A stretch of DNA of 32,000 nt from contig NC_014537.1 in NCBI RefSeq assembly GCF_000148385.1, positions 750,001-782,000 of the forward strand, read 5' to 3'. The translations under genes were made by a program, and so were the position numbers. The notes beneath the pieces were generated by a model. That model made no database searches, was not told the origin of the DNA, and saw nothing but the letters and a program-made list of their open reading frames with translations. This document shows positions 1-32,000 of the stretch, piece by piece. Source of the DNA: Vulcanisaeta distributa DSM 14429. Its GTDB lineage: Archaea; Thermoproteota; Thermoprotei; Thermoproteales; Thermocladiaceae. How positions within the stretch are numbered: the stretch's first letter is position 1; the number at the start of each line of letters is the position of its first letter.

Positions 1-12
1 TCCAGGCGTACC

Positions 13-327
13 TTGATGAGCTCAGTAACGCCGAGTAAGTGGCTTGCGGCCCTTGGCATCATAGCCGTGCTAATACTCGTATTATTCATAATGGGATTCT
101 GGTACGCAGTCTACACACCTGGCGTTGTCTCAACGTGTGCCGGTCCGTTTACAATGATGGAGATCCTAACCCTAATACTGGCGGTTGCTGGTACTTACCT
201 GCTAATGAATTACCTGGGCAGGGGTAGTGTTAGTGACCTGCTACTGGTGGTTTTTGTTGCTGTTCTCGTGATCTTTACAGTGAGCTTCTACTTACTATCC
301 ATCTCATCGTATGGTGGCATATGCTAG
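13..327 (+). CDS. small hydrophobic membrane protein (hypothetical)
   Basis: 104-aa ORF with several long hydrophobic stretches (LAALGIIAVLILVLFIMGFWYAV, ILTLILAVAGTYLL, LLLVVFVAVLVIFTVSFYLL). No family motif recognised. Confidence 0.4.
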   Translation: MMSSVTPSKWLAALGIIAVLILVLFIMGFWYAVYTPGVVSTCAGPFTMMEILTLILAVAGTYLLMNYLGRGSVSDLLLVVFVAVLVIFTVSFYLLSISSYGGIC

Positions 328-373
328 GTGATTAAATCTTTAAAGAGTGCAGGTTATCTGTCGTTTTGCCGCT

Positions 374-790
374 ATGGATTGCGTGTTCTGTAAGATCGTT
401 AAGGGGGAGGAACCTGCCTATGTAGTTTATGAAGATGAACACGTAATTGCAATACTCGATAAATACCCAATAAGTAAAGGGCACACGCTGGTTATGCCGA
501 AGAGACATTATAGGGATATAACGGAAATACCAAGTGACGAATTATGCCATGTAATTAGGGTGACGAAGGCCGTGACAATGGCCGTGATTAAGGCATTGAA
601 CGTGCCTGGTGTGAGGATTATTCAGAACAATGGCGCCGAGGCTGGTCAGGTAATTTTCCACATACACTTCCATGTAATACCAATGACCGGACGCATTACC
701 GGTAGGCATTACTTAACCGAGGAGGAGGGTCGTGAAGTATCTGAACTATTATCTAAGGCCGTTAAAGAAGTACTTAGTAGTATGAGTTAA
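374..790 (+). CDS. HIT (histidine triad) family hydrolase
   Basis: Histidine triad HIHFHVIP, plus an N-terminal CVFCKI and DKYPISKGHTLVMPKRH typical of Hint-like proteins. Track ORF starts at 347. I prefer ATG 374 (MDCVFCK) because a TATA-like CTTTAAAG lies about 33 nt upstream. Confidence 0.85.
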   Translation: MDCVFCKIVKGEEPAYVVYEDEHVIAILDKYPISKGHTLVMPKRHYRDITEIPSDELCHVIRVTKAVTMAVIKALNVPGVRIIQNNGAEAGQVIFHIHFHVIPMTGRITGRHYLTEEEGREVSELLSKAVKEVLSSMS

Positions 791-823
791 CTTTTTTATA
801 CACTACTCACATTATTATTCCTA

Positions 824-1123
824 ATGGAGGTATTTGGTTTAACACTAACGCAGATAATCAGTATAATAGGCCTATTCGTGCTTGGGCTACTCGTGGGTAT
901 CCTGATAAGGAGGTTGATAGGAGTTGCCCTGGTATTACTGGCGATTGTAATTCTTGCAATAGCCCTGGGCTACCTAAGCCCATCAACCCTAGTCACACTA
1001 CTTCATTACGCAGGCTATGCGATGAGCGTAGCCTATGCGAAGGCCCAACAATTCATTGGCGCCATCCCATACTCATCACTGGCATTTATAATAGGCCTCA
1101 TCATCGGTCTAATAAAGGGCTAG
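824..1123 (+). CDS. small membrane protein (hypothetical)
   Basis: 99-aa ORF that is almost entirely hydrophobic helices (IISIIGLFVLGLLVGILI, VALVLLAIVILAIALGYL, LAFIIGLIIGLI). Confidence 0.45.
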   Translation: MEVFGLTLTQIISIIGLFVLGLLVGILIRRLIGVALVLLAIVILAIALGYLSPSTLVTLLHYAGYAMSVAYAKAQQFIGAIPYSSLAFIIGLIIGLIKG

Positions 1124-2226
1124 TTAAGGTAAGCAACCCTCAGGTTCGACCGATATAGGAAGTCGAGGAATGAATCAAAGGCCCTATTTAGGGATTGAGG
1201 CTTATAGACCATCGCCTCATTACCGCTTATGAATACGAATCCCGTGCGCGGTGGCACATCATTAATGTGCTCCCTCATTATGTCGACAAACTCCTCACTA
1301 GGTCTTTGCATTATTACGATAACCCTATCCTCACGTGGATGGTAGTCTAAGACCCTCCTACTCGGTACAATCCACGGGTAAAGCATGATTAACTCCCTAC
1401 CACCCTCACCAAACACTGTATAAACAATACCACACCTAGCAACCCTGCTGTAGGTGTATTGACCGTGTGGACTTATGATCCTCCTCATGGACCTGGCACT
1501 GGAGTCCTTCATCTCGTGAATCACCATTCTAAGCTCCCGCAGGTCAATGGCTGGGTTAAGTATCAACTCGCCAATAGAGCCATCAAGTACATTGCCAATC
1601 CTCACCTTAACCACGAACTCCCTAAAATCAACCCCATAAATCGCCCTAAACAACCAATTAATGGGCCTTGAACCGAAGGCTGCCGACTCAACGGCAACCA
1701 ACCCAAGTGCATCTAGAGCACTTATTAATTCCCTAACGTTAGGTGTTGGTATGTCACCGGACATCTCAAGAAGTCTAGGTATTAGGTACTCAGGAACGAA
1801 GAGGATGCCCCTCCTCCTATGCATTAGAACACCAGCCCTTATTAACTCAGTAAGTACATCCTCATTAAAGCCCATAAGCCTGAATTGAACCTTAAGGACA
1901 CCCTCATCACCCCCAAGCCCCATGTACTTAATCAATGCATATACAGCATCACCAAAACCCTTAACTCTACTCATTGAGTGATCAGCTAATAATCCATAGA
2001 ACCTCCTAATCCTATTACTAGCGTCCTCTCCAAGTGATGAGACAAACTCCCTAGCCCTCTCCAGGACTTCCATGTACCTATCTCCATACCTCAAATTGAA
2101 GTCCTGAGTCAACGCCTCCTCATCCTCATCATCATAATTAATCAGTTGGTATGCTCCCTCCAGTACGTCAATACTCAACGGCTCACTCACATTAATCATT
2201 AAGACTATAGGTTTTAAATAGCGCAT
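1120..2226 (-). CDS. hypothetical protein, function unknown
   Basis: Long ORF (track 1120..2277, 385 aa) with ordinary composition. I prefer Met at 2226 (or 2199), because the upstream codons would run over the moeA start and the TATA-like box at 2214-2222. No catalytic or nucleotide-binding motif recognised. Its stop overlaps the stop of the 824..1123 ORF (CTAG). Confidence 0.55.
   Translation of the reverse strand: MRYLKPIVLMINVSEPLSIDVLEGAYQLINYDDEDEEALTQDFNLRYGDRYMEVLERAREFVSSLGEDASNRIRRFYGLLADHSMSRVKGFGDAVYALIKYMGLGGDEGVLKVQFRLMGFNEDVLTELIRAGVLMHRRRGILFVPEYLIPRLLEMSGDIPTPNVRELISALDALGLVAVESAAFGSRPINWLFRAIYGVDFREFVVKVRIGNVLDGSIGELILNPAIDLRELRMVIHEMKDSSARSMRRIISPHGQYTYSRVARCGIVYTVFGEGGRELIMLYPWIVPSRRVLDYHPREDRVIVIMQRPSEEFVDIMREHINDVPPRTGFVFISGNEAMVYKPQSLNRAFDSFLDFLYRSNLRVAYLN
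2214..2222. promoter_or_regulatory. TATA-like box (TTTTAAATA) in the divergent moeA / 1120-2226 intergenic region
   Basis: AT-rich near-palindromic box centred about 24 nt upstream of the moeA GTG at 2242. The spacing fits a crenarchaeal leaderless promoter. Confidence 0.45.
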
Positions 2227-2241
2227 TGTCCCTAAAATCAC

Positions 2242-3510
2242 GTGAAGCCTCACGAATACAAGTTCGTAGTGCCTCACGAGCTTGAAGAACTAATTAATGC
2301 AATAAGTACGTTAGCTGTGGTTGATGAGGAGAAAATACCTGTATGGGAATCAATGGGTAGGGTTCTGTCAAGGGACGTGGTTGTACCCATGGACATACCG
2401 CCACGACCTAAGGCGGCTTATGATGGTTACGCGGTTAGGAGCCAGGACATTACCAGGGTACCCACCAAGTTGAGGTTAGTGGGTTCAATAAGTATTGGCG
2501 AGGTCCCAAGTATTAAGGTTGGCCCCATGGAGACTGCCTACGTAACAACCGGCGCATACCTACCGGACGGCGCTGATGCCGTTGTCCCTGAGGAATTTGT
2601 CGAGGTCATGGGCAATAACGAGGTCATCATTAACAAGTCGGTCATGCCCTGGGAGAATGTGGATCCAGCAGGTGACTTCGCCAAAAAGGGTGAGGTGGCT
2701 CTTAGGGAGGGCACGGTTATAATGCCCTGGGACATACCGGCACTGCTGGAGCTTGGTATTGGTGAGGTTTGGGTTAGGAGGAGGGTCAAGATATTCGTGG
2801 TCGCCACGGGCTCAGAACTCGTGGAGGTTAAGACGCCCGATGAGGTGCCTAACGCAATAATTAATGGTAAGGTTGTTGAGAGCACAGCGTCCTTAGTAAG
2901 GAATTACATAGGCATGTATGTACCGTATGCGGAGGTTGTTGGTAGAACCATAGTGCCCGATAATCAGGAGGCCATTAAAAACGCAGTAATGAATGCCCTG
3001 AATCTCGCAGACATCGTAATAACCACCGGCGGTACGGGACCTAGCGGTGTTGATTATGTGTATGAGGTGACGAAGTCCCTAAACCCAAGGACCTACATCA
3101 GGGGGCTAAGGATGAGGCCCGGTAGACCAACGGGCTTGGCGGTATTAAGTAATAACAAGGTCGTTATTAATCTGTCGGGGCACCCAATATCTGCCTTGAA
3201 TGCCATGACCGTGATCGTTAAGGAGGTCATTAAGAGGCTTGCGGGTGTTAAGGTGGATATTGCGGAGCCAAGGGTAATGGCTAAACTAGCCAGGGGCACG
3301 TTGGGAGATGAGGAGTTCGCGAGGCAGTACAGGGTTAGGGTTAGGAGGGTTGGTAATGACTACGTCATTGAGGAATTACCTAGGCAGGGTAGCTCACTAA
3401 CCCACACCTTATTAACGGTTAATGGGTTGGTATTCACGAGGAAGGGGCAAATAATTAGGGAGGGTGATTACGTGGAGGTGCTGCTCCTTAGGGAACCTCC
3501 TCGTGAATGA
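2242..3510 (+). CDS. moeA: molybdopterin molybdenumtransferase MoeA
   Basis: 422 aa with MoeA-type architecture. Shows the MoCF-biosynthesis domain motif ITTGGTGPSGVDYV, plus MRPGRPTGLAVL and LSGHPISALN. Confidence 0.85.
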   Translation: MKPHEYKFVVPHELEELINAISTLAVVDEEKIPVWESMGRVLSRDVVVPMDIPPRPKAAYDGYAVRSQDITRVPTKLRLVGSISIGEVPSIKVGPMETAYVTTGAYLPDGADAVVPEEFVEVMGNNEVIINKSVMPWENVDPAGDFAKKGEVALREGTVIMPWDIPALLELGIGEVWVRRRVKIFVVATGSELVEVKTPDEVPNAIINGKVVESTASLVRNYIGMYVPYAEVVGRTIVPDNQEAIKNAVMNALNLADIVITTGGTGPSGVDYVYEVTKSLNPRTYIRGLRMRPGRPTGLAVLSNNKVVINLSGHPISALNAMTVIVKEVIKRLAGVKVDIAEPRVMAKLARGTLGDEEFARQYRVRVRRVGNDYVIEELPRQGSSLTHTLLTVNGLVFTRKGQIIREGDYVEVLLLREPPRE

Positions 3511-3582
3511 TTTTCAATTACGAATAATATTTCAGCCCCAACACTGAAAGTAACTTATAAATCAAGCGGATAAGATAATTAT

Positions 3583-3885
3583 GTGAAACAAACACTACTG
3601 CAGAGCCAGGAGCAGAGACATAGGTGTGGGATAAGCGACATCAAGGAGTTCCTAGTAAGTTACGCATTAATCAACTGCAGGAGGAACATAACAAGAGACA
3701 ACGAGTATAAGGTAACAATGGCATGCTTCCACGCATGGCACCAAACGAAGTACGGAACCAAGGCATCACAACAATGCATAAGAACCCTCGTACTCTACCT
3801 ACCAGCAATAGCCCAGGAACTACAACTAAAAATAGAAAGGGAGGGAAACGCAAAATACATAATAACAAGGCAGGAATTACATTAA
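3583..3885 (+). CDS. hypothetical small protein (A-rich, T-poor gene)
   Basis: 100-aa ORF with a GTG start about 20-25 nt downstream of TTATAAAT (about 3556-3563). It is followed after 10 nt by the next ORF, so it is operon-like. No motif recognised and coding status is uncertain. Confidence 0.35.
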   Translation: MKQTLLQSQEQRHRCGISDIKEFLVSYALINCRRNITRDNEYKVTMACFHAWHQTKYGTKASQQCIRTLVLYLPAIAQELQLKIEREGNAKYIITRQELH

Positions 3886-3895
3886 TAATTAACCC

Positions 3896-4411
3896 ATGAG
3901 CGAGTGGTCCTGGGAAAGCAGCGATGCTGAATGGGTAATTGATAGATACTCAACAGGCATCGTAATTAGCCTACTTCTTCTAATGCTATACGTGGTAATC
4001 ATGATCGCTATCATAATCGCCCTTTCACCAAATGCGGAGGACAACCAACTCATTGCATTATCAATAATCACATCAATGGTGTTAACCGCATACCTATCAA
4101 TAATAATATATTCCTACACACGTATTAAATCAATAAGAAAAGCCATAGCAAACCTTAAGAAGGTGGAGATTAAGGACGACTCGATAGTTCTCGAAACAAT
4201 CAATGGCATATACGCGGCAAAACCCAACGAAATAACCATATGCTACAAGACCATAACAGGGAGAGATCTTAGACCATACGCATACATCATCTTCATCAAC
4301 TACCAAGGCACCACATACCAAATACCATACCTAAAACCCGAGGACTACGGAGCATTAAGGCAAGTCCTAAAAGGCCATGGAGTATACATAAACGAATGCC
4401 AAGCACAGTAA
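3896..4411 (+). CDS. membrane protein with two N-terminal TM helices and a C-terminal soluble beta-rich domain (hypothetical)
   Basis: 171 aa. TM helices IVISLLLLMLYVVIMIAIIIAL and LIALSIITSMVLTAYLSIIIYSY, then a soluble domain whose pattern faintly resembles membrane-anchored bacterial PH-like domains. That resemblance is not verified. Confidence 0.5.
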   Translation: MSEWSWESSDAEWVIDRYSTGIVISLLLLMLYVVIMIAIIIALSPNAEDNQLIALSIITSMVLTAYLSIIIYSYTRIKSIRKAIANLKKVEIKDDSIVLETINGIYAAKPNEITICYKTITGRDLRPYAYIIFINYQGTTYQIPYLKPEDYGALRQVLKGHGVYINECQAQ

Positions 4412-4529
4412 TAAACCGCAACTAAATATAAAAAACATCATAACCCCACGCCACCTCCCTAACCATTGAGTCCATAAACTCCAGACCCCCATCAACCATC
4501 GAATACCCCCTCAACATTATCAATACATC

Positions 4530-4691
4530 ATGAAAAACCCCATCACCAACCAGCGAACCCCACAATCCCAACCCCACAAACCAACACACCCACACAACAA
4601 AAAGCATAAACCCAACAACAAGACAAAGACACAAACACCACAAAACAACCACGAAGAAAACCTTAAAAACCAACAAACAAAACAAACCACG
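4530..4691 (+). repeat. low-complexity A/C-only tract upstream of tRNA-Tyr
   Basis: By my count, 4561-4690 (130 nt) contains only 5 G and 4 T. Includes a TATA-like CCTTAAAAAC at 4661-4670, about 26 nt upstream of the tRNA 5' end. Confidence 0.8.
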
Positions 4692-4728
4692 CCCCCGGTA
4701 GCTCAGCGGTCAGAGCGGCCGGCTGTAG

Positions 4729-4771
4729 TCAGCCCCGTGGGCGACAGCGAAAAGGCCCACGGCACACAGCC
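4729..4771 (+). other. tRNA-Tyr intron 1 (canonical 37/38 position)
   Basis: A 43-nt insert between anticodon-loop G37 and A38. Contains the hairpin CCGTGGGC...GCCCACGG. Boundaries are +/-2 nt. Confidence 0.7.
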
Positions 4772-4793
4772 ACCGGCAGGCCCCGGGTTCGAA

Positions 4794-4818
4794 GCCGTGG
4801 CTATGGCCACGGCGAAAG
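4794..4818 (+). other. tRNA-Tyr intron 2 (non-canonical, T-loop about 59/60)
   Basis: A 25-nt insert interrupting the T loop TTCGAA|T. Contains the hairpin GCCGTGGC-TATG-GCCACGGC. Boundaries are +/-2 nt. Confidence 0.65.
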
Positions 4819-4853
4819 TCCCGGCCGGGGGACCAAACGTTCAATTTCTTATA

Positions 4854-6350
4854 CTAAGTATCGCTTAATTTATCTAACCATCTCCTTGCTAATGACCTTA
4901 TTCTCTCACTTTTTTCGGGATTATTCATAGTCTGTTTCAGCCATTCAACTATCTTACTAAGTATATAATTGTGCTTTTTAATTGTGCTCCAGGGTATGTA
5001 TATTTCCGGAACATTGTTATTGTTTCGTCGCTTAAACTCTATACCGTGCTTATTCAATGTACTTATTAACTCATCTATGTTGCAGCCCTTTCCGCACCAT
5101 GTCCTTAGTTGTATTGTCTTGTCTGTTAATAATACGTTGAATTTAATTCCGTAAATTTCTATTTGAGATGAACCGTGCCTATGTCCAATGCTTATATTAG
5201 CCAATGCCCTCAGCCTACCCCATTTATCAAGGCCTAGTTGCTCCTCAAGCAGATTAAGTATGCGCCTTAATTTATCTGGTAAATTATTAATTATGTATCT
5301 GGTTAGAGTCACGGCATTACTGTTCCAGAGCATTAGTTCAGCCCCATTATCTTTTATGGATATTCTACGATTAATCCCTAACTGTGTCATTAATCCTATT
5401 AAGGCTTTATCTAATTTTTCGTAATTGCTCAATCCCGCACTTATTTTAATATTCTTTTTCCTTAAGTCTACGCTACCATCACTAAGTATTAGCGTAAGTA
5501 AGCTTAATGGTGTGGGATTCTTTTTCAATTCCTTAAATGCCTCATACTTACTTCTAATAGTTTCCCTGTGAGAGTCAGAGTATATGAACCATGTAATGCT
5601 AATGCCCTTTCTCGTAAATCCTAGACTTCTTATCGCCACTTTATCCCTACCAGGGTATAATAATATCCAAAATACTAATTGCCATATCTGTCTCGTTTTC
5701 ATTGCAGGCCTTCCCCTATATATTGTCCCATCACCTGCTCTAAGGCCAAGCTTTAAATTATGTAATTCATACTCACTTAAATTTAGTAAGTCTGGTACTT
5801 CTAACGTTTCTGTGGCCAAATTCCTTAAATATACTTGAGAAGTTATTGACTTTCTATTCTTCTTAATCTCAATTTCTATTGATACTAGTCTTCCATGTAT
5901 TTTAAGAAATAAGCTACCATACTTACCATTAACTACGTAGATCTTTCTCTTACCCATGAACGCGTCTTTAATCGTATTGTTAGCATCATTAATGTAAATA
6001 TTTATCCATTTTTCCTTAACTTCATTTATTAAATGAATTAACTTTTCAATGTTAAATGAAATAATATTTTGTGTATTATCATTAGCAACTATTAAATTAT
6101 TTAAACTTTTAACGAAATTCCTGAGTTTATTTACCGCATTCTCGGCTACCTCATTTATATCATAATCATTGATGCGCCTATGAACCTCAATTAATGCATT
6201 AAATATAGACTGCTTAATATCATTATCAGTTATCTCGTCTATTACTTGACAACCCCGCCTCTTCCTACACCTAGCCCAAACCACGTCAATACTCGTATAC
6301 ATAATTTGCATAGACGGTACAATTGCTTCATTGGAATTCTCGCTGGGCAT
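4854..6350 (-). CDS. AT-rich 498-aa protein with two LAGLIDADG-like motifs (putative homing-endonuclease-related, selfish or foreign gene)
   Basis: Long uninterrupted ORF in very AT-rich DNA; sampled 60-nt lines give about 18-28% G+C. Motif 1 is LKLGLRAGDGTIY (about aa 199-211) and motif 2 is LLTLILSDGSVDL (about aa 284-296), spaced about 85 aa apart. Each is followed by a pattern seen in LAGLIDADG domains (ISAGLSNYEKLDKALIGLMTQLGINRRISI; AELMLWNSNAVTLTRYIINNL, cf. I-DmoI RLRIWNKNKALLEIVSRWLNNLG). The N-terminal about 190 aa and C-terminal about 110 aa are unassigned. Confidence 0.45.
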   Translation of the reverse strand: MPSENSNEAIVPSMQIMYTSIDVVWARCRKRRGCQVIDEITDNDIKQSIFNALIEVHRRINDYDINEVAENAVNKLRNFVKSLNNLIVANDNTQNIISFNIEKLIHLINEVKEKWINIYINDANNTIKDAFMGKRKIYVVNGKYGSLFLKIHGRLVSIEIEIKKNRKSITSQVYLRNLATETLEVPDLLNLSEYELHNLKLGLRAGDGTIYRGRPAMKTRQIWQLVFWILLYPGRDKVAIRSLGFTRKGISITWFIYSDSHRETIRSKYEAFKELKKNPTPLSLLTLILSDGSVDLRKKNIKISAGLSNYEKLDKALIGLMTQLGINRRISIKDNGAELMLWNSNAVTLTRYIINNLPDKLRRILNLLEEQLGLDKWGRLRALANISIGHRHGSSQIEIYGIKFNVLLTDKTIQLRTWCGKGCNIDELISTLNKHGIEFKRRNNNNVPEIYIPWSTIKKHNYILSKIVEWLKQTMNNPEKSERIRSLARRWLDKLSDT

Positions 6351-6490
6351 GGTTTTGTTGTGGTTTTGGGTTTATTATTTTTCGTGGTTATTTTTGTTTA
6401 GTTGGGTTTTGTGAAAGTTTTGTTGTGGGGGTGTAGGGAGAAAGGAAGAGAGAGTGAGTTGTTTTTGAGTTGTTTTGATGGGTTGTTGGT
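6351..6490 (+). repeat. low-complexity G/T-rich, virtually C-free tract (A/C-rich on the minus, sense strand)
   Basis: I count a single C in 6351-6480. On the minus strand, AAAAATAATAAA sits about 26 nt upstream of the ATG at 6350, a TATA-like position. Confidence 0.8.
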
Positions 6491-6682
6491 TTATACGATT
6501 ATGTTTCCTTGTTCGTCTACTTTTGCTATTACTTTTCTTACTGTTTTTCCGTCTGGTGTCTTGAACAGGGCCATTACGAAGCCCTTCCTACCCTTAGGCT
6601 GAACCTTCCAAACCTTCGTAGGCTTAAGCTTCTTGCCCTCTATTTCGTATTCCCTCTTTGCCAGGTCTTCTAGTGTGACCAT
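6491..6682 (-). CDS. cren7: chromatin protein Cren7
   Basis: 63 aa. [34 protein letters not shown] aligns by eye with Sulfolobus Cren7 ([35 protein letters not shown]), including the PKGRKG core. Confidence 0.85.
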
Positions 6683-6834
6683 ATTGGTCGTTGTTTCGTG
6701 GTTGCTTGGTTTAATATTGTAATTGGTTATTTTATGTGCTTGCCTTATTAGGGTCTTCGTTGTTTCAGTTTTGCGTAATGCGTGGTTGTTTGCGATGCGT
6801 AGCGCTTTTAAACTGGTTTCTTCCCATTGTTATT

Positions 6835-6910
6835 AGCCGGGTCGTCTAGCGGCCAAGGATGGCGGGCTCTGGACCCGTTGACCCCGGTTCGAATCCGGGC
6901 CCGGCTACCA
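6835..6910 (+). tRNA. tRNA-Gln (anticodon CTG), CCA encoded
   Basis: Hand-folded. Acceptor AGCCGGG/CCCGGCT (A1:U72), D stem GTCT/GGAT, anticodon stem GCGGG/CCCGT with loop CTCTGGA, T arm CCCGG-TTCGAAT-CCGGG, discriminator A plus CCA. 76 nt, no intron. Confidence 0.9.
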
Positions 6911-7164
6911 CTCTGTTCTTTAATTCTTTTGTGAATGTGATATGGAGGGTTTGCTTTGTCGTGTTACGGCTTATTTGGATTAATGAGTTGGTTTTGGTTA
7001 GGATTTTTGAGATTGGTTTATGTAATGGAATTATTGAGGTCATTGCTGGTATTGATTCTTGATTGTGGCTTGGTTTTAGGATTACGTGGATTCCTCGTCA
7101 TGTAGATGATTAGCTGTGGTGCGTTTTTAATGCCCTGTAGGTAATGCGTTGCTCTGGGTGCTTT

Positions 7165-7185
7165 GGGCATTACTGAATCCCCCGG
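7165..7185 (+). repeat. possible further-decayed att-like copy (gggcatta-c-tgaatcc-cccgg)
   Basis: Shares gggcatta, then tgaatcc, then cccgg, in the same order as 8596-8638 (gggcatta...tgaatccgggcccgg). It lies 20 nt from the stop of the PIN-like gene. The match is short and gapped, so weak. Confidence 0.3.
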
Positions 7186-7205
7186 TGTGGAGGGTTATGT
7201 TTATG

Positions 7206-7871
7206 TTACTTATTGTCTCTAGGGCCTATATTCGTTAGTTGTTCCTTGAATTCCCTGTAATTTAGGGTGATTATTTTATTTGCGCAGGGGCATTTATTGC
7301 ATGCTAGATGCCCTTCAACGAAGTCCCTGAGGTTTTTGTCCTCTGTAATGAAGATCAATTTACCGCTTGTTATACCGGGGCCTTTCCTTCTTGGTACTGT
7401 GGCCAATAAGTCGTAGGCGTAAAGTAATGAGTTTACTATATCTATGTCCTCACTTGGGATTTTACTTAATAATTGGTCCATGATCTCGTTCTTCCAGCAA
7501 ACTCTTCTTTTAGGTCTATACCTTAGGGCCTCCCTCTGTATTTTTAATGATTCGTCGTCCTCGATTATCCTTATGTATCCTTTGCTTACCATATCATTTA
7601 ATTGATTAATACAGTATTGTTCCATTACGTTAACCTCAACATTATGCCATCCATGCTTCGCCCTATCAACGTTACTTAATAGATTGTGCAGGGCCACGTT
7701 TTTGAGCTCACGTATTATGGCACTATCAGTGTAAATAACTAAAGTTCTATTCTCCAGTAAATCCAGGATCTTTATTTTTGGTTTGTTTAACTTACGGTGT
7801 AGGGTCATTGTGTATATTATTTTAACGAGTACATTAGTATCAACAAAAATATGAAATGCCTCAAATACCAT
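7206..7871 (-). CDS. PIN-like domain protein with large insertion and C-terminal Cys cluster (putative toxin/nuclease)
   Basis: N-terminal IFVDTNVLV (D11). Candidate acidic residues are E55 (IRELKN), D142/D144 (EDIDIV) and D178 in LIFITEDKNLRDF, matching the D-E-D-D order of PIN domains. There is an insert of about 85 aa between E and the third D. C-terminal HLACNKCPCANK. Starts 11 nt after the upstream gene. Confidence 0.5.
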   Translation of the reverse strand: MVFEAFHIFVDTNVLVKIIYTMTLHRKLNKPKIKILDLLENRTLVIYTDSAIIRELKNVALHNLLSNVDRAKHGWHNVEVNVMEQYCINQLNDMVSKGYIRIIEDDESLKIQREALRYRPKRRVCWKNEIMDQLLSKIPSEDIDIVNSLLYAYDLLATVPRRKGPGITSGKLIFITEDKNLRDFVEGHLACNKCPCANKIITLNYREFKEQLTNIGPRDNK

Positions 7872-7882
7872 GGATTATCCAC

Positions 7883-8473
7883 CTACTTAAATAGGTCCGG
7901 GTAAAGCTCCTCCTCATTGACTGACTCCCTGCTCTCAAGAATTTCTTTGAGTTTTTTGGCAGCGTCTATGTATGTGTCTAGGCTCATGTTGAACGCCAGC
8001 GCCTTAATGACTTCGCTTTTTATGCCGAGTACCTCAAGTGAATGAGCTACTATATCGCCTTCCCTTAACCTGCCATAGATGTCGATGATCCTCATTGCGT
8101 AATCCGCTAGGTCTTTCAGTCCCCTTTTCTCAAGGGCCCTGTAGGAATCTTCGAAATCCTTATTTATGTCTTTAACGTAATAACTATCGCCAGTCTTCAC
8201 TATGTCATACTTGCTCATTTCAGACTCACCACCGAGTAACCTATCAATTGGTATGAATGGTCCCTTTAGGTATATCCTGAATTCCTCAGGCAACCTAGCC
8301 CTTGGTGAATCAAGGAGTTTTGTACCATCGGCATCCGTGTACAGGATAAGGAATAGTAGTTTAACAAGCACCTCTGTGCTGATACCTCTACCGTACTTCC
8401 TGATGTAGTATGCAATAACAAGCCTAACCAGGTCAATGGCTGGTTCCCGCAATAATTCCTTAACAAGACTCAT
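7883..8473 (-). CDS. Panacea / DUF4065 (SocA/GepA-like) domain protein (putative antitoxin)
   Basis: IDLVRLVIAYYIRKYGRGISTEVLVKLLFLILYTD ... FRIYLKGPFIP resembles the DUF4065 pattern (a..yil...g.it..kLqKLlY.a ... f.aw.yGPv). Lies immediately upstream of, and is probably co-transcribed with, the PIN-like gene. Confidence 0.5.
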   Translation of the reverse strand: MSLVKELLREPAIDLVRLVIAYYIRKYGRGISTEVLVKLLFLILYTDADGTKLLDSPRARLPEEFRIYLKGPFIPIDRLLGGESEMSKYDIVKTGDSYYVKDINKDFEDSYRALEKRGLKDLADYAMRIIDIYGRLREGDIVAHSLEVLGIKSEVIKALAFNMSLDTYIDAAKKLKEILESRESVNEEELYPDLFK

Positions 8474-8610
8474 AACTAATAGTTATTTCTAAGGTAAGTT
8501 TTTTAACCCTGACCCCGTGACTGCCATCATTAATAAATGAAGAAGCAGGTACATTATTTTAATTGATTATGCGGCATGGGCCCTGATTAGTTAATGGGCA
8601 TTAAGAACTT

Positions 8611-8644
8611 CGTTGGTTCAATTTGAATCCGGGCCCGGTTACTA
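8611..8644 (+). repeat. degenerate direct copy of the 3' half of tRNA-Gln (att-like remnant)
   Basis: cgttggttcaatttgaatccgggcccggttacta. The last 21 nt match the tRNA 3' end cgaatccgggcccggctacca at 18/21, including the exact 14-mer gaatccgggcccgg. All 3 mismatches are C to T in this copy. The leading cgttg matches tRNA 6876-6880. Confidence 0.75.
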
Positions 8645-8941
8645 ATGTCGAGTAATTCTCGATTATCACGTTGTTGGTTTGTGTAGGGTTTTGGTTATCT
8701 CTTGGTTTATGTTCATGGAAAATAAATGTTGAGAAGTGAATAGCAGGTTTGATGAAGGATTGCGTTGTTTAGCGTAGGGTTGGATGTTAGTGTGGGTATT
8801 GGATAAGTATGAATTGTTGTTAAACATTATTTAAATGTAAAATCTAAAATATTCTAATTAATGCATGAAATAGTTAGGTATGTATTCTTATAAGAGTCAT
8901 ATAGGAAAATCTTTTAAATACATATATAATAGGTTAGTAGT

Positions 8942-10291
8942 ATGGTTAGGGTTCAGTGGTCCCCTGAACACTATAAATGGCCGCCTAGGTCAGGGAGTGC
9001 CATTGCATCTCAGTTCGTTGGCTTCTTCCTGGATGCGTATGACTTGACCTTTGTTACGGCAATGACCACAATACTGGCAGCCGTGCTAATGCCCCCAACC
9101 CTGTCTAAGTCCGTCGTTGGTTACTTCCTGACATTGCTTGGTTACGCATTTACAATGATTGCAAGGCCGGTGGGTAGTGCATTATTTGGTAATTTTGCCG
9201 ATAGGATTGGTAGGAGGGATACTTTAATGATTACAATACTTGGCTATGGGATAATGAGTGCCGTTACCGCGGCGATACCGACCTACGCCCAGGTTGGTTG
9301 GGCAGCCTTTTGGATATATGCCGTGATTAGGTTCATACTTGGTATATTCGTTGGTGGTGAGTACGCGGCTGGCCACCCATTTGCCATGGAGTACTCGGCG
9401 CCTAGGTGGAGGGGTCTAGTCAGCGGTATTGTTCAGGGAGGCTTCTCCTGGGGGGTTGCCTTGGGTGGTTTCGTGGTCTCAGCGTTTACGGCGATGTTTG
9501 GTGTTAAGGCCATGTATGCCTACGCGTGGCGTTACGTATTCTTAACCGGCCTCATACCTGCCGTGGTGGCTTTCATAATAAGGTTTACAATGCCTGACAC
9601 GCCCATATTCCAGGAGGTTAAGGAGAAGGGTCAGCTCGAGAGGATACCGTTCTTCAGTATCTTTAAGCCTCCGGCCCTATGGACTTTCCTACAGGTCTTG
9701 GTGTTTATGACGGGTCTCTTCTTTAGTTCATACTCAATGTTTGACTTCGCGGTTGGTATTTACACAAGGGCTGGCTTGCCTGAGGGGTTAGCTAGCTTCT
9801 ACTATGGCATCATGGGTGTCTTTGCTGCCATAGCAGCGACGTTGTGGGGACTCGCCAGTGATTTCATCGGTAGGAAGCGTGCATTAATCATATCGGCGGT
9901 GGTCTCGGCAGTGTTGGCGGTACCTGCCTATTACGTGGTTTATTACAGCGCCGTTGTTAGGAGTGTGCCATTACTTGTCCTTGGCGCCCTCCTAATGGGT
10001 TGGCTGTCGCAGTGGCCCTGGGGCCTGGTCCCTGTTTACTTATCAGAGCGCTTCGCAACGCAGAGGAGGGGTTCCGGTGTCGGTTTTGGTTATAGCTCGG
10101 GAATATTCATTAGCGCCTGGATGCCTCTATATTCAATACCGCTTTATGGCGTCTTCGCGGCTATTGAGGGTACTAACATATGGTTCACGGCAGCCTTCTG
10201 GCTCATTCTCGCCGGTGTTGTTTATGGTATTGCAGCTGCGATAGGGCCTGAGACAATAGGCATCGATCTAAGGATTGTTAGGGAGAGGTAA
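8942..10291 (+). CDS. MFS transporter (metabolite:H+ symporter-like)
   Basis: 449 aa with about 12 hydrophobic helices. MFS loop signature GNFADRIGRRDTLMITI and a second DFIGRKRALIIS. Confidence 0.8.
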   Translation: MVRVQWSPEHYKWPPRSGSAIASQFVGFFLDAYDLTFVTAMTTILAAVLMPPTLSKSVVGYFLTLLGYAFTMIARPVGSALFGNFADRIGRRDTLMITILGYGIMSAVTAAIPTYAQVGWAAFWIYAVIRFILGIFVGGEYAAGHPFAMEYSAPRWRGLVSGIVQGGFSWGVALGGFVVSAFTAMFGVKAMYAYAWRYVFLTGLIPAVVAFIIRFTMPDTPIFQEVKEKGQLERIPFFSIFKPPALWTFLQVLVFMTGLFFSSYSMFDFAVGIYTRAGLPEGLASFYYGIMGVFAAIAATLWGLASDFIGRKRALIISAVVSAVLAVPAYYVVYYSAVVRSVPLLVLGALLMGWLSQWPWGLVPVYLSERFATQRRGSGVGFGYSSGIFISAWMPLYSIPLYGVFAAIEGTNIWFTAAFWLILAGVVYGIAAAIGPETIGIDLRIVRER

Positions 10292-10336
10292 TGGCCCCTT
10301 AACCTAATGCTTATACTTAAATCCTCAGTTTCTCTT

Positions 10337-10936
10337 TTACTTATCCCTTAGGTTGCCGTACCTTAAACCCATCGTGAATGCCTTTATGTTTCTATCCACA
10401 TCCCTCCTAATATTAGCCTTTATTGACTCTTCAACTATATTTTGCGGTATGTACTGGTTTAACCCCATTATTGAGTAAAGCGCACCGAGTATCACCATGT
10501 TTTCATAAATCACGTTACCTAATTTAATGGCATCATCGTAGGCATTCACTATGTAAATCCTCCTAATGCTACTCCTCAAGGCATTCTCCAATTCATTAAT
10601 ACTTGGTATCCTCTGTTTTGTGGCTGGTGGCCTTATTAACCTCCTATTAACTATGAATACCGTGCCCTCATTGGCGTAGCCAATGGCCCTAAATGCCTCA
10701 AGTATTTCGAAGGCTACGACAACATCAGCGCCACCCCTGGGTATTAATGGCGCATCGACGTCTCCAATCCTGACATGAACATCGATAGAGCCACCCCTCT
10801 GGCTTAATCCATGGGTCTCTGCAACCAAGGCCTTATAGCCAGCCCTTATGGCTGCATCGCCGAGTACTGTGGCGAATGTGACAAGTCCCTGACCACCGAC
10901 ACCGGCTAAGTATATATTGAGTCTCATGATCGTCAC
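10337..10936 (-). CDS. iorB: indolepyruvate:ferredoxin oxidoreductase subunit beta (IorB; 2-oxoacid oxidoreductase gamma-type domain)
   Basis: LNIYLAGVGGQGLVTFATVLG motif of the gamma/IorB family. 199 aa, starting 3 nt downstream of the iorA stop. Confidence 0.8.
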   Translation of the reverse strand: MTIMRLNIYLAGVGGQGLVTFATVLGDAAIRAGYKALVAETHGLSQRGGSIDVHVRIGDVDAPLIPRGGADVVVAFEILEAFRAIGYANEGTVFIVNRRLIRPPATKQRIPSINELENALRSSIRRIYIVNAYDDAIKLGNVIYENMVILGALYSIMGLNQYIPQNIVEESIKANIRRDVDRNIKAFTMGLRYGNLRDK

Positions 10937-10939
10937 CCC

Positions 10940-12796
10940 CTACATCTCAGCCCACTTCTTTAGCCAGTCCTTAACATTGCCCTCTGGCTTAATTGCATTG
11001 TATGGGCATACCTGGGCGCAGACGGAGCAGCCGACGCACATGTTCGGGTCTATCCAAGCCTTCCTATTCTCAAGGGGCACTATTGCTGGGCATGCGATTA
11101 GGTTATAGCATATTCCACAGGCCTTGCAAGCGTCTAGGTCAACGTAGTAACGCGTCACGTAGCCCCTAAATAACCTCACAGCCTCCAATGCGCAGCCCCT
11201 CTTCATGATCACGACTGCAACACCACCCCTCTTAACTACGTTCACCGCCTCTATCATGACTTCCTGGGCGTTCTTTACGTCGAATGGGTCTATCGTCCTT
11301 ACGTAATCAACACCCACAGCCCTAGCTACATCCTCTATGCTAATCATGCCTGTGGGGTTTGGCTGGCCGCCGGTCATTGCCGTAACCCTGTTATCAAGAA
11401 TCAATATTAGCATTGGCGTCTTATTATAGACGGCATTAACTAGTGCAGGTAGGCCTGCGTGGAAGAATGTTGAGTCCCCAATTATTGATATTACCATTGT
11501 CCTGCCATTGGTGCCGTGGTAAATACCCATGCCCAGGCCTAGGGAACTGCCCATGTCGGTAAGTAGGTCCTGCTCATTAAATGGGTTGTTAATACCGAGG
11601 CTGTAACACCCAATGTCCCCACTAAATACGGGCTTAACGCTGGATTTAGCCGTGGCGACCTTTAACTCGTAGAATGAGGCAGCATGTGGACAACCTGGGC
11701 AGAAGACTGGTGGTCTTGGTGGTGGTGTGTAGTCGACCTTAACCGCATTTAATGATGTGAGTGGGTTTACGATATTGAGAGCCTTTGATAAACCATCCAT
11801 TACGGAATTAATGGTTAATTCACCAACCCTATTGAAGATGTTCTCCGCCTTACCAAGCACCGGCACCCTGACACCCTCGTCATAGAGCAGGGCCTTTAAT
11901 TGATACTCAATCACTGGGTCGCCCTCCTCAATGACAACCACCTTATCAGCCCTGGTAACGGCATCCATAATAACCTTCCTCGGTAACGGTACTGGAGTCG
12001 CAACATTAAGTATGCTGGCTTTAACGCCGTAGCCCTTAACGGCCTCTAACGCGTATGTAAAGGCTACGCCACTGGTTATTATGAGGTTTTTATTTCCATC
12101 AATGTAAGTATGAGGCAGCTCCTCAACACCCTTATTAATGCTGTCCCACCTCCTTAGTAAATCCTCCTTAAGCACCCGTGCATTGGCAGGTACTAACGCA
12201 TGTCTCCTTGGGTCCTTAACATACTCCCTTGAGTACCTGGGAGCTCCTGGCGAGCATATAGTTACGGGTCCTCTAACATGGGATACCCTGGTGACAGTCC
12301 TTATCATTACTGGATGCCCATACTTCTCACTAAACTCGATCGCCAATTTCGTGAAGTCCTTGGCGCTCTGTGGGTCATAAGGCTCGAGAACCGGAATATA
12401 GGCATGAAGTCCAACCCACCTATTATCCTGCTCATTCTGGCTGCTCCACATGTTTGGGTCATCTGCCGTGACAATTACGAAACCACCCCTAACGCCTGTG
12501 TAGGCGCTTGACATTAGTGGGTCCATCGCCACGTTAAGTCCCACATGCTTCATGGTGACCATAGACCTAGCCCCAGCGAGGGCTGCTCCATAGGCCACTT
12601 CAAAGGCAACCTTCTCATTACTGCTCCACTCGGCATAAACCCCGAACTCCTTACCATAATCAATGAGGTACTCAATGATTTCGCTCGATGGCGTACCTGG
12701 GTAACCAGCGGCAACGGCTACTCCAGCCTCTAATGCTCCATGGGCAATCGCATGATTACCAAGCATTAACTTAACCGCACAGTTGCTCATTGGCAT
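10940..12796 (-). CDS. iorA: indolepyruvate:ferredoxin oxidoreductase subunit alpha (IorA)
   Basis: 618 aa. N-terminal AAGYPGTPSSEI, a TPP-binding region GDSTFFHAG...NAVYN, and two C-terminal 4Fe-4S ferredoxin motifs (CKACGICYNLIACP, CVGCSVCAQVCP). Confidence 0.85.
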   Translation of the reverse strand: MPMSNCAVKLMLGNHAIAHGALEAGVAVAAGYPGTPSSEIIEYLIDYGKEFGVYAEWSSNEKVAFEVAYGAALAGARSMVTMKHVGLNVAMDPLMSSAYTGVRGGFVIVTADDPNMWSSQNEQDNRWVGLHAYIPVLEPYDPQSAKDFTKLAIEFSEKYGHPVMIRTVTRVSHVRGPVTICSPGAPRYSREYVKDPRRHALVPANARVLKEDLLRRWDSINKGVEELPHTYIDGNKNLIITSGVAFTYALEAVKGYGVKASILNVATPVPLPRKVIMDAVTRADKVVVIEEGDPVIEYQLKALLYDEGVRVPVLGKAENIFNRVGELTINSVMDGLSKALNIVNPLTSLNAVKVDYTPPPRPPVFCPGCPHAASFYELKVATAKSSVKPVFSGDIGCYSLGINNPFNEQDLLTDMGSSLGLGMGIYHGTNGRTMVISIIGDSTFFHAGLPALVNAVYNKTPMLILILDNRVTAMTGGQPNPTGMISIEDVARAVGVDYVRTIDPFDVKNAQEVMIEAVNVVKRGGVAVVIMKRGCALEAVRLFRGYVTRYYVDLDACKACGICYNLIACPAIVPLENRKAWIDPNMCVGCSVCAQVCPYNAIKPEGNVKDWLKKWAEM

Positions 12797-12946
12797 TACC
12801 TAGGCATATGTAATTTAAAGCCTTTCTCCTAGAACTTGATAAATTAATTAGTGATATATTTAATTTAGTATGAATATATAGTTTATATTCAGGCTAGAAT
12901 GGTTTCGTCACACATCGGTATGTCTAGGGTTCATCACGGGTGTTTT

Positions 12947-12961
12947 ACTAGTAATACTAGT
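12947..12961. promoter_or_regulatory. 15-bp palindrome ACTAGTA-a-TACTAGT in the ior / surface-protein divergent intergenic region
   Basis: Perfect 7-nt arms with a 1-nt spacer, read directly from the sequence. Candidate transcription-factor operator. Confidence 0.35.
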
Positions 12962-13070
12962 TTATATATTTAATGCATTCAAGCATGAATCGCGCGTTTC
13001 TAGGTATTACTTTAGTTATTTTAATTGCTTATTTAATATTACCTGGTTCATAGTCGATTTCGTGAACAAT

Positions 13071-15074
13071 ATGAGGAGGAACTTGGCAATACTCCTGGCT
13101 GTACTGGCAATAACAATCTCAGTGGTGGCGCTGGCAGCCCAGTATCAGGTATCGCCAAATGTGAATTCACCATCAACGATAAATCAACCGTACTATGCGG
13201 TGCTTGAGTATATTGATTATATAAATACTACAAGGGCTGTGACCATCGCGCCTGGTCAGTCAATTACGATACAGGCACCATTACCTCCTGGGCCTGGTTA
13301 TGTACTTGATTACATAGAGGTGAGTGTTAATCCACCATCGCCAGCCATATTAATTAGTGGCAATAATGTGATGTATAGTAAGAATGAGGTTGGTGCAGTA
13401 GTCCATGCATACACAACAAGCAATAGCCTATCCATAGCCAACTCAGGTAATCAGCCCCTGAATGAGACTATATCTGTGACTTACGTATTTGTTAATGAGG
13501 AGTATGTTCCGCTCAATACCTCGGCATCATCATTCACATTAAGCATATCCATACCAGATAGCACAATTCAGTATGTGACGCAGCAAGTGGTCGAGCTATC
13601 AATACCGAACTATATGCCCTTCGAAATAGCTGGTGTGGCATTACCCAATGGAACAACGCTATCACAGTTAGTCTCTGCCTGGAGTCCACTGGCTAATTAC
13701 ATAAAGGTTGAGCCGAAATACGTGGAGTTAATGGCTAATGAATTACCACCTGGTCAGTACCAGGTAACGATTAATTACGGTAGTGAGTACGTAATGCCGA
13801 GCGCAATGTTGATTAAGGGTACGGAGTTCCTAAACTACACCGTTAACCCAGGCCAGACCCTGGAGATAACTGGTTCGGAGTTCGGAGTTCCACCTGGCTG
13901 GAACCTACTGGGCTACATAGTCGCTGTTTACACGGTGCAGCCACTCGTTGTTGGTGAGAAGCCAGGTCACTTTGAGGTAATTGCTAACATGGTGTCTCCA
14001 GCTTACCTATACAGTGATTTAATACAGGTCAGTGGTATCAGCTACTTACTGCCGCCGTTCATAAGGTTTGCACCAATGATAGGGATTTACATAGTGTATG
14101 ATAGGTACTTCGAGATTGTCGATAACCTAAATGTGCCGCTTGTTGTGACCTTCATGCCGATAATATATAAGCCAATTGGGCAGTGGGTTAATGGTAACCT
14201 GGAGGCCACCGTGAGCGATGCCGACGTCTCTGGCGGCCTATGGACCGCGTTGGTTGTTCAGCTCCCCGAGATAGCCCACATATACAAGATAGTCACGCCA
14301 AGCGGTACCGTGTACACGGGCCTTGTGAACTCGGAAATACCGTGGGGCTCAGCCGAGAGATTGGTCTCAATAAGTCCTGATGGTTCTCAGGCATACATAG
14401 CAGTTTCAACACTAGGTGTTAGTGAGACCGGCATATACACAGTTTACGTCAATTGGACGCCAATAACAATGCACTTCACAAATACACTGAATGCACCAAT
14501 AAGTGGCGTTAGGGTCGAGGCCTATATAAATGGATCGCTCATCGCAAGTAGTGTTAGTGATGCGAACGGCAATGCCTACATAAGCATTAAGGAACCTGCC
14601 CCATTCACGGCAATCGTGTATTATGATAACGTACCCATCTATTACGTTAATGTGAACTCACTAATTAATCAACCAATAGGCGTGACAATAGGCCTGTACA
14701 ACGTGACAGTGCTGTTTGTTGGTGCGAGAAACCAGGCAATATCCAATGCCAAGATAACGCTGTATAGGATTGGCACTGGTCCAATATATAATGGAACAAC
14801 CGGCAGCACGGGCACAACGGGTTTCGTTAACGTCCTTGGTGGGACATACCTAGTCACTGCCCAGTATGGTAATTTAAAGTACAGTGAGTTGGTGACGATA
14901 AATGGCAATGACGTAATAACTATTAAGTCGGACATACTGGCCATAATTGATGGATTCCCAATAACCACGATAGAGGCCTTAATAGGTACGCTAGGGCTTG
15001 GTGGTGCTGCTGCCATAGCCTTCGCCTTCGCTGGTAGGAAGGGTAGTAAAGATTACGAGGTTGTAGCAATGTAA
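13071..15074 (+). CDS. large secreted/cell-surface protein (S-layer-associated or glycoprotein-like) with C-terminal membrane anchor
   Basis: N-terminal signal/TM (MRRNLAILLAVLAITISVVALAAQ; track start GTG 13062). Many N-x-S/T sequons. Two carboxypeptidase-regulatory-like beta-sandwich repeats (VRVEAYINGSLIASSVSDANGNAYISI; AKITLYRIGTG...GFVNVLGGTYLVTAQYG). C-terminal hydrophobic helix plus a basic tail (LGLGGAAAIAFAFAGRKGSK). Confidence 0.6.
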   Translation: MRRNLAILLAVLAITISVVALAAQYQVSPNVNSPSTINQPYYAVLEYIDYINTTRAVTIAPGQSITIQAPLPPGPGYVLDYIEVSVNPPSPAILISGNNVMYSKNEVGAVVHAYTTSNSLSIANSGNQPLNETISVTYVFVNEEYVPLNTSASSFTLSISIPDSTIQYVTQQVVELSIPNYMPFEIAGVALPNGTTLSQLVSAWSPLANYIKVEPKYVELMANELPPGQYQVTINYGSEYVMPSAMLIKGTEFLNYTVNPGQTLEITGSEFGVPPGWNLLGYIVAVYTVQPLVVGEKPGHFEVIANMVSPAYLYSDLIQVSGISYLLPPFIRFAPMIGIYIVYDRYFEIVDNLNVPLVVTFMPIIYKPIGQWVNGNLEATVSDADVSGGLWTALVVQLPEIAHIYKIVTPSGTVYTGLVNSEIPWGSAERLVSISPDGSQAYIAVSTLGVSETGIYTVYVNWTPITMHFTNTLNAPISGVRVEAYINGSLIASSVSDANGNAYISIKEPAPFTAIVYYDNVPIYYVNVNSLINQPIGVTIGLYNVTVLFVGARNQAISNAKITLYRIGTGPIYNGTTGSTGTTGFVNVLGGTYLVTAQYGNLKYSELVTINGNDVITIKSDILAIIDGFPITTIEALIGTLGLGGAAAIAFAFAGRKGSKDYEVVAM

Positions 15075-15124
15075 GTCCCGTTTTAAATTGTAAAAGTTAA
15101 AAATTTCAATTTCTTTCAAATAAT

Positions 15125-15619
15125 TCATTGGCTTCTCCTCTCATACTCAATCCTTAATTCCCTAGCGAGTTCCATTAATTTATTCAATAACTCATGCCTA
15201 ACGTCGAAAACCTCATGCATGGAAACTAACCGCCTATACTCCCTATCGAACCTCAGGAGCTCCCTTTTAACCCTCTCAACTTTTTGGGATCTAATCCTCT
15301 TAAGCAATGCCTCACCCCACGAGATGAGCCTCTGGCTGTCACTCTCCAACCTCCTAACTATCATAGGCCTAATGGCCTTAAACTGCTCATCAGTTAACTC
15401 AATAATGGCATATGCAAATTCACCCTCAAAACCCCTCTCCATTATGTCAATCAACTCCTCCTTAATACTCAACAACCTCCTCTCCAAGTCCTGCCTAGGT
15501 AACCAGGAAATAACCACATTAGGCAGTATTGAAAGCCCTGAATTGGCTAAATGCCTACTCACTAATCCCTGAACCTCATCACTACTTACATACATTATTA
15601 TCAATACGAACTGCTTCAT
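15125..15619 (-). CDS. hypothetical protein (N-terminal beta-alpha-beta ferredoxin-like pattern plus C-terminal Arg/Glu-rich helices)
   Basis: 164 aa. Its start overlaps the upstream ORF stop by 4 nt (ATGA). FVLIIMYVSSDEVQGLVSRHLANSG...PNVVISWLPRQDLERRLLSIKEELIDIM loosely recalls the Cas2/VapD secondary-structure pattern. That resemblance is unverified. Confidence 0.45.
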   Translation of the reverse strand: MKQFVLIIMYVSSDEVQGLVSRHLANSGLSILPNVVISWLPRQDLERRLLSIKEELIDIMERGFEGEFAYAIIELTDEQFKAIRPMIVRRLESDSQRLISWGEALLKRIRSQKVERVKRELLRFDREYRRLVSMHEVFDVRHELLNKLMELARELRIEYERRSQ

Positions 15620-15966
15620 GGATCCTTCACGTATGTGCTTAGGACACTAATTATTAATTCCTTAATAAATGAATCCTCAACCTCACCCCTCAATAATATC
15701 CTCACGGATATTAACTCCCTACGTGATCCATCATCATAACCCACAAACTCCCACTCAAGGCCGTTTATAACGTCCCTACGATAAATTAACTGTGTATTGC
15801 CAACTTTAAGTGATTGATCAATTGGTAGATTCCACGGAGCAACAACATCAATACTAAGCACCCTCTCCTCACTACTAAGGCTCAGAAGCCTTGCCACTGA
15901 GGTATTCCCACATGCGTACTCCCTAATCTCACCCTTATTAATCACATCAATGTTCCCGCACCTCAC
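15616..15966 (-). CDS. hypothetical small protein
   Basis: 116 aa with a GTG start, translationally coupled to the downstream 164-aa ORF. No motif recognised. Confidence 0.4.
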   Translation of the reverse strand: MRCGNIDVINKGEIREYACGNTSVARLLSLSSEERVLSIDVVAPWNLPIDQSLKVGNTQLIYRRDVINGLEWEFVGYDDGSRRELISVRILLRGEVEDSFIKELIISVLSTYVKDP

Positions 15967-16020
15967 GGCTTAGCGACCTACTAAACTTCTTTTGATTTAT
16001 TACCTTAACTCAAAGAAAGA

Positions 16021-16029
16021 TTTAAATAC
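16021..16029 (+). promoter_or_regulatory. TATA-like box ATTTAAATA
   Basis: Centred about 33 nt upstream of ATG 16058. Confidence 0.4.
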
Positions 16030-16057
16030 TAAGTAATACTTGAAATACTTGATTAAC

Positions 16058-16513
16058 ATGTCCAGCAGTTCAAGCGGTAGTGAGGAGAGTGGTGAGAAGA
16101 AGACTGTGACTATTAGGGGATTAAATACTGACATTTATGACAGAGTAAGCAGGCTTGCCAGAGAAACTGGAACCACAATAGGTGAGATAGTGAATGAGGC
16201 ACTCAGGAGATACATAACGACCCTAGAGAACATATCTAAAGCCATTGATAACATGATTAGGGCCGGCGATGTTGTTGTAATTAGCGGTGTATCCTCATTA
16301 ACCGTAACTAGGGCTGATCTTGAGACTTTAGACAAGCCTGTGGTTTTTAAGGACATGGATGAGCTCATCTTCGCCGATGATGTTAATAACGATATCATAA
16401 AGAGTAAGGTTGCAAGGATAGTTAATGTGAATACTGTTTACGTGCCCAAGTCCGTATCAACGCTATTAATAGCCTCAAAGAGCGAGCTTGTTAAGAAGAT
16501 TGTTCCTAGATGA
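16058..16513 (+). CDS. ribbon-helix-helix (CopG/Arc-like) domain protein with C-terminal domain of unknown function
   Basis: KKTVTIRGLNTDIYDRVSRLARETGTTIGEIVNEALRRYI fits the RHH beta-alpha-alpha pattern. Track ORF begins at TTG 16040; I prefer ATG 16058 given the TATA box. Confidence 0.5.
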   Translation: MSSSSSGSEESGEKKTVTIRGLNTDIYDRVSRLARETGTTIGEIVNEALRRYITTLENISKAIDNMIRAGDVVVISGVSSLTVTRADLETLDKPVVFKDMDELIFADDVNNDIIKSKVARIVNVNTVYVPKSVSTLLIASKSELVKKIVPR

Positions 16514-16549
16514 TTAACCTTTAATTAGGGCGTACCTGTTAAAAATTAC

Positions 16550-17464
16550 GTGAAGGTTCTTGTTGTTGGTATTGGTTCAATGGGCCTAAACCACATTAAG
16601 GTATTGATGCAATTGAAGAAGGAGGGCTTAGTTACTGAGGTTTACGCCGTAGACATTGATAGGCAGAGACTTGAGGCAGTTAAGGGTCAGGGCGTTGACC
16701 TAACGTTCACTGATTATCATGACGCCATAAAGTATAAGCCGGACCTGGGCATAATAGCTGTTCCAACAACGCTCCACTATTCAGTGGCAAGTGAGTTGAT
16801 GAATCACATGGACTTATTAATAGAGAAGCCCGTCACGGAGAGACTCGACGAGGCCCTGGACCTATACCGTAAATCAAAGATCCTCGGTAGGAAAATTCTG
16901 GTTGGCCACATTGAAAGATTCAACCCAGTGTATAAGGCTTTAATTAATGATGTTAATAATGAGAGACCCATTTATGTGGAGTCCATGAGAATTAATAGGC
17001 TTAGGGGTAATCCGCAATCATATGGTAATGTGCTCCTTGATCTTGGCATTCACGATATAGACCTCGTGCTTGACATGGTTAATGAGGATAAGGTAAGGGT
17101 CCTAAGCACGGTACTTAGGGGTAACCCAATCACAACCGCGTGGGCCTTACTTAGTATTGGCGATATTATATACGTCCTCCATGCATCCTGGGACTATGAG
17201 GTTAGGGTTAGGAAGATCCACGTTACGTTAAGAAATAGGTATTACGAGGCCGACTTATTAAATAGGGTGTTAATTCGTGATGGGACTAGGCATGTAGTTG
17301 AGGGGCCTGATCAGCTAAGGCAGGAGTTAATACATGTGTTGAGTGTCTTAAGGGGTGTTGAGAGGCCGATCATAGATATAACTGATGGCATTAAGGCATT
17401 GGCTGTGGTTAATGGTATTCTCACAAATAGCCCCATTATAGACTTAGGCGAGTTACTAACGTGA
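16550..17464 (+). CDS. Gfo/Idh/MocA family NAD(P)-dependent oxidoreductase
   Basis: N-terminal Rossmann MKVLVVGIGSMGLNH, IAVPTTLH, and the LIEKPV (EKP) motif. Confidence 0.75.
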   Translation: MKVLVVGIGSMGLNHIKVLMQLKKEGLVTEVYAVDIDRQRLEAVKGQGVDLTFTDYHDAIKYKPDLGIIAVPTTLHYSVASELMNHMDLLIEKPVTERLDEALDLYRKSKILGRKILVGHIERFNPVYKALINDVNNERPIYVESMRINRLRGNPQSYGNVLLDLGIHDIDLVLDMVNEDKVRVLSTVLRGNPITTAWALLSIGDIIYVLHASWDYEVRVRKIHVTLRNRYYEADLLNRVLIRDGTRHVVEGPDQLRQELIHVLSVLRGVERPIIDITDGIKALAVVNGILTNSPIIDLGELLT

Positions 17465-17815
17465 GAAGTCAATGATTGACCTAACCCTAACAATGTACCT
17501 ACTTGCCAAGTCCTCAGCCCACCTAGGGAGTTTAAGCGTCGTAATTACCTCATTGATTAGAGCCTCGGCATCATCGCAATCACTTAATCCCTGATCCCTA
17601 CAAATCTTAACCAAGTACTTACTCCTAGCCTCAAACAGATCCCTGTCCATGGCGACCCTATTACAGTCATGGTCATAAGTCCAGCCCCTTTTAAGATCCC
17701 TCAGGTGCAGGAGTAAGTGCGCTACAATCCTGCTTAAGTCCATGGGGCCAGGCGCAACGTAAATGCCCTCATTAACGGCATAGCAACTACCACGTCCCAT
17801 GTATATATTTGGCAT
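17456..17815 (-). CDS. hypothetical protein
   Basis: 119-aa ORF, convergent with and overlapping the oxidoreductase gene by 9 nt. No motif recognised. Confidence 0.4.
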   Translation of the reverse strand: MPNIYMGRGSCYAVNEGIYVAPGPMDLSRIVAHLLLHLRDLKRGWTYDHDCNRVAMDRDLFEARSKYLVKICRDQGLSDCDDAEALINEVITTLKLPRWAEDLASRYIVRVRSIIDFSR

Positions 17816-17908
17816 TAAGTGATTACGTTGTCGTTAATAAATAAGGGTATCGCTTTTAATAACTGAGGATCATCGACACAATTAGACCGGGATAAACAAC
17901 GACCGTAC

Positions 17909-17984
17909 TGGTGGGCCCGCCGGGATTTGAACCCGGGATCTCCCGCGCGTGAGGCGGGCATCCTAACCGCTAGACTACGGGCCC
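17909..17984 (-). tRNA. tRNA-Val (anticodon CAC), CCA encoded
   Basis: The reverse complement folds as GGGCCCG-TA-GTCT-AGCGGTTA-GGAT-G-CCCGC-CTCACGC-GCGGG-AGATC-CCGGG-TTCAAAT-CCCGG-CGGGCCC-A-CCA. A TATA-like CTTTAAAA lies about 25-30 nt upstream on the minus strand. Confidence 0.9.
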
Positions 17985-18197
17985 TATCTCCATCAACTTA
18001 ATGTAGTTTTAAAGTATTTTTCCTCATGGTTGTTTTAATGATGTCATTAATGTTGTTTCGTCTATTCGTCTATGTTAGCTGTTATATTGTTAATCCTATG
18101 CTCGTTTCTTTTGGAGTTTATTACATTGGTTAACTTTGTAAGTTATGTTAACTGGATGGTATGTCTTATATTTGAAACTGTTTTTTGGCTGGTTGTT

Positions 18198-18524
18198 ATG
18201 AATAGGAGAATTCAGGTTGATGGGCTTCCCTATAGGACTCGTGTTTATGTTAATAACCAGGTCTTAATACCGTCTGAGTTAGTTAGGCTTCTTGGTATTG
18301 AGAAAAGCCTGTTTGCCAATGTGGTTATTAGGCATGAGGGTAGGATAATCAACATTAATGGTGTTAAGCTTCTCCGTAATAGGCGCGCAACCTCTAGGCA
18401 GTTCACGATTCCTAGGGAGGTCAGGGAGACCTACGGGATTAAGCCTCTTGACGAGATTGAAATCGTGAGTATAGAGCCTGTCGAGGCCATTAGTAATAGG
18501 AGAAATGCCATATTAAATTCATGA
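18198..18524 (+). CDS. AbrB/SpoVT-type DNA-binding protein with two swapped-hairpin repeats
   Basis: QVLIPSELVRLLGIEKSLFANVVI and FTIPREVRETYGIKPLDEIEIV match the AbrB/MazE pattern. Track ORF starts at 18072, adding a 42-aa hydrophobic extension derived from T-rich DNA; I prefer ATG 18198. Confidence 0.6.
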   Translation: MNRRIQVDGLPYRTRVYVNNQVLIPSELVRLLGIEKSLFANVVIRHEGRIININGVKLLRNRRATSRQFTIPREVRETYGIKPLDEIEIVSIEPVEAISNRRNAILNS

Positions 18525-18980
18525 ACCTTTCCTCCTCTCTCGCTCCATGATTTTCACGGCGCTTATGTATAGTATTATTGCGGCCGGTATATAATATAGT
18601 GGTAGCCCTCCATGTATTGGTATTGTTGGGTAAGTGAATATATGCAAGCTCCTAATGTAGCCCCAGGAATGTGGTATATGGCCGATAAAGAGCCAGAACA
18701 TGGCGTCCTCACTCCACACGGCAACATCGGCCGCGAATAACCACTGCCAGAAATCACCAAAGGCTATCCAGGGTATCGCGAGTACTATGGCAACGCCAAT
18801 CCTGTAAAGCCACATGCCAAGCCATGGGTGATAATGAACAAGGGCTAGGTACCAGGAATTTGTTGGATCATGGTGAAATGCGTACACAAGCTCAGGTAAT
18901 ATCATGGCCTCAATCATTGCATAGCCTATGCCAGTCATTAATGGTGGTATTGTCAGTTTAGCCCAATTAACCATTCTCAA
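18519..18980 (-). CDS. integral membrane protein (hypothetical)
   Basis: 153 aa with multiple Trp/His-rich hydrophobic helices. No family recognised. Confidence 0.5.
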   Translation of the reverse strand: MRMVNWAKLTIPPLMTGIGYAMIEAMILPELVYAFHHDPTNSWYLALVHYHPWLGMWLYRIGVAIVLAIPWIAFGDFWQWLFAADVAVWSEDAMFWLFIGHIPHSWGYIRSLHIFTYPTIPIHGGLPLYYIPAAIILYISAVKIMERERRKGS

Positions 18981-19061
18981 TCATCTGGAAAGTGAATACC
19001 CTTATTAACCTTGCTGTCCTATCATTATTATTTACCCCTCCTACTAAGTTCTATTCTCTAT

Positions 19062-20894
19062 TTATCGACCACCTGCCTCTTCTCTCTCCTCGGTACTTAT
19101 ATAGTAGTAATACTCACCAATACTTCTCTGAAGCCTATCCAGGTATGAATCCCTCTTATTAATCCTCGGTCTACCCACCTGGGGCTCTCTCCTAAACGTC
19201 ACGTCCTGACTCTTAAGGAACTCATTCATACCGGTCCTCAGGTCGGTCGGCGGCTCCGCAACACCATGCCTACCCGGCTCACCTAGGAATACCATAACTG
19301 ACGTGCTTAGATAATCAATCATTGTTATATCATGCTCAATTACTAGGGCAACAACATCCCCCTCCTCAATTATTCTCCTAATCACGGATGCCACCCTAAC
19401 CCTCTGTTCAATGTCCAGATAGGCCATTGGTTCATCAAGTAAGTAAACCTCAGCATCCCTGAGCAACGATCCGGCAACGACGACCCTCTGAAGCTCACCG
19501 CCACTGAGACTCGATAATTCCCTGTCCATTAAGGGCGTCAATGATAACCCATTGGCGAGGTCGGGCCATATTATCTTTGACGTGAAGTCACTACCAACGA
19601 CCATAGCTAAGTACTCCCTAACGGTCTTATCACCATACTTAACGGCTAAGTCCCTAACGTACTGAGGCTTATAACTAATTCTGACCTCACCATGTGGTAT
19701 CACAACCCCTGAGTCAGGTTCCAACTCATTAACGAGGAGCCTAGCAAAGGTGGTCTTACCAATTCCATTAGGGCCTAATACGCCGATAACCTCACCCCTA
19801 TGTATGACCCCAGCCTTAACCTCAAGCTCGAAGTCCCCAAGCCTCTTCACTAGGTCTGTCCACTCAAGAAGCACCTTCTCCTTCTGTATAGGCCTCGGAG
19901 CTGGCTTAACCCTAAACTTAATGGGCTCCCTCCTAATCAGCATGTTCTCACTGGTTAGGTAACCATTAAGATACTCATTAATCCCCTCCCTCGCACCCCT
20001 CATATGCGACACAATACCGTAGGCGCCAGGCTTACCGTAGAGAATAACCACCTGATCCGCCAGGTAATCTAATACGGCTAAGTCATGGTCAATCACGATA
20101 ACATACTTATTACCACCAGCAATATCCTTAATAGCCTCGGCAACCCTCAATCTCTCAACAATGTCGAGGTGGGTCGTCGGCTCATCGAATATGTACGTAT
20201 CGGCATTCCTAAGCAGCGCCGCTGCAATGGCGAGTCTCTGGAGCTCACCACCACTCAATTTACTAACATCCCTATTAAGTAGGTGCGTGAGATTTAGTTT
20301 CTCGGCAATCTTACGCACGCTCTCCTCATTACCGCCTATCTTCATTAGTACGTCTTTGACGGTACCCTTAACGTACATGGGTATTAACTCGATGTATTGA
20401 GGCTTATGAACAACCTTGACCTCACCTTTATAAAGTCTCGTTAAGTATGGCTGTAGCTCCGTACCCCTGAAGAACCTTATTATGTCCTCCGTGGCCACCT
20501 GCGAGTTAGCGCATAGGTTAGGCCTTAATTCGCCAGCAAGTATCTTGGCTATTGTTGTCTTACCCATTGCGTTCTGACCGATTATTCCGAGCACCCTGCC
20601 GGGCTTGGGCATGGGCAGTCTAAACAGTTTAAAGCCGCTGGGGCCGTATTGATGGACGCAATCCTCGCCCAACTCACTTGGTAAATTAACAATGGTTATC
20701 GCCTCGAAGGGGCACTTCCTAACGCATATGCCGCAGGCCGTGCATAGGTCAGTAATGACTGGATGGCCCAACTGCTCATCCATGTATATTGCCCTCTTAC
20801 CACTCCTCACGATTGGGCAGAACCTAATGCACTCTTGGCTACACTTCCTTGGTTGGCATAAGTCCTTATCAACCACTGCTACCCTGACGGGCAT
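19062..20894 (-). CDS. abce1: ABCE1 / RNase L inhibitor-type ribosome recycling ATPase
   Basis: N-terminal Fe-S cysteine clusters (CQPRKCSQECIRFCP; CTACGICVRKCP). Two ABC domains with Walker A GIIGQNAMGKTT and GVLGPNGIGKTT, and two LSGGELQR signatures. Confidence 0.9.
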   Translation of the reverse strand: MPVRVAVVDKDLCQPRKCSQECIRFCPIVRSGKRAIYMDEQLGHPVITDLCTACGICVRKCPFEAITIVNLPSELGEDCVHQYGPSGFKLFRLPMPKPGRVLGIIGQNAMGKTTIAKILAGELRPNLCANSQVATEDIIRFFRGTELQPYLTRLYKGEVKVVHKPQYIELIPMYVKGTVKDVLMKIGGNEESVRKIAEKLNLTHLLNRDVSKLSGGELQRLAIAAALLRNADTYIFDEPTTHLDIVERLRVAEAIKDIAGGNKYVIVIDHDLAVLDYLADQVVILYGKPGAYGIVSHMRGAREGINEYLNGYLTSENMLIRREPIKFRVKPAPRPIQKEKVLLEWTDLVKRLGDFELEVKAGVIHRGEVIGVLGPNGIGKTTFARLLVNELEPDSGVVIPHGEVRISYKPQYVRDLAVKYGDKTVREYLAMVVGSDFTSKIIWPDLANGLSLTPLMDRELSSLSGGELQRVVVAGSLLRDAEVYLLDEPMAYLDIEQRVRVASVIRRIIEEGDVVALVIEHDITMIDYLSTSVMVFLGEPGRHGVAEPPTDLRTGMNEFLKSQDVTFRREPQVGRPRINKRDSYLDRLQRSIGEYYYYISTEEREEAGGR

Positions 20895-20994
20895 TATTGA
20901 CGGTTTAGGAGGTACTAAGTGAAATTAAACCTTATGCCCTGGGTAATTATGCTGAGAGTAATACTAATAAGATTTGGCATTTACGGCATGGTTA

Positions 20995-21675
20995 ATGAAT
21001 TTTGGGGTTGAGCGCAAACACCTCTACGTAGCGTTGGTGCTGTACCTGCTATACATCCTACTAACGGCTTACGTAGTTACAAGCGGAGAAAGCAATTCAT
21101 TAAATACATACTTATTCTTCGTGATTTTTAACAATAAAATACCTCAATTAACGCCCCTATTCACGGTGATTAGCGTTGATGATTATGGTAGAGCATTCTT
21201 CTGGATACCCGTGGCATTAATACTCTGGTACCTAGGCGGTAAGTATAGGAGGGCTAGTGTTCTCATGGTTTCAGCCTTCATAATAAGCCTAATAGTTGGT
21301 GAATTAATGAAGCACGTACTATACGAGCCAAGGCCATTCTTGGTACTACACATAACACCGCTGATTCACGAACAACCGGACTCCTCATACCCATCAGGCC
21401 ACGCATTAATCGTTAGTACAGGAGCATATGCAGCAATAATGGCGTTACCCTGGTACGTATCACTGCCTCTAACCGTGGAGGCATTGCTCGTGTCTTATGG
21501 TAGGATTTACGTTGGCGTTCACTGGCCACTGGACGTGATAGCAGGTTGGTTATTGGGAATGGCTAATGTTGAGCTTGTACTTGCCCTACCCTGGTACTAC
21601 GACATTATTCATGCAATAATGAGAAAGCTACTTGGTTGGTTGAGCTATAGGCCTGAGGGTTCTACGACCAATTAA
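20995..21675 (+). CDS. PAP2 superfamily phosphatase (membrane)
   Basis: The three PAP2 motifs KHVLYEPRP, PSGH and GRIYVGVHWPLDV, plus several TM helices. Track start is TTG 20974; the first ATG is at 20995. Confidence 0.8.
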   Translation: MNFGVERKHLYVALVLYLLYILLTAYVVTSGESNSLNTYLFFVIFNNKIPQLTPLFTVISVDDYGRAFFWIPVALILWYLGGKYRRASVLMVSAFIISLIVGELMKHVLYEPRPFLVLHITPLIHEQPDSSYPSGHALIVSTGAYAAIMALPWYVSLPLTVEALLVSYGRIYVGVHWPLDVIAGWLLGMANVELVLALPWYYDIIHAIMRKLLGWLSYRPEGSTTN

Positions 21676-22419
21676 GATATAGCCCGTATGGGCATTAACC
21701 CAGGTCTGAGGTCTAACCTCATCAGGTTCAGTCTTCCATTCCCTGACCATGACATCGAACATTCTAACATCGACATAGCCGTAATCACTCATTGCCCTAA
21801 GCACCTTAATGACCTGGTTAACCGTGGGCACGTACACCACTAGAACGCCATCAAATCTCAAAGCCTCCGTTGCCCTGGGTATTGCATTCCAGGGATCACC
21901 CATATCTAGTATCACGGCATCTAAATCCCTCTCGAGAAATCCATCACTGATCACATCCCTTAGCTTTAATTCAACCCAATCTAGAAGCCCAAGCATCTCG
22001 AGGTTCTTCCTGGCAATACTTATCGCATCCTCTCTCTTATCATAACCGTAGACTCTACCGTTGGGTCTGACGTAATAGGCAAGCATGGCGGTCATAAACC
22101 CACTCCCAACACCAGCCTCCGCAACCCTACTGCCAGGGCCAATCCCCGCATTGATTATTATTTGAGCCGCATCCTTTGGGTAAATAACCTGTGTAACCCT
22201 ATCAGCCCTCTCGAGTAGGATATCCGTAATTAATGGCCTCAGTACTGCGAGGTCATAGCCCAGGTTGGTTTTTATTAAGGTGCCGTACTCCTGGTTAATA
22301 ATATCATCGGCATTTATGACGCCCCTTATCGTGCTTATTCTAGAACCCCTAGCTACCTTAATCACTGACCTAACACCATCACCAACAATCAACACATAAT
22401 CCCCTTCCTTAATGGGCAT
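21628..22419 (-). CDS. trmI: tRNA (adenine-N1)-methyltransferase TrmI/Gcd14 family
   Basis: SAM-binding VAEAGVGSGFMTAML, an N-terminal small beta domain (GDYVLIVGDG...), and DAVILDMGDPW. Confidence 0.8.
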   Translation of the reverse strand: MPIKEGDYVLIVGDGVRSVIKVARGSRISTIRGVINADDIINQEYGTLIKTNLGYDLAVLRPLITDILLERADRVTQVIYPKDAAQIIINAGIGPGSRVAEAGVGSGFMTAMLAYYVRPNGRVYGYDKREDAISIARKNLEMLGLLDWVELKLRDVISDGFLERDLDAVILDMGDPWNAIPRATEALRFDGVLVVYVPTVNQVIKVLRAMSDYGYVDVRMFDVMVREWKTEPDEVRPQTWVNAHTGYILIGRRTLRPIAQPTK

Positions 22420-22453
22420 ACTTCTCTCAAGCCATTGATTAATGTGGGTTTAT

Positions 22454-23056
22454 TTATGGATTTTTACGGGAATACTCATCAACGACCTGCTCAATGTATT
22501 GCATGAATTCCTCGAGGGTTCCCTTAACCAATCCCTTCTTAAACAAATCATTCCACCTATTAATGACTTCTCTAAATTCGGTCTTAGCCCTTACAGCATC
22601 ACCTATTGATGAGATCTCAACCTTAAAGTTCGCATAACCACCCTTATTAATCCCTGGGCAATACCCAAGGGCCTTATCATAAACCTCAAACTTAACCACG
22701 CCATTATCAAGCCAATAAATGAATGGGTAGTACCTGCATACGTTAGGCTTTACAGGATGTATTGAGCAAATTAGCTTCTCGCCAATCCACTTATTGAATA
22801 TGCACGTGCCATCAAGCCTCTTCTTAAGTACTAAGTAGTACTCACCATCCCTAAGCCTTATTACTGGCTCATCCCAATCAGCAGCCATTTCCTTTGGGAA
22901 TAGGGCTAGGAATTCCCGAGGTTTCATCCCCGTATACCTGGCAATTCTAATAACATCTCTATGCGTCACTGGTATCCAATAACGCCTGCAGCACTCGCCG
23001 CATAATACGCAGGTGAATCTAACCCTTGGGAATTCTGCTTTTACTGCGGTGCTCAT
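22454..23056 (-). CDS. YkgJ-family (UPF0153) cysteine-cluster protein
   Basis: N-terminal CVLCGECCRRY (CxxCxxCC) and further conserved Cys (CIFN, CSIHPVKPNVCRYYPF). Confidence 0.7.
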   Translation of the reverse strand: MSTAVKAEFPRVRFTCVLCGECCRRYWIPVTHRDVIRIARYTGMKPREFLALFPKEMAADWDEPVIRLRDGEYYLVLKKRLDGTCIFNKWIGEKLICSIHPVKPNVCRYYPFIYWLDNGVVKFEVYDKALGYCPGINKGGYANFKVEISSIGDAVRAKTEFREVINRWNDLFKKGLVKGTLEEFMQYIEQVVDEYSRKNP

Positions 23057-23089
23057 AATTGATTTTAACAGGGGATTTTAAGTGGCTTA

Positions 23090-23833
23090 TTATGAGGATT
23101 GTGCTTGTGATGAGGACCCTTTAACCTCTTGCAGGTACTTACTTATCTCGTCAGTAGTTAATTTCCTAAATAGCCTTGTCTTTACATCAACAACGCCAAT
23201 CTCAAGCCTATCAGGCTCGGGGGCCTCAAGCACTAGACTGAGTGCCCTAATGGCTAGTTTTACGCACTCATCGAGGTTCATGTCATACTTATACTCTTTC
23301 TCGAGGAATTCCGTTATCCTTGATGACTCGGCGCCCATTGCAACGGCGTAAAAGCCGAAGTATATACCGCCTGGGTCTGTCTGAAATAGCCTTGGTCCAT
23401 GCTTATCAACACCGCCAACGATTAAGGCAGCTCCAAAGGGCCTCACACCACCATACTGCGTATGCATTTGCTTAAGATCACTGATTCTCTTGGTTAGTAA
23501 TTCCACGTCTATGGGTTCATCATAGAGCAATTTGTGAGTCTGCGCCTCCTGTCTTGCATATTCAATGAGCACCCTAGCATCTGATAAGAGGCCTGATGCT
23601 GCAATCCCAACGTGATCATCGATCATGTACACCTTCTCGATACTGCTCAGGTCAATTAACGCACTGACCTTCCTCTTCTCAGCGGCGAGTACAACACCAT
23701 CAACGCACTTAATACCGACTGTTGCCCAACCCCTCTTAACAGCCTCACCTGCGTACCTAACCTGGTATAGCTCACCCTCTGGGCTGAATATCGTTATGGC
23801 CCTATCATACCCATATACCTGTGGTGAGAACAT
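23090..23833 (-). CDS. psmA: proteasome subunit alpha
   Basis: N-terminal signature YDRAITIFSPEGELYQVRYA. 247 aa. Confidence 0.9.
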   Translation of the reverse strand: MFSPQVYGYDRAITIFSPEGELYQVRYAGEAVKRGWATVGIKCVDGVVLAAEKRKVSALIDLSSIEKVYMIDDHVGIAASGLLSDARVLIEYARQEAQTHKLLYDEPIDVELLTKRISDLKQMHTQYGGVRPFGAALIVGGVDKHGPRLFQTDPGGIYFGFYAVAMGAESSRITEFLEKEYKYDMNLDECVKLAIRALSLVLEAPEPDRLEIGVVDVKTRLFRKLTTDEISKYLQEVKGSSSQAQSS

Positions 23834-23860
23834 ACCCTTCGTTAATGCCTTATCAAGTGG

Positions 23861-23871
23861 GCTTTTTAAAT
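23861..23871 (-). promoter_or_regulatory. TATA-like element GCTTTTTAAAT (psmA promoter candidate)
   Basis: Centred about 33 nt upstream of the psmA ATG at 23833. Identical 11-mer to 23918-23928. Confidence 0.45.
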
Positions 23872-23917
23872 CAAACCTACTTAATTGTTTATTTTATGGC
23901 AGTGACTCGCCGCGTAA

Positions 23918-23928
23918 GCTTTTTAAAT
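23918..23928 (+). promoter_or_regulatory. TATA-like element GCTTTTTAAAT (promoter candidate for 23953 gene)
   Basis: Centred about 30 nt upstream of ATG 23953. Confidence 0.45.
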
Positions 23929-23952
23929 TAGTAATCGGGTCCGATATCGGAT

Positions 23953-24828
23953 ATGAAAATAGCAATATCGGTAAGCGATGGTTTTGTATCAGGACCTGGT
24001 GAGGGTGATGAGGTGTGGATAATTGACATTAAGGACGATGGTTCATACGAGGTTGTTGAGCGTTATGAGAACCCTGCAAAATACGCCCAGCAGGTTAGGG
24101 GTGTATTTATGTTAAGGAGCGTGCTTGATCACGGAGTCGATAAGGTAATACTTTCCGAAATAGGTCCTCCAGGTTATAGGTGGGCTATTGAGAAGGGGAT
24201 TAAAATATACATATTTGAGGGACGGGTTGAGGACGCAATCAGGGCGTTTATTGAGGGTAGGCTAACTGAAGCTCAGGGACCAACACATAGTGAGCATCAT
24301 GGGTATCACGGTCATCACCATCATAGGCATATCGAGGGCTTTGGGGAATATGACTTTCTTAAGCCCTACGTGAGTGGCGGCATGGTTATTGCTGACCTTG
24401 GCTGTGGTGAGGGTTATTACTGCAATTTCTTTAAGGATTATGCATCAAGGCTATATTGCGTCGACATTGATGAGACGGCAATTGAGGAGGTTCGTAGGAG
24501 GTTCAGTAATTATGGTAATATAACCATGCTTAATGAAGACATCACTCGCACATCAATACCAAGTGGTAGCGTTGACCTTGCATTCATGTCCAACGTGTTT
24601 CACGACATTGAAGATAAGGATGCAGCCGTTAGGGAAGTCGGCAGGATATTAAAGCCTGGCGGTAGATTATTAATCATTGAGTTTAAGAAGGACGTGATAT
24701 TTGGTCCGCCATTTAAGTTAAGCCCTGAGGAAGTTGAACATTACTTTAGCAAGGAGGGATTTGTTAGGGAAGGGTATGCCGAGGTATCTCCCTATCACTA
24801 CATGCTGGTTCTTAAAAAGGTAAGGTGA
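23953..24828 (+). CDS. fusion protein: NifX/NifB-C-like (dinitrogenase FeMo-cofactor-binding fold) domain, His-rich linker, and class I SAM-dependent methyltransferase
   Basis: The N-terminal about 105 aa (MKIAISVSDG...VWIIDI...VDKVILSEIGPPGYRWAIEKGIKIY) fits the small archaeal NifX-like family. His-rich run HSEHHGYHGHHHHRH. MTase motif I VIADLGCGEGYY, and LKPGGRLLIIEF. Confidence 0.7.
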   Translation: MKIAISVSDGFVSGPGEGDEVWIIDIKDDGSYEVVERYENPAKYAQQVRGVFMLRSVLDHGVDKVILSEIGPPGYRWAIEKGIKIYIFEGRVEDAIRAFIEGRLTEAQGPTHSEHHGYHGHHHHRHIEGFGEYDFLKPYVSGGMVIADLGCGEGYYCNFFKDYASRLYCVDIDETAIEEVRRRFSNYGNITMLNEDITRTSIPSGSVDLAFMSNVFHDIEDKDAAVREVGRILKPGGRLLIIEFKKDVIFGPPFKLSPEEVEHYFSKEGFVREGYAEVSPYHYMLVLKKVR

Positions 24829-24895
24829 GGTGCAGGTTAGATATATTTTACTATGGTTTAAATATAGGTATCAATAATTAAAAATATGATGAAAG

Positions 24896-25558
24896 ATGCC
24901 CCGCGAACCCAATTGGCTCATTCAGTACTTGGATATCATCAGTAAACTAAGGTTTACCTTATATAAATTTGAGAATGGTGATATTAATCATCAATTATTT
25001 ATTAATGAAGTAAATAAATCATTAATTAGTTGTGGATATGACCCTATTAAGATCGTAATATCTGACGTTATGACGGGCTTCTTTGGAGCTTATGCAGTCT
25101 ATACACCACGTAAACCAACACCCATCATATACGTGTCTACGGAGCTTATGAGGAAGCAAAGACCCCTATTTGGTAGGGTATTAATGCATGAGGTCTTTCA
25201 TCATGTGCTTTATCAAAGACCCCCATCATTATTATTTAAATTAGCGCCAAGGAGAATTGAACCGCTTATTCTCATAGCAATACCATTGGTAACTATTATA
25301 GCGTTAACAATACCTCTCAATATCGTGCTATATCAACTTCTACCTTACATTATTATTGCTTTATCAGTAACAATGTCGTCTATAACGGCCATATTAATAA
25401 AGGCTTTGAATGAGCATGAGTTAACGGCTACGGCGCTCGTCATATACACAATAACTGGCGAGTGGATTAGGGATTGGACGTATTATCACGATGAGAATGC
25501 GTTAATGAGTATCAAGTGGAAAGAATCAGTTATGCCTAGGGAGATTACTGCGGTATAA
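24896..25558 (+). CDS. membrane protein with HExxH motif (putative zinc metalloprotease-like)
   Basis: VLMHEVFHHVLYQ (HExxH followed by H), then hydrophobic helices (LILIAIPLVTIIALTIPLNIVLY, IIIALSVTMSSITAILI). A TATA-like GTTTAAATATA lies about 35 nt upstream. Confidence 0.45.
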   Translation: MPREPNWLIQYLDIISKLRFTLYKFENGDINHQLFINEVNKSLISCGYDPIKIVISDVMTGFFGAYAVYTPRKPTPIIYVSTELMRKQRPLFGRVLMHEVFHHVLYQRPPSLLFKLAPRRIEPLILIAIPLVTIIALTIPLNIVLYQLLPYIIIALSVTMSSITAILIKALNEHELTATALVIYTITGEWIRDWTYYHDENALMSIKWKESVMPREITAV

Positions 25559-25590
25559 AGAGTAAAAAGGCTAAGTAATTAAGTAGTCCG

Positions 25591-26298
25591 ATGATTAAGC
25601 TCGTACTACTCGATATTGATGGGACTCTAACGAAGAATAGGAATACGGAGGCCCTAGACCCGGACGCCATCGCCGCTGTTCAGGATATTACGGATAAGTA
25701 CGTTGTTGGTCTCGTAACAGGCAATGCCCTGATAGTTACCCAAGCCCTCTCATTATACATAGGTTTGCCTAAGGGATCTCCCCTCATTGCTGAGAATGGG
25801 TGTATCGTGGATTATAGGGGTGAGATTCATGAGTTATGTGAGGACTTGAACCTCAGGGAGGTTGCCCTGAGACTTATGAAGTTAATACCGGGTTTAAGGC
25901 CGACGTATCAATTTAATTATAGGAAGTTTGATATAACGTTATGGGCGCCCAAGGAGCCGCGCGAGTTAGTGGAGGTTGTTAAGGAGGAACTGAAAAGAAT
26001 GAATTTAGATAGTAAGGTAAGGGTTTCCCACAGTGGCTATGCCCTGCACCTTCAACCAATTAATTCAAGTAAGGCTGTGGCTGTTAAGTACCTATGTAAT
26101 ATAATGAATATACCCTGTAACGAGGTTGTTTACATAGGTGATAGTGACACCGACATTGAGGTGATGGATGTGGTTGGCTATGGGGTTGCCGTATCGAACG
26201 CAACCGACGAGCTCAGGAAAAGAGCTAAGTTAGTACTCGACAAGCCCAGCGGTAAGGGCGTTGCAGATTTCCTAAGAAATTACCTGCCCCGACTATGA
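25591..26298 (+). CDS. HAD-IIB (Cof-type) phosphatase, probable archaeal phosphoglycolate phosphatase type
   Basis: Motif I LLDIDGTLT, motif IV IGDSDTDIEVM. The size (235 aa) is typical of this family. Confidence 0.65.
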   Translation: MIKLVLLDIDGTLTKNRNTEALDPDAIAAVQDITDKYVVGLVTGNALIVTQALSLYIGLPKGSPLIAENGCIVDYRGEIHELCEDLNLREVALRLMKLIPGLRPTYQFNYRKFDITLWAPKEPRELVEVVKEELKRMNLDSKVRVSHSGYALHLQPINSSKAVAVKYLCNIMNIPCNEVVYIGDSDTDIEVMDVVGYGVAVSNATDELRKRAKLVLDKPSGKGVADFLRNYLPRL

Positions 26299-27018
26299 CT
26301 TCCCAAACATCATAAGTAAGTAATTATATGCACTCTCAACATTGAAGTTATTCCTAACAAAGTCCCTGAAATCATCGTACCTCCTAATAAAATCATTACT
26401 CAACCCTCTCATCACATCATTCCATAGGGATTTACCCAAACCAACATTCCCTGCTAATTCAATACTAAGTGGTACGTCAAGTGCCAGCGCTGTTATTGCG
26501 CAGTCAATAGCTAATTGGCATGTAACTAGTACATTCTTCAACTCATTTTTGTCGAATGTATTTATTAAGTATTGAATTAGTGATTGGGACTTGGCTATTA
26601 CGAAATCAATGGTCCTTCTAAGCATGGCCAGTGAAACCCTATGCACTACATTATCACTCATGCCCTGTGGTATAACCCACATGCTTATTAACTCGGGGTC
26701 ACTCATAACCCTTATTAGAGCGATCTCGCGTAACACCATGATCCTAGCATCATTCTCCTTCAATTGAAGTAATTTATTAGGTATTATGGATATTGCAACT
26801 TGCCCTTCCGTGTCGATGTATTTCACAGGCCACTCCTCATGGGTTACCTTTTCAAGACCGAGGAATTCCCTCACCCTGTTATGGTCATCTGTTATATAGA
26901 TAATCACATCATCGCTTGGTATATTAAGTTCTTCAAATGCCCATTTAATGACATTCACAACCTTATCCAGCTCACTGATTGGTATCTCTATTAACTGAAT
27001 AATCTCCACATCATGCAT
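26293..27018 (-). CDS. hypothetical protein
   Basis: 241-aa ORF with no recognised motif. Convergent 6-nt overlap with the HAD gene. Confidence 0.45.
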   Translation of the reverse strand: MHDVEIIQLIEIPISELDKVVNVIKWAFEELNIPSDDVIIYITDDHNRVREFLGLEKVTHEEWPVKYIDTEGQVAISIIPNKLLQLKENDARIMVLREIALIRVMSDPELISMWVIPQGMSDNVVHRVSLAMLRRTIDFVIAKSQSLIQYLINTFDKNELKNVLVTCQLAIDCAITALALDVPLSIELAGNVGLGKSLWNDVMRGLSNDFIRRYDDFRDFVRNNFNVESAYNYLLMMFGKS

Positions 27019-27090
27019 TGTTCGTTGAGGTTAATATTCCTTAATTGGCAGGGTAAAGATACAAGTGAGAATCTTAAACAGTGGTAAAAG

Positions 27091-27099
27091 CTTTTAAAG
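27091..27099 (+). promoter_or_regulatory. TATA-like box CTTTTAAAG
   Basis: Centred about 28 nt upstream of ATG 27123. Confidence 0.4.
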
Positions 27100-27122
27100 G
27101 AATTGTACCCCTGCTATCACTA

Positions 27123-28754
27123 ATGGTATTACCAAAGTACGATGTTGTGTTGACGACAGATCGTTCAATGATGAGTAATTATCACGGTAAGGAGTTCCTG
27201 GGCTTTGTAACTACAGGGCCATTATTCATAACGGTAGGCCCATTCAAGAAGCTTGGTGAGTGGATTCACGAGTATATAGCAATGCCTAAAATGAAGGTTG
27301 ATAAGTATGGTAGACCCTTCCAGGCGCCCTACGGCATGAGGAAGATAGAGGCGGCGCTACTTGACGCTGGAATTAACGCGGCAATAATCGACCCAGACCA
27401 CGTGCATAAGTACATACCCAACGCCAAGATACTCATGCTCAGCCATCATGATTACTTCGGGCTTAATCCACCATCATCGACTTGGTCAGCCATTGTAGGC
27501 AGGGAACCACTCAATGCATATTCATTTAGGAGATTCATGATGAGGATTAGGCCGTACATAATGGATGCCAAGAGCAGGAATGGACTTAAGGTTGTGGTTG
27601 GTGGGCCATCAGCATGGCAGTGGTTATACCTACCAGAGTTAATGGACTTCTTTGGTGTTGACACGGTATTTGACGGTGAGGGTGAGAGATTAGTTGTTGA
27701 TCTTGTGAAGAGGATTCTTAATAATGAGCCCGTTCCTCGTTACATATATGTTGGTGTAAATGATGTGCCAAGCATCGACGAAATACCAACGATAAAGTAC
27801 CCAGCGGTTAATGGTTTTGTTGAGATTGGGAGAGGTTGTCCGAGGGGCTGTGCCTTCTGCTCAGTAACACTGAGACCACTTAGGTGGTATCCGCTTGAGA
27901 AGATCGAGGAGGAGTTGAAGCTACATGTTAAGTACGGTATTGTACATGGCTTAATACATTCTGATGACGTACCATTATACGGATCCACAGGCGTTGAGCT
28001 TAATCCCGATAAACTGATTAAACTGCATCAACTCGTCAAGAGATATTACCTAACAATGGCCTGGAGCCACACCACATTGGCATCAGTCCTGGTGGCTGAG
28101 AAGAAGTATAATAGATTGGCTACGAAGATTGCTGAGATAATTGAGGATGAGCACCAGGATTGGTGGGGTGCCCAGGTAGGTCTTGAGACGGGTTCAAGAA
28201 GGTTAGCTAAGGCCATAATGCCTGGTAAAGCAGCGCCGTTTAAGATTGAGGATTGGTGGGATGTCGTTGAGGAGGCATTGGGCGTTATGCACGACATCAA
28301 ACTTATACCTGCCCTAACGGTGATTGTAGGATTGCCTGGGGAGACTGAGGATGATGTTATGGAGACAATAGAACTACTCGATAGAATAAGGCCCTACAGG
28401 AGCTTGGTGGTACCCATGTTCTATGTACCCATGAATCACATTAGGGCTGAGAAGGATGGTTGGATAATTAAGTACAACCTAATGCCTGAGCACATTGAAT
28501 TACTGAAGAAGATGTTTGAACATAGTATTTATTGGGCTAAGGACATCGTGAACCACTTCTACCTAAGGGGTCCGCAGTACTGGCCCGTTAGAGTTGCCGT
28601 TAATTACTTCATGAATTACGTGGAGAGGAGGGTTAGGGCCTTATATGATAGGTTCGACCAAATAGCCGCTGAAATTAAGAATAAGAAGCTCGTATCGAAG
28701 GTAGAGGCTCCTAAGCTCATGGAGTTATACACTTCATCTAGTGAGGAGGATTAA
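27123..28754 (+). CDS. radical SAM domain protein (with N-terminal B12-binding-like/Rossmann-like region)
   Basis: CPRGCAFC (CxxxCxxC) cluster at GRGCPRGCAFCSV. Track ORF starts at GTG 27081; I prefer ATG 27123 given the TATA box. Confidence 0.7.
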   Translation: MVLPKYDVVLTTDRSMMSNYHGKEFLGFVTTGPLFITVGPFKKLGEWIHEYIAMPKMKVDKYGRPFQAPYGMRKIEAALLDAGINAAIIDPDHVHKYIPNAKILMLSHHDYFGLNPPSSTWSAIVGREPLNAYSFRRFMMRIRPYIMDAKSRNGLKVVVGGPSAWQWLYLPELMDFFGVDTVFDGEGERLVVDLVKRILNNEPVPRYIYVGVNDVPSIDEIPTIKYPAVNGFVEIGRGCPRGCAFCSVTLRPLRWYPLEKIEEELKLHVKYGIVHGLIHSDDVPLYGSTGVELNPDKLIKLHQLVKRYYLTMAWSHTTLASVLVAEKKYNRLATKIAEIIEDEHQDWWGAQVGLETGSRRLAKAIMPGKAAPFKIEDWWDVVEEALGVMHDIKLIPALTVIVGLPGETEDDVMETIELLDRIRPYRSLVVPMFYVPMNHIRAEKDGWIIKYNLMPEHIELLKKMFEHSIYWAKDIVNHFYLRGPQYWPVRVAVNYFMNYVERRVRALYDRFDQIAAEIKNKKLVSKVEAPKLMELYTSSSEED

Positions 28755-28755
28755 G

Positions 28756-29298
28756 TTAAGGTCTCATTAATTCCTGCATTTTTATTAATTCGTGTTTTGT
28801 AAATATTACCCTGGCATCGTTAATGCCTACGTTCTTAAAGGTCTCAAAGCTCTCCCACGGGTATATTATGTAAACCCAATTAATCCATTTATAAGCGTAG
28901 TAATCAGGTACGTACTTACTCGACATCGCTTTATAGTCCAGTACGGCAGTCTTAACTTCCTTGGCGCCAAGTCTAATCAATATTTCCTTAGCGGTATTTA
29001 GCGTCATTCCAGTGTCACTGACGTCGTCAATCAATAATACACTGAGGTTTTTAACGTCAATACTCGGTCCATACTTAATAACAACATCATCCTTAGCCTT
29101 ACCGAAGCCCCAATGAGATAACTGCATGAGGTCGGCGGGCACCCCAAGCATGTCAGACATTAACGATGCAATCACAACACCACCTTTGGAAATACCTATT
29201 AGTACATCGGGTTGATAACCACTTTTAACAACATCCTGGACTAATTTTAGGACGCCCCTTTCGATATCTTCCCACTTATACCGGTGATAATCCGCCAT
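28756..29298 (-). CDS. purine phosphoribosyltransferase (hypoxanthine/xanthine-guanine PRT-like)
   Basis: PRPP-binding motif VLLIDDVSDTGMTL. 180 aa. Confidence 0.75.
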   Translation of the reverse strand: MADYHRYKWEDIERGVLKLVQDVVKSGYQPDVLIGISKGGVVIASLMSDMLGVPADLMQLSHWGFGKAKDDVVIKYGPSIDVKNLSVLLIDDVSDTGMTLNTAKEILIRLGAKEVKTAVLDYKAMSSKYVPDYYAYKWINWVYIIYPWESFETFKNVGINDARVIFTKHELIKMQELMRP

Positions 29299-29432
29299 TA
29301 TGACTTGTGGTAAGGGTGGGTTTATAAACCAATCGTTTTACGTACTTAAATAAATATCGCATTCACGATGCCGTAAGCCAGGGCACCTAAGGTATTTATG
29401 GGTTACTACTAAGTAAATAATGAATAGGCTAA

Positions 29433-29948
29433 ATGGTTGATAGGTATCAAGCAATGATGATCTTGGGAGCATTACTAATAATAGTCTCATCAATACCAAT
29501 TTATTACTCACATCAGGAGTCATCGATTTCGTACAGCCACGTTAATGCAACGACATGTATAAGGGTTCTTGAGAGCATTATTAATGGATCCCTAACCAGC
29601 GATGAAATAAAGGGAGTCATAAAGTCCATGGGCCAGTCATTGTTAATTTCAATCGAAGTAAATGTGGAGTATACTAATGGATCAAGCGCGACCTACGGCT
29701 ACTACGTACCGATTGGGACAGGCGGTGTGGCAATAACGCCCATGGTGTCAGGCAATATTGAGATCTTCGGTAGATTTCACTGCGCGTATGTGGGTAATAA
29801 TTATGTGATCAATGTGTACATTGGTCAATATGTGATGGCGCTTTACCTGTTTAGTATTGGTATAGTGTTTATAATAATGGGCTTTGCATTAATTGCTTTA
29901 GGTGATTATTTAAGGGATAGGTACACGCGTCGTATTTCACGTGGCTAA
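29433..29948 (+). CDS. membrane-anchored hypothetical protein
   Basis: 171 aa with N- and C-terminal TM helices (MMILGALLIIVSSIPIYY; MALYLFSIGIVFIIMGFALIAL). Confidence 0.45.
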   Translation: MVDRYQAMMILGALLIIVSSIPIYYSHQESSISYSHVNATTCIRVLESIINGSLTSDEIKGVIKSMGQSLLISIEVNVEYTNGSSATYGYYVPIGTGGVAITPMVSGNIEIFGRFHCAYVGNNYVINVYIGQYVMALYLFSIGIVFIIMGFALIALGDYLRDRYTRRISRG

Positions 29949-30021
29949 TAGTTCATAGTTAGAGGTTGTGGAATCTACGTTGGTAAATAGGTTTATTAAT
30001 AACCTATCCTAATTTATTATA

Positions 30022-30861
30022 ATGTATATGCAATTACCACTTCATGTGTTGCTTCAAGTAGGTACGATAGTGCTGGCGATAGTCCTCACGATAATACTAC
30101 TAATAATAGTCATATCGATACTCGCATACTCCATTAGAATAGTTCCTGAGTACCAAAGGATCGTTAAGCTAAGGCTTGGCAAGTATAAGGGTATTTACGG
30201 ACCTGGTATCGTCTTTATAATACCCGTTATTGATAGGCCAATAACGATGGATCTTAGGGTTATTTCGATTGACTTATCAAGCCAAAGAGCCCTGACTAAG
30301 GATAATGTTGAGGTTACGATAGACGCCGCAGTCTACATGAGGGTCATTGATGCCGCCAAGGCCGTGCTTTCAGTGACTGATTATAGAAGTGCCACGGCTA
30401 CGCTCGGCGCGGCCGTTTTGAGGGATGTCATTGGCATGGTTGACCTGGACACACTGCTCACGCAGAGGGAGGAGGTCGCTAAGAAGATTGCCTCGATAAT
30501 TGACGAGCACGTTAGTCCATGGGGCGTTAAAGTAACGGCGGTCGCAATAAAGGACATAAAGTTACCGGACACCCTGATTAGGGCCATGGCTGCTCAGGCA
30601 GAAGCTGAGAGGATGAGGAGGGCTAAGGTTATATTGGCCCAGGCGGATTATGAGGCATCGCAGATGTATCTCAAAGCTGCCGAGACCTATAATAAGAACC
30701 CAATATCATTAACGCTTAGGCAACTCGATACCCTACTTGAGGTTGCTAAGGAACATAACCTAATATTGGTTGTACCCAGTTCCCTTGAGGTAACCACATT
30801 GTCAACGCTGGCAGCTGCGGCGTTAAAGAAGCAACAGGAGGGTTCAAGCGCCACGCAGTAG
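30022..30861 (+). CDS. SPFH/band-7 (stomatin-like) protein
   Basis: N-terminal TM helix, then EYQRIVKLRLGKYKGIYGPGIVFIIPVIDR and a C-terminal AQAEAERMRRAKV coiled region, typical of prokaryotic stomatins. Confidence 0.85.
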   Translation: MYMQLPLHVLLQVGTIVLAIVLTIILLIIVISILAYSIRIVPEYQRIVKLRLGKYKGIYGPGIVFIIPVIDRPITMDLRVISIDLSSQRALTKDNVEVTIDAAVYMRVIDAAKAVLSVTDYRSATATLGAAVLRDVIGMVDLDTLLTQREEVAKKIASIIDEHVSPWGVKVTAVAIKDIKLPDTLIRAMAAQAEAERMRRAKVILAQADYEASQMYLKAAETYNKNPISLTLRQLDTLLEVAKEHNLILVVPSSLEVTTLSTLAAAALKKQQEGSSATQ

Positions 30862-30870
30862 TGAGCCACC

Positions 30871-32000
30871 ATGAAGCTAAGGCATGGGTTAGCAATCCTA
30901 TTAATTATTGCTGCATTATTAATGGCAATATTAACACGCATGTCAATCGCTGGTTCTAGCGCGTACGTGATTCATGAGGTGTACGTGTTCAACCTTAATG
31001 GCGAAATAACCGACTTAACATATGAGGAATTACAAAATGCACTGCAGCTTGCGGAGTCAACCCCTAACTCGGCATTATTAATAATCCTGGAAACGCCAGG
31101 TGGGGAGTTAGATGCGGCATTAAATATAGTGTCGAGTATTGAAAATGCGAAGATACCGGTAATAGGCTTTGTCTACCCCACAGGTTCATACGCATGGTCT
31201 GCAGGGACACTCGTCCTTATGTCAACCACGATAGCCGCCATGGCGCCAGGCACGGTAATAGGCTCCTGCCAACCCGTCGAGATAAACCCAATAACTGGTC
31301 AAGAGATATTCATAAATGAGAGTAAGATACTCAATGCAATTAGTCAGTACTTCGTGGAGGTTGCTGAGTTTAGGGGTAGAAATGCAACCTTCGCCCACGA
31401 CTGTGTGTTTTATAATACGAACCTTGGTCCTGAGGAGGCGCTTAAGTACAATGTTATAAACTTCGTAGCCACTGACATAAGTTCGCTGCTTAGTGAGGTG
31501 AATGGTAGCACGATAAATGGTGTTACGTACTACGTGATTAACCCCACTATTACCTATTACCAACCAGGCATTGGTTATCAGGTTTATGAGGCTTTGATTA
31601 ACCCCACAATACAGGACCTACTGGCTGGGTTAGGGCTTCTACTTGCCATTATCGGCTTCGCCACTAGGCATTATTACTTGGCTGGGGTTGGCATTATACT
31701 GATGATTATACCCATGCTAACGGGATTATCCATTAACTGGCTCGGCCTGGCATTACTGATTATTGGTTTAGCGGCAATAGCCATTGACGTACACGCGGGT
31801 TTCACGACGCACGCAGCATTATTCATAGCGGGTATAATACTCACGGCGTTAGGCATCATACTTCTCCAACCAACATATACTCCCCAGTCTTGGTTGATAG
31901 CCGCAAACCAGGTTGAGGCTAGGGTAGTCCTGTACACATTGATAGCCTTTGTTGGTGGGTTTGGCGGTTTCATAGCAGCTAAGGTAATAGGCATAATAAG
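30871..32000 (+). CDS. NfeD-type membrane-bound ClpP-class serine protease (partial, continues past window end)
   Basis: Not in the ORF track because no stop falls in the window. I translated the frame from ATG 30871 and it stays open to position 32000. Signal/TM MKLRHGLAILLIIAALLMAIL, then ILETPGGELDAALNIV and SYAWSAGTLVLM (ClpP-like Ser), followed by TM helices. It starts 9 nt after the stomatin gene, the classic stomatin/NfeD pairing. Confidence 0.8.
   Translation, partial: MKLRHGLAILLIIAALLMAILTRMSIAGSSAYVIHEVYVFNLNGEITDLTYEELQNALQLAESTPNSALLIILETPGGELDAALNIVSSIENAKIPVIGFVYPTGSYAWSAGTLVLMSTTIAAMAPGTVIGSCQPVEINPITGQEIFINESKILNAISQYFVEVAEFRGRNATFAHDCVFYNTNLGPEEALKYNVINFVATDISSLLSEVNGSTINGVTYYVINPTITYYQPGIGYQVYEALINPTIQDLLAGLGLLLAIIGFATRHYYLAGVGIILMIIPMLTGLSINWLGLALLIIGLAAIAIDVHAGFTTHAALFIAGIILTALGIILLQPTYTPQSWLIAANQVEARVVLYTLIAFVGGFGGFIAAKVIGII

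Follow-up and report, generated by a model that had tools for sequence, protein, structure and literature searches.

Archaeal integrases usually target tRNA genes, and captured elements leave traces there (PMC3119797; PMC4158269). In tRNA-integrated elements of the SSV and pNOB8 types, and in gene-capture remnants (She et al., via PMC3119797 and PMC4158269), insertion into the 3' part of a tRNA gene leaves an intact tRNA on one side of the element and a displaced direct copy, some tens of nucleotides long, on the other, relatives carry empty sites, and the free repeat decays over time. The bacterial CIMEs, a concept defined in PMC5704250, and other integrase-less satellites of ICEs and IMEs likewise show attL/attR-like repeats at tRNA 3' ends and lack integration and transfer genes; they are presumably moved by a helper integrase, and CIMEs are defined as decay products of ICEs and IMEs. 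The PIN-domain VapBC pairs of thermophilic archaea (PMC3119797), which are type II toxin-antitoxin systems, form two-gene operons found in variable regions with a patchy, mobile distribution, and the literature consulted does not describe tRNA repeats flanking vapBC loci. The locus described here, in Vulcanisaeta distributa, shares features with each of these systems and departs from each.

The original prediction held that a tRNA-Gln(CTG) gene and a degenerate copy of its 3' half, on the same strand in the window (the whole 32 kb stretch of DNA that was analysed), are the footprint of an integrated element, and that the DNA between them is an immobilised remnant of gene capture. The features of the locus are collected in Table 1.

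Table 1. Features of the tRNA-Gln locus, in window coordinates.
Feature	Position	Strand	Basis or remark
tRNA-Gln(CTG), intact, CCA encoded	6835..6910	+	ARAGORN; Rfam tRNA, 56.2 bits
Duplicated core (attL side), 3' part of tRNA-Gln	at least 6876-6910	+	
Left arm, G/T-rich, non-coding, from tRNA 3' end to stop of PIN-like gene	6911..7205	.	absent from L004
PIN-like protein, 221 aa, putative toxin/nuclease	7206..7871	-	Pfam PIN_3 below threshold; conserved acidic residues
196-aa partner, upstream gene of the pair, putative antitoxin/regulator	7883..8473	-	no known domain
Promoter/operator region of cassette, -8 to -60 from start codon	8481..8533	-	local alignments of upstream regions
Decayed direct copy of tRNA-Gln 3' part (attR-side remnant)	8611..8644	+	firm segment 8617-8644
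Non-coding stretch from partial copy to resumed L004 homology	8645..8806	.	element or host DNA

The repeat was recovered exactly as predicted. The tRNA gene is 100% identical in V. souniana and in JCM 14467. Within the window the 14-mer GAATCCGGGCCCGG is present only at 6891-6904 and 8625-8638; when up to two mismatches are allowed, there are four matches against 0.20 expected, a count reached in none of 100 shuffles. The last 21 nt of the copy match the tRNA 3' end at 18 positions, the three mismatches all being C to T in the copy, and ungapped extension over the firm segment, against tRNA positions 49-76, gives 21 matches in 28 with all seven mismatches in the class C:G>T:A. A deamination-tolerant score for this segment reaches 45.5, while in shuffles of that intergenic region the maximum averages 19.7 (sd 2.5) and never exceeds 32.5, and the partial copy is the top non-self match to tRNA-Gln on both strands of the whole window. 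The upstream "cgttg", assigned in the prediction to the 3' strand of the anticodon stem, aligns to tRNA positions 6876-6880 provided that a one-nucleotide deletion is allowed, and the copy therefore spans at least 34 nt. An extension of the repeat on the downstream side (6911-7205 against 8645-8941) was marginal, scoring 31 where shuffles average 22.5 (sd 3.3) and reach 34, and was set aside. A functional tRNA or split-tRNA half at 8611-8644 was likewise rejected: the T-stem 5' strand is broken, reading TTCAA in place of CCCGG, and neither ARAGORN nor Rfam (E<=1) makes a call there. Because the copy is identical in V. souniana, it represents a single evolutionary sample; its mutational spectrum fits the predicted decay by deamination in a thermophile, and is indistinguishable from that of ordinary AT-biased decay.

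An empty-site comparison at the Cren7/tRNA-Gln/MFS locus, proposed as a check, gave a positive result. The close relative GCA_001316125.1 (L004), whose flanks are 93-97% identical, has Cren7, tRNA-Gln and MFS in this order without the block. By blastn the left break (6912/6913) coincides with the 3' end of the tRNA, and the right break falls at 8806/8807 rather than 8644, so that of the block limits first given, 6911 to 8644, the left one fits and the right one falls 162 bp short of the point where homology resumes at 8807. These 162 bp align to nothing in L004, and the 78-bp spacer of L004 aligns to neither arm of the block. The 162-bp stretch falls within a V. souniana-like tract, and positions 8090-9300 were probably imported from a V. 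souniana-like genome, which probably explains why it has no match in L004. The locus also records recent DNA exchange between two Vulcanisaeta species.

Only two ORFs lie between the tRNA and its copy, as predicted, with a gap of 11 nt between them. The downstream gene of the pair encodes a PIN-like protein for which the Pfam PIN_3 match (E=0.0036, 18.5 bits) lies under the cut-off of 27. Acidic residues are conserved in the family alignment (D11, E55, E104/D106 and D177), as is a C-terminal CxxCxC motif. Foldseek against the PDB returns PIN-like nucleases as best matches (HARP/PRORP, Exo1 and Utp24), all at E>=0.09 with a model pLDDT of 66. The family is tiny, with seven clusters and 12 representatives among 1.84 billion proteins. 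The 196-aa partner has no match in Pfam, NCBIfam, PADLOC or PHROGs; its AF2 model is confident (pLDDT 89.6), finds no PDB fold at E<=0.001, and has as its best BFVD match an unnamed viral protein of 145 aa (E=2.5e-3), its sole weak fold neighbours being unnamed viral proteins of roughly 150 aa. The idea that this protein might be an antitoxin of the Panacea/SocA kind was dropped when 18 family members gave no match to DUF4065 or to any other Pfam model. Its 20 homologues all come from Thermoproteales or hot springs, and a PIN-like gene follows each homologue of at least about 50% identity wherever the contig permits (L001-L013 and L035-L037). Comparison of V. distributa with V. souniana gives dN/dS of 0.12-0.17 for the pair (0.17 for the PIN-like gene), with dS of 0.37-0.74, where the adjacent MFS gene has about 1.0; judged by these substitution rates, both genes are under purifying selection and are not decaying.

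The pair resembles VapBC (PMC3119797) in its linked, always co-occurring operon, in the small gap typical of such pairs and in its patchy, mobile distribution in variable regions, in one case (L009) adjoining CRISPR-Cmr genes; its downstream gene has a putative, PIN-like N-terminal domain with conserved acidic residues. It differs in the length of the PIN-like protein (215-221 aa, with an insertion of roughly 60 residues and a Cys-rich tail) and in its upstream protein, whose confidently predicted fold matches no known antitoxin (AbrB, CopG, DUF217 etc.); in four HMM libraries no family match indicates a DNA-binding antitoxin fold of the AbrB or CopG/RHH kind. The pair's probable role is that of a VapBC-like toxin/antitoxin addiction module that prevents loss of the unit. 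Two points count against this: the PIN match lies under curated thresholds, and no antitoxin domain can be recognised in the 196-aa protein.

Nothing in the block resembles an integrase. Pfam finds no integrase domain in either protein, and none in any frame of the arms at E<=1; the six-frame pieces of both arms, compared with Pfam, yielded no integrase fragment of the kind for which the original prediction had suggested a search. The sole Pfam match in the arm frames is a left-arm match to the capsid-like SPV1_VP4 (E=0.0019, 18 bits, cut-off 27); it is below threshold, lies in a low-complexity frame and was judged compositional. An intN-like ORF of 65 aa antisense to the tRNA (6846-7043) was rejected, since V. 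souniana does not conserve it and L010 and L035 lack a counterpart, their antisense frames across the tRNA running to 22-25 codons. The structure matches of the two proteins include no recombinase fold. With no conserved frame across the tRNA and no integrase match, the locus departs from SSV-type elements with their partitioned integrase, and with no recombinase domain or fold in either ORF it departs from pNOB8-type and classical tyrosine-integrase elements that carry an intact integrase inside. Casposons and transposons at tRNA 3' ends are similar in inserting beside the tRNA 3' end with direct duplication of the target, but the block holds no Cas1, no transposase and no terminal inverted repeats, and the usual target-site duplication is much shorter than the 46-53 nt seen here.

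Composition says little about origin. The lower G+C claimed for the bracketed DNA holds weakly (0.401, at the 10th percentile of the window, whose mean is 0.440 with sd 0.030) and is due to the PIN-like gene alone (0.371), the 196-aa gene being average at 0.438; a value of 0.40 against 0.44 was considered too weak to serve as a sign of foreign DNA. A comparison made to see whether the left arm may be native host DNA gave no significant match: the motif CGTGTTACGG is common to the left arm and to DNA downstream of the tRNA in two strains without the cassette (L018 and L022), but the alignment score of 28 is not significant (shuffle mean 22, maximum 32).

The same two genes recur at other tRNA genes. 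The pair is found in the same orientation at tRNA-Trp, tRNA-His and a second tRNA-Gln of other Thermoproteales, with the 3' end of the PIN gene facing the 3' end of the tRNA, and in the Gln, Trp and His contexts the insert holds these two genes and nothing else. The cassette lies 190 nt from tRNA-Trp in L010 (a Thermocladium MAG, GCA_049965935.1) and L035 (ERZ1669250), and 192 nt from tRNA-His in L011; in the tRNA-His copies L005-L007 the PIN gene is split by a later TnpB insertion. A truncated copy (L045) lies 490 nt from another tRNA-Gln, two further copies (L036 and L037) lie 1.1 kb from an intron-bearing tRNA, and the contexts of L008 and L012/L013 have no tRNA at all. No partial tRNA copy was found at the tRNA-His, L045 or L036 cassettes, even with a transition-tolerant score.

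In L010 an insert of 1,544 bp lies between perfect 53-bp repeats (53/53), each comprising tRNA-Trp positions 32-77, starting in the anticodon loop, plus 7 nt of trailer; the trailer reads TATCTAT, against TAGTTCT in the empty-site lineage, and is thus lineage-specific. The repeats of L035 match at 52 of 53 positions. Eight Thermocladium contigs (L051-L058) carry the empty glycosyltransferase/tRNA-Trp/FBPase site, and both junction alignments of L010 overlap on one 48-bp core of that site. Together with the empty site of L004, these perfect repeats and empty sites bear out the attL/attR-like signature on which the original prediction rested: the tRNA and its displaced partial copy are a genuine footprint of insertion targeted to a tRNA gene. 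As in CIMEs, L010 and L035 have both attL-like and attR-like repeats and no integration or transfer genes; in the window the attR side has decayed.

The sequences outside the genes show little that could mark the ends of a mobile unit. Local alignments of upstream regions between copies (z=3.1-5.3) are limited to about -60 to -8, and the promoter region so delimited is the sole non-coding stretch conserved among the tRNA-Gln, tRNA-Trp and tRNA-His copies; an A/T-rich box, TTTTTAAC/TTTAAAAC, is common to the promoter regions of the cassette copies. Apart from this region, no homology was found between the arms of the tRNA-Gln copy and those of the tRNA-Trp and tRNA-His copies, and in the copies compared no conserved termini or inverted repeats stand beside the duplications. 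The non-coding arms differ between copies, and only the repeats therefore mark where the unit begins and ends. In L010 about 100 bp separate the promoter from the repeat.

The cassette has the appearance of a very small mobile unit, not of residual debris. We put at about an even chance the specific proposal that 6911-8644 is an old, fixed copy of such a unit, one that inserts into the 3' parts of tRNA genes and is mobilised in trans. The unit, about 1.5-1.7 kb long, would consist of the promoter, the 196-aa gene and the PIN-like gene, with no integrase of its own. The most likely mechanism would be site-specific recombination between a tRNA 3' part borne by the element and a chromosomal tRNA gene, which would rebuild an intact tRNA-Gln on one side and leave on the other a displaced copy of its 3' part, perhaps about 45-50 nt long originally if we infer the core length correctly. 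A virus or plasmid resident in the same cell would supply the integrase in trans, making the unit a satellite that resembles a bacterial CIME, and toxin/antitoxin addiction would then hold it in place. The insertion in V. distributa and V. souniana would predate the split of the two species, its free repeat decaying later by C:G>T:A changes. The V. distributa copy is old, with the repeat decayed and the genes kept, and because the downstream repeat has decayed it is probably immobile. By comparison with CIMEs (PMC5704250), the cassette is archaeal and far smaller, shows neither helper nor tandem accretion, and appears in its minimal form as the recurrent unit. Several observations weigh against mobilisation in trans. 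The Gln, Trp and His sites would need at least two changes of att core at constant geometry, and we propose no documented route for these; a repeat or a tRNA is missing from several copies; and the right L004 break lies 162 bp past the copy. No helper integrase, circular form, larger relative or free copy bearing attP came up in the contigs analysed, and scans of viral contigs were negative, with no cassette on the IMG/VR contigs; a first metagenome scan with the PIN profile gave no match.

A less probable account, close to the original prediction, is that the block is the rump of a larger virus or plasmid, bearing an integrase, that entered tRNA-Gln by gene capture, and of which only an addictive toxin-antitoxin pair survived deletion. 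Archaeal elements at tRNA genes classically end in this way (PMC3119797; She et al., via PMC4158269), and an addiction module can be expected to persist after the rest of its element is lost. The age of the V. distributa copy, with its decayed repeat, is in keeping with it, as are the position of the tRNA-His copies L005-L007 among mobile or viral genes (TnpB, STIV_B116-like) and a sub-threshold match to SPV1_VP4 in the left arm. A history of deletion would, however, have to produce identical two-gene content and short arms in three independent insertions, at Gln, Trp and His. The L010 copy is young and is already reduced to its 1,544 bp, with no integrase fragment and no intN-like frame across the tRNA, a trace usually kept by SSV-type captures (PMC3119797), and even there no other element genes and no intN or intC fragments accompany the pair, unlike the situation in known archaeal tRNA-integrated elements. 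The absence of the cassette from the viral contigs searched also speaks against a viral parent. The claim of an immobilised remnant thus holds in part only, since it is the two-gene unit that behaves as the insert: the copy is probably immobile, but no rump of a larger element is visible and the genes are not decaying.

Considerably more doubtful is a self-mobilising element of a new class, in which the PIN-like nuclease and the 196-aa protein, with its novel fold, would together recognise a tRNA gene, make a staggered cut between the anticodon loop and a point just beyond the 3' end, and insert the cassette there. The 46-53 bp would then be no att core but a duplication of the target site generated by gap repair, with no tyrosine or serine recombinase involved. 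This would explain three tRNAs, one orientation and similar distances without any switching of att sites. It also suits the repeat of L010, which begins at position 32 and takes in the lineage-specific trailer, the absence of any other recombinase from the unit, and the presence of tRNA-processing PIN nucleases (HARP/PRORP) among the weak structural neighbours of the PIN-like protein. Those fold matches are not significant, however, and the absence of conserved termini or inverted repeats, the copies without repeat or tRNA, and an operon layout and size that suit an ordinary VapBC-like pair all argue the other way. To our knowledge, no PIN-domain protein catalyses DNA integration, and this too counts against the proposal.

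That there was no insertion at all, 8611-8644 being a chance similarity or some other functional RNA and the cassette being ancestral and deleted in L004, is strongly disfavoured and very improbable: an ordinary gapped local alignment between the two intergenic regions does give an unexceptional score (32 against a shuffle maximum of 38) and the right L004 break does not coincide with the copy, but the exact 14-mer is G+C-rich and unique in the window, the deamination-tolerant score exceeds every shuffle, all mismatches fall in one mutational class, no RNA is called at the copy, and the Thermocladium insertion, with perfect repeats and empty sites, is independent.

Toxin-antitoxin pairs are notoriously mobile, and yet the movement of a bare pair between chromosomal sites is rarely visible. 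Here is a rare pair, of putative toxin and antitoxin, caught with the signature of site-specific insertion, tRNA-derived repeats and empty sites, at three tRNA genes and with no recombinase of its own. If the unit is moved in trans, it would be the archaeal equivalent of the integrase-less satellites of bacteria, and we know of no smaller unit of this kind. If it moves itself, it would represent a new mechanism of integration. Some of the short "integration remnants" at archaeal tRNA genes may accordingly be complete minimal elements rather than debris.

The DNA beside tRNA-Gln(CTG) carries a well-supported footprint of tRNA-targeted insertion. The displaced partial copy of the tRNA claimed in the original prediction is real, with the sequence quoted there. 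The 14-mer GAATCCGGGCCCGG has no exact occurrence in the 32-kb window besides those at 6891-6904 and 8625-8638. Chance would give 0.20 matches to it across this window at up to two mismatches, and shuffling never yielded as many as were observed. The final 21 nt of the copy match the tRNA 3' end at 18 positions, the three differences all being C to T as predicted, and an ungapped extension (8617-8644 against tRNA positions 49-76) gives 21 matches and 7 mismatches, each C:G to T:A. Scored with tolerance for such changes, the copy reaches 45.5, against shuffled-region maxima with a mean of 19.7 and a largest value of 32.5, and it is the top non-self match to the tRNA on both strands of the 32 kb. 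The upstream cgttg, also assigned to the copy, aligns if one nucleotide is deleted, so that the copy spans at least 34 nt. A working tRNA piece is ruled out at 8611-8644: the T stem has lost its 5' strand, and neither ARAGORN nor the Rfam models recognise the site.

Features of the tRNA-Gln locus and of related loci (L numbers, retrieved loci; distances are from cassette to tRNA)
Feature	Source	Position	Strand	Size or distance	Basis or remark
tRNA-Gln(CTG)	window	6835-6910	+		ARAGORN, Rfam
Partial copy of tRNA-Gln 3' part	window	8611-8644	+		sequence match to tRNA
PIN-like protein	window	7206-7871	-	221 aa	ORF; sub-threshold PIN_3
Partner protein	window	7883-8473	-	196 aa	ORF; no family match
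ORF beside Cren7	window	4854-6350	-	498 aa	G+C 0.34
Left-arm frame	window	7018-7190	-	58 aa	stop to stop
Insert at tRNA-Trp	L010	5285-6828		1,544 bp	two genes only
Cassette by tRNA-Gln	V. distributa, V. souniana			295 nt
Cassette by tRNA-Trp	Thermocladium MAG L010, metagenome contig L035			190 nt
Cassette by tRNA-His	L011; also L005-L007			192 nt (L011)
Truncated cassette by second tRNA-Gln	L045				other neighbours
Cassette by intron-bearing tRNA	L036, L037			1.1 kb
tRNA-His copy, split PIN-like gene	L005 (also L006, L007)	10606-13176			N-terminal part 10606-10911, C-terminal part 12922-13176
tRNA with long intron	L036	4938-5063	-
Cassette and Cmr module	L009	1-8246
tRNA-Gln with intron	L018, Vulcanisaeta sp. 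JCM 16159	9756-9847
tRNA-Gln with intron	L022, V. distributa JCM 11216	9753-9847

The bracketed DNA holds two same-strand ORFs separated by 11 nt (the cassette). The predicted two-gene content without integrase is borne out: neither ORF contains an integrase domain or fragment, and the proposed search of the flanking non-coding arms, run in all frames, found none. G+C is lower, as claimed (0.401, where the window averages 0.440), but at the 10th percentile this is weak support. The PIN-like protein matches PIN_3 only below threshold (Pfam; E=0.0036, 18.5 bits against a cut-off of 27). Its family alignment conserves D11, E55, E104/D106 and D177, as well as C125 and a CxxCPC tail; its AF2 model is mediocre (pLDDT 66), with PIN-like nucleases (HARP/PRORP, Exo1, Utp24) as best PDB neighbours at non-significant E values. 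The family is very small: 5.8 billion proteins yielded 7 clusters, and searching 1.84 billion exhaustively with HMMER gave 12 representatives. The 196-aa protein has no match in Pfam, NCBIfam, PADLOC or PHROGs; its confident model (pLDDT 89.6) has no PDB match and a single structural neighbour, an unnamed viral protein matched weakly. Vulcanisaeta, Pyrobaculum and hot-spring metagenomes account for all 20 of its homologues. The two genes have diverged between V. distributa and V. souniana under purifying selection (dN/dS 0.17 for the PIN-like gene, 0.12 for its partner), and in V. distributa they are functional. A frame in the left arm (6911-7205) has a sub-threshold Pfam match to capsid protein VP4 of Sulfolobus polyhedral virus 1 (E=0.0019, 18.3 bits, cut-off 27), probably compositional because the frame is low-complexity; were the match genuine, it would suggest that the left arm came from a virus.

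By tblastn, the PIN-like gene directly follows the 196-aa gene at every locus where the homologue of the latter reaches about 50% identity or more. Copies at tRNA loci share one geometry, the 3' end of the PIN gene lying towards the tRNA 3' end, and two contexts lack a tRNA (L008; L012/L013). Since tRNA genes occur at an estimated density of roughly one per 50 kb, the association is far beyond chance. The tRNA beside the L036 copy, in the same relative orientation and 1.1 kb downstream, was missed by ARAGORN and barely reached the Rfam gathering score (29.3 bits). The DNA splitting the PIN-like gene of the tRNA-His copy carries TnpB (Cas12f1-like_TNB) and STIV_B116-like genes; this TnpB element came later than the cassette.

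The youngest-looking insertion is that of L010, where the cassette lies between perfect 53-nt direct repeats, spaced 1,592 nt apart, which cover tRNA-Trp positions 32-77 and continue for 7 nt into the trailer; in L035 the repeats are 52/53 identical. Eight Thermocladium contigs (L051-L058), retrieved via the neighbouring FBPase, have a cassette-free site with glycosyltransferase, tRNA-Trp and FBPase adjacent. L010 aligns to this empty site as two blocks that overlap on 48 bp within the tRNA-Trp 3' part; past the partial copy, the sequence is host DNA again. Captured SSV-type elements usually retain an N-terminal integrase fragment, intN (PMC3119797); frames antisense to the tRNA in L010 and L035 stop within 22-25 codons, so there is no SSV-type intN. 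Among the Gln, Trp and His copies, the arms show no conservation beyond about 50 nt of promoter.

For the proposed empty-site test at tRNA-Gln, four loci were retrieved by exact Cren7 protein. Three V. souniana assemblies (79-85% identical to the window) have the cassette and an identical partial copy. The fourth, L004 (GCA_001316125.1; flanks 93-97% identical), has the order Cren7-tRNA-Gln-MFS without the cassette, 78 bp standing in place of window 6913-8806. On the left, homology breaks off exactly at the tRNA 3' end; on the right it stays interrupted for 162 bp past the partial copy, a stretch without any alignment in L004. This displacement probably arises because the window is a mosaic. 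From 8090 to about 9300 it is 94-100% identical to V. souniana (one base different from JCM 11219 over 8101-9100, 94-98% over 9101-9300) and only 65-87% to L004; past 9300, within the MFS gene, it turns L004-like (90-96%, against 78-88% to V. souniana). DNA right of the copy is thus of V. souniana type and not comparable with the native spacer of L004. Over window 6500-7100, Cren7, tRNA-Gln and the first 190 nt beyond are 97-100% identical in all three lineages, with neighbouring genes at dS of about 1. The left crossover falls inside the cassette, so the V. distributa lineage must already have had it; the rest of the cassette is at dS 0.37-0.74 from V. souniana. In the simplest history, the cassette would have inserted before V. 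distributa and V. souniana split, and the L004 lineage would later have lost it, perhaps through excision.

The 3' side of tRNA-Gln is a hot spot of change. In L018 and L022, about 360 bp replace window 6914-10342, and both cassette and MFS gene are absent, which suggests that the MFS gene also arrived at this flank; JCM 14467 (L023) is rearranged immediately past the tRNA. The tRNA-Gln of L018 and L022 has an intron of 16-19 nt inside the duplicated-core region, in keeping with a published proposal that an intron shields an archaeal tRNA gene against integration (PMC3119797). The slot beside Cren7 is hypervariable: in the window it contains the 498-aa ORF, which faintly matches LAGLIDADG_3. 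The slot holds an unrelated 469-aa ORF (BLASTP E=0.6) in L004 (93% genome identity), an 80%-identical allele in JCM 14467 (about 82%) and only fragments, at 25% identity, in V. souniana, a distribution that does not track relatedness. Cren7 has several paralogues in Vulcanisaeta genomes, scattered over different loci (L014-L034), with three or four apiece in JCM 14467, JCM 16159 and JCM 11217, and just one of the paralogues adjoins tRNA-Gln.

The same two genes stand alone in three independent insertions, and the freshest is already integrase-less, which argues that the two-gene unit itself behaves as a mobile module. In the favoured mechanism, the element would carry its own copy of the tRNA 3' part, and a helper integrase acting in trans would recombine this copy with the chromosomal tRNA gene, by analogy with integrase-less bacterial cis-mobilizable elements (CIMEs) and satellites (PMC5704250). 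We found no helper, circle or attP-bearing copy of the cassette, which is also absent from IMG/VR, and a switch of att core, the duplicated tRNA part, between three tRNAs would be hard to account for under this mechanism. The gene pair would probably act as a VapBC-like addiction module. Pairs of the vapBC type are known to border CRISPR-Cas cassettes in crenarchaea; likewise, in L009 a type III-B (Cmr) CRISPR module with Csx1 immediately precedes the copy. The original prediction of an immobilised remnant is partly supported. The footprint stands, and the V. distributa copy is old and probably immobile, but its genes are functional; that the block is the leftover of a larger integrated element is less likely than a mobile module, as the unit recurs without integrase. 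Less probable still is a self-mobilising cassette whose PIN-like nuclease cuts the tRNA gene with a stagger, the repeat being a target duplication, which would account for the several tRNAs and the lineage-specific 7-nt trailer within the L010 repeat but is without precedent and has only non-significant structural hints. What sets the two-gene cassette apart from known tRNA-integrating elements is its minimal make-up, its lack of an integrase and its recurrence at several tRNAs.

Follow-up and report, generated by a model that had tools for sequence, protein, structure and literature searches.

A putative PanAT-like gene pair in a tRNA-bracketed islet of Vulcanisaeta distributa

The gene pair and its tRNA-Gln islet

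The window analysed here, a 32,000-nt stretch of the genome of Vulcanisaeta distributa DSM 14429 (NC_014537.1, positions 750,001 to 782,000; all coordinates below are those of the window), carries two adjacent genes on the minus strand. The upstream gene, P1 (7883–8473), encodes a Panacea-like protein of 196 aa, a putative antitoxin or sensor, and the downstream gene, P2 (7206–7871), encodes a putative toxin of 221 aa, a probable PIN-like metallonuclease. The two are separated by 11 nt (7872–7882), and the list of open reading frames agrees exactly with the first-pass annotation of this locus, which had described them as co-oriented and 11 nt apart. The sequence strings quoted in that annotation are all present in the translations (ISTEVLVKLLFLILYTD and YLKGPFIP in P1; IFVDTNVLV, LIFITEDKNLRDF and CNKCPC in P2), and a recount reproduces its numbering of D11, E55, D142, D144 and D178 in P2. 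Both genes are more than chance open reading frames: several archaeal genera encode homologues of each, and purifying selection is evident from dN/dS values relative to V. souniana of 0.18 for P1 and 0.17 for P2.

A TATA-like box, TTAAAAAA (8499–8506, minus strand), centred ~29 nt upstream of the P1 ATG, is a putative promoter that would yield a leaderless or nearly leaderless P1–P2 transcript; DNA homology to the corresponding islet of Thermocladium begins ~59 bp upstream of P1 and covers this region. In crenarchaeal operons, internal genes are served by Shine-Dalgarno motifs of the GGTG type. A putative motif of this kind, AGGTGGA (7878–7884, minus strand), overlaps the stop codon of P1 and lies 7 nt 5' of the P2 ATG, a position that would fit P2 being the second gene translated from an operon.

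The pair adjoins a tRNA-Gln(CTG) gene (6835–6910, plus strand; ARAGORN), the 3' end of which faces the 3' end of P2 at a distance of 296 bp, an arrangement that is identical in V. souniana. The attL-side repeat is located at the 3' end of this tRNA gene, and a partial, degraded direct copy of its 3' part, ~49 nt long, recurs as an attR-like repeat at 8596–8644 (plus strand), with its core 149 bp upstream of the P1 start. That core (8622–8642) is identical to positions 6888–6908 at 19 of 21 nucleotides, whereas 100 shuffles yielded an expectation of 0 such matches, so that the earlier description of the islet as att-bracketed is borne out; the same pair of repeats is present in V. souniana. The interior of the islet (6911–8621, ~1.7 kb) contains P2 and P1 only, and its GC content (0.39–0.40) is lower than that of the flanks (0.45–0.50). 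Apart from these two genes, no islet open reading frame with homologues, an integrase included, was found. Furthermore, a tblastn search of the window and of the other islets with a single probe, the SSV-type integrase encoded 1.1 kb from the P1–P2 pair at locus L031, produced no match.

In Thermocladium, the same pair is located between perfect 46-nt repeats of a tRNA-Trp gene (tRNA positions 32–77), as seen in two independent assemblies, and the interior of this islet measures 1,546 bp. In Vulcanisaeta sp. JCM 14467, the pair adjoins a tRNA-His gene. Searches for att-like repeats near the pair were negative in JCM 14467, Thermoproteus, Pyrobaculum and Pyrodictiaceae, and at the Pyrobaculum and several metagenome-assembled genome (MAG) loci, the pair is present with no tRNA gene within 5 kb. 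A search of IMG/VR for a viral carrier recovered no relatives of P1 or P2. The islet repeats derive from the 3' part of the tRNA gene, beginning at the anticodon loop and including the 3' end, as in tRNA-integrated archaeal elements, related members of which target different tRNAs, and att-flanked, integrase-less elements are known in bacteria as CIMEs (PMC8371274, PMC7253208, PMC5704250). Unlike such elements, the islets span only 1.6–1.7 kb and consist of the two-gene module alone, with no integrase fragment detected.

Conservation of the pair and recurrent disruption of P2

The adjacency of P1 and P2 is conserved across Vulcanisaeta, Thermocladium, Thermoproteus, Pyrobaculum, Pyrodictiaceae and more distant archaeal MAGs, and it holds at 24–32% identity and beyond. 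The genes located downstream of three distant Panacea-like proteins (P0035, P0045 and P0046) carry the P2 motifs as well. In most loci, the two genes are tightly spaced or overlapping, and they diverge in concert, with dN values for P1/P2 of 0.03/0.06, 0.23/0.23, 0.34/0.43 and 0.66/0.92. The survey of gene neighbourhoods that had been proposed along with the initial description of the pair thus reveals homologues that co-occur as a co-inherited operon in many archaea.

The fates of the two genes are asymmetric. In five lineages, P2 is broken and P1 is intact: by a frameshift in Pyrobaculum, by a 2-kb TnpB-carrying insertion in Vulcanisaeta sp. JCM 14467 (three assemblies), by a split at an A7 run in L031/L032 (two MAGs), by a frameshift in L039 and by a C-terminal truncation in P0027. 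Faulty assembly may account for some of the frameshifts in MAGs. No credible example of the reverse, a broken P1 next to an intact P2, was seen in these loci. The only candidate, P0007 at L038, was rejected as an artefact of draft assembly, as the neighbouring MFS gene is split too in that assembly and a second V. souniana assembly has an intact P1. The repeated loss of P2 alone, with retention of P1, is a signature of toxin–antitoxin pairs. One clade of P1 homologues (44–49% identity) lacks an adjacent P2 and yet keeps the conserved C-terminal tail, so that P1 has some P2-independent role.

Elsewhere, too, the surroundings of the pair are mobile or defence-related. In Pyrobaculum, its neighbour is a HEPN–MNT pair, and in L039, type III-B Cmr genes are found nearby.

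Remote relationships of P1 and P2

Among the models of Pfam, NCBIfam, PADLOC and PHROGs, none matches P1. The first-pass annotation had assigned this protein to the DUF4065 (Panacea) family. When the PF13274 model (SocA_Panacea; Pfam gathering threshold, 25.7 bits) was compared with P1 and 17 of its relatives, the 18 proteins being scanned singly, there was no DUF4065 match to any of them at E ≤ 10; direct membership in the Pfam family can thus be set aside. A homology search returned 20 homologues (alignment A1), and an exhaustive profile search recovered only 28 clusters. Searching with the A1 profile brings up P0052 (E = 9.6e-4 in 1.84e9 proteins), one of the 28, which is a member of PF13274 by its score of 31.6 bits against the cut-off of 25.7, and also P0047 (E = 1e-5). 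In an hhalign comparison, A1 aligns with A3, a reference of only two sequences (P0052/P0053), over 137 columns with a probability of 96.6% (E = 5e-10), and the KLLFL..Y and YL.GPF motifs match between the two. An intermediate family, A4, bridges both, with hhalign probabilities of 99.0% for A1 versus A4 and of 97.6% for A4 versus A3. As traced by these comparisons, the link between P1 and Panacea runs through one bridging two-sequence family and shallow profiles. A homology search around P0052 for further proven DUF4065 proteins yielded only two sequences, and protein-level searches of phage and plasmid collections for such proteins yielded none, which leaves the profile–profile comparison with a shallow reference. 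Given the 96.6% link to P0052 and the absence of any direct model match, P1 is, on the evidence of profiles, truly related to Panacea, though distantly, and lies outside PF13274 by Pfam's own threshold; of the original assignment, the homology stands and the membership does not.

The AlphaFold2 model of P1 (pLDDT 89.6) comprises a helical globular domain with a beta-hairpin at RIYLKGPF (residues 66–73) and an additional, inserted small hairpin at about residues 83–100, placed at 91–100 in the model; the C-terminal tail (EELYPDLFK) is conserved and poorly ordered. The published Panacea fold is compact and consists of helices alpha1–alpha7 and a beta1–beta2 hairpin (Ernits et al., 2023, PMC10440598), an architecture to which the helices and the hairpin of the predicted P1 structure may correspond. 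The best matches of the model in BFVD, to unnamed proteins, have probabilities of 1.00 and 0.93 and TM scores of up to 0.64. Against the PDB, the model gave no structural match, and sequence and profile searches with the P1 alignment gave nothing meaningful. Weak winged-helix matches occur in relatives of P1 around the inserted hairpin.

For P2, which had been described as an atypical PIN-like protein, the Pfam comparison was likewise unfavourable. The best match, PIN_3 (18.5 bits, E = 0.0036), is below the cut-off of 27 bits and is confined to the N-terminus (residues 8–67). Sub-threshold matches to PIN_3 recur in 6 of the 10 members of the P2 superfamily, and further sub-threshold matches in the superfamily are to PIN_12, PIN_2 and, once, PIN (PF01850, E = 0.56); none of the PIN-clan (CL0280) profiles is significant for P2 or the 10 superfamily members, the best E value among the latter being 0.0016. 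An attempt to obtain a full-length PIN_3 alignment by deleting the predicted insertions of P2 was abandoned: the trimmed constructs did not recover the C-terminal half, and they were outscored by a shuffled control (21.9 bits). Searches of P2 against NCBIfam, PADLOC and PHROGs returned nothing significant, sequence and profile searches of the P2 alignments against the PDB returned nothing meaningful, and hhalign detected no similarity between the P2 family and the Shigella VapC (3TND; probability 0.3%).

Of the PIN-type acidic positions proposed for P2, D11, D142 and D178 are upheld by the alignment of the 10 superfamily sequences, which extend down to 14% identity: the first two do not vary and the third hardly does. 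Within the P2 family of 8 members, E55, D154 and T176 are likewise invariant, the last as part of the motif T176-x-D178. The acidic residues follow the PIN order, with one past beta1, one within alpha3 and one on either side of beta4, the last as T/S-x-D, and their placement agrees with that of the predicted strands. The predicted order of elements, beta-alpha-alpha-beta-alpha-alpha-beta-alpha...alpha-beta-alpha-beta-alpha, with extra helical segments between the motifs, would fit an alpha/beta/alpha PIN fold. The model of P2 has an overall pLDDT of 65.9, and its C-terminal half is of low confidence. In Foldseek searches, the top five matches of this model were all to PIN-like HARP/PRORP proteins (including 8kda, 7e8o and 7og5), with non-significant E values of 0.09–0.27, followed by Exo1 and Utp24; probabilities did not exceed 0.69, and no E value fell below 0.09. 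P2 is thus probably PIN-like, with a predicted PIN fold and a predicted nuclease activity.

The cysteines of P2 (C125, C191, C194 and C196) were considered as a family-defining Zn site, an idea that was discarded, since distant homologues are devoid of the cluster. The CNKCPC motif (CxxCxC) singled out previously is therefore specific to the Thermoproteales clade and not a feature of the entire family.

A probable PanAT-like module and its alternatives

We consider it moderately likely that P1 and P2 constitute a PanAT-like toxin–antitoxin module, composed of a PIN-like nuclease and a Panacea-like neutraliser, that is the cargo of a tRNA-integrated remnant. P1 and P2 would then form a bicistronic type II toxin–antitoxin-like module of the PanAT kind, expressed from a single promoter upstream of P1, with the first gene presumably translated from a leaderless transcript and the second via the Shine-Dalgarno-like site. 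P2 would be a metal-dependent nuclease of the PIN-like type that, when free, would arrest growth; its substrate would most likely be RNA, namely tRNA, rRNA or mRNA. P1, a divergent stand-alone Panacea-domain protein, would bind and neutralise P2 via either its globular domain or the conserved disordered C-terminal tail. The module would have been carried in by tRNA-targeting integrative elements, would now be the sole surviving content of the 1.7-kb att-bracketed remnant at tRNA-Gln and may contribute to keeping this remnant in place. The previous proposal of a toxin–antitoxin or abortive-infection module gains from the conserved operon, the decay restricted to P2 and the islet setting, while a toxic P2 that P1 neutralises is a prediction.

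In PanAT systems, a Panacea protein is paired with toxins of variable fold, including nucleases, and a stand-alone Panacea is able to neutralise the toxin directly; these systems are patchily distributed, mobile and present in archaea, and the crenarchaeal DUF4065 entries in the published survey are labelled 'no_PanT' (Kurata et al., 2022, PMC8832971; Ernits et al., 2023, PMC10440598). The P1–P2 locus resembles PanAT in being a two-gene module, one family of which is tied to a PF13274 member by profile–profile comparison. It differs in that P1 and its 17 relatives fail the Pfam model outright, in the inserted hairpin and the conserved acidic/aromatic tail of P1, in the partner, P2, which represents a previously unclassified PIN-like family, and in that att-bracketed islets carry this module and nothing else. 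The view that this pairing was undescribed may hold only in part: Panacea combined with a nuclease toxin has been published, and the crenarchaeal DUF4065 proteins were previously classed as 'no_PanT'. In the type VI system SocAB, the antitoxin SocA, a DUF4065 proteolytic adaptor, also belongs to the Panacea superfamily, but SocA delivers SocB to ClpXP. P2 is unrelated to SocB, and archaea are not known to possess ClpXP, so that direct binding is the likelier mechanism for P1–P2.

The VapBC systems, which are abundant in thermophilic archaea, employ antitoxins with AbrB, RHH, PHD or HTH domains. P1–P2 shares with them the antitoxin-then-toxin order and the tight spacing, as well as the D...E...D...T-x-D acidic pattern and the 'DTN' first motif of P2. 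However, P2 (221 aa) is longer than VapC (about 130 aa), has no detectable similarity to a verified VapC and scores below the threshold for every PIN model in Pfam, whereas P1 contains none of the VapB-type DNA-binding domains (AbrB, RHH, PHD or HTH) in Pfam scans.

Should the PanAT-like reading hold, the Panacea superfamily would extend into a clade of hyperthermophilic Thermoproteota that is missed by the Pfam model, and a toxin partner, belonging to a new insertion-bearing family of PIN-like toxins, would be available in a phylum where the published survey found only partnerless DUF4065 proteins. The islets would then represent an unusually clean natural case of tRNA-integrated DNA whose sole remaining, or sole mobile, content is a toxin–antitoxin pair, bearing on the old question of whether chromosomal toxin–antitoxin pairs persist through stabilisation of mobile DNA or through their own selfishness, and the pair would provide a thermostable Panacea–toxin couple for structural work on neutralisation or sensing. 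No concept would be overturned, as the hyperpromiscuity of Panacea and its presence in archaea are established.

A sensor–effector defence, that is, abortive infection as opposed to addiction, is in our view unlikely. Here, P1 would sense a viral or plasmid cue and release or activate the P2 nuclease, the activity of which would kill or arrest the infected cell. Panacea has been proposed to act mainly as a sensor, and toxin–antitoxin networks have been linked with phage-defence systems (Ernits et al., 2023, PMC10440598); the HEPN–MNT and Cmr neighbours, the patchy distribution and the location in islets would all suit such a function. However, no PADLOC model matches either protein, att-bracketed islets with no other cargo suit selfish persistence at least equally well, and genomic evidence cannot part defence from plain addiction.

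That the tRNA-flanked 1.6–1.7-kb unit is a minimal non-autonomous element, a mini-island of the toxin–antitoxin pair only, and not a decayed remnant, we deem rather improbable. This possibility is raised because identical cargo and geometry are found at tRNA-Gln and tRNA-Trp genes, and also beside tRNA-His, and because the spacers measure only 110–300 bp and no trace of an integrase is present. On this reading, such units would be mobilised in trans by archaeal tyrosine integrases, or the pair itself would aid tRNA-gene-associated insertion, and they would spread and persist purely through addiction.

Also improbable is an explanation without any toxin–antitoxin function, whereby the pair serves tRNA-integrating elements as an accessory module, for instance, as a nuclease and its DNA-binding partner with a part in integration, excision, replication or exclusion, the islets being trans-mobilised non-autonomous mini-elements of 1.6–1.7 kb. 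The order [partial tRNA copy]–P1–P2–[tRNA] at both tRNA-Gln and tRNA-Trp, with the pair as sole cargo and very short spacers, is in line with this explanation, as are the tRNA-His gene next to the pair in JCM 14467, the weak winged-helix matches and the integrase in the vicinity of the L031 pair. The Pyrobaculum and MAG loci devoid of a nearby tRNA gene argue against it, though, and so does the lack of either gene from viral contigs in IMG/VR; moreover, frequent loss of P2 with retention of P1 is unexpected for a mobility function, and different tRNAs would demand different attP sequences. Remnants of related elements suffice to account for the pattern, because archaeal integrase families diversify across many tRNA targets.

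It is very improbable that P2 acts as a housekeeping tRNA-processing nuclease, whether a HARP-like minimal protein-only RNase P or some other, with P1 as its partner or chaperone. HARP/PRORP structures, PIN-like cores that carry inserted helical elements, are the best, though weak, Foldseek matches of P2 and are close to it in length (188–199 aa compared to 221 aa), but these matches are non-significant (E ≥ 0.09), there is no match at the sequence level, and no member of the P2 superfamily matches the PIN_5/HARP model of Pfam. In addition, P2 is absent from most relatives, repeatedly pseudogenised and borne as an accessory gene on a foreign, low-GC islet, in contrast to what is expected of a housekeeping enzyme.

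Least credible of all, the view that the two genes are unrelated, uncoupled hypothetical genes that became neighbours by chance in a decaying remnant, for which the want of a significant curated-family match to either protein might speak, is already strongly disfavoured by the adjacency that persists to 24–32% identity and beyond, by the co-divergence of and purifying selection on both genes and by their tight spacing or overlap in most loci.

Gene pair and its closest known relatives

The two-ORF layout described in the first-pass annotation was confirmed, with all quoted motifs found in the translations and the residue numbers correct: P1, the upstream putative Panacea-like antitoxin (196 aa; 7883-8473, minus strand), is separated by an 11-nt spacer from P2, the downstream putative PIN-like toxin (221 aa; 7206-7871, minus strand). 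In a collection of 5.8 billion proteins, P2 has a 100% entry and the P1 of the window has none, suggesting that the source annotation probably did not call P1.

The closest known kind of system is PanAT (Kurata et al., 2022, PMC8832971; Ernits et al., 2023, PMC10440598), for which the available text of published work describes validated nuclease toxins paired with PanA. The pair differs from PanAT in that both proteins fall below curated family thresholds and in being the sole cargo of att-bracketed islets. The available text of the published Panacea survey includes crenarchaeal DUF4065 proteins without toxin partners and names no Panacea-PIN pair; the P2 family of putative toxins is new.

On balance, we lean towards a PanAT-like module in which P2 would be a nuclease toxin neutralised by P1. 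Both genes would share one transcript that begins a few nucleotides before the ATG of P1, driven by a TATA-like TTAAAAAA box at 8499-8506, and P2 would be translated from an AGGTGGA site overlapping the P1 stop codon. Free P2 would act as a metal-dependent PIN-like RNase blocking translation and would be neutralised through direct binding by P1, in the manner of stand-alone Panacea antitoxins (Ernits et al., 2023, PMC10440598). Such a module would resist loss of its carrier DNA and might have an additional defence role. That the two genes instead form a sensor-effector abortive infection system is appreciably less probable.

Islets, tRNA genes and mobility

The proposed att-bracketed islet was borne out by a tRNA-Gln(CTG) gene identified by tRNA gene search (6835-6910, plus strand), the final 21 nt of which are repeated at 8622-8642 (19/21 identical; chance expectation, 0), the copy reaching ~49 nt under looser alignment. 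The repeats enclose only P2 and P1, and the GC content is 0.39-0.40 within the islet versus 0.45-0.50 in the flanks. V. souniana has the same layout and repeat. Two independent Thermocladium assemblies carry, ~110 bp ahead of P1, a second copy of tRNA-Trp positions 32-77 that is perfect over its 46 nt; the intact tRNA gene follows P2 at a distance of ~195 bp, and housekeeping genes lie further out. A tRNA-His gene is within ~70 bp of the P2 remnant in Vulcanisaeta sp. JCM 14467. The islet geometry is constant, namely, partial copy, P1, P2 and tRNA on the opposite strand, and at the DNA level the islets of Vulcanisaeta and Thermocladium are homologous only over the genes and ~60 bp of putative promoter.

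Neither the islet ORFs nor a tblastn search with a single probe revealed an integrase, whole or fragmentary; the probe was the SSV-type integrase (PF16795) encoded 1.1 kb downstream of the distant pair on contig L031 (5290-6213). Viral contigs (IMG/VR) contained neither gene. Archaeal integrases preferentially target the 3' portion of tRNA genes, and related integrases are known to diversify over many tRNAs (see work on tRNA-integrated archaeal elements and on integrase-less att-flanked elements of bacteria: PMC8371274, PMC7253208, PMC5704250). The simplest reading is therefore that related integrative elements once carried the pair as cargo and that the pair is their remainder. That the pair instead serves a mobile element in an accessory role, or forms a (trans-mobilised) mini-element, appears improbable.

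Several neighbouring features were also observed. In two Thermoproteus contigs (L009, 8381-8450; L013, 8364-8433), a borderline Rfam tRNA match (29.4 bits; cut-off, 29), missed by ARAGORN, follows the P2 homologue at a distance of ~1.1 kb, past an ORF-free stretch; this tRNA may be intron-containing or degraded and mark another insertion site. In a Pyrodictiaceae MAG (L010, 8079-9463), three tandem paralogues of ~150-176 aa (repeat families D1-D3) sit between the P2 homologue and tRNA-Asn. Defence-type neighbours occur as well: a HEPN-nucleotidyltransferase (MNT) pair immediately precedes P1-P2 in Pyrobaculum (L001, 4331-4827), and in L039 (1-3246) the region upstream of the pair holds type III-B CRISPR Cmr/RAMP genes. 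The window encodes Cren7 (6491-6682, minus strand; Pfam match). In the low-GC segment at ~5000-6500, a 498-aa ORF (4854-6350, minus strand) with a weak LAGLIDADG_3 match (E 0.0047) lies within a stretch of 33-35% GC. V. souniana carries wholly different small genes there, between Cren7 and the common 171-aa, 100-aa and MoeA genes. The segment is a second variable insertion, probably foreign, adjoining the islet.

Family relationships of P1 and P2

Searches of Pfam, NCBIfam, PADLOC and PHROGs gave no match for P1 even at E<=10, and PF13274 has no match across its 18-sequence family. The family is tiny: a word-indexed search recovered 20 homologues, and profiles run exhaustively against 1.84 billion representative proteins yielded only 28 clusters. 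Among the weakest profile matches are P0047 (E 1e-5), with a sub-threshold Panacea match, and P0052 (E 9.6e-4), which scores 31.6 bits against SocA_Panacea, above the gathering score of 25.7. Profile-profile comparison links the P1 family to P0052/P0053 (probability 96.6%, E 5e-10, 137 columns), pairing LVKLLFLILYT with LMKLLFLVDYD and FRIYLKGPF with WIIYLWGPF; an intermediate family matches the P1 family at 99.0% and P0052/P0053 at 97.6%. The confident AlphaFold2 model (pLDDT 89.6) consists of helices plus two hairpins, one formed around YLKGPF and a small additional one at residues 91-100; apart from the latter, this predicted fold is compatible with the alpha1-7 and beta1-2 arrangement published for Panacea (Ernits et al., 2023, PMC10440598). 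A PDB search with the model gave no match; the best viral-library matches (probabilities 1.00 and 0.93) are to unnamed proteins and so uninformative. Judged from these profiles, P1 is a remote Panacea-superfamily protein but not a member by Pfam's threshold.

For P2, the sole curated signal is PIN_3 (18.5 bits versus a cut-off of 27), sub-threshold and confined to residues 8-67. The same sub-threshold match recurs in 6 of 10 superfamily members, and individual members also give sub-threshold PIN_12, PIN_2 or PIN matches. Removing predicted insertions to obtain a full-length match brought no extension, and a shuffled control scored higher. The P2 family shows no profile similarity to a verified VapC, and PDB profile searches with P2 alignments were empty. 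AlphaFold2 gives a model of middling confidence (pLDDT 65.9), poor in its C-terminal half, with strand/helix alternation compatible with a PIN fold. The top five Foldseek hits of this model are all minimal RNase P proteins of the PIN-like type (HARP/PRORP), with Exo1 and Utp24 next, all at E >= 0.09; that P2 is a HARP-like housekeeping nuclease is very unlikely. The strongest argument for a PIN-like P2 is the conservation of residues: across 10 sequences with identities as low as 14%, D11 and D142 never vary and D178 hardly does; within the closer family, E55, D154 and T176 are likewise invariant, and these positions coincide with PIN catalytic sites. P2 is thus probably PIN-like. The C-terminal cysteines reported earlier are present (C191, C194, C196) and form a cluster with C125, which is confined to the Thermoproteales clade.

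Conservation and asymmetric decay of the pair

The expected co-occurrence of homologues was upheld from Vulcanisaeta to Pyrodictiaceae. An intact P2 homologue directly follows P1 in V. souniana, Thermocladium, Thermoproteus, two metagenomic lineages and the Pyrodictiaceae MAG (32% identity for P1, 25% for P2), and the gene that follows each of three more distant Panacea-like proteins (P0035, P0046, P0045) bears P2-type motifs. Divergence of P1 and P2 runs in step, with purifying selection on both (dN/dS 0.18 and 0.17, respectively); that they are unlinked genes is highly improbable.

P2 is broken and P1 intact in five lineages, an asymmetry that a toxin (P2) and antitoxin (P1) would be expected to show. 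P2 is frameshifted beside an intact P1 in Pyrobaculum and L039 and truncated in P0027; a TnpB-bearing insertion interrupts it in JCM 14467, and two separate MAGs carry a distant P2-like gene split identically at an A7 homopolymer run. Both genes have decayed in L021. The sole apparent reverse case, with P1 broken and P2 intact, proved to be a draft-assembly artefact. The JCM 14467 insertion (~2 kb; L002, 5912-7921; also L003, L004 and L007; three independent assemblies) encodes a 373-aa TnpB-like protein (Cas12f1-like_TNB) as well as a 130-aa ORF whose STIV_B116-like match is weak. The split gene (L031, 3503-4175; L032, 3153-3825) yields ORFs of 109 and 120 aa.

P2 is absent from one clade of P1 homologues (44-49% identity); P1-like proteins can therefore work by themselves or with other partners. 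Neighbours of this clade include ParA-like proteins, a T2SSE-type ATPase and secreted proteins. On the metagenomic contigs concerned (L005/L006 and L014-L025), this cluster is conserved, with the ParA-like protein corresponding to phrog_164 and the others including proline-rich secreted or membrane proteins; it may be a plasmid-like or integrated element with an orphan Panacea-like gene. The C-terminal tail of P1 (…EELYPDLFK; residues 181-196; 7883-7930, minus strand) is near-invariant, albeit modelled at low confidence (pLDDT 55-58), and is also kept in the P2-less clade, suggesting that its role may exceed P2 binding.
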